DNA of 64,000 nucleotides from Longimicrobiales bacterium (GTDB lineage Bacteria; Gemmatimonadota; Gemmatimonadetes; Longimicrobiales; Gaopeijiaceae): positions 2,848,001 through 2,912,000 of the forward strand of contig OZ220732.1 of NCBI GenBank assembly GCA_965116905.1, read 5' to 3'. The position numbers were made by a program, and so were the translations under genes. Shown in pieces: positions 1 to 64,000 of this stretch. Numbering within the stretch: the first letter of the stretch is position 1; every line of letters starts with the position of its first letter. The notes beneath the pieces were generated by a model. The model was not told the DNA's origin. It saw only the letters and a program-made list of their open reading frames with translations, and made no database searches.

Positions 1-2
1 AC

Positions 3-1205
3 CGTTATTCGACCACGCTTCGCTACGGGTCCGGGATCCTCGACGTCCCCGTCGCGACCGTGCTGCCGCACCTGACGATCACCGCGACCTATTCGGGGTT
101 CGGACTTGCGCGGCACGGGTCTCATGGTTCCGGGTGGCCGGACGGGGGGCGCGACGGCAGGAGGAAGGGGACCCGGTGGCTGTCGGACGGCTCGGTGGCC
201 ATTGGACTCTTCGACCGTCTGGAGGCGGGTGCGACGCTACAGCAACTGGCGGAGGCGCGCGATGGCGGGAGTCTGGTCGGGGGGTTCGGCCGTCTGTCCC
301 TGCTGCCGCGTTCGCTGCGGCGCCTCCACCTTGCGGTCGGGGCGCGCTACGTCACGTCGCCTTCCATCGGCGGCCCGTACATCGTGGCGACGGCGGAACT
401 TCCCGGTGTGGAAGCGATGCCCTTCGATTACGACATGACGGTGAGTGCGGGATGGGGAGGGGGGCTCTTCTCGGCGGGCGGCGACCCCGACTTCCATCGC
501 GAGACCATCACCGGCGGGATGTTTGCCGGGTCCGCGCTTCACGTGAACCTCGGGACGGCTGCCGGTGTGAGCGTGATGGCGGAGTTCAACGGATTCGACG
601 CAAACGCCGGCGTGCGGATCGATTTCGGAGGCGTTCAGGTGGGCGCGTTCTCGCTCGGCATGAACCACGATGGGTCGTCCGAATCCCGGTCCAGGAAGTT
701 CGGTGTTTCGGGCTCCGTGGTCGTCTGCACGGGTGCGCTCGGACTGTGCCGCCGCCCGTCGGACGCACCAGCCGATACGGTCACGCTGCCCGCTCCGCCC
801 CCGGACACCGTGATCATCGAGCGCGCAGTCGAGCCGCCTGCCGCCACCGGCACCCCGGCGACCCTGTGTCTGTCCACCGGAGAGCACGTCCAGGTGTGGG
901 TCACGGCGGCAGGGGATACGCTGGTCGGCCCCGGCCGGGTATCTCTGGAGGCGCTGGGACCCGCGGTGGTGCTTGCGGGCGGCTACGCGGAGGGCCGCGA
1001 CTGGTTCGACGGCGGCCATGCCATCGAGTTCGCCGGCCGCAGCTACCGGCGGCGTGGACCCCTGGTGCCCGCGGACTGCGATGACATCGAGCGCGCCGGG
1101 CGTCACGATGGCGTCCCGCTGTTTGCGGATCGTGGGGCAGAGCCACCGTTCGACTTCGTGTTGGTTCCCGTAAGACCAGGTGTGTGGGCCCGTTACGAGA
1201 ACTGA
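3..1205 (+). CDS. Hypothetical exported/outer-membrane protein, 5'-truncated by the window edge; N-terminal region is beta-barrel-like (YjbH-like), followed by a Pro-rich linker and a C-terminal domain
   Basis: Frame is open from base 3 (RYSTTLRYGSGILDVPVATVLPHL...). Alternating beta-strand-like segments (AEFNGFDANAGVRIDF) and a PAPPPDTV linker. Stop TGA at 1203-1205. Confidence 0.55.
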   Translation, partial: RYSTTLRYGSGILDVPVATVLPHLTITATYSGFGLARHGSHGSGWPDGGRDGRRKGTRWLSDGSVAIGLFDRLEAGATLQQLAEARDGGSLVGGFGRLSLLPRSLRRLHLAVGARYVTSPSIGGPYIVATAELPGVEAMPFDYDMTVSAGWGGGLFSAGGDPDFHRETITGGMFAGSALHVNLGTAAGVSVMAEFNGFDANAGVRIDFGGVQVGAFSLGMNHDGSSESRSRKFGVSGSVVVCTGALGLCRRPSDAPADTVTLPAPPPDTVIIERAVEPPAATGTPATLCLSTGEHVQVWVTAAGDTLVGPGRVSLEALGPAVVLAGGYAEGRDWFDGGHAIEFAGRSYRRRGPLVPADCDDIERAGRHDGVPLFADRGAEPPFDFVLVPVRPGVWARYEN

Positions 1206-1238
1206 TCGATCCAGCCGGATATCCAGCGGAATACTTGA

Positions 1239-2603
1239 CTAAGTCATGTGGGGCACGGGACCGGGTGCTTCCGAGTCCAGCCATCGGGCGACTTCCGGGG
1301 TCAGGTCGTCAGCGGTGTCGATGTCTGCTTCCACCTCCAGCCAGGTGACCGACAATCCGAGTCGTGCAGCCCTCGTCAGGGTCGCCGCGAGGACGGAGTC
1401 GGTGCTCCAGGGAATCCCGGCGAACAGGTCCCGATGGGGCCTTCCCAGGCCCACGAGATAGTACCCTCCGTCCCGCGCGGGGCCGATGACCACGTCGGCT
1501 GTGTCGAGCGCTTCGACGGCTCGCGCCACCGTGCCCGCGTCGACGGCGGGGGTGTCGGTACCGATCACGACGACGCGATCCGCGTCGGTGAAGGCGCGTT
1601 CCACCATGCGCGACATTCTGGCCCCCAGGTCGCCGTCCCCCTGGGGCCAGCACCGGGGCGGCGGGGGGCCGAGCCAGTGCCTGATCTCCGCTTCGCCGTC
1701 CGGCGGGTCGTAGCAGACGACCACCCGGGCCGGCGCGCGGTGGACGTTGGCGACGATCAGGCGGCCCATGCGGCGGTAGAGCTCGGCGGCGCGTTCTTCG
1801 CCGACGGCGCGTGCCAGCCGCGTCTTGACGGTGCCGGGTCGAGGCGCCTTGGCGAAGACGAGAAGCGTGATCCTGTCCGGATCCGCGTCCGGGGTGTGTG
1901 CGGCCGCGCCCGGGCGCTTCGCCCTCCGAGGGGGGTATTCGGAAACAAGGCGGGAGGGGTCCGCCCCCGCCAGAAAGCGCGCCATCGTGCGCGTGTTGCG
2001 AAGCCATGCCCTGATCCGTCCTTCCTCTTCGTAGCGCCGCGAGCTGGTCGTCAGCCTGCCGGCAAGGGGCACGAGCCGTCCCGTGTCCAGCAATCGCCGG
2101 TTCAGGAGTACGTCCTCCATGATCGGCTCGTCGGGGTAGCCGCCTGCGTCGGCGAAGCGGTCGCGCCGGATCAGCAGGCCCTGGTCTCCGCACACCACAC
2201 CGCACAGCCGTTCCCGAAGCCTCTGCCCGCCTTCGATCAGACGGTAGAAGAAGTGTTCGTCCGCGATGGCCAGACGGAAGTACGCCGCCTCGGCAGTGTC
2301 GTGCTCGACGTGGCGCGCGATGGAGCGCAGCGCGGTATCATCCAGGCGCGAGTCGGCGTGCAGGAACAGGAGCCACCGGGTTCCGGCGAAGGCCGCGCCC
2401 GCGTTCATCTGCCGGGCCCGGCCACACCGGCTCCTCATGACCTCGGCTCCGCCGGTCCTCGCCGCCGCGGCGGTCCCGTCCCCTGACCCCCCGTCCACGA
2501 CCAGCACGCGATGATCGATTGCGAGGCCGCCAAGATCCTCGAGAAGGGACGGCAGCGCCTCCTCCTCGTCCAGTGCGGGGACGACGACGCCGAGGGGGGT
2601 CAT
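1239..2603 (-). CDS. Fused glycosyltransferases: N-terminal GT2 (TIGR04283-like) plus C-terminal DUF2064/TIGR04282-like domain (arsenosugar / rSAM-selenodomain-associated)
   Basis: N-half motifs VVVPALDEE, VVDGGSGD, GRARQMNAGA, LLFLHADS, GDQGL, MEDV, TSSRR. C-half motifs FAKAPRPGTVKTRL, QGDGDLGARM, VIGTDTP, IGPARDGGYYLVG, IPWST, DIDTADDL. ATG at 2603 (alternative GTG at 2642). Confidence 0.85.
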   Translation of the reverse strand: MTPLGVVVPALDEEEALPSLLEDLGGLAIDHRVLVVDGGSGDGTAAAARTGGAEVMRSRCGRARQMNAGAAFAGTRWLLFLHADSRLDDTALRSIARHVEHDTAEAAYFRLAIADEHFFYRLIEGGQRLRERLCGVVCGDQGLLIRRDRFADAGGYPDEPIMEDVLLNRRLLDTGRLVPLAGRLTTSSRRYEEEGRIRAWLRNTRTMARFLAGADPSRLVSEYPPRRAKRPGAAAHTPDADPDRITLLVFAKAPRPGTVKTRLARAVGEERAAELYRRMGRLIVANVHRAPARVVVCYDPPDGEAEIRHWLGPPPPRCWPQGDGDLGARMSRMVERAFTDADRVVVIGTDTPAVDAGTVARAVEALDTADVVIGPARDGGYYLVGLGRPHRDLFAGIPWSTDSVLAATLTRAARLGLSVTWLEVEADIDTADDLTPEVARWLDSEAPGPVPHMT

Positions 2604-2661
2604 TTCACGCTCCGCGCCGGCGCTGTCCGGGCAGCGGCGCACGCGGCCCCATGCGCAACCA

Positions 2662-4290
2662 TCAGTGACGGGTGTCGTTCAGGGTCCAGTCGTAGTCGAA
2701 GAAGGCGAGTCTGGCCCGGGGATCGGCGACGGCGTCCCGGTCGGCCCCGTCGAGGTACTCGGCGAAGAAGGCCAGGACGCCCTCGTGGCCCCCGAAGTCC
2801 TCGTTGAACCAGTCGAGCACCCGGTTGGTGGTCACGGTCGGGGTCCCGTCCGTGAGCGATACCTCGAAATGGGCGGAGTCGCGGACGAATGCCATCACCC
2901 GCTCGTCCAGCTGCCGGTCCAGCGTCGCCCCGCGATAGGCCTGGGGGACGAGGGGCGGACAGCTCAGCGCGGCGCAGTTGATCGCGAGGTGGATGCGGGG
3001 ATCCCCCATGGGACGGATGATTTCGTGTTCGATTTCGTCCTGGGAACGGTCGGCCCCGGCCACGGGGCAATGTGCGCCGGTGAACACGTCGTCGATCTGC
3101 CACACCGAGTTCTCGGGCCGGTCGGCGGCGGCGTTCTTCAGCCGCAGCAAGCCGCCCGCCTTCCGAATCGGATAGTGCTCGATCACGCGCTTGAGCATGC
3201 ACGCGTTGTAGGCGTTGATCCAGAAGGCGAGCCGCTCATCCCTGTTCGCGGCCTCCAGGGCCGACCGCTCGGTGGAGGCCAGCGCGGCGATGTAGCGCTC
3301 GAGTCCTGCCGGGTCGGCGGCCAGACGCGAGTAGTTCACCACCGGCCCCTCGACGACGGTGGCGAGTACCTGCGTAAGGGCGGAGTGATCGGGCAGCTGT
3401 GGGCGCGCACCGGCCTCCTGCAGGGGGCTTGCCGGGCGTCCGGCAAGCGAGAGCCCAACGAGGGGCAGGACGATGGCGGACATTCCGGGCAGTCTGACAC
3501 CCAGGCGTTTCAGTATGGCGGGCAGAAAACTCAGGAGAAGCAGGAGGCCCCCGGCCAGGAGGACGCTGTACAGCGCGTCCCTCGACGCTTCCAGGGAGCC
3601 CTGCAGAAGAGAGTCGGCGAAGAACGTGTAGACGGCGGTGCCGGGAAGGATGCCGACCAGCGTCGCGACCGCGTACGTGCGCCATTTGAGGGCCACGAGG
3701 CCCGACCCGAAGTTGAGGGCGTTGAAGGGGACGAGGGGGATGAGGCGAAGCGTCAGCAGTCCCCGGAAACCGTGCTTTCCGACGACCGTGTCCAGCTTCC
3801 GGAGGGCCGCCGAGTCATCGCCCATCAGGCGTCGCACGCCGTCCCCGCCCAGCGTGCGCGCGAGCACGAACGCGGCGTTGGCGCCGATGTTGGCGGCCAC
3901 GAAGTTGAAGAGCGTTCCCCAGTAGAACCCGAACACGGCGCCGCCGGCGAGCGTAAGGATGGTGCCCGGGACTGCCAGCGCGGTGGCCGTCGCGTAGGTC
4001 GCCACGAAGATCAGCGGTGCCCAGGGATTGCCCCGCAGCAACTCGATCGCCTCTCCGATGCCCTCCCGCGTCAGGTAGGCTCCGAGCGGTGTCCGGGCGG
4101 CCGCGACGTACGCGCCGATGAGCAGGATGGCCAGGATCGCCAGCTTCAGGAGCGCGCCGCCGCGTCCCGGGGCTTGTGGTGCCGCGGTCGAGGATCCGGT
4201 CTGCCCGGTACTTGCGGATCGGCCTGCGGATCGGCCTGCGGATCGGTCGGAGCCGTTGCCGGGCCGGCGGTCTTCGTCTACTTGAGCCAT
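2662..4290 (-). CDS. TVP38/TMEM64 (VTT, SNARE-associated) membrane domain fused to a DUF547 domain
   Basis: VTT motifs PGTILTLAGGAVFG, LRLIPLVPFNALNF, ATLVGILPGT. DUF547 motifs LAFWINAYNA, DPRIHLAINCAALSCP, FFDYDWTLN. Confidence 0.85.
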   Translation of the reverse strand: MAQVDEDRRPGNGSDRSAGRSAGRSASTGQTGSSTAAPQAPGRGGALLKLAILAILLIGAYVAAARTPLGAYLTREGIGEAIELLRGNPWAPLIFVATYATATALAVPGTILTLAGGAVFGFYWGTLFNFVAANIGANAAFVLARTLGGDGVRRLMGDDSAALRKLDTVVGKHGFRGLLTLRLIPLVPFNALNFGSGLVALKWRTYAVATLVGILPGTAVYTFFADSLLQGSLEASRDALYSVLLAGGLLLLLSFLPAILKRLGVRLPGMSAIVLPLVGLSLAGRPASPLQEAGARPQLPDHSALTQVLATVVEGPVVNYSRLAADPAGLERYIAALASTERSALEAANRDERLAFWINAYNACMLKRVIEHYPIRKAGGLLRLKNAAADRPENSVWQIDDVFTGAHCPVAGADRSQDEIEHEIIRPMGDPRIHLAINCAALSCPPLVPQAYRGATLDRQLDERVMAFVRDSAHFEVSLTDGTPTVTTNRVLDWFNEDFGGHEGVLAFFAEYLDGADRDAVADPRARLAFFDYDWTLNDTRH

Positions 4291-5705
4291 TGGATGATTC
4301 TCTTGAGCAGCCGGCCCGATGTCGTGTCGAGTCGGGAGCGCATGTATTCGCCCGCCGCCCGCTTTACGCCTTCGACCATTGTCGGGTACGGGAAGATGGT
4401 GTTGGCGATCCGGCCGAGGGTCAGCCCGTGCTGCCTGGCCATGACCAGCGGCAGGATCAGTTCCCCGCCGCCGTGCGCGACGATGGTGGCTCCGAGCACC
4501 CTGCCCCTGCGGTCGGCGGATACCTTGGCGAACCCCACCGCCGAGGCGTCCACGATGGCGCGGTCGAGGTCGTCGAGCTCATAGCGGTAGGTCGTTCCGC
4601 CCCGGGCCTCGGCCTCGGCCTCCGACATGCCCACGTGCGCGATCTCGGGATCGGTGTAGGTCACCCACGGGACGCTGTCGTAACGGATTTTGGTGCTGCC
4701 CGGGATGACTGCGTTGCGCAGCGCCACCTTGGCCATCTGTTCGGCGACATGCGTGAACTGGAGCGCGCCTGTGACGTCGCCCACCGCCCACGCGGCACCG
4801 GAAGAGGTCTGCAGCCGGGAGTCGACGACCACGGCACCCTTCTCCGTCCGGATCCCGGCGGCCTCCAGGTTCAGGCCGTCCGTCATGGGCCGGCGTCCGG
4901 TGGCCACGAACACGCGGTCGGCAGTCACGGAGGTCCCGTCGCTCGTATCCACAACCGTGGTGTTTCCTTCGGCACGAACCCCGGTCGCCATGGTCCCGAC
5001 GCGAATCTCCAGGCCCTCGGCAGTCAGGAGGCGGTGCATGAAGGCGGCGACATCGGGGTCCTCCCGAATCAGAATCGACGGAGCCATCTCGATGACCGTC
5101 ACGCGGGCCCCGAGTCGCGCGAAGACCTGGGCGAACTCCAGTCCGATCGGACCTGCCCCCAGAATCGCCACCGAACCGGGCAGTTCGTTCTGATCGAACA
5201 CGGTCTCGTACGTCCAGTAGTCCACGTCCTCCAGGCCGGGGATGGGGGGAGTAGCCGGCACCGCGCCGGTGGCGATCACGAACCGCTTCGACCGGATTCT
5301 TCCGACGCCCTCCACCTCCACGGTCGATGCGTCCAGGAACCTCGCGGCCCCGAAGTCGACCGACACCCCCATCTTGCGGAACCTCTCCGGGTCGTCGTGA
5401 TGGGCGACGGTCGCGCGCGCGGCCCTCATTCGCTCCATGACCGCGCCGAAATCGCTCCGGACGCCGTCGGCCCGCAGTCCCAGCGTGGAAGCCTGCTCGA
5501 TGTTGTGGGCCAGCCGCGCGGACGCGATCAGCGCCTTCGAGGGCACGCACCCGGTCCAGAGGCAATCTCCGCCGAGCGCCGACTTCTCCACGAGGGCGGG
5601 CTTGAGGCCCAGGTAGGCCGCTCCGGCCGCGGTCACCAGGCCCCCCGTGCCGCCGCCAATGGCGACCAGATCGCAGTCGCGCGAAAAGTTGGCTCGTTCA
5701 GACAT
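4278..5705 (-). CDS. Class I pyridine nucleotide-disulfide oxidoreductase (MerA/dihydrolipoamide dehydrogenase-like flavoprotein)
   Basis: FAD motif GGGTGG, redox disulfide GGDCLWTGCVPSK, NAD(P) motif GAGPIGLE, then ATGRRP, GDV, YTDPE and C-terminal FPYPTMVEG. Start uncertain (5705, 5717 or 5735). Confidence 0.85.
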   Translation of the reverse strand: MSERANFSRDCDLVAIGGGTGGLVTAAGAAYLGLKPALVEKSALGGDCLWTGCVPSKALIASARLAHNIEQASTLGLRADGVRSDFGAVMERMRAARATVAHHDDPERFRKMGVSVDFGAARFLDASTVEVEGVGRIRSKRFVIATGAVPATPPIPGLEDVDYWTYETVFDQNELPGSVAILGAGPIGLEFAQVFARLGARVTVIEMAPSILIREDPDVAAFMHRLLTAEGLEIRVGTMATGVRAEGNTTVVDTSDGTSVTADRVFVATGRRPMTDGLNLEAAGIRTEKGAVVVDSRLQTSSGAAWAVGDVTGALQFTHVAEQMAKVALRNAVIPGSTKIRYDSVPWVTYTDPEIAHVGMSEAEAEARGGTTYRYELDDLDRAIVDASAVGFAKVSADRRGRVLGATIVAHGGGELILPLVMARQHGLTLGRIANTIFPYPTMVEGVKRAAGEYMRSRLDTTSGRLLKRIIQWLK

Positions 5706-5751
5706 GTAATCGCCCATGAATAAGGATACCTTCACCCGTGTGCAGCAGAGC

Positions 5752-5779
5752 TTGACCGGGAGCTATTTCGTTTTATCTT
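5752..5779 (+). promoter_or_regulatory. Candidate sigma70-type promoter of recA
   Basis: TTGACC (5752-5757), 16-nt spacer, TATCTT (5774-5779) in an AT-rich divergent intergenic region. Confidence 0.35.
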
Positions 5780-5886
5780 CGGTTTAGCATTCGTCGGTTT
5801 GCGAGCAGCGGCGGCCGAATCCTCCGGAAGCCGGTGGTGTCGCGTAACCGACCCCACGCCCCCTGAGGGCAAGCGAAAGGTCGTAA

Positions 5887-6990
5887 ATGTCCAGGAACCC
5901 GACATCCGGAACACCCGCAACACCAAAGAACGGTAAGGAACGGCAACGACGGGAGAAAGCGCTCACCACCGCCCTTACGCAGATCGAGCGATCGTACGGC
6001 CGCGGGGCGATCATGCGCATGGGCTCGGACAGCGCCAGTCTCCAGATCGAGAGCATCTCGACCGGAGCGATCAATCTGGACGCCGTCATCGGAGTCGGGG
6101 GAGTTCCCAGGGGACGAATCAGCGAGATCTATGGACCCGAGTCGTCGGGCAAGACGACACTGTGCCTCCACGTGATCGCCAACGCACAGCGCGACGGAGG
6201 CATTGCCGCATTCATCGACGCCGAGCATGCGCTCGACATCCAGTACGCCCGCAGGCTCGGGATCGACGTCGACAATCTGCTGGTATCGCAGCCCGACACG
6301 GGTGAGCAGGCGCTGGAGATTGCGGAGGTTCTCATCCGCAGCAACGCCGTGGACATCATCGTGGTGGATTCGGTCGCCGCGCTGGTGCCCAGGGCGGAGA
6401 TCGAAGGAGAGATGGGAGACTCTCATGTGGGGTTGCAGGCCCGCCTCATGAGCCAGGCTCTCAGGAAGCTGACCGGCGCGGTGAGCCGATCCAACGCCGC
6501 CGTCATCTTCACCAACCAGATTCGGGAGAAGATCGGCGTCATGTTCGGAAGCCCGGAAACGACCTCGGGGGGACGTGCTCTCAAGTTCTATGCCTCCCTG
6601 CGCATGGATATCCGGCGCATAGGCGCCCTGAAGGACGGGCCGGAGATCATCGGGAACCGGACCCGTGTGAAGGTGGTCAAGAACAAATGCGCACCACCGT
6701 TCAAGCAGGCGGAATTCGATATCCTCTACGGCAAGGGAATCAGCCACACGGGTCTTCTCATCGATATCGGCGTCGAGCGGGGAATCGTCGACAAGTCCGG
6801 GTCGTGGTTCTCCTACGGCGATCTGCGGCTGGGGCAGGGGAAGGAGAATGTCCGGACCTTCCTCGAAGAGAACACCGACATTGCCGAGGAGATCCAGTCG
6901 CGCCTGCTGGTGGCCTTGGGGATCACCGGGGCCGACGAGACGGCCTCCGGTGCCGGCGAACAGGAGGGTCCCGCGGTGAAGGTTGTCTGA
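5887..6990 (+). CDS. recA: Recombinase RecA
   Basis: GPESSGKTT Walker [40 protein letters not shown]. Confidence 0.99.
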
Positions 6991-7212
6991 GCGTTGGACG
7001 AGTAGGGGGCGGATTGCCGCGGCCACGGCCTGCACTCGCCGGGGCCGCGATCCGGGTCGGGGTCCGCAATCCGGATTGCGGTTGGGCAGTCGATCGCGGG
7101 TTGGGCTAACTTTACCGTCAGTATCGCCGGGTTGACATCGGCGACGCTGCAAGTCAACCGACCGATCGGCGACGACCTCGCCGCTTGCCCATCCGATGAC
7201 ATCCCCCATCCG

Positions 7213-9906
7213 ATGACGTCCCTCGAAATCCGACGCAGATTCCTCGAGTTCTTCCGGGGTCACGGCCACCAGGTCCGTCCGAGTTCGTCGCTCGTGCCCG
7301 CCAACGACCCGACGCTGCTTTTCACCAACGCCGGAATGGTGCAGTTCAAGGATGCGTTTCTGGGGACCGAGACCCCTTCCTTTGTGAGGGCCGTCACCTC
7401 CCAGAAGTGTGTGCGCGCGGGGGGGAAGCACAACGATCTCGAAGAGGTGGGCCGCACGGCCAGGCATCACACGTTCTTCGAGATGCTGGGCAACTTTTCG
7501 TTCGGCGACTACTTCAAGCGTGAGGCCATTGGGTACGCCTGGGACTTCCTGACGGTCGAGATGGCACTGGACGTGGACCGTCTCTTCGTCACGGTCCACC
7601 ACACCGACGACGAGGCGGCCGAACTCTGGGCCGAAGTGGCCGGGGTACCGCCCGAACGGATCTACCGGCTGGGGGACAAGGACAACTTCTGGCAGATGGC
7701 CGACACGGGTCCCTGCGGGCCCTGCTCCGAGGTGCACTACGACATGCGCCCCCCCGACGAGCTCGGGTCAGTGCTCCCGACAGCCGAATTCGAGGCGCGC
7801 GGAGAGGCGGGCGAGTTCCTGGAGCTTTGGAACCTGGTCTTCATGCAGTTTGACCGGGACGAAAACGGGGTCCAGCATCCCCTTCCGGCCCCGAGCATCG
7901 ATACCGGGCTGGGGCTCGAGCGCCTGGCGGCGGTCATGCAGGGTGTCGGGAGCAACTACCACACCGACCTGTTCCTGCCCCTGCTCGACGAGGTCGCGGG
8001 GGTGGTCGGGCGCCCGTACGGCAAGGATACCGAAGAAGGGGTCTCGTTCCGTGTGATTGCCGATCACGCGCGGGCGGTCGCATTCCTCCTGGCCGATGGC
8101 GTCTTTCCGTCGAACGATGGTCGCGGATACGTGCTGAGGCGGATCCTGCGGCGTGGTGTGCGCCACGCGTGGCTCCTGGGCCGGCGCGAGCCCACGCTCG
8201 CGGCCGTGGCCCGGGTGGTGATCGATGAAATGGGCGAGGCCTACCCGGAGCTCGTGGCGGGCCGTGACGGGATTCTGACCATGGCGGGCGCCGAAGAAGA
8301 GCGCTTCCTGGGCACCATCGAGGGGGGCATGGACAGGCTGGGTCACGTGGCGCCCAGGCTGTCCGCCACCCCTGTGACGCGCCCGGTGATCCCCGGCGCC
8401 GAGGTGTTCCGGCTGTATGACACGTTCGGCTTCCCGGCCGACCTGACCCGCATCGTGGCGGACGAACGGGGCTACGATCTCGACATGGAGGGATTCCGGG
8501 CGGCGCTCGAAGCGCAGCGGAAGAGGTCGCGAATGGGAGCAGGAGCGGGTACCGCGGCGGCCTCGGCCCTTGACCATGGCGATTCGGCCGACAGGGAATC
8601 CGACGGCTGCCCGCCGCCCCCGTGGCACATGCCGGAGGGCTGTCCGGCCCCGAGGTTCGTGGGATACGATGCGCTTGTCGCCGATACCGACGTGATCGAC
8701 TACTGTGCCGGGGATGGCCGGTTGAGTCTCATTCTGCAGGACCGTCCCTTCTATCTAGAAGCCGGTGGCCAGGTGTCCGACCGCGGCCGGGTATCGGCTG
8801 CGGGATGGAGCATGGACGTGGAGGAGATCGTCCGCGATGGCGACCACGTACTCATCCGCGGCCGGCCCGAGGGTCGGTTTCCCGGTGAAGAAGCACTCGG
8901 CCGCCGGGTCTCCGCTCAGGTCGATGCCGCTTCGCGCCGCGACACCGAGCGCAATCACACCGGAACCCACCTCCTTCACGCTGCCCTGCGGTCGGTTCTG
9001 GGACAGCACGTCGTTCAGCGCGGTTCGCTTGTCGCACCCGACCGGCTCAGGTTCGATTTCGCGCACACGGCGCCCCTGACGGAGGCCGAGATCGACGCCG
9101 TCGAGGCGATGGTCAACGAAGGCGTCTGGCTCAATCACCCGGTGCGCACCTCCATTCGACCGTACGAGGCCGCCGTCCGGGACGGGGCGATGGCGCTCTT
9201 CGGCGAGAAGTACGCCGACGAAGTGCGCGTGGTCGAGGTGCCCGGGGTGAGCATGGAGCTGTGTGGCGGGACGCACGTCGCCCGCACGGGGGAGATCGGG
9301 CTCTTCAAGATCACATCGGAGACGGGCGTGGGCGGAGGAGTCAGGCGGATCGAGGCACTGACGGGCCGCGGGGCGTTCGCGCATCTGGACGGCTACCGCG
9401 ATCGCATCGTGGCGCTGGCGGCGTCCGTGAAGTCCATGCCGGACAACGTGGAGCGGCGCGTCGGGGAGCTCCTGAGGGACAAGCAGGCGCTGGAACGCCT
9501 GGTGGACGACCTTCGCAGCCATGGCGCGGGTGGCGCCGATGCGCTGGCCGAGACGGAGTTCGAGGTTGACGGGGGTCGCCTGAAATACCGGGGTGTGCGC
9601 CTGAGCGTGCGCGGGCCCGCCGACGTGCGAAAGTGGGGCGACGCGTTTCGGGCGTCGGACGATGCCGGGGTGGCGCTGGTGGTGGCCGAGATGCCGGGAG
9701 GCAAGCTGTCCCTGTTCGCGTTCGCAAGTGACCGCGCGATCGCGGCCGGAGCGCGGGCCGACAAGGTGGTGCGCGCGGTGGCGGCCGCGGTGGGGGGCAG
9801 CGGTGGCGGAAGGCCGCACATGGCCCAGGCCGGAGTGCCTGATCCGGCGGGGATCGCGGCAGCGGTCCGTGATGGCGCGAAGGTGATCGACGAGCTGGTG
9901 CAATGA
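7213..9906 (+). CDS. alaS: Alanine--tRNA ligase
   Basis: LLFTNAGMVQFK, HHTFFEMLGNFSFGDYFK, DTGLGLERL, editing-domain HTGTH and ELCGGTH, C-terminal GGSGGGRP. Confidence 0.98.
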   Translation: MTSLEIRRRFLEFFRGHGHQVRPSSSLVPANDPTLLFTNAGMVQFKDAFLGTETPSFVRAVTSQKCVRAGGKHNDLEEVGRTARHHTFFEMLGNFSFGDYFKREAIGYAWDFLTVEMALDVDRLFVTVHHTDDEAAELWAEVAGVPPERIYRLGDKDNFWQMADTGPCGPCSEVHYDMRPPDELGSVLPTAEFEARGEAGEFLELWNLVFMQFDRDENGVQHPLPAPSIDTGLGLERLAAVMQGVGSNYHTDLFLPLLDEVAGVVGRPYGKDTEEGVSFRVIADHARAVAFLLADGVFPSNDGRGYVLRRILRRGVRHAWLLGRREPTLAAVARVVIDEMGEAYPELVAGRDGILTMAGAEEERFLGTIEGGMDRLGHVAPRLSATPVTRPVIPGAEVFRLYDTFGFPADLTRIVADERGYDLDMEGFRAALEAQRKRSRMGAGAGTAAASALDHGDSADRESDGCPPPPWHMPEGCPAPRFVGYDALVADTDVIDYCAGDGRLSLILQDRPFYLEAGGQVSDRGRVSAAGWSMDVEEIVRDGDHVLIRGRPEGRFPGEEALGRRVSAQVDAASRRDTERNHTGTHLLHAALRSVLGQHVVQRGSLVAPDRLRFDFAHTAPLTEAEIDAVEAMVNEGVWLNHPVRTSIRPYEAAVRDGAMALFGEKYADEVRVVEVPGVSMELCGGTHVARTGEIGLFKITSETGVGGGVRRIEALTGRGAFAHLDGYRDRIVALAASVKSMPDNVERRVGELLRDKQALERLVDDLRSHGAGGADALAETEFEVDGGRLKYRGVRLSVRGPADVRKWGDAFRASDDAGVALVVAEMPGGKLSLFAFASDRAIAAGARADKVVRAVAAAVGGSGGGRPHMAQAGVPDPAGIAAAVRDGAKVIDELVQ

Positions 9907-10208
9907 CCGGTGGCATGACGATTCCGGAGTGGATTGCGCAGCGCGAACGTCGGGTGCCGGACGCGTTTCAGTTCTGCCTGCAGGCCGACGCCCCGGCTTC
10001 CCTGGCGACCCTCGTCCACGCGGCGGACGCGGAGCTGGCCGCGTACGGCGATGCCAGCGATCGCACTGCCGCGTACGCACTGCTGGCGGCAGACGCGTAC
10101 ATCACGTACGCTTGTCTCTGGGCGGTGCTGGAAGAGGATGATCGCGGTGTCTTGCGTGAGGTGGCGGAGCGGGTGGTGCGTGGCTGGGATGTCGGGGATC
10201 GGAGATGA
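9903..10208 (+). CDS. Hypothetical protein
   Basis: Overlaps the alaS stop and the next start (ATGA coupling at both ends). Helical ALLAADAYITYAC core. Confidence 0.65.
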   Translation: MTGGMTIPEWIAQRERRVPDAFQFCLQADAPASLATLVHAADAELAAYGDASDRTAAYALLAADAYITYACLWAVLEEDDRGVLREVAERVVRGWDVGDRR

Positions 10209-11008
10209 CCGGGGGTTACTCGGACTTTCACAACCATCTCGTCCCCGGGGTCGACGACGGCTCACGCAGTTTGGCCGACGCCCTGCATTCGATTGAACGC
10301 ATGGTCGAGGCAGGAGTCGTCCGGATCATCACGACCCCGCATTTTCGGGCTTCTTCGCTTGAGTCGCCCCTGCTGGGCGACCTGATGGCACACCACGACG
10401 AGCGCTGGCGGAGCGTCCGGGATGCCGCGTGTGACGCTTTCCCGGAGCTGGACCTCCGCAGGGGATTCGAGATTCGCCTCGACATTCCCGAGCCGGATCT
10501 GTCCGATCGCAGAACCCGGCTGGGCGGTACACGCTTCGTGCTGGTGGAGTGGCCCGCGTTCCGAGTGCCCCGCAACGGGTCCGAAGTCCTGAAGAGGCTG
10601 GTGGCATCGGATTGCGTTCCGGTGGTCGCCCATCCGGAGCGCTACCGCGGACTCGGTCGCGGGTTGGGGGCGGCGCACGCGTGGAAGAAGGCGGGAGCCC
10701 GGCTTCAGGGGAACTACGGCTCCCTTTCCGGACAGTACGGACACGAGCCGAGGGATCGGATCATGAGATTGCTCGGCGCGGGCATGCTCGACTATCTGTC
10801 CTCCGACTTCCACGGGCGCCCGGAGTACACCTTCTACATGGACCAGGGCGTGGAGGTGTTGCGGCAATGGGGTGGGGAAGAGCAACTGCAATTGCTTGCG
10901 CGGGATAACCCGGCGCGGCTGTTCCGGGGAGAGTCCCCGCGCGCGGTCCCGCCGCTCCGGGTTCCGGAAGCGTTCAAGCAAAAAACGGGAGGTGGGGTCG
11001 ATGGGTAG
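10205..11008 (+). CDS. PHP-family tyrosine-protein phosphatase (CpsB/CapC/YwqE-like)
   Basis: DFHNHLVPGVDDGS, TTPH, AHPERY, SSDFHG motifs. Confidence 0.9.
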   Translation: MTGGYSDFHNHLVPGVDDGSRSLADALHSIERMVEAGVVRIITTPHFRASSLESPLLGDLMAHHDERWRSVRDAACDAFPELDLRRGFEIRLDIPEPDLSDRRTRLGGTRFVLVEWPAFRVPRNGSEVLKRLVASDCVPVVAHPERYRGLGRGLGAAHAWKKAGARLQGNYGSLSGQYGHEPRDRIMRLLGAGMLDYLSSDFHGRPEYTFYMDQGVEVLRQWGGEEQLQLLARDNPARLFRGESPRAVPPLRVPEAFKQKTGGGVDG

Positions 11009-11627
11009 AGTGGGCATACGTTCCGGGTTGTCGGAACTCGCGACGGTCGCCGGCCTGGCGGCAGAGACACTGCAGGAGGAGATCACGGAGTACGCGACCC
11101 GTGCGTTGACAGCCGTCGCGGACGGAAACAAGCTGATGTTCTGTGGGAACGGGGGTTCGGCGGCCGACGCCCAGCACCTCGCTGCCGAATACGTGGTGCG
11201 GATGGCCTGGACGCGGCCGGCCCTCCCCGCGCTGGCGCTGACGGCGGATACGTCCGTTCTGACCGCATGCGCCAACGACCGCGGATTTGACGAGGTGTTC
11301 GCGCGCCAGGTCGCTGCCTTGGGCAGACCCGGTGACCTTCTCGTGATACACTCGGTATCGGGAGATTCGGTCAACCTGGTCATGGCGACCGCTCAGGCTC
11401 GGCGCAGAGGTGTCGCAACCGTCGGTCTTCTGGGTAGCGGCGGTGGCCAACTCGCCGCCCTGGTCGATGTTGCCGTCCGCGTACCCACGGAGCGAGTTTC
11501 CCGGGCACAGGAGGTACAACTTGCGATTGGACACATCGTTTGCCGCTACGTGGAAGAGTCCCTCTTCGGAGACGTGGCCACCCATACCGAAGATCCGTTC
11601 GACTCCCAGGCTCTGCTAGGCCCGTGA
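11001..11627 (+). CDS. gmhA: Phosphoheptose isomerase (SIS domain)
   Basis: CGNGGSAADAQHLAAE, TACANDRGFDEVFARQ, SVSGDS, RAQE motifs. Confidence 0.92.
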   Translation: MGRVGIRSGLSELATVAGLAAETLQEEITEYATRALTAVADGNKLMFCGNGGSAADAQHLAAEYVVRMAWTRPALPALALTADTSVLTACANDRGFDEVFARQVAALGRPGDLLVIHSVSGDSVNLVMATAQARRRGVATVGLLGSGGGQLAALVDVAVRVPTERVSRAQEVQLAIGHIVCRYVEESLFGDVATHTEDPFDSQALLGP

Positions 11628-12391
11628 ACGCAACCGAGTTCGGACTGGAAGGCAAGCGTGCGCTGGTGACCGGCGGCTCGCGCGGCGTGGGGGCTGCGGC
11701 CGTACGGCTGCTCGCGGGTGCCGGTGCCGACGTGGGCATCTCATACCACAGCCGCAGCGACGAGGCGGACCGCGTGGTGCGGGAGGCCAGGGCCATGGGT
11801 GTCAGGAGCTGGGCCGAAGGTGGCGACATCGCCGACCGGGATGCCGTGGACCGTCTCTTCAGCCGCGTGGACCGGGAGTTCGGCAGCCTCGACATCTTTG
11901 TCGGCAATGCCGGCATCTGGCCGGTCGCGGACGTGCCGCTTTCACAGATGGACGATGCGCGCTGGCGGCGTACCATCGCGGTCAACCTGGATTCGGTCTT
12001 CTTTACGACCCGCGAGGCATTGCGCCGCATGAACGACGACGGGCGCGTGATCCTGGTGAGCTCCACCGCCGGACAGCGCGGCGAGGCCTACCATTCCGAC
12101 TACGCCGCCACGAAGGGCGCGATGATCTCGATGGTGAAGGGTCTCTGCGTGGAAGTCGGCTCCAGAGGCATTACGGTCAACTCGGTAGCGCCCGGCTGGA
12201 TCGACACCGAGATGTCCCAGGACGCGCTGGGCAGCGGGGACCGCGCCAGGATCGAGGCGGACATTCCCATCGGCAGGGTCGCGACGGCGGAGGATGTCGC
12301 GGGACCGATCGTGCTGTTGTGCTCGCCGCTGGCACGCCACATCACGGGCGAGATTCTCAACGTTAACGGAGGAGCAGTACTCGTCGGGTGA
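11624..12391 (+). CDS. SDR family NAD(P)-dependent oxidoreductase
   Basis: TGGSRGVG, GNAG, catalytic YAATK, VAPGWIDT. GTG start overlaps the gmhA stop. Confidence 0.92.
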   Translation: MNATEFGLEGKRALVTGGSRGVGAAAVRLLAGAGADVGISYHSRSDEADRVVREARAMGVRSWAEGGDIADRDAVDRLFSRVDREFGSLDIFVGNAGIWPVADVPLSQMDDARWRRTIAVNLDSVFFTTREALRRMNDDGRVILVSSTAGQRGEAYHSDYAATKGAMISMVKGLCVEVGSRGITVNSVAPGWIDTEMSQDALGSGDRARIEADIPIGRVATAEDVAGPIVLLCSPLARHITGEILNVNGGAVLVG

Positions 12392-12447
12392 CGGGCATGA
12401 CCGAGCGGAAGGTGCTCCCCGTTCGGTCCCGCGAGTCTGCTGGACGA

Positions 12448-13710
12448 ATGAGCATGCGAATCGAGGTACCGCCTGCCGTTTGCGAAATGGTCGAACGCCT
12501 GGAGACGGCCGGGTTCGAGACGTGGACGGTGGGAGGCGCCATCCGGGACGCGGTGCGTGGCAACCCGGGAGAGCCCGAGGACTGGGACCTGGCGACCCGG
12601 GCGCGCCCCCGGCAGGTACGGCGTCTCTTTGCACGCACGGTCCCGCTGGGCATGGAATACGGGACGGTGGGCGTCTTCGGGAGCGACGGCATCCTCTACG
12701 AGGTCACCACCTTTCGACACGATGTGATCACCTACGGACGCAAGGCGGTCGTCGCCTTTGCCGAAAGCCTCCTTGATGACCTTGCCCGGCGGGACTTCAC
12801 CATCAACGCCATGGCATGGCATCCTGGACAGCAGAGGCTGTGCGACCCCCACGGTGGGCGCAAGGATCTGGAACGTGGGATCCTGCGGGCGGTGGGTACG
12901 CCATCCGAGCGCTTCCGGGAGGACTATCTCCGTGTGCTCCGGGGGTTGCGCTTTGCCGGAGCACCGGGATTCGAGGTCGAGCCCGCCACCTGGGCGGGAA
13001 TGGTGGAAGCGGCACCGGGGATATCGAAGCTCTCGGTCGAGCGCATACGCGAGGAGCTGATGAAGGTCCTGGCCGGACCGAGCCCTTCCCGGGCGCTGGA
13101 CCTGTATCGGCGCTGCGGCGCCATGGCGCAGGTCTTCCCCGAGATTGCGCGCCCCTTTGGCGCTGATGCCCTGGCCGCGGTGGACGCCGTGGGGGGGAAT
13201 CCGGCCGTGCGGTTGACCATCCTGTTGCTGCACGGTCTGGGCGTCGCCGCGCCCCTCCCGGAGGTGTCGAACCTCGTGGCACGCCTCCGCTTTTCCAACA
13301 GCGAGGTGGAGCGGATCCGCCTGACGTTCAGTGGCGGCCTGAGGCCACCGGAGGGACTGGAGCACGACGCAGCGGCTCGCAGGCGATGGACGTCGCCATT
13401 CGGGGCCGCGGCGATTGGCGACGTCTTCCGGGTGTGGCGCGCTGTGGAAAGGACCGGTGCGGTCCGTGACGCAACGGTCGAGCGCACCATCGCGGCCATC
13501 GAGCGGGACATTCGGCAGGGGGTCCCGCTGTCGATACGGGAGCTGGATGTTGCAGGTCGCGACCTCGTGGCGCTCGGATGGCAGCCGGGCCCCGACATCG
13601 GGAACGCGCTGCGCCAACTGCTGGAGGCGGTGTGGGAGGAGGCCGTGCCGAACGACCACGCGCAGCTGCTCGCTCTGGCGGCACGCATGGATCCGGCCGG
13701 AGGCACCTGA
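12448..13710 (+). CDS. cca: Class II CCA-adding tRNA nucleotidyltransferase
   Basis: VGGAIRD, DWD, DLARRDFTINAM, EDYLRVLRGLRF, SVERIREEL. Start uncertain (12388-12454). Confidence 0.9.
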   Translation: MSMRIEVPPAVCEMVERLETAGFETWTVGGAIRDAVRGNPGEPEDWDLATRARPRQVRRLFARTVPLGMEYGTVGVFGSDGILYEVTTFRHDVITYGRKAVVAFAESLLDDLARRDFTINAMAWHPGQQRLCDPHGGRKDLERGILRAVGTPSERFREDYLRVLRGLRFAGAPGFEVEPATWAGMVEAAPGISKLSVERIREELMKVLAGPSPSRALDLYRRCGAMAQVFPEIARPFGADALAAVDAVGGNPAVRLTILLLHGLGVAAPLPEVSNLVARLRFSNSEVERIRLTFSGGLRPPEGLEHDAAARRRWTSPFGAAAIGDVFRVWRAVERTGAVRDATVERTIAAIERDIRQGVPLSIRELDVAGRDLVALGWQPGPDIGNALRQLLEAVWEEAVPNDHAQLLALAARMDPAGGT

Positions 13711-15071
13711 TGGACAAGACGTTCGATCTGTTCCCGGATGCGGCCACCTCCGGCCGGGCGCAGGGTGGGGATCCGGCCGGTCCGGGGCAGGCGGGACGGT
13801 CCGCACCGCTGGCCGCGCGGATGCGGCCGCGAACGCTGGCGGAGTTCCGTGGCCAGGAGCAGGTCGTCGGACCGGGTGGTTCCGTCCGCACGATGATCGA
13901 CAACGGAAAGATCGACAGCTTCATTCTCTGGGGACCGCCGGGCTCGGGAAAGACGACACTGGCCAGACTGGCCGCGGAGTCCGTCGAGGCTGCCTTCGTC
14001 TCCTTCAGCGCGGTGACCGAGGGCGTGGCGAGGGTGCGCGAGATCATTGCCGAGGCAACTGCCCGCCGCCAGGCCGGCGGCCGCGCGACGATCCTCTTCT
14101 GCGACGAGATCCACCGGTTCAACAAGGCCCAGCAGGACGCGTTCCTGCCGGTAGTGGAAGCGGGTGTCATCACCCTGATAGGCGCCACGACCGAGAACCC
14201 CAGCTTCGAGGTGGTGCGGCCCCTCCTTTCCCGTGCTCCGGTCGTGGTGCTTGCGCCGCTCTCACGGGGCGAGCTGGTGCAGGTTCTTCATGACGCGCTC
14301 CACGACGGAGAGCGGGGATTCGGTGAAGCCGGGCTAGTCGCACCCACGGAGGTCGTGCGGCGTATCGCCGAGTTCGCGGACGGCGATGCAAGGCGCGCGC
14401 TGGGCATCCTCGAGCGCGCGGTGGCGGTGTGCGGGGCTGGCGGCACGCTGTCCACCGAAGCGGTCGAGACCGCGATGCAACACCGCTTCGCCGTATACGA
14501 CAAATCCGGCGACCAGCACTACGATCACATCTCGGCCCTTCACAAGTCGGTGCGCGGAGGGGATCCGGATGCTGCGCTCTACTGGCTTGGCCGAATGCTC
14601 GACGCCGGCGAGGATCCCCTGTACATCGCGCGACGCCTGGTACGCATGGCCGCCGAGGACATCGGTCTCGCCAATCCGTCCGCGCTCGCGGTGACGGTGG
14701 CCTGCCGCGACGCGTATCGGTTTCTGGGCTCGCCCGAAGGGGAGCTGGCCCTCGCGCAGGCCGTGGTGTACCTGGCCGGCAGCCCGAAGTCCAACCGTCT
14801 CTACAAGGGGTGGAGCAAGGCGCTGGCGCGTGCGAGAGAGACGCCTGGCGAAGCCGTGCCGATGCACCTCCGCAACGCCCCCACCGGGCTGATGAAGGAA
14901 CTTGGCCACGGAGAGGGGTATCTTTACGATCCGGAACAACCGGGGGGCGTGTCTCGTCAGCAATACCTGCCGGAGCGGTTGATCGGCGAGACGTTCTACA
15001 ACCCCGGCCCAAAGGGCTGGGAGGCCGACCTGGACAGGCGGCTTTCCGAATGGCGGCAACAGAGGAGATAG
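13710..15071 (+). CDS. rarA: Replication-associated recombination protein A (AAA+ ATPase MgsA/RarA)
   Basis: PLAARMRP, GPPGSGKTT, DEIHRFNKAQQD, GATTENPSF, ISALHKSVRG, PKSN, VPMHLRNAPT. Confidence 0.96.
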   Translation: MDKTFDLFPDAATSGRAQGGDPAGPGQAGRSAPLAARMRPRTLAEFRGQEQVVGPGGSVRTMIDNGKIDSFILWGPPGSGKTTLARLAAESVEAAFVSFSAVTEGVARVREIIAEATARRQAGGRATILFCDEIHRFNKAQQDAFLPVVEAGVITLIGATTENPSFEVVRPLLSRAPVVVLAPLSRGELVQVLHDALHDGERGFGEAGLVAPTEVVRRIAEFADGDARRALGILERAVAVCGAGGTLSTEAVETAMQHRFAVYDKSGDQHYDHISALHKSVRGGDPDAALYWLGRMLDAGEDPLYIARRLVRMAAEDIGLANPSALAVTVACRDAYRFLGSPEGELALAQAVVYLAGSPKSNRLYKGWSKALARARETPGEAVPMHLRNAPTGLMKELGHGEGYLYDPEQPGGVSRQQYLPERLIGETFYNPGPKGWEADLDRRLSEWRQQRR

Positions 15072-15098
15072 CGACCGATTCCGACCCAACTGCTGGAC

Positions 15099-16397
15099 AT
15101 GCGGACGCCCGTCGACCGCGCAATCCTGGTGGGCACTCCCGGCGACTCCGAGCGGGTGGAACACGTGAGAGACCATCTCGCGGAACTGGGCAAACTGACC
15201 GATACGGCCGGCGGACTGATCGCGGGCGAACTCGTGCAGCGCCGCCGGGCGCCCGGGCCACGCTACTACCTCGGGCGAGGCAAGGCCGCCGAGCTCTCGG
15301 AGCTGGTGCGCGAGAAGGACGCGAATCTGATCATCTTCGACGATGAGCTGACTCCCGCCCAGGGCAAGAACCTGGAAGAACTGTGCGGGGTGCGGGTCAT
15401 GGACCGCGCCGAGCTCATCCTCGACATCTTCGCGACCCGCGCCAGGACGCACGAGGCGCGCATGCAGGTCGAGCTGGCCCAGCTGCAATACCTCCTGCCC
15501 CGGCTCCGGCGCATGTGGATCCACCTGTCCCGCATCCGTGGGGGGATCGGGCTGCGCGGTCCCGGTGAGACGCAGCTGGAGACCGACCGCAGGCTGATCG
15601 GCACCAGGATCGCCGAACTACGGCGCAAGTTGCGCGGCGTCGCACGCGCGCAGGCCGTGCGGCGCAAGCGGCGGGAGGGGAGCTTCCGAGCCGCGCTCGT
15701 CGGCTACACGAACGCCGGGAAGTCCTCCTTGCTGCAGGCGCTGTCGGGTTCGAAGCAACTGGTGGAAGACCGGCTGTTCGCCACACTGGACGCGTCGACG
15801 CGCGTCGTCGATGTCGGGGGTGGGCATGAGGTTCTGGTCACCGATACGGTGGGGTTCATACGCAAGCTGCCCCATCATCTGATCGCATCGTTCCGGTCGA
15901 CCCTCGAGGAGGCGGTCGAGGCGGACGTGCTGCTCCACGTCATCGACGCGTCGCACCCCCAGGTCGACAGCCAGAGGCGGGTGGTGCGCGGCGTCCTTGA
16001 GGAACTCGACCTGCGCCGGCGTCCGCGCATCGTCGTGTTCAACAAGATCGATCTCCTCGGGAAGGATGAACTGCTGGCGCTGCGCAAGCGCGTCACGGCG
16101 CCCGGCCGACATCCGCTGTTCGCGTCCGCCGTCAGGCCCGCCACCCTGGAGCCACTCCGCCGGGAGTTGCGGGAGAGGGTCCGCGCCCGCATGCAGACGG
16201 TGGACGTGGAGATGCCCGCCGGAGAGGGCAGGGCCCTGGCGGCGTTGTATCACGAAGGTGAAGTCCTGTCACGCAGTCAGCACGGGAGTGTGGTGCGGGT
16301 GGTCGCGAACGCCCCGCCGGCCCTCATCGGCCGGCTCCGGTCCCGTGACGGAGTACGGGTCAAGGCACATCAATCCAACGGAGGGTCCACTCCATGA
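15099..16397 (+). CDS. hflX: Ribosome-splitting GTPase HflX
   Basis: [29 protein letters not shown]1 [23 protein letters not shown]. May start at the in-frame ATT at 15078 (see findings). Confidence 0.97.
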
Positions 16398-17164
16398 GGC
16401 TGTATATCAACATCGACCACGTCGCGACGGTCCGTCAGGCGCGCCGCACCGACGAGCCCGATCCCGTGCGCGCCGCCGTGCTCGCGGAACTCGGCGGTGC
16501 CGACGGGATCACGATCCACCTGCGCGAGGACCGGCGGCACATCAACGACCGTGACGTTCGACTGCTGGCCGAAACCGTGCGCACCGGCATCAACTTCGAG
16601 CTCGCGGCCGCCGATCCGGTGGTCGACATCGCGGTCGCCCTGGCTCCGATGCAGGCCACGCTGGTGCCCGAAAAGCGCGAGGAGGTGACCACCGAGGGCG
16701 GTCTCAACCTGGCGTCCGCCTCGGTTCGTGACGGTGTGGCGGCCGCACTCCGGCGCCTGGAGGACGCGGGGACCCGCACGTCGCTCTTCATCGATCCGGA
16801 GCCCGCCGCGCTCGACCATTCCGCGGACCTGGGCGCGCACGCGGTCGAGCTCCATACCGGCGAGTACGCCAACGCCGGCAGCGACACCGAAAGGGCGGCC
16901 GAACTCGCCCGTCTGGCCTCCGCCGCGGAGCATGGGCACAGTCTCGGGCTGGCGATCCACGCCGGGCACGGCCTCACCTACGAGAACGTCGTGCCGGTTG
17001 CGGCCCTGCGGCACATCGAAGAGCTGAACATCGGCCACAGCGTGATTTCGCGGGCGGTGCTGGTGGGGCTCGAGCGCGCGGTTGGGGAGATGAAGGCGAT
17101 CGTACTGGGGGCACCCGGACGGGTCTCGAATCCCGGGGCGTGGGTGCCGCCGAAGGGCTTCTAG
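16394..17164 (+). CDS. pdxJ: Pyridoxine 5'-phosphate synthase
   Basis: [51 protein letters not shown]. Confidence 0.97.
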
Positions 17165-17185
17165 CGTCTGCCAGCGCCCCGATCC

Positions 17186-18256
17186 ATGCGCTCGAACTGG
17201 AAGATGCTGCTGGGGCTGGCCGTCGTCGCGGCCCTGCTCTGGTGGCTGTTCCGCGACGCCGACCTTGCGGAGGTGTGGGCCACGATCCGCGCCGCCAATC
17301 CGGTCTACCTCGTGGCCACTTGCGTGGTGGCCATGGGCGCATTCGCGGCCCGCGCGGCACGCTGGCGCTTTCTGCTTGCCCCCGCGCAGCCCCGGAGCCC
17401 CTACCGGTCGCGATTCGCGGCCGTCTGCGTGGGCTTCATGGCGAACAACCTGCTGCCCTCGGGGCGCGTCGGCGAGCTCGGACGGGCGTACGCCTACAGC
17501 CGGCTGGAGCCGGTGTCCACGGCCACCGCGTTTGCCACCCTCATTGTCGAGCGGCTGCTCGACGGCGTCGCCATATTCGCTCTGGCGACGCTCGCGGTCC
17601 TGAGCGCGACCTTCCCCGCCGAGTCGCTGCCCGAGGTGCTGGTCGCCGGAATTCGCGGTGTGACGCTGCTCCTCGGACTCGTGCTGGTGGGGACCCTGGC
17701 CGTCGTCGCGTCTCCGGCGAAAAGTGTGCGCCTCTTCGGCGCCGTCGCCAGACGCGTGCTGCCCCAGCGCATGGCAGCCGGCTTCGACGCGCTGTTCCAG
17801 GGAATCGTGGCCGGGCTGGCTTCGATGCGGGGCTGGCGCCATATCGTGCCCGCCCTGCTGTGGAGCTTCGTGGTGTGGGTCCTCCAGTCGCTTTCGTTCT
17901 GGATCGGGTTCGCGGCATTCGGCATCGATCTGCCCTTCGCCGCCGCCCTGTTTACGAACGCGGCCATTGCGGTTGCGGTGGCGGTCCCCGCGCCGCCCGG
18001 GTACCTCGGGACCTTTCAGCTCGGGGCGCTGGCCGCGCTTGTCCAGGTCTACTCCGTGGCGGAGGAGGCCGCGATCGGCTTCGCGGTCGGATGGCATTTC
18101 GTCAACTTCTTCCCCATCACCCTGGCCGGACTGTGGTACGCCCGGCGAATCGGGATCACCTTCAGGGACTTCGCTAAGCGAGGCGAGGGGTCCGCGGGCA
18201 CGTCCGGCGCCGGAACCTCCCCGGAGGTGGGCGCGGCGGGGGGCACGCCCCGGTGA
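17186..18256 (+). CDS. Lysylphosphatidylglycerol synthase TM-domain (UPF0104, flippase-like) membrane protein
   Basis: Multiple hydrophobic helices with RAARWR, ANNLLP-GRVGE-R, ERLLD and PGYLG motifs. Confidence 0.88.
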   Translation: MRSNWKMLLGLAVVAALLWWLFRDADLAEVWATIRAANPVYLVATCVVAMGAFAARAARWRFLLAPAQPRSPYRSRFAAVCVGFMANNLLPSGRVGELGRAYAYSRLEPVSTATAFATLIVERLLDGVAIFALATLAVLSATFPAESLPEVLVAGIRGVTLLLGLVLVGTLAVVASPAKSVRLFGAVARRVLPQRMAAGFDALFQGIVAGLASMRGWRHIVPALLWSFVVWVLQSLSFWIGFAAFGIDLPFAAALFTNAAIAVAVAVPAPPGYLGTFQLGALAALVQVYSVAEEAAIGFAVGWHFVNFFPITLAGLWYARRIGITFRDFAKRGEGSAGTSGAGTSPEVGAAGGTPR

Positions 18257-19218
18257 GCCGGCACAGATCGGTCGGAGACGGCGTGCGGGCCCGAGTCACC
18301 ATCCCCTGTCCGGCCAAGGTCAACCTCTTCCTGCGCATCGTGGCCAGGGAGGACACCGGGTACCACCAGATCGAGACGCTGTTCCAGGCGGTCGGCCTGT
18401 ACGACCTCGTGGAGGCACGCATGGGCGACCCGGGGATCGCGCTGCACGTCACGCCGGGAGAGACGGACGCCGGACTGGGCAAGATCGTGGCCGAACTGCA
18501 GGAAGGGGATGACAACACGGTCCTGAGGGCGGCCCGCGCCTTCTTCGGCGCCACGCGGATCGCACCGGCGGTGTCACTCGTCCTGAGCAAATCGATCCCG
18601 GCCGGCACGGGACTCGGCGGCGCGTCCACCGATGCTGCCGGGACTCTCCTGGCCCTCAACGCGCTGCACGACCGGCCGCTGGCATCGGATCAACTCGTCG
18701 AAATCGGGGGCGCGATCGGAGCCGACGTACCCTTTTTCTGCATCGGCTCGCCGACCGCGCTGGCCTGGGGCAGGGGGGACCGCCTGCTGAGCTGCCCGCC
18801 ACCCCCCGCAGCCACGCTTGCCATCGTCGTACCGCGGAACCGGATCGCCACTGCCGAGGCCTACCGGGAGGTCTCGCGCGAACTTGCTCTGCCGGCCCCG
18901 CCGAGGCATCTGCCGGGTCTTGCGGAAGCCGGCTGGGAGGGCATCGCCGCACTGCAGGCCAACGACTTCGAGCGCGGCACGTTCGCTCGCCTGCCCGTGG
19001 CCGCCGAAGCACGGGACATCCTGGTGCGGGAGGGCGCGGCAGTCGCACGCATGACCGGGAGCGGGTCGGCGATCTTCGGGGTGTTCGAGGATCCCGCACA
19101 GGCGCGTCTTGCCGCGCACCGGGCCGGGATGATCACCGGAGTGGCGGCCACGCTGACCGCGCCGACGCTGACGGCGATGCCGCAGGCGGCCCGGCAGCGG
19201 ACCGGGCCGGGAATGTGA
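18253..19218 (+). CDS. ispE: 4-diphosphocytidyl-2-C-methyl-D-erythritol kinase
   Basis: PAKVNLFL, GYHQIETLF, GHMP motif IPAGTGLGGASTDAA, GADVPFF, MTGSGS. Confidence 0.95.
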   Translation: MSRHRSVGDGVRARVTIPCPAKVNLFLRIVAREDTGYHQIETLFQAVGLYDLVEARMGDPGIALHVTPGETDAGLGKIVAELQEGDDNTVLRAARAFFGATRIAPAVSLVLSKSIPAGTGLGGASTDAAGTLLALNALHDRPLASDQLVEIGGAIGADVPFFCIGSPTALAWGRGDRLLSCPPPPAATLAIVVPRNRIATAEAYREVSRELALPAPPRHLPGLAEAGWEGIAALQANDFERGTFARLPVAAEARDILVREGAAVARMTGSGSAIFGVFEDPAQARLAAHRAGMITGVAATLTAPTLTAMPQAARQRTGPGM

Positions 19219-19286
19219 ATCGCGGTTTACCGGATGTAGATTGCAATTGCCGTGATCGCCCGCGCGGGATCCCGGCGAAATCGTCA

Positions 19287-19357
19287 TGGCCCGTGGTCTA
19301 ATGGCAGGACACCGGTCTTTGGAACCGGGGGTGGTGGTTCGACTCCACCCGGGCCAA
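19287..19357 (+). tRNA. tRNA-Gln (anticodon TTG); CCA not encoded
   Basis: Acceptor stem TGGCCCG/CGGGCCA, D arm GTC-TAATGGCAG-GAC, anticodon arm CCGGT-CTTTGGA-ACCGG, T arm GGTGG-TTCGACT-CCACC. Lies in the usual ispE-tRNA(Gln)-prs position. Confidence 0.97.
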
Positions 19358-19360
19358 TGC

Positions 19361-21157
19361 ATGTCGATTCCCGTTCCGTTGACCGCCGTGCTCCTGGCCG
19401 GCTTTTGCCTGGCTGGCGCCAAACCTGCCCCGGCATCCGGTACGGGTGCGGGCGGCGGCGGGGCTCGCTCCGGTCTCGCGGTGACGGCTGCCCCGGTCGC
19501 GCCGCGCCAGGCCGCACAGGCAGTCGACTCGGCCGACGCCCATTCCCGGGCGCGCAGCCTTCAGACCCGCTTCGAGCGCCGGCGCGTACGGGACCTCCCT
19601 CGCACTCTCGGCGGTGGCAGTCACCCCTGCGACGCGATCATCGGACGGCTTTGCATCTGGGACGACGGCGACGACGACTGGGAACCCAGGGAGGAGCCGG
19701 AGTCGATCAGGACCCGGCGCGTCGACCTGCTCTCCGAGCTGGCGTCGCTGGCCCGGGCCGCACCGGGTGACCACTGGATCTTCGGCCAGCGGATCCGCTA
19801 CAGCGTCGAGGCTGGACTCCTCGCCGAGGCGGAGGCGCTGGCGCGCGAGTGCGGGCTTCCGGCGCCCTGGCGCTGCGACGCGTTCCTGGGCTACGTGCAT
19901 CACCATCAGGAGGACTTCGTACCCGCGGAATCCGCGTTTGCGCGGGCACTCGCGGAGATGCCGGCGGACACGGCGGCGATCTGGGCCGATCCGTACCCCC
20001 TGCTGGACGGCGACCTTCGGGAATGGCTGGAGGCCCAACCGGACTCCGCGGCCGCCGCGGGGCGGCTGTGGACGCTTGCGGACCCGCTCCACGTGGTCGA
20101 CGGCAACGAACGGTGGAGCGCGCACCTCAGCCGGTTGGTGTACGCGATGAGCTCCGACGGGGCGATGAGCCCCCACCAGTTGCGCTGGGCCGAGGACATG
20201 ACGGAGGCGGTGGTGCGTTACGGATGGCCCGTCGCGTGGGAGCGCTCGTGGCCGCGTGCAGGCCAGAGCACCATCCAGGTCACCGGACGCGACCCCCCGG
20301 CCTCGGTGCGCACCCTGCCACCCCGCCAGGTGCTCGATGGCGGTCCCGACGGCATGGACGCGGTGGTGTGGGAAATCCCCGACGGCCACGCGCGCAGCGT
20401 CTACCTTCCCACGTACCTCGACACCCTGGGCCCGCTCGACGGGCAGACGGGCAGGTTCTGGCGCGACGATGGCGTGATCGTGATCGGCGTGGCGACCCCG
20501 CCGGATCCGCCGCCCGGCACGCCGCCCCCGGGGCCCGTGGAGGCCGGGCTGTTCGCGGAGACGGGAGGTGTGGCGCGGCCGCTCGAACGCGCGGTTGCGG
20601 AGGCGGGCGAGGTCGTGCGCCTGTCGGGAACGGCACCCTGGGTGGATCGAGGCGTTGTGAGCCTTGAGACCTGGAGGCCGGGCCACCGCCGGGCACATCG
20701 CCTTCGCAAGGGTGTCGGACTGCGCCGGCTGCCGCCCGACCTCCTGGCCATCTCGGATCTCCTGGTGCTCGAAGCCGGAGCGGAACCGGCCGGCTTCGAG
20801 GGGATGCTCGAACTCGTCAAGCCGTCCACTCATGTTCGCGCGGACGAGGATCTGACCGTGGCGTTCGAGGTCTACGGCCTGGGGTTTCGCGCCGAGGGCA
20901 TCGGCTTCAGTGCCTGGGTCGAACGGCGCAACGAGGGTGTGTTCTCGCGGTTCGGCCGCTGGCTGCGGGTGCGGGGCCCCCGCGAAGAGGTGTCGATTCG
21001 CTGGGAAGAGAGTGGTCCGGAGAGCCCGCAGCCACTCTTCCGAACGCTGACGCTCAGGCTTCCGGGACTCGACCCCGGTGAATACCAGGTGGTGCTTGAA
21101 GTGTCGGTGGCGGGAAGGGCGCCGCTGGTGGCACGCCGCGCTTTCGCGGTCTGGTGA
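19361..21157 (+). CDS. Hypothetical secreted protein (signal peptide, helical/TPR-like region, VRYGWP motif reminiscent of GWxTD-type proteins)
   Basis: Long ORF with GC-typical codon usage. N-terminal hydrophobic LTAVLLAGFCLAGA and C-terminal Ig-like beta segment (LDPGEYQVVLEV). Confidence 0.7.
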   Translation: MSIPVPLTAVLLAGFCLAGAKPAPASGTGAGGGGARSGLAVTAAPVAPRQAAQAVDSADAHSRARSLQTRFERRRVRDLPRTLGGGSHPCDAIIGRLCIWDDGDDDWEPREEPESIRTRRVDLLSELASLARAAPGDHWIFGQRIRYSVEAGLLAEAEALARECGLPAPWRCDAFLGYVHHHQEDFVPAESAFARALAEMPADTAAIWADPYPLLDGDLREWLEAQPDSAAAAGRLWTLADPLHVVDGNERWSAHLSRLVYAMSSDGAMSPHQLRWAEDMTEAVVRYGWPVAWERSWPRAGQSTIQVTGRDPPASVRTLPPRQVLDGGPDGMDAVVWEIPDGHARSVYLPTYLDTLGPLDGQTGRFWRDDGVIVIGVATPPDPPPGTPPPGPVEAGLFAETGGVARPLERAVAEAGEVVRLSGTAPWVDRGVVSLETWRPGHRRAHRLRKGVGLRRLPPDLLAISDLLVLEAGAEPAGFEGMLELVKPSTHVRADEDLTVAFEVYGLGFRAEGIGFSAWVERRNEGVFSRFGRWLRVRGPREEVSIRWEESGPESPQPLFRTLTLRLPGLDPGEYQVVLEVSVAGRAPLVARRAFAVW

Positions 21158-21170
21158 CGGCGACTTCAGA

Positions 21171-21200
21171 CTGACACCACCGCAGGTGATTTGCTATAAT
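21171..21200 (+). promoter_or_regulatory. sigma70 promoter with extended -10 for prs-rplY-pth
   Basis: CTGACA (21171-21176), 18-nt spacer, TG-n-TATAAT (21192-21200), about 50 nt before the prs ATG. Confidence 0.7.
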
Positions 21201-21250
21201 ATACGGCTGTCACCGAAACGTCGGCTCCACCACCATACCCCCTCCCGGCC

Positions 21251-22240
21251 ATGGACGAAACCACCGGACGCGGACCTCTGCTCCTGCTCGCGGGACGGGC
21301 AAACCGTCCCCTCGCGCGTGAGATCGCCGACATGCTGGGCACGTCGGCGGAAGGGGTGACGATCTTCAACTTCGCGGACGGCGAGATCTTCGTTCGCATC
21401 GACCGGAACGCGCGCGGGCGCGACGTGTTCATCGTCCAGCCGACCGTGGCCGGGGCTGACAACATCCTGGAGCTGCTGCTCCTGGTGGATGCGGCCAAGC
21501 GCGCTTCGGCGGCCCGCGTGACAGCCGTGGTCCCGTATTTCGGCTACGGCCGCCAGGACCGGAAGGATCAGCCCCGCGTCTCCATCGGGGCCAAGCTGGT
21601 CGCTAACCTCATGGTGGCCGCCGGGGCGGACAGGGTGGTGAGCATCGACTTCCACCAGCACCAGATCCAGGGCTTCTTCGACATTCCGGTCGACCACCTC
21701 TACGCGGCTCCGGTCTTTACCGCCTACTTCCGCGGCAAGGAGTTGCCGGACCTGGTCGTGGTGGCGCCGGACGTGGGTTCGGCCAAGATGGCGCGCGGGT
21801 TCGCAAAACGCCTCGGCGCGTCCCTCGCAATCATCGACAAGCGGCGACCCGCGGCCAACGTGTCCGAAGTGCTCAACGTGGTTGGAGACGTGGACAATCG
21901 CACCTGCCTCATCACCGACGACATGATCGATACCGGCGGTACGATCGCGCAGGCCGTGCAGGCGCTCATCGACCGGGGCGCGCGCAGCGTTTACGTGGCC
22001 GCTACCCACGCCCTGCTTTCCGGCGAGGCGGTGGCCCGGCTCTCCGCCGCTCCGCTCGAGGAGCTGGTCGTCACGAATACCATCGACATCCCCGAGTCCA
22101 AGAGATTCGACCGCCTCAGAGTGCTTTCCGTGGCGGACCTCCTGGCCCGGGCGATCACCTACATTCACTCGAACGCATCGGTCAGCCAGCTGTTCGAACT
22201 GAGAGACCAAAAAGACCCGCCGAAGATCGCTCTGGCTTGA
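21251..22240 (+). CDS. prs: Ribose-phosphate pyrophosphokinase
   Basis: FADGE, PYFGYGRQDRK, QIQGFF, APDVG, IDKRR, DDMIDTGGT. Confidence 0.98.
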   Translation: MDETTGRGPLLLLAGRANRPLAREIADMLGTSAEGVTIFNFADGEIFVRIDRNARGRDVFIVQPTVAGADNILELLLLVDAAKRASAARVTAVVPYFGYGRQDRKDQPRVSIGAKLVANLMVAAGADRVVSIDFHQHQIQGFFDIPVDHLYAAPVFTAYFRGKELPDLVVVAPDVGSAKMARGFAKRLGASLAIIDKRRPAANVSEVLNVVGDVDNRTCLITDDMIDTGGTIAQAVQALIDRGARSVYVAATHALLSGEAVARLSAAPLEELVVTNTIDIPESKRFDRLRVLSVADLLARAITYIHSNASVSQLFELRDQKDPPKIALA

Positions 22241-22268
22241 GCGCTTCGGGCGGCGCAGGGAACACGAC

Positions 22269-22928
22269 ATGGAAGCGAAACTGAACCTCCAGAGACGCGG
22301 CGACTCCGGTAAGGGCGTCGCCCGCAAGCTCCGCCGAGCCGGGCGCGTCCCCGGCATCATCTACGGCGGCGGCGACGAACCGGTCCTGGTCTCGATGGAA
22401 GCCCGCGAAACGCTGCAGCTCTTCCAGTCCATCCCGGTGGACAACACCATCCTCCATCTTTCGCTCGATGGCGAAGCAGACCCCGAACAGGCGCTCGTCA
22501 GGGAAGTGCAGGTGCATCCGTACCGTACCGAACTCCTCCACGTCGACTTCATTCGCGTCCGGCGCGGGGTTCCCATCGAGGTGCATGTGCCGGTGCATCT
22601 CATGGGCCTGCCGGACGGGGTGCGCAACGACGGAGGAATCCTCGACCAGGTTGCGCATGACATCATCGTGAAATGCGTCCCGGCGCTGATTCCGGAGGCC
22701 ATTGAGGTGGACGTCACGCAGCTCGGCGTGGGGGATGTCCTCCGGGCCGGTGACCTCGCGATGCCCGAGGGTGTCGAGAACCTTGTCGATCCCGAACGCA
22801 TGATCTGCGGCGTCGGGGCCGCGAGGCTTGACGACGAAGACCTGGAGGAGGAGGAGGAAGAAGAAGGACTCGAGGTTGAGCCCGGGACGGAGGCCCCGAC
22901 GAGTGAGTCCGCAGAGGACGAGGATTGA
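22269..22928 (+). CDS. rplY: 50S ribosomal protein L25/Ctc (two-domain form with acidic tail)
   Basis: GKGVARKLRRAGRVPGIIYG, VQVHP, HVDF, GVRNDGG; sits between prs and pth. Confidence 0.97.
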   Translation: MEAKLNLQRRGDSGKGVARKLRRAGRVPGIIYGGGDEPVLVSMEARETLQLFQSIPVDNTILHLSLDGEADPEQALVREVQVHPYRTELLHVDFIRVRRGVPIEVHVPVHLMGLPDGVRNDGGILDQVAHDIIVKCVPALIPEAIEVDVTQLGVGDVLRAGDLAMPEGVENLVDPERMICGVGAARLDDEDLEEEEEEEGLEVEPGTEAPTSESAEDED

Positions 22929-22996
22929 GTCCGGCGGGCGCTACGGGTCCGGGTTTTGCACGCTACTCGTCCGATGCAACGGCGCCCTCGCCAGAC

Positions 22997-23575
22997 GTGT
23001 CCGGCGCCGCACCCAAGCTTGTGCTGGGCCTGGGGAATCCCGGGCGGGAATACGACTCGACACGCCACAACGTCGGCTGGTGGGTGCTGGACCGGTTCGC
23101 CTTCGACCATGGCCTCGCGGCCTTCGAACGCCGGCGGGAGCGGCTCGAAACCTCCGGCACGATCGGCGGTCGGGAGATCCGGCTGGTCAAGCCCCGGACC
23201 TACGTGAACCGGAGCGGACTCGCCCTCGCGACGATTCGGCAAACCGCGGGATTCGAGACGGCGCGGGACCTTCTGGTCGTTGCCGACGACATCAATCTGG
23301 ATGTGGGACGGATCAGAATGCGGCCGGGCGGCGGTACGGGAGGCCACAAGGGTCTCCGGTCCGTGTCCGCCGTATTGGGGACTCGAACGTACGCCAGGCT
23401 GCGGATCGGCGTGGGCCTGGCACCCCCGGGCACCGATCTGGCGGCCTGGGTCCTCTCGGCCATGCCGGAGGAGGACGAAGACGTGGTCGTGGCCCTTCTG
23501 CCGGAGATGAGCCGGGCGGTCGCCGTCTGGGCCGAAGAGGGAGTGGAGGCCGCGATGAACCGCTTCAACCGATGA
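22997..23575 (+). CDS. pth: Peptidyl-tRNA hydrolase
   Basis: GLGNPG-Y-TRHNVG, KPRTYVNRSG, GGHKGLRS, RLRIGVG, AMNRFN. Start uncertain (TTG 22925 or GTG 22997). Confidence 0.96.
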   Translation: MSGAAPKLVLGLGNPGREYDSTRHNVGWWVLDRFAFDHGLAAFERRRERLETSGTIGGREIRLVKPRTYVNRSGLALATIRQTAGFETARDLLVVADDINLDVGRIRMRPGGGTGGHKGLRSVSAVLGTRTYARLRIGVGLAPPGTDLAAWVLSAMPEEDEDVVVALLPEMSRAVAVWAEEGVEAAMNRFNR

Positions 23576-23611
23576 CCGCTTCAACCGATGAACCGCTTCA
23601 ACCGATGAACC
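23554..23611. repeat. Tandem repeat, about 3.5 copies of GATGAACCGCTTCAACC, spanning the pth stop
   Basis: Copies at 23554-23570, 23571-23586 (1-nt deletion), 23587-23603, partial 23604-23611. Confidence 0.9.
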
Positions 23612-23635
23612 CTACAACACAGGGAAAATGACGCC

Positions 23636-25699
<2,064 letters not shown>

Positions 25700-25736
25700 G
25701 GCCGGCTGCAATGTTCCCGCCAACGGAGGGTGAGCG

Positions 25737-26966
25737 ATGAGCGGGCGAAAGAGCGCTTCGTTCGACGGTGCCGTCGCGTTCGCGCAGGACCTGATCCGCA
25801 TCCCGTCGCTCCCGGGTGAGGAGGGCGAGCTCACGCACCGCGTGGTCGCCGAAATGGAGACGCTGGGCTACGACGGCGTCTACACGGACGAGCTCGGCAA
25901 CGCGATCGGCGTCGTGCGGGGCGGAGCTGGCGCCACGGTCATGCTGAGCGCCCATCTGGACATGGTCGCGGCCGGCGACCACGACGAATGGGAATACCCG
26001 CCCTTCGGCGGCGTCATAGCCGACGGCTGCCTGCATGGGCGCGGTGCCATGGACATCAAGGGACCCCTGGCGCTCCAGGTCCACGTGGCTGCTGCCCTGC
26101 GCGGCAGGGTGCCGGGAGACATCATCGTCGCCCACCCCGTCTACGAGGAACGCGGCGGCTGGGGAATGGACCACCTCACCCGGGTCGACGGCGGTCTGCG
26201 TCCCGACGTGGTGATCATCGGCGAGTCCACGCACGGCGACGTCGCGATCGGCCATCGGGGCCGGTGCGAGGTCGAGATCCTCGGGTACGGTCTGGCGGGC
26301 CACGCCTCGGCTCCGGATCGCGCCCGCAACGCGCTCGACCTGGCGCCCGCGATCCTGGCCGGGGTCAAGGACCTGGCGTCGGCCCAGGAGGCCGACGACG
26401 TGCTCGGCCGGGCCTCCGTGGTGGCGACGGGCATCGACGCCGTCCCGGCGAGCCTGAACGTGATTCCGGATCGCATCACCGTCACCCTCGATTGGCGCAT
26501 CCTTCCGGGAGACACCGAGGAGAGCCTGCTCACCCGCGTCCGCGACGCCCTGAAGCCGCACCTGAAGCGCATGGAGGCGGACGGCTGGCCCGGTGCCGGC
26601 GAATCGGTGGAGGTGCGTGTCGCGACCGAACGCCAGCGCGCGTATACGGGAGTGGAGGAGGAGCGCAGCATCCTCAGCCCCGGCTTCCTCATGGACCCCG
26701 ATCATCCCGTGGTCCTGGCGGCTGCGCGGGCCGTCGGGAAGCGAGTTCCGGACCGGTCCGGCGTCCCGGCCACCGTTCGCCCGTGGACGTTTGCCACAGA
26801 CGGAGGCTGGACATGCGGCGTGCGCGGCATCCCCACGATCGGCTTCGCTCCCGGCGAGGAACGCTACGCCCACACCAATACCGAGCGCCTCGATCTGGAT
26901 GAAGCCCGGTGGGGGTACGCGAAATACCTGGATCTGGTTCCCGCGGTGCAGACGGCCGCTCGGTAA
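25737..26966 (+). CDS. M20 family metallo-hydrolase (ArgE/DapE/YgeY-like)
   Basis: AHLDMV, GRGAMDIKG, YEE, IGES, GHRG, GHAS, FATDG, AHT metal-ligand motifs. Confidence 0.9.
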   Translation: MSGRKSASFDGAVAFAQDLIRIPSLPGEEGELTHRVVAEMETLGYDGVYTDELGNAIGVVRGGAGATVMLSAHLDMVAAGDHDEWEYPPFGGVIADGCLHGRGAMDIKGPLALQVHVAAALRGRVPGDIIVAHPVYEERGGWGMDHLTRVDGGLRPDVVIIGESTHGDVAIGHRGRCEVEILGYGLAGHASAPDRARNALDLAPAILAGVKDLASAQEADDVLGRASVVATGIDAVPASLNVIPDRITVTLDWRILPGDTEESLLTRVRDALKPHLKRMEADGWPGAGESVEVRVATERQRAYTGVEEERSILSPGFLMDPDHPVVLAAARAVGKRVPDRSGVPATVRPWTFATDGGWTCGVRGIPTIGFAPGEERYAHTNTERLDLDEARWGYAKYLDLVPAVQTAAR

Positions 26967-27006
26967 CCGGCCCGCCTCAGTCCGCTCGGTAACCGGCCGC
27001 CTCAGT
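26956..27006. repeat. Two-copy direct repeat (26/25 nt) containing the stop codons of both convergent genes
   Basis: CCGCTCGGTAACCGGCCCGCCTCAGT (26956-26981) followed by CCGCTCGGTAACCGGCCGCCTCAGT (26982-27006). Confidence 0.9.
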
Positions 27007-28084
27007 CCATCGGGACGGTCCGCAGCACCTTTCCGGCCACGCGATCAAAGATCTCGTCGAGACTCGTCCCGGTCACCGTCAGGCCATGGTTCTTCAACCC
27101 CACAACGCACCGGTTGGGGTCATCGGCCTCGCGCACGATGTCCGCTACCGCCTTGCCGAGTTCGCGCGTGCCGCAGGGGTAGTTGAACTCCGTTGACGGA
27201 ATCCCTTCCATCCAGCCGTGGAAGTGCAGGATCGCGCCGATCCCCGGGTGCTCCCGGTAGATCATCCAGTGCTCGATCGCATCGACGGAGACGCGCCTGG
27301 GCTCCACGGCCGGCGGGTGGCTCACGACCATGGCGTTCCGTTCGGCGTCATAGTCCTTGACCATGAGAATGTCGCGACCGATTGCCCGCAGGTTCGATTT
27401 GTCGACCCCGCTGGCGCTCATCCAGAACCACTTGTCGTCGAAGCGGGCCGAAACGTTGCCGTAGGAAAGCCCGCCGATGCCGAAGATCCGCTTCACGTGC
27501 CGGAAGTCGCGTGGCGTCAGAACCTCGTCCATGGGGAAGGGCGCCGGCAACAGGTCCAGTTCGTCCAGTTTCCTGCCGGCACGGTAGATCGACCGGGTGA
27601 TGTCGTCCCCGTCCCACAATTCCTTGGGAAGATCCGGCTGGAAGGCATTGTCGATGACCAGCGTCGAGGAGGCCATGGGCTCGATCCGGGCGTAGACCCG
27701 CTCGAAATAGGCCCCGGTCTCGGCCTTGCCCGGCACCACATAGTGGCCTTGCTCCATCGTAATGAAGTGGGCGTCCGGGTCCCCGCTGGACGACGGAATC
27801 AGCCCCACGGCCAGATTGGCCAGCGCACGGAGCAGCGTGGGATAGCCCTGCACGATGTGGTCCGTGAACGGAACCGGGAACTCCGTGACCGCGCAGACGA
27901 AAACGGCCTGTGCCTTCCTTCGAAACGGCTTCGGCTGCCCTTTCGGAAAGAAGTTGAAGATCAGCTTCGCTTCCTCGGACCGGGCGGTGTAGCGGTGCCC
28001 CTCCGCCTCCATGACCCTCCGCAGCCCCCGGGAGAACCACCGGAACGTGTCGCTGTCGGGCGATCCGACGAAAGCAAATGTCAT
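27002..28084 (-). CDS. Class II aldolase/adducin-family protein with an N-terminal extension
   Basis: YGNVSAR, MSASG, SVDAIEH, AILHFH, GLKNHG zinc-binding pattern in the C-terminal half. ATG at 28084. Confidence 0.85.
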   Translation of the reverse strand: MTFAFVGSPDSDTFRWFSRGLRRVMEAEGHRYTARSEEAKLIFNFFPKGQPKPFRRKAQAVFVCAVTEFPVPFTDHIVQGYPTLLRALANLAVGLIPSSSGDPDAHFITMEQGHYVVPGKAETGAYFERVYARIEPMASSTLVIDNAFQPDLPKELWDGDDITRSIYRAGRKLDELDLLPAPFPMDEVLTPRDFRHVKRIFGIGGLSYGNVSARFDDKWFWMSASGVDKSNLRAIGRDILMVKDYDAERNAMVVSHPPAVEPRRVSVDAIEHWMIYREHPGIGAILHFHGWMEGIPSTEFNYPCGTRELGKAVADIVREADDPNRCVVGLKNHGLTVTGTSLDEIFDRVAGKVLRTVPMD

Positions 28085-28260
28085 GGAAAGGATATCCTCG
28101 GTGCATGGAGTTCGCGAACCGTACAAAAGGTTCACACTAAGCGCGAGAACGCAACCCCTCGCAAAGCGGCCGTCGCTGCGCCGTGGCGTCGGACACTTCA
28201 CGCCGTGGCCTCGAACACTTCACTTTGTGACGCGTCTCTGGCTACATTTACCCCACCATG

Positions 28261-28311
28261 TCCCGCTCCGCCAGGGAAGCGGAGCCCGTCACCACACGCG
28301 GTCCGAGGGAG
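28261..28311 (+). ncRNA. S6:S18-type ribosomal leader (autoregulatory cis-RNA)
   Basis: TCCC (28261-64) can pair with the SD GGGA (28307-10). Inner hairpin GCTCCGC-CAGGGAA-GCGGAGC (28265-28285) is followed immediately by CCG (28286-88), matching the known architecture of the S6:S18 leader. Confidence 0.65.
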
Positions 28312-28321
28312 TTCCCATCGC

Positions 28322-29059
28322 ATGAGAGCGTACGAAATCGTCTACATCCTGGATTCTGCACTGGAACGGGAGGCCGTCGACGCGAAGCTCGACGCCTTCC
28401 ACCAGGTGCTTGGCGGTGACGTCACCGCCATCGACCATTGGGGTGTCCGGCAGCTGGCCTACCCCATACGGAAGTCGAAGACCGGCTACTACGTGATCGT
28501 CCATGTGGACGCCGATCCCACTGCCCTTCCCGAGTTCGAAAGGGTGGTCAAGCTGGACGAGGAGACCACCCGGTATCTGGTCGTCGTCAACGAAGGCCAG
28601 CCCACGACCGGTGCTTCACTGCTGGCGGACCGCCCCCCTCCGCCGAAGCCGGAAGACGATGGGGACGAGGCCGGGGACGGTGAGAGCGGCGGCGAGAGCG
28701 GCGGCGGTGAAGCCGGCGAGCGCGCGGGCGGGAACGGCGCGACCGGAACCGGTGAGGCTGCCGAGGCCTCGGCGGGCGACGCCACCGAAACCGACCAGCC
28801 CGCCGAACCGCCGCAGTCGACCGGTCCGCCGGAGTTTTCCGGGGCCCGGGGGCGCCGCCGCCGCCACGAGGGGCCGCCGATCGTGCTGCTCAACTACAAG
28901 GACGTGACGACGCTGGCCCGCTTCCTGACGGAACAGGGCAAGATCCTGCCCAAGCGAACCACCAAGGTCTCGGCCCGCTTCCAGAGGCGGCTCGGCACCG
29001 CCGTCAAGCGCGCGCGGCACATCGCCCTTCTCCCGTACATCAGGGATCACGAGGCCTGA
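28322..29059 (+). CDS. rpsF-rpsR: Fused 30S ribosomal protein S6-S18 (bS6, acidic Gly/Pro/Glu linker, Cys-less bS18)
   Basis: N-terminal MRAYEIVYIL...WGVRQLAYPIRK...GYY is S6. C-terminal NYKD...FLTEQGKILPKRTT...QRRLGTAVKRARHIALLPY is S18. One continuous 245-aa frame, directly upstream of rplI. Confidence 0.93.
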   Translation: MRAYEIVYILDSALEREAVDAKLDAFHQVLGGDVTAIDHWGVRQLAYPIRKSKTGYYVIVHVDADPTALPEFERVVKLDEETTRYLVVVNEGQPTTGASLLADRPPPPKPEDDGDEAGDGESGGESGGGEAGERAGGNGATGTGEAAEASAGDATETDQPAEPPQSTGPPEFSGARGRRRRHEGPPIVLLNYKDVTTLARFLTEQGKILPKRTTKVSARFQRRLGTAVKRARHIALLPYIRDHEA

Positions 29060-29063
29060 GGTC

Positions 29064-29519
29064 ATGAAGCTGATTCTGCGCGAAACCGTCGCCAGCCTGG
29101 GACAGGCCGGCGATGTCGTAAACGTGAAGCCCGGATACGCCCGCAACTACCTTTTGCCGCAGGGACTGGCGTACATGGCCTCGGCGGCCAACATCCAGCG
29201 GATCGAGGAGGAAGCCGTCCACCGGCAGGAGCGGATGCGCCGCGACTACCTGGAAGCCAACCGCCAGGCCTCGCAGCTGGAGGAAGTCACCGTGTCGGTG
29301 TCGGCGAGAGCCGGATCCGAGGGGCAGCTGTTCGGGTCGGTCAACGCCCGCGATGTCTGGAGTCTCGTTCAGGAGGCGGACATCGACTTTGAACTGGACA
29401 AGCGGGCCATTCTCCTCGCCGAGCCGATCAAGAGCATCGGCGAGCACATGGTGCCGGTGCGGCTGCAGTCGGGGGTGGAGACGGAGATCCGGGTCGTCGT
29501 GGAGGCCGAAGAAGGTTGA
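29064..29519 (+). CDS. rplI: 50S ribosomal protein L9
   Basis: LGQAGDVVNVKPGYARNYLLPQG, GQLFGSV, PIKSIG. Confidence 0.98.
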   Translation: MKLILRETVASLGQAGDVVNVKPGYARNYLLPQGLAYMASAANIQRIEEEAVHRQERMRRDYLEANRQASQLEEVTVSVSARAGSEGQLFGSVNARDVWSLVQEADIDFELDKRAILLAEPIKSIGEHMVPVRLQSGVETEIRVVVEAEEG

Positions 29520-29893
29520 CGGCTCCCCGGGCGGCCTCGGATACGCACCCGCACGTCCGCAGAGCCGTCCGCTACGCCCTGGAGAGGAAGGCGACCGAAG
29601 TCACGCTCCTCGACCTGCGTGACATCTCGTCGGCAACGGACTATTTCGTCATCGCCACGGGCCGCTCCGATGTACAGGTGCGGGCGATCGCCGAGCACAT
29701 TGTCGACAGCGCGAAGCGGGATGGGGCCCGTCCCGAGCACATCGAGGGCCTCGACCAGGGGCGCTGGGTGCTCCTGGACTACATCGACTACGTCGTGCAT
29801 GTCTTCCATCCGGCCGTGAGGGAGTTCTACCGGCTGGAATCGCTGTGGGGAGACGCGGTCGCAACCGTGTTCGGGCAGGACATGACGCAATGA
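29516..29893 (+). CDS. rsfS: Ribosome silencing factor RsfS (Iojap)
   Basis: ERKA, TDYFVIATG, WVLLDY, VHVF, REFYRLESLW. Confidence 0.95.
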   Translation: MTAPRAASDTHPHVRRAVRYALERKATEVTLLDLRDISSATDYFVIATGRSDVQVRAIAEHIVDSAKRDGARPEHIEGLDQGRWVLLDYIDYVVHVFHPAVREFYRLESLWGDAVATVFGQDMTQ

Positions 29894-32800
29894 GGCTCAA
29901 GTCGTTGGAGCTGCGTGGGTTCAAGTCCTTTCCCGATCCGACCAAAGTCACATTCCACGACGGGATCACGGCGATCGTGGGCCCCAATGGCTGCGGGAAG
30001 TCCAACATCGGCGACGCCATCCGCTGGGTCCTCGGCGAACAGCGTCCCACCGCGATTCGCGGCGCCAGGATGGAAGAGGCGATCTTCCAGGGGACGGTCT
30101 CGCGCCGGGCCCTCAACAGGGGCGCGGTGTCCATGGTGGTCACCAACGAGGACGGTGCGCTTCCGACCCCGTTTCAGGAGGTGGAGATAGGCAGGACGAT
30201 CTACCGGGACGGGGGCAGCTCCTATCGCCTGAACCGCTCTCCGTGCCGCCTGCGTGACATCGTGGACCTCTGCCGGGACACGGGCCTCGGGGCGAATGCC
30301 TACTCGATCATCGAGATCCGGATGATCGACGCCATCCTCTCGGAGCGCACCGACGAGCGGAGAGCGCTCTTCGAGGAGGCGGCGGGGATCGGCAAGTACA
30401 AGGACCGCCGCCGCGCGGCGATACGGCGACTGGAGACTTCCGAGGCGGATCTGCAGCGCCTGGAGGACGTGATCGGCGAAGTCCGCACCAAGGTGCGCTC
30501 GCTGGCCCGGCAGAAGGGCAAGGCCCAGCGTCACCGCGAGTTGCGCGCTAGGCGCCTGGCGGTGGAGATCGCGGTTGTGGGCTCCGACCTGGAGGAGATG
30601 CAGGCGCGCCTGACCCGGGTGGAACGCGAACTCGAACGCGACCACGACGAATCGGCCGGGATGGCGGCGCGCCTGGCGACCGCCGAAGCGGAGCTGGAGC
30701 GCGCCCGGCTCGCGCATGTCGAGGCCGAGAAGGTTCGCGTCGACGCCGCGGGGCGGCTGGACGCGGTGCGGACCAGACTGGCCAGGGTCGAACAGGAAAT
30801 CGCGGTGGCGGGGGAGCGGATCGGGAACGGCAAACGCCGTCTCGAGCAGATCACCGGTGAAGAGTCGTCCCTGGCCGCATTGAAGGCGCGGTCTGCGGAC
30901 GAGATCCTGACGCTGTGCCAGGAGCGGGACGAATGTCAATCGTCGTTGACATCATGTAAGGCAGAGTTGACATCGCGTCGACGCGCGGCGGCCGAAGCGA
31001 GGGGCCGCATGGAGGTGGCCCGCGACGAACTGGCGGTGGTGGAGCGGCGCAGCCGCGAGATCGCCAGGGCGGTCGCCCGGGTCGAGGGGGACCTCGACAG
31101 CGCACGCCTCCAGGCGGCCGAACTGGACGGCAGGCTCGAGCGCCTCACGGCCGACTCCCGGGCCGGAGCCGGGGCGCTCAGGGAACTTCGGTCGCAGGGA
31201 GATCTGTTCGTCGACCGCAGCAAGGACGCCTCCCGGCAGGTTGACCGCGCACGGCGCGACCTTGAACGGTCCCGGCGCCGTGAGACGATGCTGCGTGACC
31301 GGTTGCGGGGGGCCCGCGCAGCGGAATTGGAAGCCCGGACCCGCGTCGCGGCTCTCGAAACCGAGTTTGCGGCCGTGCAGCGCATGACGCTCGCGGAAGA
31401 GGGCGCAGAGGCGGTCGCCGCGGACGCGGCGGAAGCCTTCCCGGACTGCGTCGTGGGAACGCTGTCGGACTACGTTCAGGTACAGGGCGGCGCCGCGCGA
31501 ACCGTTGACGACGCCCTCGCCCGTTTCGGTCTCGCCCTGTTGGTCGGGAGCGGCGACGATGCCGAGCGCATCAGCCGCTGGTACCGGTCGGAGGCGGGCC
31601 GGGCCGCCCGGCTTGTACTGCTGCCCATGGAGGCGGTCCCGGAGCCGGAAGGCGCTCTGCCGCCGGGCGTGACCGCCGCGGGGGAGGGAGCGCCGTGGGT
31701 ACGCGCGCTGCTTGGCGGCGTCGCGTTTCAGGCACCGGGCTGGACCGACCTCCGGGGAGCCGTGCACCTGGTGCCGGACGGCGGCGCGGAGGGTCGGCTG
31801 GAGCGAAGGGAGCGCCTGGACGGGCTGGAGGCCGACGTACGGAAGGCCCGCGCCGAACTGGACGAGGCGAGCCGGGTCCGGAGCCACGTCGAGCGGGAGA
31901 GCCGCAACTGCGAGGGAGACGTCGATGCCCGGACCGAGGCCCTGCTGTCCAGCCGTGATGCGGCGAGGGCCGCCAGGGCGGAGGCGGAGGTTCAGAGCGG
32001 CCGCAGACAGCAGCTCGCGCAACATCAGGACGAGCTTGCGAGGCAGCTGGAGGGTACGCGCGCCGCACGGCAGCGGGCGGGACAGCGAGCAGCCGAGGCC
32101 GATGCGGAGAGGGCAGGGCTGCTCGAAGAGGAGAAGGCGCTGAGCGCGCGGCTGGAGGAATTGCGCTCGCTGCACGCGGCCGTCGACGCCGAATGGGAAC
32201 AGGCCCGCAACGCGGAATCGGAGACGGCGATCCGTCTTGCCCGCCTCGAAGGCGATTTCGAGCGCCTCGGCGACCGGATATCGGATGCAGAGAAGACGGT
32301 GGCCCGGACGGGGGACCGGATCACCGGGCTTGAACGGGAGGCGGAGTCCCATGAAAAGGAGATTGCCCGGGTCCGGGACGAGCGGGAGCGCGCGCTGACG
32401 GGGCTGGAGGACGTCTTCCGGCGGCGCGACGAGCTGCAAGGTGTACTCTCGCACCAGGACCGCCAGCTGCAGGCGGCGTCGGCCGAGGTGCTGAAGGTGG
32501 AGCGCAGCGTCGGCGAGATTCGGGACCTCGAGCGCACCTCGGTGGACCGGAAGCACCGGCTCGAGCTTGAGCGTCAGGACTTGCGGAATCGGGCTGCCCG
32601 GATCGGCGAGCGTCTCGAGACCGAATGGGGACGCCCGCTGGAGACGCTCCTCGATGAGGTCGAACCGGCGGAAGGCGACGCGGAAGAACTGCGCGACGAG
32701 CTGACCGACATCACGGCACGTCTCGCGCGGATCGGACCCGTGAATATGCTGGCGGTCGAGGAACACGAGGAAGAAAGCACGCGTCTGGACTTCCTGATCG

Positions 32801-33354
32801 GGCAACAGGAGGACCTGATGTCCGCACGCGACGACCTGCGGGCGGCCATACGGCGGATCAACGCCACGGCGACCGAGCTCTTCATGACGACGTTCGACGC
32901 GATCCGCGAGAACTTCCGGCGGACGTTCGAACATCTGTTCAGCGGAGGAGAAGCCAATCTCTGGCTTGCGGACGCGGACGACCCGCTGGAGTCACGCGTG
33001 GAGATTCACGCGGCGCCGAGGGGCAAGAAGACGCAGCGAATCGATCTGCTTTCCGGGGGGGAGAGGGCCCTCACCGCCCTTTCTCTGCTCTTCGGCATCT
33101 ACCTGGTCAAGCCGAGTCCGTTCTGCGTCCTGGACGAGGTGGACGCGCCTCTGGACGAGTCCAACATCGGCCGTTTCGTTCGCCTTCTGCAGGGCTTCAA
33201 GGCGGACACCCAGTTTGTCGTCATCACCCACAACCCGTGGACCATCGAGGCGGCCGACTGGATCTACGGCGTCACGATGGAGGAGCCGGGGGTGTCTTCG
33301 ATCGTGGGAGTGCGGCTCGAGGGACGCACGGAGGCCGCGGGTACGGCAGCTTGA
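29890..33354 (+). CDS. smc: Chromosome segregation protein SMC
   Basis: GFKSF, Walker A GPNGCGKSN, FEEAAG, long coiled coils, GPVN, LSGGE signature, LDEVDAPLD, ITHN, GVTMEEPGVS. Confidence 0.96.
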   Translation: MRLKSLELRGFKSFPDPTKVTFHDGITAIVGPNGCGKSNIGDAIRWVLGEQRPTAIRGARMEEAIFQGTVSRRALNRGAVSMVVTNEDGALPTPFQEVEIGRTIYRDGGSSYRLNRSPCRLRDIVDLCRDTGLGANAYSIIEIRMIDAILSERTDERRALFEEAAGIGKYKDRRRAAIRRLETSEADLQRLEDVIGEVRTKVRSLARQKGKAQRHRELRARRLAVEIAVVGSDLEEMQARLTRVERELERDHDESAGMAARLATAEAELERARLAHVEAEKVRVDAAGRLDAVRTRLARVEQEIAVAGERIGNGKRRLEQITGEESSLAALKARSADEILTLCQERDECQSSLTSCKAELTSRRRAAAEARGRMEVARDELAVVERRSREIARAVARVEGDLDSARLQAAELDGRLERLTADSRAGAGALRELRSQGDLFVDRSKDASRQVDRARRDLERSRRRETMLRDRLRGARAAELEARTRVAALETEFAAVQRMTLAEEGAEAVAADAAEAFPDCVVGTLSDYVQVQGGAARTVDDALARFGLALLVGSGDDAERISRWYRSEAGRAARLVLLPMEAVPEPEGALPPGVTAAGEGAPWVRALLGGVAFQAPGWTDLRGAVHLVPDGGAEGRLERRERLDGLEADVRKARAELDEASRVRSHVERESRNCEGDVDARTEALLSSRDAARAARAEAEVQSGRRQQLAQHQDELARQLEGTRAARQRAGQRAAEADAERAGLLEEEKALSARLEELRSLHAAVDAEWEQARNAESETAIRLARLEGDFERLGDRISDAEKTVARTGDRITGLEREAESHEKEIARVRDERERALTGLEDVFRRRDELQGVLSHQDRQLQAASAEVLKVERSVGEIRDLERTSVDRKHRLELERQDLRNRAARIGERLETEWGRPLETLLDEVEPAEGDAEELRDELTDITARLARIGPVNMLAVEEHEEESTRLDFLIGQQEDLMSARDDLRAAIRRINATATELFMTTFDAIRENFRRTFEHLFSGGEANLWLADADDPLESRVEIHAAPRGKKTQRIDLLSGGERALTALSLLFGIYLVKPSPFCVLDEVDAPLDESNIGRFVRLLQGFKADTQFVVITHNPWTIEAADWIYGVTMEEPGVSSIVGVRLEGRTEAAGTAA
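30933..30974. repeat. AT-rich tandem 21-bp imperfect palindromic repeat inside smc
   Basis: ATGTCAA-TCGTCG-TTGACATC (30933-30953) and ATGTAAG-GCAGAG-TTGACATC (30954-30974). Confidence 0.7.
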
Positions 33355-34124
33355 CCCCCTCGGTGACGGTCGTCGGATCCGGAACGCTCGTTCCGTCCGG
33401 TGAACGGTCTTCGCCGGCCCACCTGGTGGAGTCCGGCCCCACGCGCCTTCTGCTCGACGCGGGCCCCGGGACTGTTCACGGGCTGGCACGCCACGGCCTG
33501 CCCTGGTGGAAGATCACGCACGTCGTCTTCACCCACTACCATACCGACCACTTCGGCGATCTGCACCACCTCCTCTTTGCCATGAAATGGGCGTCTCCGG
33601 CACCCCGCAGCCGTCCGCTGCGGATCCTCGGACCGCCCGGGCTGGCCGAACGCGTCGAAGCGTTGCAGCGTGCGCACGGCGATTACATCGTCCGCCCCGG
33701 ATTCGACCTGGACTACGAGGAGGTCGCACGCTCCGGGATCTGGCACGAAACGGACGCGCCGCTGACGCTCCGATTCCATCCGGTGCCGCATACCGACAGT
33801 TCGGTCGCCGTGCGCGTCGAGATCGCCGGGCGGGCCGTGGGGTATACCGGGGATACGGGCCCGGACCGGACGCTGGGACCGTTTCTGCAAGGCGTGGACG
33901 TGCTGATCAGCGAGTGCGCACACCCCGACCCCGCGCCCCCGGGGTGCCACCTGTCACCGGCTTCGGTGGCCGCGATGGCCCGCCGTGCCGAACCGGGAGT
34001 CCTGGTGCTCACGCACATGTATCCCCCCCTCGACGCCTCGTCGGCCCCGTCCCTTGTGCGCAAGGCCGGCTACCGGGGCAACGTCGTCTGCGCCAGTGAC
34101 GGACAACGCTTTGGGCTCGAATAG
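33351..34124 (+). CDS. MBL-fold metallo-hydrolase, RNase Z/AtsA-like
   Basis: GSG, LLDAG, THYHTDH (HxHxDH), YTGDTG, SEC, LTHMYP. TTG start overlaps the smc stop. Confidence 0.88.
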   Translation: MTPSVTVVGSGTLVPSGERSSPAHLVESGPTRLLLDAGPGTVHGLARHGLPWWKITHVVFTHYHTDHFGDLHHLLFAMKWASPAPRSRPLRILGPPGLAERVEALQRAHGDYIVRPGFDLDYEEVARSGIWHETDAPLTLRFHPVPHTDSSVAVRVEIAGRAVGYTGDTGPDRTLGPFLQGVDVLISECAHPDPAPPGCHLSPASVAAMARRAEPGVLVLTHMYPPLDASSAPSLVRKAGYRGNVVCASDGQRFGLE

Positions 34125-34289
34125 GCGGTGGAGCCCGCACGGGTGGCCTACACGGGTGGACCTTTTCTCCCGTGTTGTTTACGATTCGCATTCCTTCCGG
34201 CCACCCCGCACAATCTTCGGCGGCGCAACCGGCTGCCCCCGCCGCCGCCCGGGGCCTTCGACACGTTCCTTGAAGGAGAGAAACCTGCC

Positions 34290-35372
34290 GTGCTGATCGT
34301 CATGGATCATCGGGCCACGCCCGAACAGATCGATCGAGTCGTGGACGTGATCGAAGAGATGGGGTACGGGGCCAAGCCGATGCCGGGACGGCAGCGGACC
34401 GCCATTGGACTCGTTGGAAACGATGGACGCGTGGAGTCGGCCAGGCTCGAAGGGCTCGAAGGCGTCCGCGAGGTGATCAAGGTCAGCAAGCCCTACAAGC
34501 AGGTCTCCAGGGAATGGAGGGAGGAGGACTCGGTCGTCACGCTCGGAAACGGCGTGGTCCTCGGGGGCAGGGGAGTCGTTCTGATGGCCGGGCCCTGCGC
34601 GGTCGAAGGGCGCGAGCAGATTCTGGACATCGCCGCGCAGGTGTGTGATCTGGGTGCCAGCGTGCTGCGCGGCGGGGCGTTCAAACCCCGGACCTCACCC
34701 TATTCGTTCCAGGGACTGGGCGTGCGCGGACTGGAACTGCTGGCGGAAGCCCGGGAGCGGACGGGCCTGGCCATCGTGACGGAGGCCGTCGAACCCGAGG
34801 GTGTCGCCGTCGTCGCCGAGTACGCCGACGTGATCCAGATCGGTGCGCGCAACATGCAGAACTACCCACTGCTCAAGCGCGCGGGCCGGGTCGGGAAGCC
34901 GGTGCTCCTCAAGCGCGGAATGTCGGCGACGATCACGGAGCTGCTGCTCGCGGCGGAGTACCTGCTCAACGAGGGAAACCCGGACGTCATCCTCTGTGAA
35001 CGAGGTGTTCGCAGCTTCGATCCGCAGACGCGAAACGTCTTCGACCTGACCGCGATCCCGCTCGTCAAGTCGTTGACGCACCTGCCGATCGTCGCCGACC
35101 CCAGTCACGGCACCGGCGTGCGCACCAAGGTCACGCCGATGGCCCGCGCTGCAGTGGCGGCCGGCGCGGACGGCCTGATCGTGGAGGTGCACCCCAACCC
35201 GCCGGAGGCGCTCTCGGATGGTGCCCAGAGCCTGTACCCGGAGCAGTTCGCGGAGCTGGTCGCCCACTGCGGTCCGATTGCGCGAGCCATCGGCCGGGGC
35301 CTGACCACGCTTCCGGGACCTGCGGTGGCCGGCGCCGGGGAAGCGGTCTCGGCCGCGAGCGCCTCGGTGTAG
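34290..35372 (+). CDS. aroF: 3-deoxy-7-phosphoheptulonate synthase (DAHP synthase, type I-beta with N-terminal ACT-like domain)
   Basis: [50 protein letters not shown] start after SD AAGGAG. Confidence 0.95.
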
Positions 35373-35423
35373 CCGAAAGTCCCATCCAGCCATGTAGGCG
35401 CCCACGTCGCGGGCCCAGCTTGC

Positions 35424-35798
35424 ATGGCGATGAAGAACGACCGGTGGGGACTGGGGCGGCGTGGCGAAGCCGTGGCTGCGGATTATCTGCGGGAACGGGG
35501 ATGGGTGCTGCTGGCGCGCAACTTCAGAGCCGGCCCCAAGGAGTTGGATCTCGTTGCGGCGCGCGGCGGGATCGTAGCCTTCGTAGAGGTGAAGACACGC
35601 TCCACGGCGACGGGAGGCACGCCTCTGGAGCCGATTCGGGCGCTCAAGCGGAGGGCGGTCGAAGCGGCCGCCCGCCGATGGATCCACGAACACGGCAGGC
35701 CGGGGGTCGCGTACCGCTTCGACGCGATCGCGGTGGACATGACCGGAGGCACGGCGCGGGTCGAGCACATTCCGGACGCGTGGCGCCCCGGCACATAG
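35424..35798 (+). CDS. yraN: YraN family putative endonuclease (UPF0102)
   Basis: LGRRGE, RNFR, ELDLV, FVEVKTR, RFD. Confidence 0.92.
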   Translation: MAMKNDRWGLGRRGEAVAADYLRERGWVLLARNFRAGPKELDLVAARGGIVAFVEVKTRSTATGGTPLEPIRALKRRAVEAAARRWIHEHGRPGVAYRFDAIAVDMTGGTARVEHIPDAWRPGT

Positions 35799-35840
35799 CC
35801 CCGGCGGGCGCCAGGGTGCACCGGAGACCGTGGCGCTCCG

Positions 35841-35870
35841 TTGACGCCCCCTCCCGGACCCGGGTAGCTT
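35841..35870 (+). promoter_or_regulatory. sigma70-type promoter of the SRP RNA
   Basis: TTGACG (35841-46), 18-nt spacer, TAGCTT (35865-70), ending 5 nt before the SRP terminal stem. Confidence 0.55.
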
Positions 35871-35875
35871 TGGCC

Positions 35876-35975
35876 GTGCCCCAGGTCCGCGGGACCGGAA
35901 CCCATGAACCCCGTCAGGACCCCGCAGGTAGCAGCGGTAAGTGCGGTGAACGTCGCCGCGGAGTGCCTGGGGCAC
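35876..35975 (+). ncRNA. ffs: Small bacterial SRP RNA (4.5S RNA) with an atypical apical loop
   Basis: 10-bp terminal stem GTGCCCCAGG/CCTGGGGCAC. Domain IV core TCAGG-ACC-loop-GGT-AGCAGC. About 100 nt long and directly upstream of dnaX-ybaB-recR, the usual ffs location in many phyla. Confidence 0.88.
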
Positions 35976-36016
35976 CTCGCGCCCCGTCCGGCCAACCGTG
36001 AGTCCACGCCGCCACC

Positions 36017-37768
36017 TTGTCCTATCTCGCCCTAGCCCGGAAGTATCGGCCCCGACGCTTCGGGGAGGTGTCGACACAGGAGCACGTGTCCCAGACGCTT
36101 CGGCACGCGGTGGCCGGGAACCGTGTCGGTCACGCCTACCTCTTCTGCGGTCCGCGCGGCGTCGGCAAGACGACGTTGGCACGCGTTCTCGCGATGTCGC
36201 TCAACTGTCCCGACCGCACCCCCGAGGGGGAGCCCTGTGGTGTCTGCAGTGACTGCTCCCACATCTGGGCGGGCCACACCTCGCTCGATGTGGTGGAGAT
36301 CGACGCGGCCTCCAACCGGGGCGTCGACGACGCCCGCGAACTGCGTGAACGCGCGATGTACGCGCCCTCCGAAGAGGACCGGTACAAGGTCTACATCCTC
36401 GACGAGGCCCACATGCTTACGCGCGAGGCCTGGAACGCGCTCCTCAAGATCCTGGAGGAGCCTCCGCCGAGGGTGATCTTCGTCTTCGCCACCACGGAGC
36501 CCCGCAAGATCCGCCAGAGTGCGTCCCCGATCCTGTCGCGCTGCCAGCGGTTCGACTTCCGCCGCATCGGCGCCAGCGACATCATGCAGCGGTTGCAGGA
36601 GGTGTTGGAAGCCGAGGGCATCAAGGCGGATCCCGAGGCGCTGCGGGCGATTGCCCGGAAGGCGAACGGGGGCATGCGCGACGGACTGTCGCTGCTGGAC
36701 CAGGTGCTGGCCCTGTCCGACGAGAGCGTGAGCATGGATTCGGTCGTGCGCGTCCTCGGTGTGGTGGATGAACAGCGCTACCTCGATCTCCTCGACATCG
36801 TCATCGAGCGCCGACATGGTGCCGTCTTCGAGTTCGTCGAAGAGCTGATCGACGAAGGGCACGACCTCGTCGAGTTCTACTACGGGCTGGCGGAGAAGCT
36901 GCGCCTGTTGCTGCGCATGTCGCTGGACGCCCCATCCACGGGGGGCGACCTGAACGAGGACCTGCGCGACGATTTCGCCCGGCGCGCGTCGGCGTTCGCT
37001 CCGGGGGACCTGGTCAGGATGCTGGCCATGGCTTCGGCCCTGGAGGCCGACGGCAGCCTGCGCCGCACGGGCAGGCCCCGTGTGCTGATCGAGATGCTCC
37101 TGCTCCGGATGAGCTACCTGGACCGGACGGTGGAACTGGAGGAGATCATCCGGGCACTCGGTGGAACACCGCCCCGGGAGTCTGCACAGTCGGCGCCGTC
37201 CCCGCAGGAGGCCGCCGCGCCCCGGGTCTCCGGCGGCGGTGCATCTCCGGAAGCGCGCGTCAGTGTGCCCGTAGCGCGCGCCACCGTGCCCGACGTGCCC
37301 GCCCAGGGAGCCCCCGCTGGCGGTCCGGACGCGTCTCCCGCGCCGTCCGAAGGAACCGCCGACACGATATGGAGCGCGGTGCTGCGGGACCGGAAGCGAG
37401 TCGAACTCGGGCTTTCGGGCCTCCTGCGCGGATCGGCCACGCTGACCGAGAACGACAAGGGGCTGTCGCTGATGGTTGGCGCGGGGCCGGCATCCGACGA
37501 ACTGCGGGACGCGGCGAAGCGGCGCGCGCTGCTCGACGCGCTGGCCCTTCATTCGGGCCGTGAATCTGCAGAGATTTCAATCGAGATCGACGAGGGTGAT
37601 CGTTCAGGTGGCGAGAGTGTCCCGGGCGGGAAAGCCGGTCCCCCGGGCGGCGCCACCGGAAGAATCACTCGGGACTCGGTTCAGGAGTCGCGTCTGAACG
37701 AACTCGTCAAACGTGCTCCGCAACTCGAGAAGGCCATCGTGGAACTGGATCTCGAGCTGGTGGACTGA
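36017..37768 (+). CDS. dnaX: DNA polymerase III subunit gamma/tau
   Basis: LARKYRP, GPRGVGKTT, zinc cluster C..PCGVCSDC, EIDAASN, DEAHML, LLKILEEPP, SRCQ, GGMRDGLSLLDQ. Confidence 0.97.
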   Translation: MSYLALARKYRPRRFGEVSTQEHVSQTLRHAVAGNRVGHAYLFCGPRGVGKTTLARVLAMSLNCPDRTPEGEPCGVCSDCSHIWAGHTSLDVVEIDAASNRGVDDARELRERAMYAPSEEDRYKVYILDEAHMLTREAWNALLKILEEPPPRVIFVFATTEPRKIRQSASPILSRCQRFDFRRIGASDIMQRLQEVLEAEGIKADPEALRAIARKANGGMRDGLSLLDQVLALSDESVSMDSVVRVLGVVDEQRYLDLLDIVIERRHGAVFEFVEELIDEGHDLVEFYYGLAEKLRLLLRMSLDAPSTGGDLNEDLRDDFARRASAFAPGDLVRMLAMASALEADGSLRRTGRPRVLIEMLLLRMSYLDRTVELEEIIRALGGTPPRESAQSAPSPQEAAAPRVSGGGASPEARVSVPVARATVPDVPAQGAPAGGPDASPAPSEGTADTIWSAVLRDRKRVELGLSGLLRGSATLTENDKGLSLMVGAGPASDELRDAAKRRALLDALALHSGRESAEISIEIDEGDRSGGESVPGGKAGPPGGATGRITRDSVQESRLNELVKRAPQLEKAIVELDLELVD

Positions 37769-37799
37769 GCGGCGAACCCAAGCAACCGGCAGAAGCGAA

Positions 37800-38117
37800 A
37801 TGACGAATATCCAGCAGTTGATGAAGATGGGACAGCAGATCCAGGCCAGGATCAAGGAGTTGCAGGACAGTCTGCACACGGAGGAGCTGACGGCTTCGTC
37901 CGGGGGCGGCATGGTGACGGCGCGCGTAAACGGCAAGGGCGACCTCCGGGGCATCTCGATCGACCCGGAAGTGATCGACGCGGAAGATCCCGAGATGCTC
38001 GAGGATCTGGTCGTGGCGGCTGTCGCGGAGGCCCAGAACCGCGCGCGTGATTTCTCGGAAGAACGCATGCGCGGAGCGGCAGGGGGGCTGCCGGTCCAGT
38101 TGCCAGGGCTTTTCTGA
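37800..38117 (+). CDS. ybaB: YbaB/EbfC nucleoid-associated protein
   Basis: GGGMV, ISIDP, EDPEMLEDLVVAA; sits between dnaX and recR. Confidence 0.95.
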   Translation: MTNIQQLMKMGQQIQARIKELQDSLHTEELTASSGGGMVTARVNGKGDLRGISIDPEVIDAEDPEMLEDLVVAAVAEAQNRARDFSEERMRGAAGGLPVQLPGLF

Positions 38118-38126
38118 CCCCGGCTC

Positions 38127-38741
38127 TTGGATAACCGCCGCCCGGCACAATCGCCGATCGACGAGCTCTGCCGAGAGCTGCGGAAGCTTCCCGGAATCGG
38201 AACGAAGACCGCCTTGCGCCTGGCGTTTCATCTCGTCAAGGGATCCAGGGACGATATCCGCCGGCTTGCGGACGTGCTGCTCGAGGTCGCGGAGCGGATA
38301 CACCCTTGCCCACGGTGCGGCAACTATTGCGATGGGGCGCTCTGCCCGGTGTGCCGGGACCCGTCCCGCGACCACGGCATTATCTGCGTGGTCGAAGAAG
38401 CCTACGAGGTGGGGGCCATCGAGAGGGCCGGACGGTACAGGGGACTCTTCCACGTTCTCGGCGGCCGACTCTCTCCTCTTGACGGCGTGGGGCCCGAGCA
38501 TCTGAATATCGATGGCCTGGTCAGCCGGATCACCGATGCGCCCGAGCCGACCGAGGAGGTCATCCTCGCGACCAACGCGAGTGTCGAAGGAGAGGCCACT
38601 GCCGTGTACCTGCAGGGGTTGCTGCGGCCCCACGTGTCGCGAGTGACGCGCCTGGCCAGGGGAATTCCGGTCGGGAGCGACCTGGAGTACGTTGACGGCA
38701 CAACCATCGGCGAGGCTCTGGCCGGCCGCCGGGAAATGTAG
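38127..38741 (+). CDS. recR: Recombination mediator RecR
   Basis: LPGIGTKTA HhH, C4 zinc finger, ICVVE, FHVLGG, EVILATN, EGEATA, GIPVG. Confidence 0.97.
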   Translation: MDNRRPAQSPIDELCRELRKLPGIGTKTALRLAFHLVKGSRDDIRRLADVLLEVAERIHPCPRCGNYCDGALCPVCRDPSRDHGIICVVEEAYEVGAIERAGRYRGLFHVLGGRLSPLDGVGPEHLNIDGLVSRITDAPEPTEEVILATNASVEGEATAVYLQGLLRPHVSRVTRLARGIPVGSDLEYVDGTTIGEALAGRREM

Positions 38742-38754
38742 GGGGGGAGGCATC

Positions 38755-39054
38755 GTGAATCGACGGACGCGGCGGATCGGTCTGTTTCTGCTTGGTGCGG
38801 GTGCGGTGGGTGCGCTGACGGCGTTGCTGCTGAAGCACCAGGTGGTACGGCACCGGCGCGAACTCTTCAGTTCCAACCCGTTCAGGCGACTGGCGGCGCT
38901 CCGGCACATGGCCGGCGAACCCGCCACCGTCGACGGGATCACCGTACTCCGCGATTTCGCCGCGTGGGAGCCGCGGCGCCTCCTGAGGACCCGCGCCGCC
39001 TCCGTGCTTGTGCGCATGCAAAGGGAACTGCGGCAGAAAGCCGAGGGCAGGTGA
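38755..39054 (+). CDS. Small hypothetical membrane-anchored protein
   Basis: GTG after SD GGAGG, N-terminal TM helix, HRRELFS..PFRRLAAL; stop overlaps the pgsA start. Confidence 0.7.
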   Translation: MNRRTRRIGLFLLGAGAVGALTALLLKHQVVRHRRELFSSNPFRRLAALRHMAGEPATVDGITVLRDFAAWEPRRLLRTRAASVLVRMQRELRQKAEGR

Positions 39055-39680
39055 ACCTACCCAACGCGATTACGATGGCGCGGATCGCGGTCAGTCCCCT
39101 GATCGCCTACCTCGCCCTCTCAACCACGGTCGTGAACCGGTACGCGGCTTTTGTACTGTTTCTGCTGGCCGCGTTTTCGGATGTCTGGGACGGTTATCTG
39201 GCCCGGAGGCACGGGTGGGTCACGGACATGGGCAAGCTCCTCGATCCGATTGCCGACAAACTGCTCCTGGTGAGCACTTTCGTGCCGATTTTCATCATTT
39301 CGCGCCGTGCCGACGAGTTCAGCAACCTCCCGTGGTGGGGCACCCTGCCGGTGTGGGTCGTCGTCGTGGTGTTCGGAAGGGAGCTGTTCGTCACGCTGTT
39401 TCGGGCCTACGCCGCCCGCCGCGGAGTGGTGATCGCCGCCGGAACGCTGGGGAAGCGAAAGGCGCTGCTCCAAAACTTCTTCATCGGTGCACTTCTTTTG
39501 TGGTATCCGCTGCTCCTTTCAGCCACTGCCCTGGGATGGTCCGGATCCTCGTGGGCTGCCTGGCGGGTGGTCCACACGAGTTGGATCGGTGTCACCCTGG
39601 GTCTTGCGGTCCTGCTCACGCTGCTTTCGATGGGTGACTACCTGTGGCGGTATCGGGTCCTGTTGGGGAGGAGGGGGTGA
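39051..39680 (+). CDS. pgsA: CDP-alcohol phosphatidyltransferase (PgsA-like)
   Basis: NLPNAITMAR, DVWDGYLAR...GKLLDPIADK signature, GRE, GKRK. Confidence 0.9.
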   Translation: MNLPNAITMARIAVSPLIAYLALSTTVVNRYAAFVLFLLAAFSDVWDGYLARRHGWVTDMGKLLDPIADKLLLVSTFVPIFIISRRADEFSNLPWWGTLPVWVVVVVFGRELFVTLFRAYAARRGVVIAAGTLGKRKALLQNFFIGALLLWYPLLLSATALGWSGSSWAAWRVVHTSWIGVTLGLAVLLTLLSMGDYLWRYRVLLGRRG

Positions 39681-40195
39681 CGACCGAGCCCGCGACCGAC
39701 TATCGATCCATCCCGGAGCTGGCGCAGCGCCTTTCGGACCTTTCGCGTGAACGCGGACTGAAGATCGCGACGGCGGAGAGCTGTACGGGCGGCATGGCGG
39801 GGGCGGCCATCACGGATCACCCCGGCGCCTCCGCACACTACGTCGGGGGCGTGGTCGCCTATTGCGACGACATCAAGGTGCGCTGCCTGGATGTCGACCC
39901 GATGGTCATCAGCTCCCACGGCGCAGTGTCCCGGCTGGTTGCCCTCCAGATGGCGTTCGGGGCACGCCGGCGTTTCTCCGCCGATGTGGCCCTGGCGGTG
40001 ACGGGGATTGCGGGCCCGCGGGGAGGCAGCCCCGAGAAGCCGGTGGGAACCGTCTGGATCGCGGTGGCGCTGAGCGATGGAACCGGCACGGCGCGGCGTA
40101 TGCAGTTCAAGGGCGGGCGCGCGTCGATCCGGGACAGGAGCGTCGCCGCCGTTCTGCGGATGGCGACGGAGGCGATCGCGACGCGCGATCTGTGA
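39677..40195 (+). CDS. cinA: CinA C-terminal domain / nicotinamide-nucleotide amidohydrolase (PncC)
   Basis: TAESCTGG, PGAS, HGAVS, TGIAGP, KPVGTV. Confidence 0.9.
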   Translation: MTTEPATDYRSIPELAQRLSDLSRERGLKIATAESCTGGMAGAAITDHPGASAHYVGGVVAYCDDIKVRCLDVDPMVISSHGAVSRLVALQMAFGARRRFSADVALAVTGIAGPRGGSPEKPVGTVWIAVALSDGTGTARRMQFKGGRASIRDRSVAAVLRMATEAIATRDL

Positions 40196-40303
40196 ACGGA
40201 GGCCGCAAGTGGCCATAATGGATAGGCGTGAGAGGGTTGACGCGCCAAGGGCGGCCGGCAGCCGTGCCGGTCACCGTGTGATCACAGACGGGTTGAAGGT
40301 GGA

Positions 40304-40891
40304 ATGACGGACAAACGACCAAACGAAGAGGCGAACCCTGTGAATCCGGCGGAACCGGAGGATCGTCCGGAGGAGGAAGCGGACGACGCGCCGGCGGCTC
40401 ACGAGCCGGCCGGAGAACCGGAACACACGGATGAGGAAGACATCGCCGAGCGGCTTCGAGCCGAGCGCGACAGGACCAGGGACCAGCATCTGAGACTGGC
40501 GGCCGACTTCGACAACTACCGAAAGCGCACCGAGGACCGGTTGCGCCAGCGATGGAACAGTGCCCAGGCCGACTTGATCTCACGTCTTCTCGACCCTCTC
40601 GACGACCTCCTGCGGGTCACGGCCCTGGAACCCGAAACTGCATCGGTGGAGGCCATCGTCGAGGGCGTCGACCTCGTCGAACGGAAGTTCTTCCGCGTGC
40701 TCGAGGACATCGGGGTGGAAATCGTCGACCCTGCGGGAGACGCCTTCGACCCCAACACGATGGAAGCGATGATGCAGGTGCCGGCCGAGTCGGAAGACGA
40801 CGATGAGACCGTGGCACAGGTGTTTCAGCGGGGGTATGCCATGAAGGGCCTTCTGGTGCGTCCCGCGCGCGTCAGCGTCTACAAGGCGTAA
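40304..40891 (+). CDS. grpE: Nucleotide exchange factor GrpE
   Basis: RLAADFDNYRKR, FDPN, QRGY, RPARV. Confidence 0.95.
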   Translation: MTDKRPNEEANPVNPAEPEDRPEEEADDAPAAHEPAGEPEHTDEEDIAERLRAERDRTRDQHLRLAADFDNYRKRTEDRLRQRWNSAQADLISRLLDPLDDLLRVTALEPETASVEAIVEGVDLVERKFFRVLEDIGVEIVDPAGDAFDPNTMEAMMQVPAESEDDDETVAQVFQRGYAMKGLLVRPARVSVYKA

Positions 40892-40910
40892 CGGCGGGGG
40901 CGCGAGCCAT

Positions 40911-42020
40911 ATGACGCAGCCGACCAAGGACTACTACGCGATACTCGGCGTCGACGAGAAAGCCGATCAGGCAGCGATCAAGAGCGCCTATCGGCGACTG
41001 GCAAAGCGCTTTCACCCGGACGCCAACCAGGGCAACCCCCGCGCGGCGGAGCGGTTCAAGGAGGTCGGCGAGGCCAACGGCGTGCTTTCCGATCCGAAGA
41101 AGCGGAAGCAGTACGATCAAATGCGCAAGCTGGGAGCCTTCGGCTTCGGGGGTGCGCGAAGACCGGGGTCGCGCGCGAGCCCGCAGGGCACCTCGAATTT
41201 CTCCTTCGAGGATCTCGGGGGTCTCGGCGGCTTCTCGGACATCTTTTCCTCCATCTTCGACCGGGGCAAGAAGCAGAGCCCGAAACCCGGCGGTCCCAGC
41301 AAGGGCAAGGATATCGATTACAGCGTGGAGGTTGCGTTCAAGACCGCCGTGCAGGGGGGCAAGGTCGCGATCTCGGTGCCGATCAACGAGGAATGCGCCA
41401 CCTGCCGAGGCTCCGGCGGGGCGCCGGGCACAGCCTGGAACAGGTGCGCCGAGTGCAAGGGGAAGGGAAGCGTCTCGTTCGGTCAGGGCGGTTTCGCGGT
41501 CAACCGCCCCTGTCCTGCGTGCCTGGGCCGTGGCGAGCGGCCCGACAAGGAGTGCGAGGCGTGCGATGGTACGGGGAAGGTCCACCAGGACCGCAAGATC
41601 CAGGTGTCGGTCCCCGCCGGCGTGCGGACCGGCTCCAAAGTCCGCCTGACCGGCCAGGGCGAACGCGGGCAGAAGGGTGGGGCGCCCGGGGATGTGGTCA
41701 TCACCTTCAAGGTGGAGCCGCACGCGTTTTTCCGGCGCGACGGCAACGATATCCATGTCACCGTTCCGATCAACCTTGCGCAGGCGGCCCTCGGGTCGCG
41801 CATCCGGGTCTCGACCATTTCGGGGCGGAAGGTCGTGCTCCGCATCCCGCCTGGCACGCAGCCGGGCACGCGTTTCCGCATCCGGGGCCAGGGGATCAGG
41901 AGCAAGGGCCGGACGGGCGATCAGTTGGTCGAAGTGAAGGTTGCCGTGCCCGAATCCCTGAGCGAGGAGCAGGCGGAGCAGTTTCGGGAGTTCGCCGACA
42001 CCGCGGGAATGAAGTGGTGA
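40911..42020 (+). CDS. dnaJ: Molecular chaperone DnaJ
   Basis: J domain with HPD, G/F region, four CxxCxGxG repeats and C-terminal domain. Confidence 0.96.
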   Translation: MTQPTKDYYAILGVDEKADQAAIKSAYRRLAKRFHPDANQGNPRAAERFKEVGEANGVLSDPKKRKQYDQMRKLGAFGFGGARRPGSRASPQGTSNFSFEDLGGLGGFSDIFSSIFDRGKKQSPKPGGPSKGKDIDYSVEVAFKTAVQGGKVAISVPINEECATCRGSGGAPGTAWNRCAECKGKGSVSFGQGGFAVNRPCPACLGRGERPDKECEACDGTGKVHQDRKIQVSVPAGVRTGSKVRLTGQGERGQKGGAPGDVVITFKVEPHAFFRRDGNDIHVTVPINLAQAALGSRIRVSTISGRKVVLRIPPGTQPGTRFRIRGQGIRSKGRTGDQLVEVKVAVPESLSEEQAEQFREFADTAGMKW

Positions 42021-42026
42021 GGTCGG

Positions 42027-43184
42027 TCAGCCGCCGGCAACGGAGGCGCCACGGATCCGGCCACCGCCCAGAACCTCCTCGCCGCTGAAGAACACGCAGG
42101 ACTGGCCCGGGGTCACCGCGGCCGCCGGCTTCACCAGGGCCAGGGAGAGCCTGTCCGCGTCCAGCGCCTCGACGCGGCAGGGCAGTGCCGGAGACCGATA
42201 GCGGATCTGGATGTCCAGTCGGCTTCCGGGCGACGGGGGCGGCGCCAGCCAGTTGAGCTCGCCGACGCGGACGCTGCCGGTCGCGAGCAGATGTCGCGGT
42301 CCCACGACCACTTCGCGCGTGGCCGCACGAATCTCGAGGACGTAGTAGGGCTCGGTCCTCCCGCCACCGATCCCCTTCCTCTGGCCCACGGTGAACCCGG
42401 AATAGCCCTGGTGCATCCCCAGAACCCGGCCGCCGTGGTCGACGATCGCTCCGGGCGACAGGGCCGGGTGCGTGGGGAGCAGCTTGCGCGCGAGGAAATC
42501 CCGGTAGTTGCCGGTTGGCACGAAGCAGATCTCCTGCGATTCGGGCTTGGCGGCGGTCACAAGGCCGAGCTTCCGGGCCCGCTCCCTCACCTCCGGCTTG
42601 GTCAGGTCACCGAGCGGAAAGTGGAGCCGCGCGAGCAGTTCGGCCGGGAGTCCCCACAGGAAGTAGGACTGGTCCTTGACCGAGTCCCGTCCCCGCAGCA
42701 TGCGCGGGCGCTCCCGGGAGCGGTCGAGGCGCACGTAGTGGCCCGACGCCACACCGTCACAGCCCAGAACGCGTCCCCGCCGGAAGAGATCACGGAACTT
42801 CGTGTTGGAATTGCAGCGGACGCACGGATTGGGCGTGCGTCCCACCGCGTACTCGTCGACGAAGTCGTCAATGACGTCCCGGGTGAACTCCTCCTCGACA
42901 TCGAAGACGTAATGGGGGATTCCCAGTTCGTCGGCCACGCTGCGGGCGTCCCGGATTCCGTCCAGGCCACAACAGGTCTTGCCGCTGCGCTCCGCGCCGC
43001 TGCCCTCCGCGCCGTCCCCCTCCACTCCGCTCTCCTCCGCCTCCGTGTCGCTGTAGCAGAAGGTTTTCATGGTGGCTCCGACCACGTCGTGGCCCGCCTC
43101 GACAAGCAAAGCCGCCGCGACCGACGAATCGACCCCGCCGGACATGGCCACCAGAATCCGCAGCGGCTTCGTCCTGGTCGTCAT
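42027..43184 (-). CDS. mnmA: tRNA-specific 2-thiouridylase MnmA
   Basis: AMSGGVDSSV, TPNPCVRCN, SGHY, KDQSYFL, KPESQEICF, FTVGQRKG, TPGQ. This is the 3' part of the long ORF; ATG at 43184. Confidence 0.96.
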   Translation of the reverse strand: MTTRTKPLRILVAMSGGVDSSVAAALLVEAGHDVVGATMKTFCYSDTEAEESGVEGDGAEGSGAERSGKTCCGLDGIRDARSVADELGIPHYVFDVEEEFTRDVIDDFVDEYAVGRTPNPCVRCNSNTKFRDLFRRGRVLGCDGVASGHYVRLDRSRERPRMLRGRDSVKDQSYFLWGLPAELLARLHFPLGDLTKPEVRERARKLGLVTAAKPESQEICFVPTGNYRDFLARKLLPTHPALSPGAIVDHGGRVLGMHQGYSGFTVGQRKGIGGGRTEPYYVLEIRAATREVVVGPRHLLATGSVRVGELNWLAPPPSPGSRLDIQIRYRSPALPCRVEALDADRLSLALVKPAAAVTPGQSCVFFSGEEVLGGGRIRGASVAGG

Positions 43185-44350
43185 GGCCGGGCGAACTCGC
43201 GTGTGCGTTCGATGGCCACGGTAACCGAGTCCACGATCCGATCGACCTGCCGCGCCCGGTTGAGCCGGCCGAAGCTCAGTCTGAGGGCTGCCATGGTCTC
43301 GCCGGGGTGGAGGGCTGCGAGCGTGCGGCTGCCCGTGACGGAGCCGCTGGCGCACGCCGACCCCCCCGACGCCGCGATGCCCTCGGCGTCCAGCGCGGCC
43401 AGCAGCGTGTCCGAATCCGCACCGGGAACCCCCATCGAAAGGATGTGAGGCGCGCGCGGGCAACCTTTCCCGTGGATTCGCAGGTCGGGGACGCGGGCTG
43501 CCAGCCGGGACTGCACCGCGTCCCTCAGGGTCGCCAGCCGGGCGGACTCGACCCGGACCTCCTCCACGGCCAGGCGCACCGCCTCGGCGAGTCCAACGGC
43601 TCCCGCGACGTCCTCCGTGCCCGGCCGAACGCCCCGTTCCTGCCCGCCGCCGAAGTGCAGCGGCTTCAGGTGCCCGGGATTCGTCGCGATCAGGGCCCCC
43701 GTCCCCGTGGGGCCATGGATCTTGTGGCCGGTCACCGTCAGCAGATCGACCGCGACGTCCCGAAGCGAAAGGGGGACCTTGCCCACCGCCTGGACCGCAT
43801 CGCTGTGAAGCGGCACCCCGTGCTCTCGGCAGGCCCGCGAAATCTCCGCCATCGGCAGCTCCAGACCGACCTCGTTGTTGACCCACATGCACGACACCAC
43901 CACAGGGCGCTCGCGCACGGCCGCATCGAGCGCATCCAGATCCAGGACCCCGCCGCTGAATCCGATCACCGTGTGGCGGGCACCCTCCGCGGCGGCCTGC
44001 CGGGCGGCCTCGTGCACGGCCGGGTGCTCGATGGAGGAGGTCACCACCAGCGGAGCGCGGACGCCGCCGCCCTCGGAGGTCGCGTGCCGCGCCCGGCCCA
44101 GCACGGCCAGGTTGTCCGATTCGGTTCCCCCGCGCGTGAAGAACACCTGGGCCGCCGGGACGCCCAGCGCCGTGGCCATGGAGGCTCGTGCGGATTCCAG
44201 GCGGCGCCTGGCCTTGCGTCCCCAGGAGTGGCCGCTCGACGGATTGCCGAACGCCTCCTCGCGGCACGCCGACATCGCGGCGATCACTTCCGCGCGGACC
44301 GGCGTGGTTGCGGCGTGGTCGAGGTAGATGGGTTCTGCGATTCCCTGCAC
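43181..44350 (-). CDS. iscS: Cysteine desulfurase (IscS/NifS group I)
   Basis: YLDHAATTP, GNPSS, GGTES, EHPAV, NNEVG, DAVQA, GHKIHGP (PLP Lys), SGGSAC (catalytic Cys). Confidence 0.93.
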   Translation of the reverse strand: MQGIAEPIYLDHAATTPVRAEVIAAMSACREEAFGNPSSGHSWGRKARRRLESARASMATALGVPAAQVFFTRGGTESDNLAVLGRARHATSEGGGVRAPLVVTSSIEHPAVHEAARQAAAEGARHTVIGFSGGVLDLDALDAAVRERPVVVSCMWVNNEVGLELPMAEISRACREHGVPLHSDAVQAVGKVPLSLRDVAVDLLTVTGHKIHGPTGTGALIATNPGHLKPLHFGGGQERGVRPGTEDVAGAVGLAEAVRLAVEEVRVESARLATLRDAVQSRLAARVPDLRIHGKGCPRAPHILSMGVPGADSDTLLAALDAEGIAASGGSACASGSVTGSRTLAALHPGETMAALRLSFGRLNRARQVDRIVDSVTVAIERTREFARP

Positions 44351-44540
44351 CGGGCTGCTCCTGCCGGGGACTTGCCGTAAAATATGGCAACGCAGCGGCA
44401 CTTGCGTGAATGCTTGATGCGAACGTGTTTCCCGATAACTTGCTAGCGGTCGACGGCGGACGGCGCCCGGTTCCCGCGGATCCACGCCGCCAGGAGCCTC
44501 GTCCGATCGCCCCCACGCACACCTGTTTCCCTTCGAGACG

Positions 44541-45671
44541 ATGAATCTTCACGAATACCAGGCCAAGGAACTGTTCCGCGAAGCCGGAATGGCCGTCAAC
44601 CCGGGGCAAGTCGCGGACAGCCCCGAGCAGGCTCGAGCACTGGCCGAGCGATTCGGCGGCGCCGCCGTCGTCAAGGCGCAGGTGCACTCCGGCGGCAGGG
44701 GGAAGGCGGGAGGGGTCAAGCTTGCTCACAGCCCCGACGAGGCCGCGGCCCACGCCTCCTCCATCCTGGGCATGGAGATCAGCGGGCTCACGGTCGGCGA
44801 GGTCCTGGTGAGCCCGATCGAGGACATCGCCACCGAGGCGTACGTGGGGGTCCTTGTGGATCGCGAGGGACAGTGCCCGGTGTTCATGGTGTCGGCAGAG
44901 GGCGGCGTCGACATCGAGGAGGTGGCAGCCACCCATCCGGAGGCGATCCACAGAGTGCGGGTGGACCCCCGCTACGGGCTGCTTCCCCACCAGGCCTACG
45001 GGCTGGCGGCCCGGCTCTACGACGATCCCGGCCTGGTTCGGCAGGCGGCGCGCATCATCACGCAGCTCTACGACGTGTTCGTGGGCAACGGCGCATCCAT
45101 GGCCGAGATCAACCCGCTCATCTCGACCGCCGAGGGCCGGGTGATGGCGATCGACGCCAAGGTGAGCATCGACGACAACGAACTCTTCCGGCGTCCCGCC
45201 GTCGCGGCACTGAGGGACGCAGGCTCCGAAGCTTCCGCCGATACCCGGGCGCGCGAGGCGGGTCTTTCGTTCGTCAAGCTCGATGGCAGCGTGGGCTGCT
45301 GCGTGAACGGGGCGGGCCTGGCGATGGCCACGATGGACCTGGTCAAGTACTACGGAGGCGAGCCGGCCAACTTCCTCGACATCGGCGGCTCGTCGAATCC
45401 GGACAAGGTCGTCTCGGCGCTGGAGATCATCACCTCCGACCCCGAAGTGAAGGTCATACTCTTCAACATCTTCGGCGGCATCACCCGCTGCGACGACGTG
45501 GCGCGCGGCATCGTGGAGGCCGTCCACCGGATCGGGATCGCGGTGCCGCTCGTGATCCGGCTGACCGGTACCAACGAGGAACTCGCCCGGGAGATTCTGG
45601 CCGAAGCGGGCCTGACCGCCGTGGCCACGATGGACGAGGTCGTGGAGCAGGCGGTTCGCCTGGCCGGATGA
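44541..45671 (+). CDS. sucC: Succinyl-CoA synthetase beta subunit
   Basis: MNLHEYQAK, GGRGKAGGV, EINPL, NGAGLAMATMD, PANFLDIGG, NIFGGI. Confidence 0.98.
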   Translation: MNLHEYQAKELFREAGMAVNPGQVADSPEQARALAERFGGAAVVKAQVHSGGRGKAGGVKLAHSPDEAAAHASSILGMEISGLTVGEVLVSPIEDIATEAYVGVLVDREGQCPVFMVSAEGGVDIEEVAATHPEAIHRVRVDPRYGLLPHQAYGLAARLYDDPGLVRQAARIITQLYDVFVGNGASMAEINPLISTAEGRVMAIDAKVSIDDNELFRRPAVAALRDAGSEASADTRAREAGLSFVKLDGSVGCCVNGAGLAMATMDLVKYYGGEPANFLDIGGSSNPDKVVSALEIITSDPEVKVILFNIFGGITRCDDVARGIVEAVHRIGIAVPLVIRLTGTNEELAREILAEAGLTAVATMDEVVEQAVRLAG

Positions 45672-45737
45672 CTGGCCGGATGACTCAAAACGACGAGGCG
45701 GCGTCCCCGGGCGCCGCGGCACAGCCGAGGGAGATTC

Positions 45738-46622
45738 ATGTCGATCTTTGTTGACGAGAGCAACCGGGTCGTGGTGCAGGGGATCACCGGCCGGGACGGC
45801 TCCTTTCACACCCGCCAGATGATGGCGTACGGAACGCGCGTTGTCGCCGGAGTGACCCCGGGCAAGGGGGGACGCGACTTCCAGGGACCGGGCGGCACCG
45901 CGGTTCCGGTCTACGACACCGTCGCAGAGGCCGTGGCCGAGACAGGGGCCGACGCATCCGTGGTCTACGTGCCGCCCGCGTTCGCGGCCAGCGCGATCAT
46001 GGAGGCCGCCGACGCGGGCGTCGGATTCATCGTGTGCGTCACCGAGGGCATACCCGTCCTCGACATGACGCGGGCCCACGCGCTGGCGCGGGATAGGGGA
46101 AGCCGCGTGCTGGGTCCCAACTGTCCCGGCATCATCAGTCCCGGAAAGACGACCCTGGGGATCATTCCCGGGAAAATGGTCATCCCCGGACCCGTGGGAC
46201 TCATCTCGCGCTCGGGAACGCTCACCTACGAGGCGGTGTACCACCTGACCCGCGGCGGGCTCGGGCAGACGACGTGCGTGGGCATCGGGGGGGATCCCCT
46301 GATCGGGACGAGTTTCGTCGATTGCCTCGCGGCATTCGCCGAGGATCCGGACACCGAGGCCGTCGTGATGATCGGGGAGATCGGCGGGACCGCCGAACAG
46401 GAGGCCGCCGAATGGGTCAGCGCCAACCTGGACGTCCCGGTCGTCGGCTTCATCGCGGGCCGGACCGCGCCTCCGGGCAAGCGCATGGGCCATGCCGGAG
46501 CGATCATCAGCGGGTCGGCGGGGACCGCGGCCGAGAAGACGCGGGCCTTCGAGGAGAACGGGATCCGGGTCGCTGAACGTCCTGTGGAGATCGCCGGGCT
46601 CGTGGCGGAGTCCCTGCGGTAA
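45738..46622 (+). CDS. sucD: Succinyl-CoA synthetase alpha subunit
   Basis: [32 protein letters not shown] (phospho-His). Confidence 0.98.
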
Positions 46623-46627
46623 CGGTC

Positions 46628-47503
46628 GTGGACATCCGCTCACTGCGGTTCGGCGAACTCCTCTGCGAGCCCCCGATCGTGCGCGGCTCCGGCGAGGACG
46701 TGTGGGGCTCGCTGTGCCGCGGTGTGGACGATCTGTCCCCGGAACATCCCTTGCGGGAAGTTCGCCGGCGCGTGGAGCGCGGGCGCAGCCATCCCGAACC
46801 GATGTCCCTTGCCTCCAACGTGGATGTGCTCAACCTGGGGCGGGGCGGGGAGGCGCCCGGCATCGTGCTGTGGCTTTCGGAACGAACCGGCGGAATGGAC
46901 AAGCCGCCCTTTGCGAGGGCCGCCTGGGTGCTGTGGGGCCTGCCGAGGCCTTCGTTGAACCTGTTCCTGCTCCCCATCCTGCGCGGCCTCACCGATGCCA
47001 TCGCGGCGGCCGAAAAAGTTGAAGATATACATGATGTACTCATGTCCAATTCGTTTACCGGCAGGGAATTGGAAATCGACGTCCGCGTGGAGAAGGTGGT
47101 CACGCCGCTCACCTACCGGATCTATCCGGACACGCCGCTACGCGAGGTTCAGCATCTTCTCGCGCGCCGTGACCTTGCCGCGGTGCCCGTGGTCGGCGCG
47201 AATCTCGAGATCCTCGGGCTGATCACGGTGAGCGACATTCTTCCCCACATGCTGCCGGGCGCGGAGACGCTGGGCACGAAGGGGGGACGGCCAGTTGCCG
47301 CGCGGGACGTGATGACGCGGTCGGTGCTCTGCGTCTCCGAGGACGAACCCCTGGCGGAGGCGGGCCGTTCCATGATCGCCCGGGGGGTGTCCAGGCTCCC
47401 GGTTGTGCGCGACGCCGAACTCGTCGGCTTTCTGGAACGGGAAACGGTGATGCGCGCATTTGCGAACACCATTCTTCCGCCGAGGCGTTCACGCCCGGGT
47501 TGA
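46628..47503 (+). CDS. CBS-domain protein (C-terminal CBS pair; N-terminal domain unassigned)
   Basis: Two CBS repeats (AVPVV..LGLITVSDIL; RDVMTR..SRLPVV..LVGFL). Confidence 0.8.
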   Translation: MDIRSLRFGELLCEPPIVRGSGEDVWGSLCRGVDDLSPEHPLREVRRRVERGRSHPEPMSLASNVDVLNLGRGGEAPGIVLWLSERTGGMDKPPFARAAWVLWGLPRPSLNLFLLPILRGLTDAIAAAEKVEDIHDVLMSNSFTGRELEIDVRVEKVVTPLTYRIYPDTPLREVQHLLARRDLAAVPVVGANLEILGLITVSDILPHMLPGAETLGTKGGRPVAARDVMTRSVLCVSEDEPLAEAGRSMIARGVSRLPVVRDAELVGFLERETVMRAFANTILPPRRSRPG

Positions 47504-47575
47504 CGCCCGGCGCCGTTCCTGATTCCGTTTACTGCCGTCCTTTTCGAATCGACCTGTCAGCACGTTGAAGACTCA

Positions 47576-47992
47576 ATGAATCAGACTCTGGCCATTATCA
47601 AGCCCGATGCGACCGCCAGCGGCAACGCGGGCAAGATCATCGCCCATCTCGAAACTGCGGGCTTCCAGATCAGGGCTCTGCGCATGGTGACCCTGACCGG
47701 GGCCCAGGCCCGCGCCTTCTACGAAGTCCACCGCGAACGCCCGTTCTATGAATCGCTGGTCGGCTTCATGACCTCCGGCCCCTGCATCCCCATGGTGCTG
47801 GAGGCGGAATCGGCGATCTCACGGTACCGGGACGCGATCGGAGCCACGGATCCGGCCGAAGCCGCCCCCGGCACGGTGCGCCGGCTCTACGCCGAGTCGA
47901 AGGAGAGAAACGCGGTGCACGGCTCGGATTCGGCGGAAAACGCCCGGCGGGAAATCGCGTTCTTCTTCTCCGAATCGGAACGGATCGCGTAG
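47576..47992 (+). CDS. ndk: Nucleoside-diphosphate kinase
   Basis: IIKPD, FYEVH, MTSGP, GATDP, NAVHGSDS. Confidence 0.98.
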   Translation: MNQTLAIIKPDATASGNAGKIIAHLETAGFQIRALRMVTLTGAQARAFYEVHRERPFYESLVGFMTSGPCIPMVLEAESAISRYRDAIGATDPAEAAPGTVRRLYAESKERNAVHGSDSAENARREIAFFFSESERIA

Positions 47993-48027
47993 GAGATTTG
48001 CCAGGTCCGGTTCGACCCGCATTGTCA

Positions 48028-48057
48028 TTGACACCGCATCTGCTTTTGTCATATCTT
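48028..48057 (+). promoter_or_regulatory. sigma70 promoter for the yceD-rpmF-plsX-fab operon
   Basis: TTGACA (48028-33), 18-nt spacer, TATCTT (48052-57). The yceD ATG follows only 8 nt later. Confidence 0.6.
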
Positions 48058-48065
48058 TTAAGTCT

Positions 48066-48578
48066 ATGTTGCAGATCGATTTGTCACGCCTGCGGCTTAG
48101 TCGCGAGACCACCGTACAGGCGGCCATCGCACCCGATGCGGAGATTTGGAGGGGCTCGGAGCTGAGGTTCTCGAGCGCTGTTGAAGTCTCTGGCGCCGTC
48201 AGGCTGGCGGCGCGGGGCGAGGTCGTCGTACGAGGGAGCTGGAAGGCCCCGGTCGAGTACGACTGCGGCCGTTGCCTGGCGTCCCTGCCGGTCACCTTCG
48301 AGCGGCCGCTGAGCCTGTTGTACGTGCCCGGCGGCGGGTGGGAGGCCACGGACCCGGATGTGCGAACGATCGGGCATAGCGACACGACGCTGGACCTGGA
48401 GGAGGCGATTCGGGAAGAAGTGGTGCTGGAAGTCCCGCGGTATTTTGTTCCGGCGGAAACCGACGGTCGCTGTGATCGTTGCGGCCACGCGGTGGAGGGG
48501 CTCGGACGGGTGCCGGAACGATCGCAGGACCAACCGGATCCCAGGTGGTCCGCCTTGAAAGCCCTGCAAACCGACTAG
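48066..48578 (+). CDS. yceD: YceD/DUF177 family protein
   Basis: CGRCL, LDLEEAIRE, CDRCG, DPRWSALK; directly upstream of rpmF. Confidence 0.9.
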   Translation: MLQIDLSRLRLSRETTVQAAIAPDAEIWRGSELRFSSAVEVSGAVRLAARGEVVVRGSWKAPVEYDCGRCLASLPVTFERPLSLLYVPGGGWEATDPDVRTIGHSDTTLDLEEAIREEVVLEVPRYFVPAETDGRCDRCGHAVEGLGRVPERSQDQPDPRWSALKALQTD

Positions 48579-48590
48579 GAAGATTGCCCA

Positions 48591-48773
48591 ATGGCCGTAC
48601 CGAAGAAGCGAGTGTCCAAGCAGCGGAAACGGAAGCGCCGCACACACTACAAGGCCGAGGAAGCGACGCTGGCCACCTGTTCCCGGACGGGTGATCCACA
48701 GTTGCGGCACCGCGTCTGCCCCACGTCGGGGATGTACCGGAACAAGCTCGTCTACGAGGTGGACCCCGAGTAG
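48591..48773 (+). CDS. rpmF: 50S ribosomal protein L32
   Basis: MAVPKKRVSKQRKRKRRTH...HRVCPTSGMY. Confidence 0.97.
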   Translation: MAVPKKRVSKQRKRKRRTHYKAEEATLATCSRTGDPQLRHRVCPTSGMYRNKLVYEVDPE

Positions 48774-48809
48774 CCCTCCGGTCCTTCGTGTTTCCCTGAG
48801 TCAACTCCG

Positions 48810-49775
48810 ATGCGGATCGTCCTCGACGCGATGGGGACCGACAACGCCCCCATAACCGAGGTAAGCGGAGCCCTGTTGGCTCTTGAGGCAGATCCCGATC
48901 TCCATGTGATCCTCACCGGGGACCGGGAGCTGTTGGCCCCGCAGGTGGAGAAATCGGCCGCGGGCGACCGGATTCGTGTCGTTCACGCGCCCCAGCGTGT
49001 GGACGGCTCCGAACCACCGGTGTCGGCGGTCCGCCGCAGCCCGAGATCTTCCATCCGGGTCGGCCTCGACATGCAGCGGGCCGGCCAGGCGAACGCGTTC
49101 GTCTCGGCGGGGTCCACGGGCGCGGTGATGGCCGCGTCCCTCCTCACCCTCGGACGCCTGGGGGGCGTGGACCGGCCGGCGCTCGGAACGATCTTCCCGA
49201 CCAGCAGAGGACCCACCCTGGTGGCCGACGCGGGTGCCAACCTCGACTGCAAGTCCCAGCACCTGGTGCAGTTCGCGCGTCTGGGGACGATCTACATGCA
49301 GGATATCCAGGGCGTGCGCGAACCGAGGGTAGGCCTCCTGAATGTCGGGTCCGAGGCCGCGAAGGGGACCGAGGTGCTGCAGGAGGCCTATCGATCCCTC
49401 ACCGCGAGCGATCTCAACTTCGTTGGGAACATCGAGGGCCGTGACATCGTGCATCACGCGTGCGACGTCCTGGTCTGCGACGGCCTCGTCGGCAACATCA
49501 TGCTGAAGTTCTACGAATCGCTCGCCCAGTTCCTGGCCCGCGAAATCGGCACCCGCCTGAACGCGGTGGGTCTTGACCGGGAGCTTGAAGACGCGTTTCG
49601 TGGTTTCGACTACGCCGAGTACGGGGGCGCGCCCCTGCTCGGCGTCAACGGCGTGAGCGTGATCTGTCACGGCGGATCGTCGCCCAAGGCGATCAGCGCG
49701 GGGATAGGGGTTGCGGCGCGCAGTGTGCGCAGCGGCATGGTTGCCCATATTGCTCGCGATCCGGCATTCAGATAA
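48810..49775 (+). CDS. plsX: Phosphate acyltransferase PlsX
   Basis: LDAMGTD, VSAGSTGA, DRPAL, DAGAN, LLNVGSE, GNIEG, YGGAPLLG, HG. Confidence 0.96.
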   Translation: MRIVLDAMGTDNAPITEVSGALLALEADPDLHVILTGDRELLAPQVEKSAAGDRIRVVHAPQRVDGSEPPVSAVRRSPRSSIRVGLDMQRAGQANAFVSAGSTGAVMAASLLTLGRLGGVDRPALGTIFPTSRGPTLVADAGANLDCKSQHLVQFARLGTIYMQDIQGVREPRVGLLNVGSEAAKGTEVLQEAYRSLTASDLNFVGNIEGRDIVHHACDVLVCDGLVGNIMLKFYESLAQFLAREIGTRLNAVGLDRELEDAFRGFDYAEYGGAPLLGVNGVSVICHGGSSPKAISAGIGVAARSVRSGMVAHIARDPAFR

Positions 49776-49787
49776 GGACGGCGTTTC

Positions 49788-50783
49788 ATGAACAGCCCAG
49801 CACCGGTGGCACGGATATCGGCGACGGCGCGCTATCTGCCTGAACGGGTCATGACGAATGCCGACCTTGAAGCGCTCGTGGACACCAGCGACACCTGGAT
49901 ACGGGAGCGCACCGGCATTCGCGAGAGGCGGATCGCTGCGGACGACGTCTCGACGGCGGACATGGGGGCGCGGGCCGCGTGCGGCGCCCTGCAAAAGGCG
50001 GGGCTGTCGGCCTCGGACATCGACATGCTCGTGGTCACGACGGCTACCCCCGATCACCTGCTTCCGTCGACGGCCTGCGAGATCCAGGCGCGCATCGGGG
50101 CCTCGCGCAGCTGTGTCGCCTTCGACCTTCAGGCCGCCTGTACCGGCTTCCTGTATGCCGTGTCGGTGGCCGAGGGCTGTGTGGCGGCGGGACGCGGCCA
50201 GAACATCCTGGTGGTGTCGACGGAGAAGATGTCGACGATCGTCGACTGGGAGGACCGGGCGACCTGCATCCTCTTCGGCGACGGCGCCGGCGCCGCCGTG
50301 GTGCAGCCATCGGTGAACGGCGAAGGGATCCTGTCGAGTTTCCACCGCTCGGACGGAGATCTCGTGCCCCTCCTGCAGCGTCGCGCGGGCGGCGCCGTAA
50401 GGCCTCTCGACGAGGAGTCGCTGCGTGAGAAGGAGCACATGCTCCACATGTCCGGCCGCGAAGTCTTCAAGTCGGCGGTGAGGTCCATGGCCCACGCGGG
50501 TGGGCGGGTCATGGAGGAAGCCGGCCTGACGGCGTCCGACATCGATCTGATGGTGCCGCATCAGGCCAACTCCCGGATCATCGAGGCGACCGCCCGTCAT
50601 GCCGGGATCAGCATGGACAAGGTCTTCGTGAACCTCGATCGATACGGCAACATCTCCTCGGCGACGATCCCCGTCGGGCTTGACGAGGCTGCCGAGCAGG
50701 GCCGGATCGGGCCGGGATCGAACATCCTCATGACGGCGTTCGGCGCTGGCCTCACGTGGGGCGCCATGCTCATGCGCTGGTAG
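49788..50783 (+). CDS. fabH: 3-oxoacyl-ACP synthase III
   Basis: TGIRERR, AACTGF, LFGDGAGA, PHQAN, YGNISSA, FGAGLTWG. Confidence 0.97.
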   Translation: MNSPAPVARISATARYLPERVMTNADLEALVDTSDTWIRERTGIRERRIAADDVSTADMGARAACGALQKAGLSASDIDMLVVTTATPDHLLPSTACEIQARIGASRSCVAFDLQAACTGFLYAVSVAEGCVAAGRGQNILVVSTEKMSTIVDWEDRATCILFGDGAGAAVVQPSVNGEGILSSFHRSDGDLVPLLQRRAGGAVRPLDEESLREKEHMLHMSGREVFKSAVRSMAHAGGRVMEEAGLTASDIDLMVPHQANSRIIEATARHAGISMDKVFVNLDRYGNISSATIPVGLDEAAEQGRIGPGSNILMTAFGAGLTWGAMLMRW

Positions 50784-50827
50784 CGTCCGACGAATCGGTG
50801 GTGCGGCCAGGTGGGGGAGATGCGGGC

Positions 50828-51757
50828 ATGAGGGCAGGCCTGCTGTTTCCGGGACAGGGATCTCAGCACGTCGGGATGGGACAGGCCCTCGCACGGCAGT
50901 ACCCGGAGGCAAGGGAGACCTTCGAGGAGGCGGACGACATTCTGGGCCTTTCTCTCTCACATGTGGCGTGGGAAGGCCCGCTCGACGTCCTCACCTCGAC
51001 GGAAAACGCGCAGCCGGCGCTCTACGTGCACGGCCTGGCGACATACCGGGTCGTTCGCGAGCGGATCGGTGCGGTCGGCGCGGCTGCCGGACACTCCCTC
51101 GGCGAGTTGACCGCGCACGCGGCGGCGGGCACCTACACCTTCGCCGACGGCCTGCGTCTGGTCAGGCTCCGGGGGGAGCTGATGGCCGGAGCCGGAGAGG
51201 AGGCGCCGGGAACGATGGCGGCCGTGATCGGGCTGTCCGCGGACACGGTTGCCGCGCTGTGCCGGGAGGCGGCGGACGGCGGCATGACGGTGGTGCCGGC
51301 CAATCTCAACACCGCCAGCCAGATCGTCGTCAGCGGTGATCTCGCAGGCGTCGGATGGCTGTGTGCCGCGGCGAAGGAGCGGGGAGCCAGACGGGCAGTC
51401 CCCCTCACGGTGTCGGCGGCCTTTCATTCGCCCCTCATGCGGCCGGCCGCCGAGGAGTTCCGGGTATGCCTCGACGGCATGCCGCTCCGGTCGCCGTGCT
51501 TTCCGGTCGTCTCCAACGTCACCGCCGAGGCCGAGGGGGACGCGGACGGGATCCGCCGGCTGCTCGTGCGACAACTCACCTCGCCGGTCCGGTGGATCGA
51601 ATGCGTCGCACGGATGCGCGAGGAGGGCGTGACCCGGTTTCTCGAACTGGGTCCGGGAACGGTGCTGACGGGATTGAACAAGAGGAACGCAAGGGGGGTG
51701 CCGGCGAACGCGATCGGGGATCCGGCATCCATCGATTCCATGGAGGAGTGGAAATGA
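50828..51757 (+). CDS. fabD: Malonyl-CoA:ACP transacylase
   Basis: FPGQGSQ, QPAL, GHSLGE, SAAFHS, QLTSPVRW, ELGPG. Confidence 0.97.
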   Translation: MRAGLLFPGQGSQHVGMGQALARQYPEARETFEEADDILGLSLSHVAWEGPLDVLTSTENAQPALYVHGLATYRVVRERIGAVGAAAGHSLGELTAHAAAGTYTFADGLRLVRLRGELMAGAGEEAPGTMAAVIGLSADTVAALCREAADGGMTVVPANLNTASQIVVSGDLAGVGWLCAAAKERGARRAVPLTVSAAFHSPLMRPAAEEFRVCLDGMPLRSPCFPVVSNVTAEAEGDADGIRRLLVRQLTSPVRWIECVARMREEGVTRFLELGPGTVLTGLNKRNARGVPANAIGDPASIDSMEEWK

Positions 51758-52500
51758 CTGGGTCCAGGGAACTTGCCGGGTCCGTGGCGATCGTAACCGG
51801 GGGATCCAGGGGGATCGGCCTGGGGGTCTCGCAGGCGCTCGCGAGCGCGGGGGCCGCCGTGGCCGTGGTCGCCAGGGACGAGGCCCGGGCCGGCGATGCG
51901 GTCGCGGCGCTGGAGGGTGACGGCCACGCGGCCTACTCCTGCGACGTTGCCGACGGGAAGGCCTGCAGGAAGGTGATCGCCCGCGTGGAGTCGGCGCAGG
52001 GACCCGTCTCGGTGCTGGTCAACAACGCGGGGGTCACGCGCGACAACATCCTGCTCCGCATGCGCGACGAGGAATGGTCCCGGGTGATCGACACGAACCT
52101 CCGCGGCGCCTTCAACATGATCCGTGCCGCGACCCGCGGGATGATGAAGCGGCGCAGCGGGTCCATCGTCAACATCAGCTCCGTCATCGGACTGATGGGC
52201 AACCCCGGGCAGGCCAACTACGCCGCGTCCAAGGCGGGGCTGCACGGACTGACCAAATCGGTGGCGAAGGAACTGGCTTCGCGCAACGTGCGTTGCAACG
52301 CAGTCGCTCCCGGATTCATCCGGACGGACATGACCGCCGGTCTGGCCGAGGGACAGGTCGCGGAACTGAAGAACCGCATTCCCGCAGGAAGGCTCGGGGA
52401 GCCGCAGGATGTGGCTGGCGTCGTCCGGTTCCTTGCAGGACCGGAGGCGGGTTACATTACGGGTCAGATCATCGCCGTGGATGGCGGGATGGCGATGTAG
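51754..52500 (+). CDS. fabG: 3-oxoacyl-ACP reductase
   Basis: [38 protein letters not shown]. Confidence 0.96.
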
Positions 52501-52591
52501 TTGCTCGCGAATCGATGCAGTTGCCGGCGAGTCGCCGGCGCGTTCGAGCCGAACCAGGTGCGCCACCGGAAACAACGTACGGAGAAAAAGC

Positions 52592-52831
52592 ATGTCCGAC
52601 ACAACCGAAGCCAGGGTGAAGGAGATCATCGTCGACGAGCTCGGAGTCGAGGCCGACAAGGTCACGTTGGAAGCGTCGTTTGTGGATGACCTTGGCGCGG
52701 ACTCCCTCGACACCGTCGAATTGGTGATGGCGTTCGAAGAGGAATTCGGCATCGACATCCCGGACGAGGATGCGGAACAGATGCGGACGGTCGGAGACGC
52801 CGTATCCTATATCCAGGGAAACGCCGGCTGA
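52592..52831 (+). CDS. acpP: Acyl carrier protein
   Basis: [20 protein letters not shown] phosphopantetheine motif; SD GGAG upstream. Confidence 0.98.
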
Positions 52832-52852
52832 CCGGTAGCGAGTCGCAGGACC

Positions 52853-54115
52853 ATGGCTGATCGCCGCAGCGAGCGCCGGGTCGCCGTCACCGGGATGGGA
52901 GCGGTGAGCGCGGTCGGCCATGATGTCGCGTCCACCTGGGACGCGCTGCTCGACGGCACGCCCGGGGGCGGCACGATCACCGCGTTCGACCCCGAGGGCT
53001 TCGCCACCCGGATTGCCTGTGAGGTGAAGGACTTCGATCCGGGGCGCTATCTGTCGCGGAAGGAAGTCCGGCGCTACGACCGGTTTTGCCATTTCGCGCT
53101 TGCCTCGGCCGTGCAGGCGATGGCGTCCGGAGGCCTCGAGGGCCCGCCGGCCGGTTGCGATCCGACGGATTTCGGCGTGATCATGGCCAGCGGCGTCGGC
53201 GGCATCGCCACCCTCGAAGCCAACTGCCGCATTCTGAATGACCGGGGACCCGGGCGCGTCAGCCCGTTCTTCATCCCGATGTTCATCCCGGACATCGCCG
53301 CGGGGTTGATGTCGATCCGCTACGGGCTCCAGGGCCCCAACTACGCGACCGTCTCGGCCTGCGCCTCCGGCTCGCACGCGATCGGCGACGCGATGCGGTA
53401 CATCCAGCGCGGCGAGGCGAAGCTCATGCTTGCCGGAGGGGCGGAGGCCGCGGTAACGCCGATCACGATCGCGGGGTTCTCATCGATGAAGGCGATGTCG
53501 CGCCGGAACGACGACCCCGAGGGGGCCAGCCGGCCGTTCGATGCGGGACGCGACGGCTTCGTAATCGGCGAGGGGGCGGCGTGCGTGCTGCTCGAGGAAA
53601 TGGAGCACGCCCGGGCCCGGGGCGCCGAGATCCTCGGCGAGGTCGTCGGTTACGGCGCCACCGGAGACGCCCACCACATCACTGCGCCCCCACCCGACGC
53701 GCACGGCGCGCAGTCGGCAATGCGGCTGGCCCTGGAAGACGCGGGACTGAGCGCCGGGGACGTCACCTACATCAATGCGCACGGCACTTCGACGCCGCAG
53801 AACGACACGGCGGAGACGGCCGCGGTCAAGGCCGTGCTGGGCGAGCACGCGTACGACGTGGTCGTGGGGTCGACCAAGTCCATGACCGGGCACCTTCTCG
53901 GAGCCGCCGGGGCCATGGAGACCGTCATCTGCGTGATGGCCTGCCGGACCGGAAGGATCCCGCCGACCATCAACTTCTCCGAGCGTGACGACACCTGCGA
54001 CCTCGATTACGCGCATGACGGCATGGTCGAGCGGCCGGTGACGTTTGCCCTGAACAACTCCTTCGGGTTTGGCGGACACAACGTTTGCCTGGCGATCGGG
54101 AGATACGAGGGGTAG
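52853..54115 (+). CDS. fabF: 3-oxoacyl-ACP synthase II
   Basis: SACASG, SRPFD, GEGA, INAHGTST, STKSMTGHLLGA, NSFGFGG. Confidence 0.97.
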   Translation: MADRRSERRVAVTGMGAVSAVGHDVASTWDALLDGTPGGGTITAFDPEGFATRIACEVKDFDPGRYLSRKEVRRYDRFCHFALASAVQAMASGGLEGPPAGCDPTDFGVIMASGVGGIATLEANCRILNDRGPGRVSPFFIPMFIPDIAAGLMSIRYGLQGPNYATVSACASGSHAIGDAMRYIQRGEAKLMLAGGAEAAVTPITIAGFSSMKAMSRRNDDPEGASRPFDAGRDGFVIGEGAACVLLEEMEHARARGAEILGEVVGYGATGDAHHITAPPPDAHGAQSAMRLALEDAGLSAGDVTYINAHGTSTPQNDTAETAAVKAVLGEHAYDVVVGSTKSMTGHLLGAAGAMETVICVMACRTGRIPPTINFSERDDTCDLDYAHDGMVERPVTFALNNSFGFGGHNVCLAIGRYEG

Positions 54116-54122
54116 GAAGTCC

Positions 54123-54620
54123 GTGACAGAAGTCCGCGTCGGGATCGGGTACGACTCACACCGCTTCGATCCGGCCCGTCCGCTGATCCTGGCCGGAGTG
54201 CACTTTCCGGACCATCCAGGCCTCGCGGGCTTCTCGGACGCCGATGCCGTTGCCCACGCGGTGATCGATGCGGTGCTGGGGGCGGTCGCCCTCGGCGATG
54301 TCGGCACGCATTTTCCACCGGGCGACGACGCCTGGCGGGACGCGGACTCCATGGACCTGCTGGCGCGGGCGATGGCGATCCTGAGCGCGGAGTCGTGGAG
54401 GGTCAGGAACGTGGACGTGACGGTCGTCTGCGAGAGCCCGCGGATCGGTCCGCGTGTCGATGAAATGCGCGCCAGCCTCGCGGCGTGCCTGGGGATTCCG
54501 GTCGCCGGGGTGTCGGTCAAGGGGAAGTCGAACGAGGGCATGGGCTGGATCGGCAGACGCGAAGGGATCGCGGTCCAGGCCGTGGCCGCCGTGGCGCCCG
54601 CCCCCGATCCGGGGGGCTAG
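54123..54620 (+). CDS. ispF: 2-C-methyl-D-erythritol 2,4-cyclodiphosphate synthase
   Basis: GIGYDSH, SDADAVAHAVIDA, GDVGTHFP, NVDVT, SVKGKSNEG. Confidence 0.96.
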   Translation: MTEVRVGIGYDSHRFDPARPLILAGVHFPDHPGLAGFSDADAVAHAVIDAVLGAVALGDVGTHFPPGDDAWRDADSMDLLARAMAILSAESWRVRNVDVTVVCESPRIGPRVDEMRASLAACLGIPVAGVSVKGKSNEGMGWIGRREGIAVQAVAAVAPAPDPGG

Positions 54621-54627
54621 CCGCAGG

Positions 54628-55269
54628 GTGGAGCGCGCCCTTTCCTTCCTGACCGAGCTGCCGCCGGCGCTGGCGTACGCGCTGCTCGCGGCCGGTGCGG
54701 CGATAGAGAACATCCTGCCGGTGGTTCCGGCCGACACGTTCATCGTCGCGGGCGGCCTGATCGCGGGATTGGGGACCGTACACCCGGTCGCCATGTTCGG
54801 TGTGGTGTGGGGCGGCAACGTGGGCGGCGCGATCGCCGTCTATGGCGTCGGATGGCGGTACGGGCCCTCGTTTCTACGCACGCGGCCCGGGCGCAGGCTC
54901 GCCGACGAGCACCGGATGGAGAGATTGCAGGCCTTCTACAGGCGCTGGGGAGTGGTGGCCATCTTTCTCGCGCGCTTCCTGCCGGGCTTCCGCGCGGTGG
55001 TCCCGGTGTTCGCCGGCGTGACACGGCTGAGGCCGGCCCGGGCGATTCCGCCGATGGTCGTGGCTTCCGCGATCTGGTACGGCGCGCTTCTGCGCATCGG
55101 CTACCTTGGCGGAGACAACATCGAGGCGGTCGCCGCGACGCTCGAGCAGGCCAATCGCGGCCTCCTGATCGCGTCCTCGGCGCTCGCGGTCCTGATCGCC
55201 GGACTGTGGTGGCGATCCCGTCTCAGGGCGAGGCGGGACCAGGGCGGCGTGGACGGCGATGGGGGCTGA
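54628..55269 (+). CDS. DedA family membrane protein
   Basis: ENILPVVPAD, YGVG, ARFLPGFR, hydrophobic helices. Confidence 0.9.
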   Translation: MERALSFLTELPPALAYALLAAGAAIENILPVVPADTFIVAGGLIAGLGTVHPVAMFGVVWGGNVGGAIAVYGVGWRYGPSFLRTRPGRRLADEHRMERLQAFYRRWGVVAIFLARFLPGFRAVVPVFAGVTRLRPARAIPPMVVASAIWYGALLRIGYLGGDNIEAVAATLEQANRGLLIASSALAVLIAGLWWRSRLRARRDQGGVDGDGG

Positions 55270-56185
55270 GACCACGGCGGGCGCGCTTGAGCGCAGGTAC
55301 TACGTCGAACCTTTCCTGGACTACCTGGCGCTCGAACGGGGACTGAGACCGGGAACGCTGGCCGCGTATCGTACCGATATCCGCCGCTTCGCGTCGTACC
55401 TTGCGGATCGGGGTGTCTCCGAACCCGGGACGATCGATCACCGGATCCTGCACGAATACCAGTCGAGGTTGAGAAGCGACGGCCTCGCCCCGACGACGAT
55501 TCGCAGGGCCCAGTCGGCGTTGCGCGCATACTTCGGCTTCCTGGCCGCCGAGGGGATCGTGCCGGACGACCCGACCGACCGGATGGATCGTCCCGCCGCT
55601 GCCAGGAGGCTTCCCGAATTCCTGACCCAGGACGAGGCGGCCCGCGTGGTCGAGGCCGTCGATCCGGACTCTCCCGCCCACTGGCGGGATCGCGCCGTGC
55701 TGGAGCTTCTCTATGCCACCGGGATGCGCGTCAGCGAGCTCACGGGGCTGTCGCTCGGCGATGTCGATCTGGAGACGGGGAGCTGCATCGTCTTCGGGAA
55801 GGGCGGAAAGGAGCGACTCGTGCCCGTCGGCGCGGTCGCGCTTGACGTCGTGCAGCGCTACCTCGCCTCCGTTCGTCCGGCCTTCGACCGCGGTCGGGCT
55901 CAGGGAGCCTTCTTCCTCAACCAGCGCGGGGGCCGGCTGAGCCGCATGTCGATCTGGACCATCGTGAAGCAGGCTGCCGCGAGAGCGGGCATCGACCGCG
56001 CCATTTCACCGCACACGCTGCGGCACTCGTGCGCGACGCATCTCCTCGAGGGGGGCGCCGACCTGGCCGCGGTTCAGGAGCTGCTCGGCCACGCCGACAT
56101 CTCCACAACCCAGATCTACACGCACCTGGACAGGGAGTACCTGCGGGCAACCCACCGCCGATACCACCCGCGGAGTCAGGGCTGA
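55259..56185 (+). CDS. xerD: Tyrosine recombinase XerD
   Basis: [63 protein letters not shown]. Confidence 0.93.
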
Positions 56186-57786
56186 CGGTCGCCCATCGCA
56201 GCGACGCGGGCAAACAGCTCCGCCGGGGTGTCCACGGAGCGGGCCAGTGCCAGTGCTTCGGCCAGCACCCGGTCACGCTGCGCCAGCACGTCGAGCATGG
56301 GACCGTGGGCGTCGGCGCGGTACAGGTAGCGCATCTGTGTTCGCCAATCCAGGTAATCGCGTGCGACGGGGTCCTGGACGATCTCGGACGACATCCCCTC
56401 CGCAACGAGCTGTTCGGCAAGTCCGTCGAAGGATGAAGAGGGCAGGGGCTCGGCGCTTCCCGCCTCGAGAGCGTCCTTGGCCAGCTCGAAGGCGTACTCC
56501 TCGATGCGCACCGCGAAGGGCACACCAAGCTGGTTGGCGTGATTGAGGAGCGCCTCCTCCTGTGGCTTGAACGAGTCGTCGGCAACCTGCATGTCCGGGA
56601 AGACGCCGCCATCGCTCCGGAGTTCCCGTCCGGCCAGGGTCGCAACCGTCTGGCTCTCCGACTCGACCTCCGGTACGGGCGTGCCGTCGCTGTGCCGCGC
56701 CCGGTGCAGGGAACGGCCCAGCGGCGTGTGCCACGCACCCGTGGTGATGCTGATCCGTCGTCCTGCGATCAGCGGATAGACGGTCTGCACCACGCCCTTG
56801 CCGAACGTCCTCTGCCCCAGCACGACAGCCCGGTCGTGATCCTGCAACGCACCCGATATGATCTCGGCCGCGGACGCGGTGAACTCGTCAACCAGCACGA
56901 TGATGGGGGTGTCGGTGAGGCGCGCCGGGCTGCGGGCCGGCCAGGATTGCGTCTCCAGGATGCCGGTGGGACCCCGGGCCTCCGCGCTCGCCAGCCGCTG
57001 TCCCGGTGCCAGGAACAGGTCTACGATGCGCAAGGATTCGTCGAGGTACCCGCCGGGATTGCGGCGGAGGTCCATGACCAGCGCGCTCAAATCGCCGAAT
57101 TCCCGGAGGGCCTGGTCGAGTTCGTCCGCCGCACCCCGCGCGATGCGATCGATGGCGAGGAACGCGATCCCCCCGTCGAGCAGCGTCGCCTGCACGGCCT
57201 CGACATGCACATTGTCGCGCACGATCGTCATGGGGAGGGGCTCCTCGTAGCCGTCACGCGCCACGCGGATCTGGACGACGGTGCCGGGAGTCCCGCGTAT
57301 GGAGTCCCGCGCCTGATCGAGCGACCAGTCGCGCGCGTCATGCCCCTCCACCCAGACGATTCTGTCCCCCACGATCATTCCCGCGCCCTCGGCGGGCGTG
57401 TCCCGGAACACGGCGGTCACGGTCACCCGTCCCGCAAGGAGGCTGATCTGGACGCCGATTCCGGCGTAGTTGCCCGTGTTCGTTTCGGTGAACCGGCCGT
57501 ATTCGTCGGGAGTGAACACCCGTGCGTACGGGTCGTCCAGCTGCTCGAGGAGACCGTCGATCGCGCGTTCCCATAGAGCCGAGTCGCCCAGCGCCGTCGA
57601 GTGGTACTGGGAGATCGTCTCGAACACCTTGAGAAAGAGCCGGCCCTCTTCCGTGTCCAGGGGGGCCTGCGCGGACACGGAGTCCGCACGGGCTCCAATC
57701 CGAGCACTCGTGTCCTGGCCGTGCGCGGCTCCCGGGAGGAGCGCCAGCGCGGTGGCGATGGATGCAAGCGGGAATGTTCTTGGCAT
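56176..57786 (-). CDS. S41 family carboxy-terminal processing protease (PDZ domain)
   Basis: Signal peptide, DPY, GIGV (PDZ), [14 protein letters not shown] (Ser), TFGKG (Lys). ATG at 57786 after SD AAAGG. Confidence 0.93.
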
Positions 57787-57894
57787 GGTGCCTTTCTTTC
57801 TGTTTTTCGTAACCTCATAGATTATGGAACATTGTCCGCCGCCGGGGCTACCCCCGGCCCCGCATCCGCAGACGCAAACGGTCGAGAGTCCGAC

Positions 57895-59712
57895 ATGATC
57901 CACGGGGACCGGCTTCACGTCGGGCTCTGCCAGGTCAAGCCGCGCAAGGGAGACCTGGAGGCCAACGCGGCATTGGTACGGAGCATGCTGCATCGGGACG
58001 CGGACATCCTGGTCTTCCCCGAGACGGCGCTGACCGGCTACTTCGTCGAGGGCGCGGCCAGCGAGCTGGCGCTCACGCGGGACGGGCTGGTGCGCCGATT
58101 GGGGCCTCCGCCCGAAGGAGGCGGCTCCGATGTGGTTCTGGGCTTCTACGAGAAGGACACCCGGGGCGTCTATAACAGCATCGCCTACCTGACCCCCGGT
58201 CCGGGTCATTACGAAGTGGTACATGTGCACCGCAAGGTGTTCCTGCCGACCTACGGGCTCTTCGAGGAGAGCCGGTTCGTGGAGCCGGGGCGATCCGTGC
58301 ATGCGTTCGACACGCGCTTCGGACGACTCGGCATGCTGGTCTGCGAGGACTTGACCCACTCGCTGACGGCGTCGATCCTGGCGCTCGGCGGGGCGAGCCT
58401 GATTCTGTGCGGATGCGCTTCGCCCGCGCGCGGATTCGGACCGGAGCTGTCACGTCCGGCCAATCTCGTGACGTGGGACCGGATCGCCGCGCGCGCGGCC
58501 TCGGAGCACGGCGTCTTCGTGCTTCTTGCCCAGCTGGCTGGATCGGAGGGAGGCAAGCTCTTCGCTGGCGGCTCTTCGGCCTGGGGACCCGACGGGCGCC
58601 TGCTCGCGCGCGGGCCGCTCTTCGAGCCATGCGTGACCCCGGTTGAACTGGATCCGGACAAGGTGACCCGTGTGCGCGCCGAGTCTCCGTACCTGTCCGA
58701 CCTGACGACGGCCCTGCCGCATCTCCTGCGGTCGCTGGAGCGATCGTGGAGGGGGGAAGAGGGGGAGGGGGAGGGGGAGGGCGAAGGGGAGGGTCCTGGG
58801 GACAGTGGCCGCACGCGACGTGCCGACGATTCATCCGGGCAGGCCGTGGAATCGGCGCCCGCCGGGCAGCGCCAGCGCCCGGACGGCGAGGACCTGCAGG
58901 CACTCGCGATCGATCCGGAACTGGTGGAAGCCGCACTTGTCGAGTTCATCCGTGAGGAGGTGGTTCGGCGGCGCGGCTTTTCCCGGGTGGTGATCGGAGT
59001 CTCCGGCGGAGTGGACTCGGCGGTGTCCCTCGTCCTGGCCTGCAAGGCGCTGGGCCCGGACAACGTGTTCGCCTTTCGGCTCCCGTACGCCACCTCCAGT
59101 CCCGACAGCCTCGAGCACGCGCACCTGGTGATTTCCGCCGTGGGCGCGCACGAGCGCACGCTGTCGATCACCGATGCCGTGGACGCGTACGTGGATGCCC
59201 ACGAGCCGGAACTGACGCCGATGCGCCGAGGGAACCTGGCCGCACGGCAGCGTTCCCTGATCCTCTTCGATCAGTCGGCCAAGCTCGGCGCGCTCCCCCT
59301 CGGAACGGGCAACAAGAGCGAGCGCCTGCTCGGGTACTATACCTGGCACGCCGACGATTCTCCGCCGATCAACCCCCTCGGCGACCTGTTCAAGACGCAG
59401 GTGTGGACTCTGGCGCGGCACCTTGGCGTGCCGCCCGAAATCGTCGAGAAGCCGGCGAGCGCGGACCTGATCCGGGGCGTTCACGACGAAGACGAGCTGG
59501 GCATCTCGTACCACCGGGCCGACCCCGTCCTGCACTGGCTGCTGCAGGGGTACGATGTCGAGGCCCTCGTGGCCATGGGGTTCAGGCGTGACGAGGTGTC
59601 GACCGTCTGGCGGCGCCTGTCGTCGACGCACTGGAAGCGGCAGCTCCCGACGGTTGCACTGCTTTCGGACAGCGCGATCGGGCAGTGGTACCTGCGTCCG
59701 GTCGACTACTAG
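57895..59712 (+). CDS. nadE: Glutamine-dependent NAD+ synthetase (nitrilase domain plus synthetase domain)
   Basis: Nitrilase triad FPE / HRKVFLPTYG / LVCED. Synthetase motifs SGGVDS, GNLAARQR, GTGNKSE, PLGDLFKTQV, KPASADL. Confidence 0.94.
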   Translation: MIHGDRLHVGLCQVKPRKGDLEANAALVRSMLHRDADILVFPETALTGYFVEGAASELALTRDGLVRRLGPPPEGGGSDVVLGFYEKDTRGVYNSIAYLTPGPGHYEVVHVHRKVFLPTYGLFEESRFVEPGRSVHAFDTRFGRLGMLVCEDLTHSLTASILALGGASLILCGCASPARGFGPELSRPANLVTWDRIAARAASEHGVFVLLAQLAGSEGGKLFAGGSSAWGPDGRLLARGPLFEPCVTPVELDPDKVTRVRAESPYLSDLTTALPHLLRSLERSWRGEEGEGEGEGEGEGPGDSGRTRRADDSSGQAVESAPAGQRQRPDGEDLQALAIDPELVEAALVEFIREEVVRRRGFSRVVIGVSGGVDSAVSLVLACKALGPDNVFAFRLPYATSSPDSLEHAHLVISAVGAHERTLSITDAVDAYVDAHEPELTPMRRGNLAARQRSLILFDQSAKLGALPLGTGNKSERLLGYYTWHADDSPPINPLGDLFKTQVWTLARHLGVPPEIVEKPASADLIRGVHDEDELGISYHRADPVLHWLLQGYDVEALVAMGFRRDEVSTVWRRLSSTHWKRQLPTVALLSDSAIGQWYLRPVDY

Positions 59713-59764
59713 CTTCGGGCGTTCACCGGTCGGGCGTTCACCGGGCCCCCGGCCGTCCGGGCCG

Positions 59765-60796
59765 CTAGCGCGAACCCGCGATTCGGCGGCGCAGGGAATC
59801 GAGGAGAGGCGTCGGCGTCAGCGACCCGTCCATGATCTCGGCCAGCTCCTCCTCCCGGCGCCAGTGGGCCTCCAGTTCCGCCACCTGCATTGCCAGCAGC
59901 CGCTGCTCGCGTTCCTCGTGGACGGCGATCTCGAGCGCGACTCGTCCAAGGTTGCCGACCTGGCCCAGCGTCCTCCCCGGCCGAAGGATCCTGCCGGCAA
60001 GGGCCTGCGGGCCACCGGTAACCTCGATCAGGCGGGCCGCCCCCCTCACCCGTTTTTCCGATGCGCCGGCGAAGTGGTGGTATGCCAGCACCCTGCGGAG
60101 CGTGCGGTTGGCCTCCTGGCCACGAAGTTCCAATCCGGATTCGTTCGAGCGGTCGGTGCATCGGCTGCACGACAGGACGACGCCCTGGGCCTCTTCGTCC
60201 GCGGTGATGATCAGGCCGCCCCGGTCGCGGTAGCGGAAGCTCCGGATCGCCCTGCCGCACCGTCGGCACTGTCCGGTGCCCCGCCAGGCGATGTTGCCGA
60301 AACGGAGCCAGCGCGCCCCTCCGGTGACCAGGCCCGGAGCATTGTCCCAGATGAGCCAGGCCGCCAGAAAACTCATTCCGCCGGTCGCCCAGGAACCCGC
60401 GATCGCCGCTGCGGCTCCCACGGTACCGGCGGTCGAGAGCTTGCGGTAGCGCTCCCGGCGGGCGCGAAGTTCCCTGCCGTAGCGCCACCACGCTTCCTCC
60501 ACCAGCCTGGCTTGACCGACGCGGACGATCTCCAGAGGTCCGGCTCGCATCAGGGCGATGTTGTCCGTGCTGGACAGGAGCCGCCCCCGGTCTGTAACCA
60601 GTCGTTCCAGCTCCTCGAGCGCCTCCCACCGCGACTCGATCGGGATCAGGGACCAGCGCGAACAGGAGCGGCAGATTTGCCAGAGGCGCCCGCGCGCCGG
60701 GTCGTACGCCACGCGCCTGCCCCGGTCGAGGTGCTCGAGCGCTTCGTTCGGCCGGAAACCCTGGCCGCAGACGAGGCATTTCTGGTACATGCTCAT
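59765..60796 (-). CDS. Hypothetical protein with four CxxC motifs, a central hydrophobic segment and a C-terminal coiled coil
   Basis: CLVC, CRSC, CRRC, CSRC; full-length ORF between convergent nadE and divergent trpG. Confidence 0.75.
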   Translation of the reverse strand: MSMYQKCLVCGQGFRPNEALEHLDRGRRVAYDPARGRLWQICRSCSRWSLIPIESRWEALEELERLVTDRGRLLSSTDNIALMRAGPLEIVRVGQARLVEEAWWRYGRELRARRERYRKLSTAGTVGAAAAIAGSWATGGMSFLAAWLIWDNAPGLVTGGARWLRFGNIAWRGTGQCRRCGRAIRSFRYRDRGGLIITADEEAQGVVLSCSRCTDRSNESGLELRGQEANRTLRRVLAYHHFAGASEKRVRGAARLIEVTGGPQALAGRILRPGRTLGQVGNLGRVALEIAVHEEREQRLLAMQVAELEAHWRREEELAEIMDGSLTPTPLLDSLRRRIAGSR

Positions 60797-60819
60797 GATA
60801 CCCGCCTTATTATACGTGC

Positions 60820-61407
60820 ATGCTGGCCGTAATCGACAACTACGATTCCTTTACGTGGAACCTGGTCCAGATGCTTGGCGAACTGGGCCGGAACCCCCGC
60901 GTCTTCCGGAACGACGAGGTCACGCCGGACGAACTGCGCATCGGGGGAACCACCCGCCTGGTGGTGTCGCCGGGACCGTGCACCCCGGCCGAGGCCGGGA
61001 TCAGTGTCGAGGCCATCCGGACACTCGGGCCGACAACTCCGGTCCTGGGCGTGTGCCTCGGCCATCAGGCCATCGGCGAGGCGTACGGCGGCCGCACCAT
61101 CCGGGCTGCGCGAACGGTACACGGCAAGATCGGGAGGATACGCCACAACGGTGACCCGCTCTTCGCCGGCGTGCCCGAACGGAGCCGGGTGGCCCGCTAT
61201 CACTCGCTGGTGACTTCGCCGGACCTTCCCGGGGGTCTCGTTCCGATTGCCTGGAGCGCGGAACCGTCGGACGAGGGCGAGATCCAGGCCATGAGGCATC
61301 GCACGCATCCGGTCTGGGGGATTCAGTTCCATCCGGAGTCGTGGTTCACCGAGGGAGGGCGACGCATCCTGCGGAACTTCCTTGCCGTGCCCCCCGGTTC
61401 GGGGTAG
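60820..61407 (+). CDS. trpG: Anthranilate/aminodeoxychorismate synthase component II (glutamine amidotransferase)
   Basis: IDNYDSFT, SPGPC, GVCLGHQ, RYHSL, QFHPES. trpG and pabA cannot be distinguished from the sequence. Confidence 0.92.
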   Translation: MLAVIDNYDSFTWNLVQMLGELGRNPRVFRNDEVTPDELRIGGTTRLVVSPGPCTPAEAGISVEAIRTLGPTTPVLGVCLGHQAIGEAYGGRTIRAARTVHGKIGRIRHNGDPLFAGVPERSRVARYHSLVTSPDLPGGLVPIAWSAEPSDEGEIQAMRHRTHPVWGIQFHPESWFTEGGRRILRNFLAVPPGSG

Positions 61408-61467
61408 CTTGAGGTCCGTGAAACACACGGATTTTCGGGGTTCATGCCCCTCCTTCCCGGTGTCGCC

Positions 61468-63911
<2,444 letters not shown>

Positions 63912-63915
63912 GTCG

Positions 63916-64000
63916 GTGCCGCGTGTCGCTCGGCGCAGCGATTCCCGGCGTCGGATTGGCGGTACTCCGGGACCGTTCACACTCTTCGCGGGCCCCTGCG
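63916..64000 (+). CDS. kdsA: Probable 5' end of KDO-8-phosphate synthase (truncated by the window edge)
   Basis: GTG at 63916 after SD GGAG opens a frame ending ...GPFTLFAGPC, which resembles the KdsA N-terminal IAGPC motif; kdsB-pyrG-kdsA synteny. Confidence 0.6.
   Translation, partial: MPRVARRSDSRRRIGGTPGPFTLFAGPC

Follow-up and report, generated by a model that had tools for sequence, protein, structure and literature searches.

In the bacterial ribosome, core proteins are regarded as single chains from single genes, and bS6 and bS18 normally pair as separate chains encoded in the canonical order rpsF-(priB/ssb)-rpsR-rplI. In the window analyzed here, a whole stretch of 64,000 nt of a sponge-associated Longimicrobiales bacterium, both proteins lie in one reading frame, which raises the question of whether this bacterium makes them as a single chain, and if so, how such a chain arose and how it differs from the usual pair. 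We consider it probable that the locus carries an inherited, family-wide fusion that is made as one uncut chain, packs like S6:S18, arose by a single loss of a stop codon and regulates its own synthesis.

The 245-codon open frame at 28322-29059 (+) has its only Met at residue 1, in agreement with the first-pass annotation, which had proposed a single 245-aa ORF containing both bS6 and bS18, with no ATG before the S18 part (Table 1). Both halves scored well above the cut-offs with the Pfam profiles (Ribosomal_S6 at aa 4-88, 82.5 bits, cut-off 27; Ribosomal_S18, PF01084, at aa 190-237, 71.5 bits, cut-off 21) as well as with the NCBIfam models TIGR00166 for S6 (69.1 versus a cut-off of 42.9) and TIGR00165 for S18 (73.5 versus 38.75). 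When stand-alone rpsF and rpsR paralogs were sought in the whole genome (4.2 Mb in one contig, 97% complete), the S6 and S18 families each gave a single match, and both matches lay in the fusion. On the other strand, a divergent 399-aa gene at 27002-28201 (-) harbors a class II aldolase/adducin domain at its C-terminus (aa 244-328) after an unassigned N-terminal part, while the frames at 23636-25699 (+) and 29845-33354 (+) presumably encode a membrane ion-pumping pyrophosphatase and an SMC protein, which they resemble.

Table 1. Features of the fused locus and its leader (window positions).
Feature	Position	Strand	Basis
rpsF leader RNA, likely S6:S18 autoregulatory element	28262..28311	+	core pattern, covariation
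Leader outer helix CCC/GGG, holds SD-like GGGAG	28262-64/28307-09	+	covariation
Leader hairpin	28265-28285	+	covariation
Family-type extra hairpin CCGU/ACGG	28286-28301	+	also in split G121
Unpaired CC	28303-04	+	rpsF_leader description
Fused rpsF-rpsR gene, 245 aa, the genome's sole bS6 and bS18 source	28322..29059	+	profiles, genome search
bS6 domain, aa 1-90	28322..28591	+	PF01250 aa 4-88; structural match to bS6 chains
Conserved S6 tail (EGQPTTGASLLA), aa 91-102	28592..28627	+	alignment; shared with split relatives
Variable acidic Gly/Ala/Glu/Asp/Pro tether, aa 103-167	28628..28822	+	alignment, pLDDT 48-64
Conserved junction motif GPPEFSGARGRRRRHEGPP, aa 168-186	28823..28879	+	conservation in 110 fused genes
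GAGGGG and in-frame GTG, not a conserved start	28868..28885	+	110 fused genes compared
bS18 core, aa 187-245	28880..29059	+	PF01084 aa 190-237
rplI (bL9), next operon gene	29064..29519	+	PF01281, PF03948
rsfS, ribosomal silencing factor	29516..29893	+	PF02410

An open frame of this kind might simply be an assembly or base-calling artefact, and protein databases do contain artefactual S6-S18 read-through calls (e.g., P0266, P0277, P0282 and P0311). However, contigs from three public runs (X1, X2 and X3) cover the gene without a stop or a frameshift, X1 being possibly the window's own source sample and the X2 contig having a 12-nt in-frame deletion within the linker. Moreover, 110 independent loci are fused, and the S18 junction has been remodelled (see below). 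The distribution of the fusion rules the artefact out, with a residual probability that we regard as negligible. The public runs with substantial word shares come from sponge metagenome or from coded organisms, according to their labels. Raw reads of a further run, X21, gave no match to the gene. Run X2 bears a metatranscriptomic label; its coverage runs evenly over 20 kb, as that of DNA would, and takes in 30 of 30 bins at a depth of ~19-37 outside a few peaks, and thus it offers no evidence of transcription.

The same fusion was sought in related genomes and MAGs, as the first-pass annotation had advised, and was found in all 27 genomes of the same genus and in 75 of the family's 80 other genera, for each of which one genome was read, plus further loci. 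Among the 119 family loci read, 110 encode S6 and S18 within a single open frame, four are cut by contig ends and five are not open, namely, those of two truly split genera (G121 and G114), one foreign-looking contig and two single-frameshift copies of the fused type. The foreign-looking locus (L145 in G108) is a distant S6/S18 pair 454 nt apart with 32% and 39% identity, the sole copy in a 60% complete bin, and to judge from its sequence it is probably a foreign contig in that bin. The two frameshifted copies, one with a single inserted base relative to three relatives (G157) and one with a net frameshift in the linker (G180), still have sequence of the fused type and seem to be errors or isolated lesions. 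In addition, the gene of G077 is of the fused type and broken across two contigs, and the sequence of G120 is too short for judgement.

Outside the family, all 17 loci read in the two sister families are split, and for the remaining 29 of their 46 loci the search table gives either two matches or a stop. In a 301-genome sample of the phylum, which includes the unpublished genome G409 (no conclusion depends on it alone), the 24 loci read from other families of the class are likewise split, and every full-length match outside the family contains a stop among the 150 of 542 matches listed. In another search, the Calditrichota and other non-Gemmatimonadota matches listed are all split, and the named records listed with the fusion are Longimicrobiales or Gemmatimonadota MAGs, including 'bin94' (L065) with 66% identity. 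The accessible part of PMC11651109 places the genus Bin94 under f__UBA6960 (its Table S5, where 129 occurrences equal 129 genomes assigned to Gaopeijiales) and describes a cultured member, Gaopeijia maritima; the family with the fusion is thus probably UBA6960/Gaopeijiales.

Automatic annotation hides the fusion, which is named 'S18' by NCBI and 'S6' by JGI. Short 'S18' proteins in databases begin at internal sites in the fused frame or are fragments; for instance, P0164 and P0169 (NCBI-sourced, 59-64 aa) begin, by sequence, at internal Ile codons of the open fusions L177 (G081) and L179 (G117). Such short internal S18 calls can mislead marker-gene and completeness counts.

The segment joining the two domains had been described in the first-pass annotation as an acidic linker of ~85 aa. 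This description fits aa 103-167, a stretch of 65 aa with 17 D/E whose sequence is unconserved and predicted to be disordered, whereas aa 168-186 form a conserved basic motif that functionally belongs with S18. The first 20 residues after the S6 domain (aa 91-110) are predicted by AlphaFold2 with a pLDDT of 85-89. The tether varies from 23 to 165 aa across the family, always in frame, and the fused proteins are 206-345 aa long, with a median of 237 in the window's genus versus 216 elsewhere. In the 110 fused genes, the junction motif has the consensus PPEFxGxRGRRRR-[HVMI]-[ED]GP, in which the two prolines are kept in 108 and 106 genes, F/Y in 108, RRR in 108-109, G in 109 and the last P in 108. 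Since every synonymous codon is used, the motif is conserved at the amino-acid level, and its position is that of Met1 and the CxxC zinc knuckle in the S18 of split relatives. The split S18 proteins of G121 and G114 (L144 and L146) start with MPPPK or MAPPK; speculatively, such a start could be the ancestor of the PP in the fused motif. In the S18 core, K229, R230 and R232 are invariant in all 84 aligned sequences, and the KRAR spacing suggests that they correspond to K60, R61 and R63 of E. coli bS18, basic residues of which K60 and R63 bind an rRNA CC according to an excerpt of PMC4647458.

Translation of the gene probably begins at the S6 start and yields a single uncut chain, a reading that has to be weighed against two others. 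First, S18 might be made separately by initiation at an internal start codon, the open frame being incidental. The first-pass annotation had pointed to GAGGGG and an in-frame GTG as a possible start for a short S18, and both are present as described (28868-28873 and 28883), with GAGGGG 9 nt ahead of the GTG; another candidate is an M/V codon six places upstream. It also speaks for internal initiation that databases hold short S18 calls from such starts, and that the ancestral rpsR SD lay in acidic-tail codons, as the junctions of split loci indicate. However, a start codon occurs at the GTG position in only 11 of the 110 fused genes and at the M/V position in 38, together with an SD-like word in eight and one, respectively, and in 46 of the 110 none of ATG, GTG and TTG occurs within the 30 codons that lead up to the core. 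GTG accounts for 9 of the 28 Val codons at its position versus a 41% background, and is thus no commoner there than expected, while the GAGG word also lies upstream in 59 fused genes without a start codon, because it encodes the conserved Glu-Gly. Furthermore, the upstream motif is conserved as protein and is readable only from the S6 start, and internal initiation would not explain why the S6 stop is lost in all 110. The caveat is thereby largely removed, and we hold internal initiation to be very improbable.

Second, the chain might be a precursor that is cut at or near the conserved PPEF motif into separate mature S6 and S18 proteins, much as the protease Prp processes the bL27 precursor. 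A sharply conserved motif after a disordered linker is indeed what protease sites can look like. On the other hand, the motif continues for ~17 residues and passes into a basic run of the sort that S18 N-termini have, other S6-S18 fusions are without it, and the Prp family (PF04327) has no match in the 97% complete genome, in a search in which 3 of 14 controls match. Cleavage is therefore in our judgement unlikely, although less so than internal initiation.

Several lines of evidence suggest how the fusion may have arisen. The fused sequences fall on one side of a branch in the trees of S6 (SH-aLRT 89), the S18 core (98) and L9 (99; 46 fused rows, with G121 and G114 missing), and G121 and G114 join them in the S6 tree (SH-aLRT 92); these trees have a Gemmatimonadaceae root and few columns, and leave out most same-genus rows and Calditrichota. 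The fused group is also recovered at 97/92 in a small S18 tree; in a smaller S6 tree, the fused rows are not one group (three changes, poorly resolved), and an S6 tree with Calditrichota outgroups placed the root inside the fused rows with a long-branch warning and was rebuilt without them. Together, the family-wide fused loci and the trees with one fused group support the earlier proposal of an evolved fusion instead of a single miscalled stop. The best split match of the fused S18 core is a split Gemmatimonadota S18 in 101 of 108 cases, and hence the S18 half is native.

The split genes of G121 and G114 are separated by only 3 nt, from the S6 TAG to the S18 ATG, with both in the same frame, and therefore the loss of one stop suffices for fusion; the S6 stop and the S18 ATG are in frame in 10 of the 19 split loci. 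Accordingly, it is likely that the fusion arose once, early in the family, when the in-frame stop between the abutting native rpsF and rpsR would have been lost, and the acidic S6 tail would thereby have become the tether, as the first-pass annotation had supposed and as these junctions bear out. That annotation also took the tether to fix S6 and S18 at a 1:1 stoichiometry, which may be a role of the fusion. Many other split Gemmatimonadota loci (L231-L259 and L217-L221) also have the S6 stop and the S18 ATG in frame, 0-3 nt apart, and occasional read-through at such junctions would give a fused product.

The fusion coincides with the loss of the zinc site of S18. As stated in the portion of PMC11791143 at hand, the CX2C...CX2H motif of bS18 binds zinc in the ribosomes of M. 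tuberculosis and M. pneumoniae. In the family and its two sister families, the CxxC..C..H ligand set is present in 0 of the 110 fused S18 sequences (three fused rows were missed by the ligand pattern, and the same Cys/His loss was read directly from their sequences) versus 19 of the 19 split ones. In the window's S18, S217 and F220 replace the zinc-ligand Cys and His, and the His ligand is Phe in all 110 fused proteins. We propose that, on the same branch as the fusion, the zinc knuckle gave way to the conserved PPEFxGxRGRRRR-x-EGP peptide and the His ligand to the invariant Phe, that the covalent link may have made zinc dispensable, and that the loss of S18's own start would then have locked the fusion in.

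The order of events could also be the reverse, with a zinc-saving C- form of S18 appearing first and the fusion following as a near-neutral accident, the tether having no role in replacing zinc. Several observations are consistent with this order: 6 of the 24 split S18 sequences of other Gemmatimonadota families lack some or all of the ligands although they are unfused, in-frame junctions leave many lineages one mutation away from fusion, and the length and sequence of the linker drift freely. However, split zinc-free S18 is absent from the family and its two sister families, where all 19 split proteins have all four ligands, and CxxC is found in 0 of 41 other fusions (see below). The Cys motifs are also kept in this genome's L36 and S4, which speaks against a general zinc purge. 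By the motifs that we assume for these proteins, L33 is Cys-free, L28 has one Cys, L32 has a degenerate Cys set, and L36 and S4 have full Cys motifs; the five genes sit near 3822366, 3822565, 2896590, 1944221 and 1945214 of the genome contig. We regard the zinc-first order as a possible but rather doubtful alternative to zinc loss accompanying the fusion. Since zinc-poor split S18 occurs in 6 of 24, the evidence that fusion and zinc loss are connected comes down to a single event in this family. The six split loci with partial or full ligand loss are L230, L246, L247, L251, L253 and L259.

AlphaFold2 predicted the whole chain, from an 84-row alignment, with a pTM of 0.71 and a pLDDT above 87 for both domains and 63-80 for the motif; a single-sequence fold of a short-linker member gave a pLDDT of 47. 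The two domains are predicted to sit together as S6 and S18 ordinarily do on the 30S platform, and the acidic linker would loop out, but such a packing can stem from likeness to solved ribosomes. Fold searches, which barely probe the S18 half, returned bS6 chains (e.g., 8cwo_F with Z 11.3, rmsd 1.5 and 93 aligned residues), and no PDB chain matched both halves among the best 60 of 113 PDB sequences. We take PDB entries 1G1X and 7K00 to represent the bS6:bS18 heterodimer of the 30S platform. The fusion shares with the canonical pair both domains, the rpsF-rpsR-rplI order, the S6 fold and the S18 K/R/R residues; however, the canonical heterodimer is made from two genes, whereas here there is one frame, with an S18 without its own start, no priB/ssb in between and a new junction peptide. 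The fusion would be expected to work like the bS6:bS18 heterodimer, although at the gene level it is not two-chain.

Three known systems offer partial parallels. Like the C- forms of bS18, the fused S18 has lost its Cys ligands, whereas its split relatives carry CX2C...CX2H (C+); but in the RpsR1/RpsR2 pair of M. tuberculosis the C- form is a second paralogue, while here the native sole copy is remodelled in place and joined to S6. In human mitoribosomes, an extract of PMC11791143 reports that bS18m and bS6m are bridged by a [2Fe-2S] cluster near the S18 Cys motif; the same two proteins thus gain an extra link in the same region, but that link is a metal bridge between two chains and this one is a peptide tether with no Cys, so that the likeness is an analogy only. 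In Bacteroidetes, the available text of PMC7797042 describes sequestration of the anti-SD by bS21, bS18 and an extended bS6, which, as here, involves lineage-specific additions to bS6/bS18. Sequestration of the Bacteroidetes type was rejected for this genome, as it uses SD, its anti-SD is canonical and bS21 is present: of 1,485 ATG starts from a rough prediction, 35% are preceded by SD-like words versus 10% of internal ATGs, a 3.4-fold difference with a peak at -11.

The upstream region retains a leader RNA of the kind bound by the S6:S18 pair. In the section of PMC4647458 that we could consult, the rpsF_leader consists of an SD-containing helix, a conserved hairpin and an unpaired CC, and binds S6:S18; all three elements are present here (Table 1). 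Unlike the known rpsF_leader, this one has an extra CCGU/ACGG hairpin, which occurs across the family including the split G121 and is not evident in the sister-family leaders inspected, and no Rfam family matched the leader in 27800-29700, two weak below-threshold matches being taken as chance. The core pattern of the leader is found in 106 of 111 fused-type loci. In 47 rows hand-picked from 83 with short loops, a preselection by hairpin pattern that favours the hairpin, 94.5% of the cells of the three-helix leader are paired, with 33 double-sided changes, a result reached by 0 of 500 shuffles, while slid controls gave 34-49%. It seems plausible that, with the leader retained, the fused chain would go on repressing through it the mRNA that encodes the chain.

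Fusions of S6 to S18 are not confined to this family. When 1.84 billion representatives were searched with a profile, 150 proteins were listed, 143 of them new, and among these at least 56 have both domains, six being of the family type and 50 not. Nine of the 50 are in our judgement read-through or chimera artefacts; in the 41 retained, CxxC is absent before the core (four rows misplaced by the pattern were read by eye). These fusions have the same domain order as the family's but different junctions without the PPEF motif. Of 20 non-family fusions looked up, 17 are single-member clusters at 90% identity. Some related records are fused alike (P0264 and P0389; P0336, P0409 and P0411), and P0409 occurs on 30 contigs. 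In a metagenome scan with P0264, 0 of 80 loci were fused (69 split and 11 with S6 only), and therefore the non-family fusions are known from protein records only. In the ESM Atlas, there are two-domain clusters of 61, 55 and 88 members whose commonest phylum is Pseudomonadota, with scores under 0.9, and Gemmatimonadota clusters of 162, 55 and 65 members. A second profile search was swamped by plain S6, and several of its two-domain matches were read-through artefacts with an intact S18 N-terminus.

A common origin of the family's fusion with five Proteobacteria-like fusions is rejected (p-AU 9.5e-11), while one with four Bacteroidota-like fusions gave an AU p of 0.054, which is not significant on 56 columns; in a free tree, the latter nest in Bacteroidota at 100/97. 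These comparisons suggest that S6-S18 fusions have originated at least twice, and probably three or more times.

We found no description of an S6-S18 fusion in the literature, in a search that lay mostly outside subscription journals. The architecture is already contained in automatic database labels, and the ancient family-defining variant itself is real. Some 80 genera with a single-chain S6-S18, together with repeated origins, imply that heterodimer formation during assembly of the 30S platform can become intramolecular, through a fusion that recurs between neighbouring genes whose products must pair. The fusion is also a natural experiment on the purpose of the S18 zinc site and a ready single-chain reagent for studies of assembly and autoregulation, and the zinc-for-tether swap and the new conserved peptide are features worth testing. 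More tentatively, S6-S18 fusion might be a way, not yet described, in which ribosomes have evolved repeatedly, with a tether replacing the S18 zinc site, and in this family the PPEF...RRRR peptide might bind rRNA or mRNA beside the anti-SD region and confer a lineage-specific property in initiation or assembly.

Among the other records, P0248, P0254 and P0256 are three more S6-S18 fusions, all of them single-member clusters, with Gemmatimonadota-like halves, different junctions and a Cys-free S18, and were not found among the matches listed for the phylum sample. Finally, P0407, a two-domain S6-S18 UniRef record filed under the tsetse fly, has its internal S18 start intact, and resembles symbiont DNA across which a eukaryotic gene caller has read.
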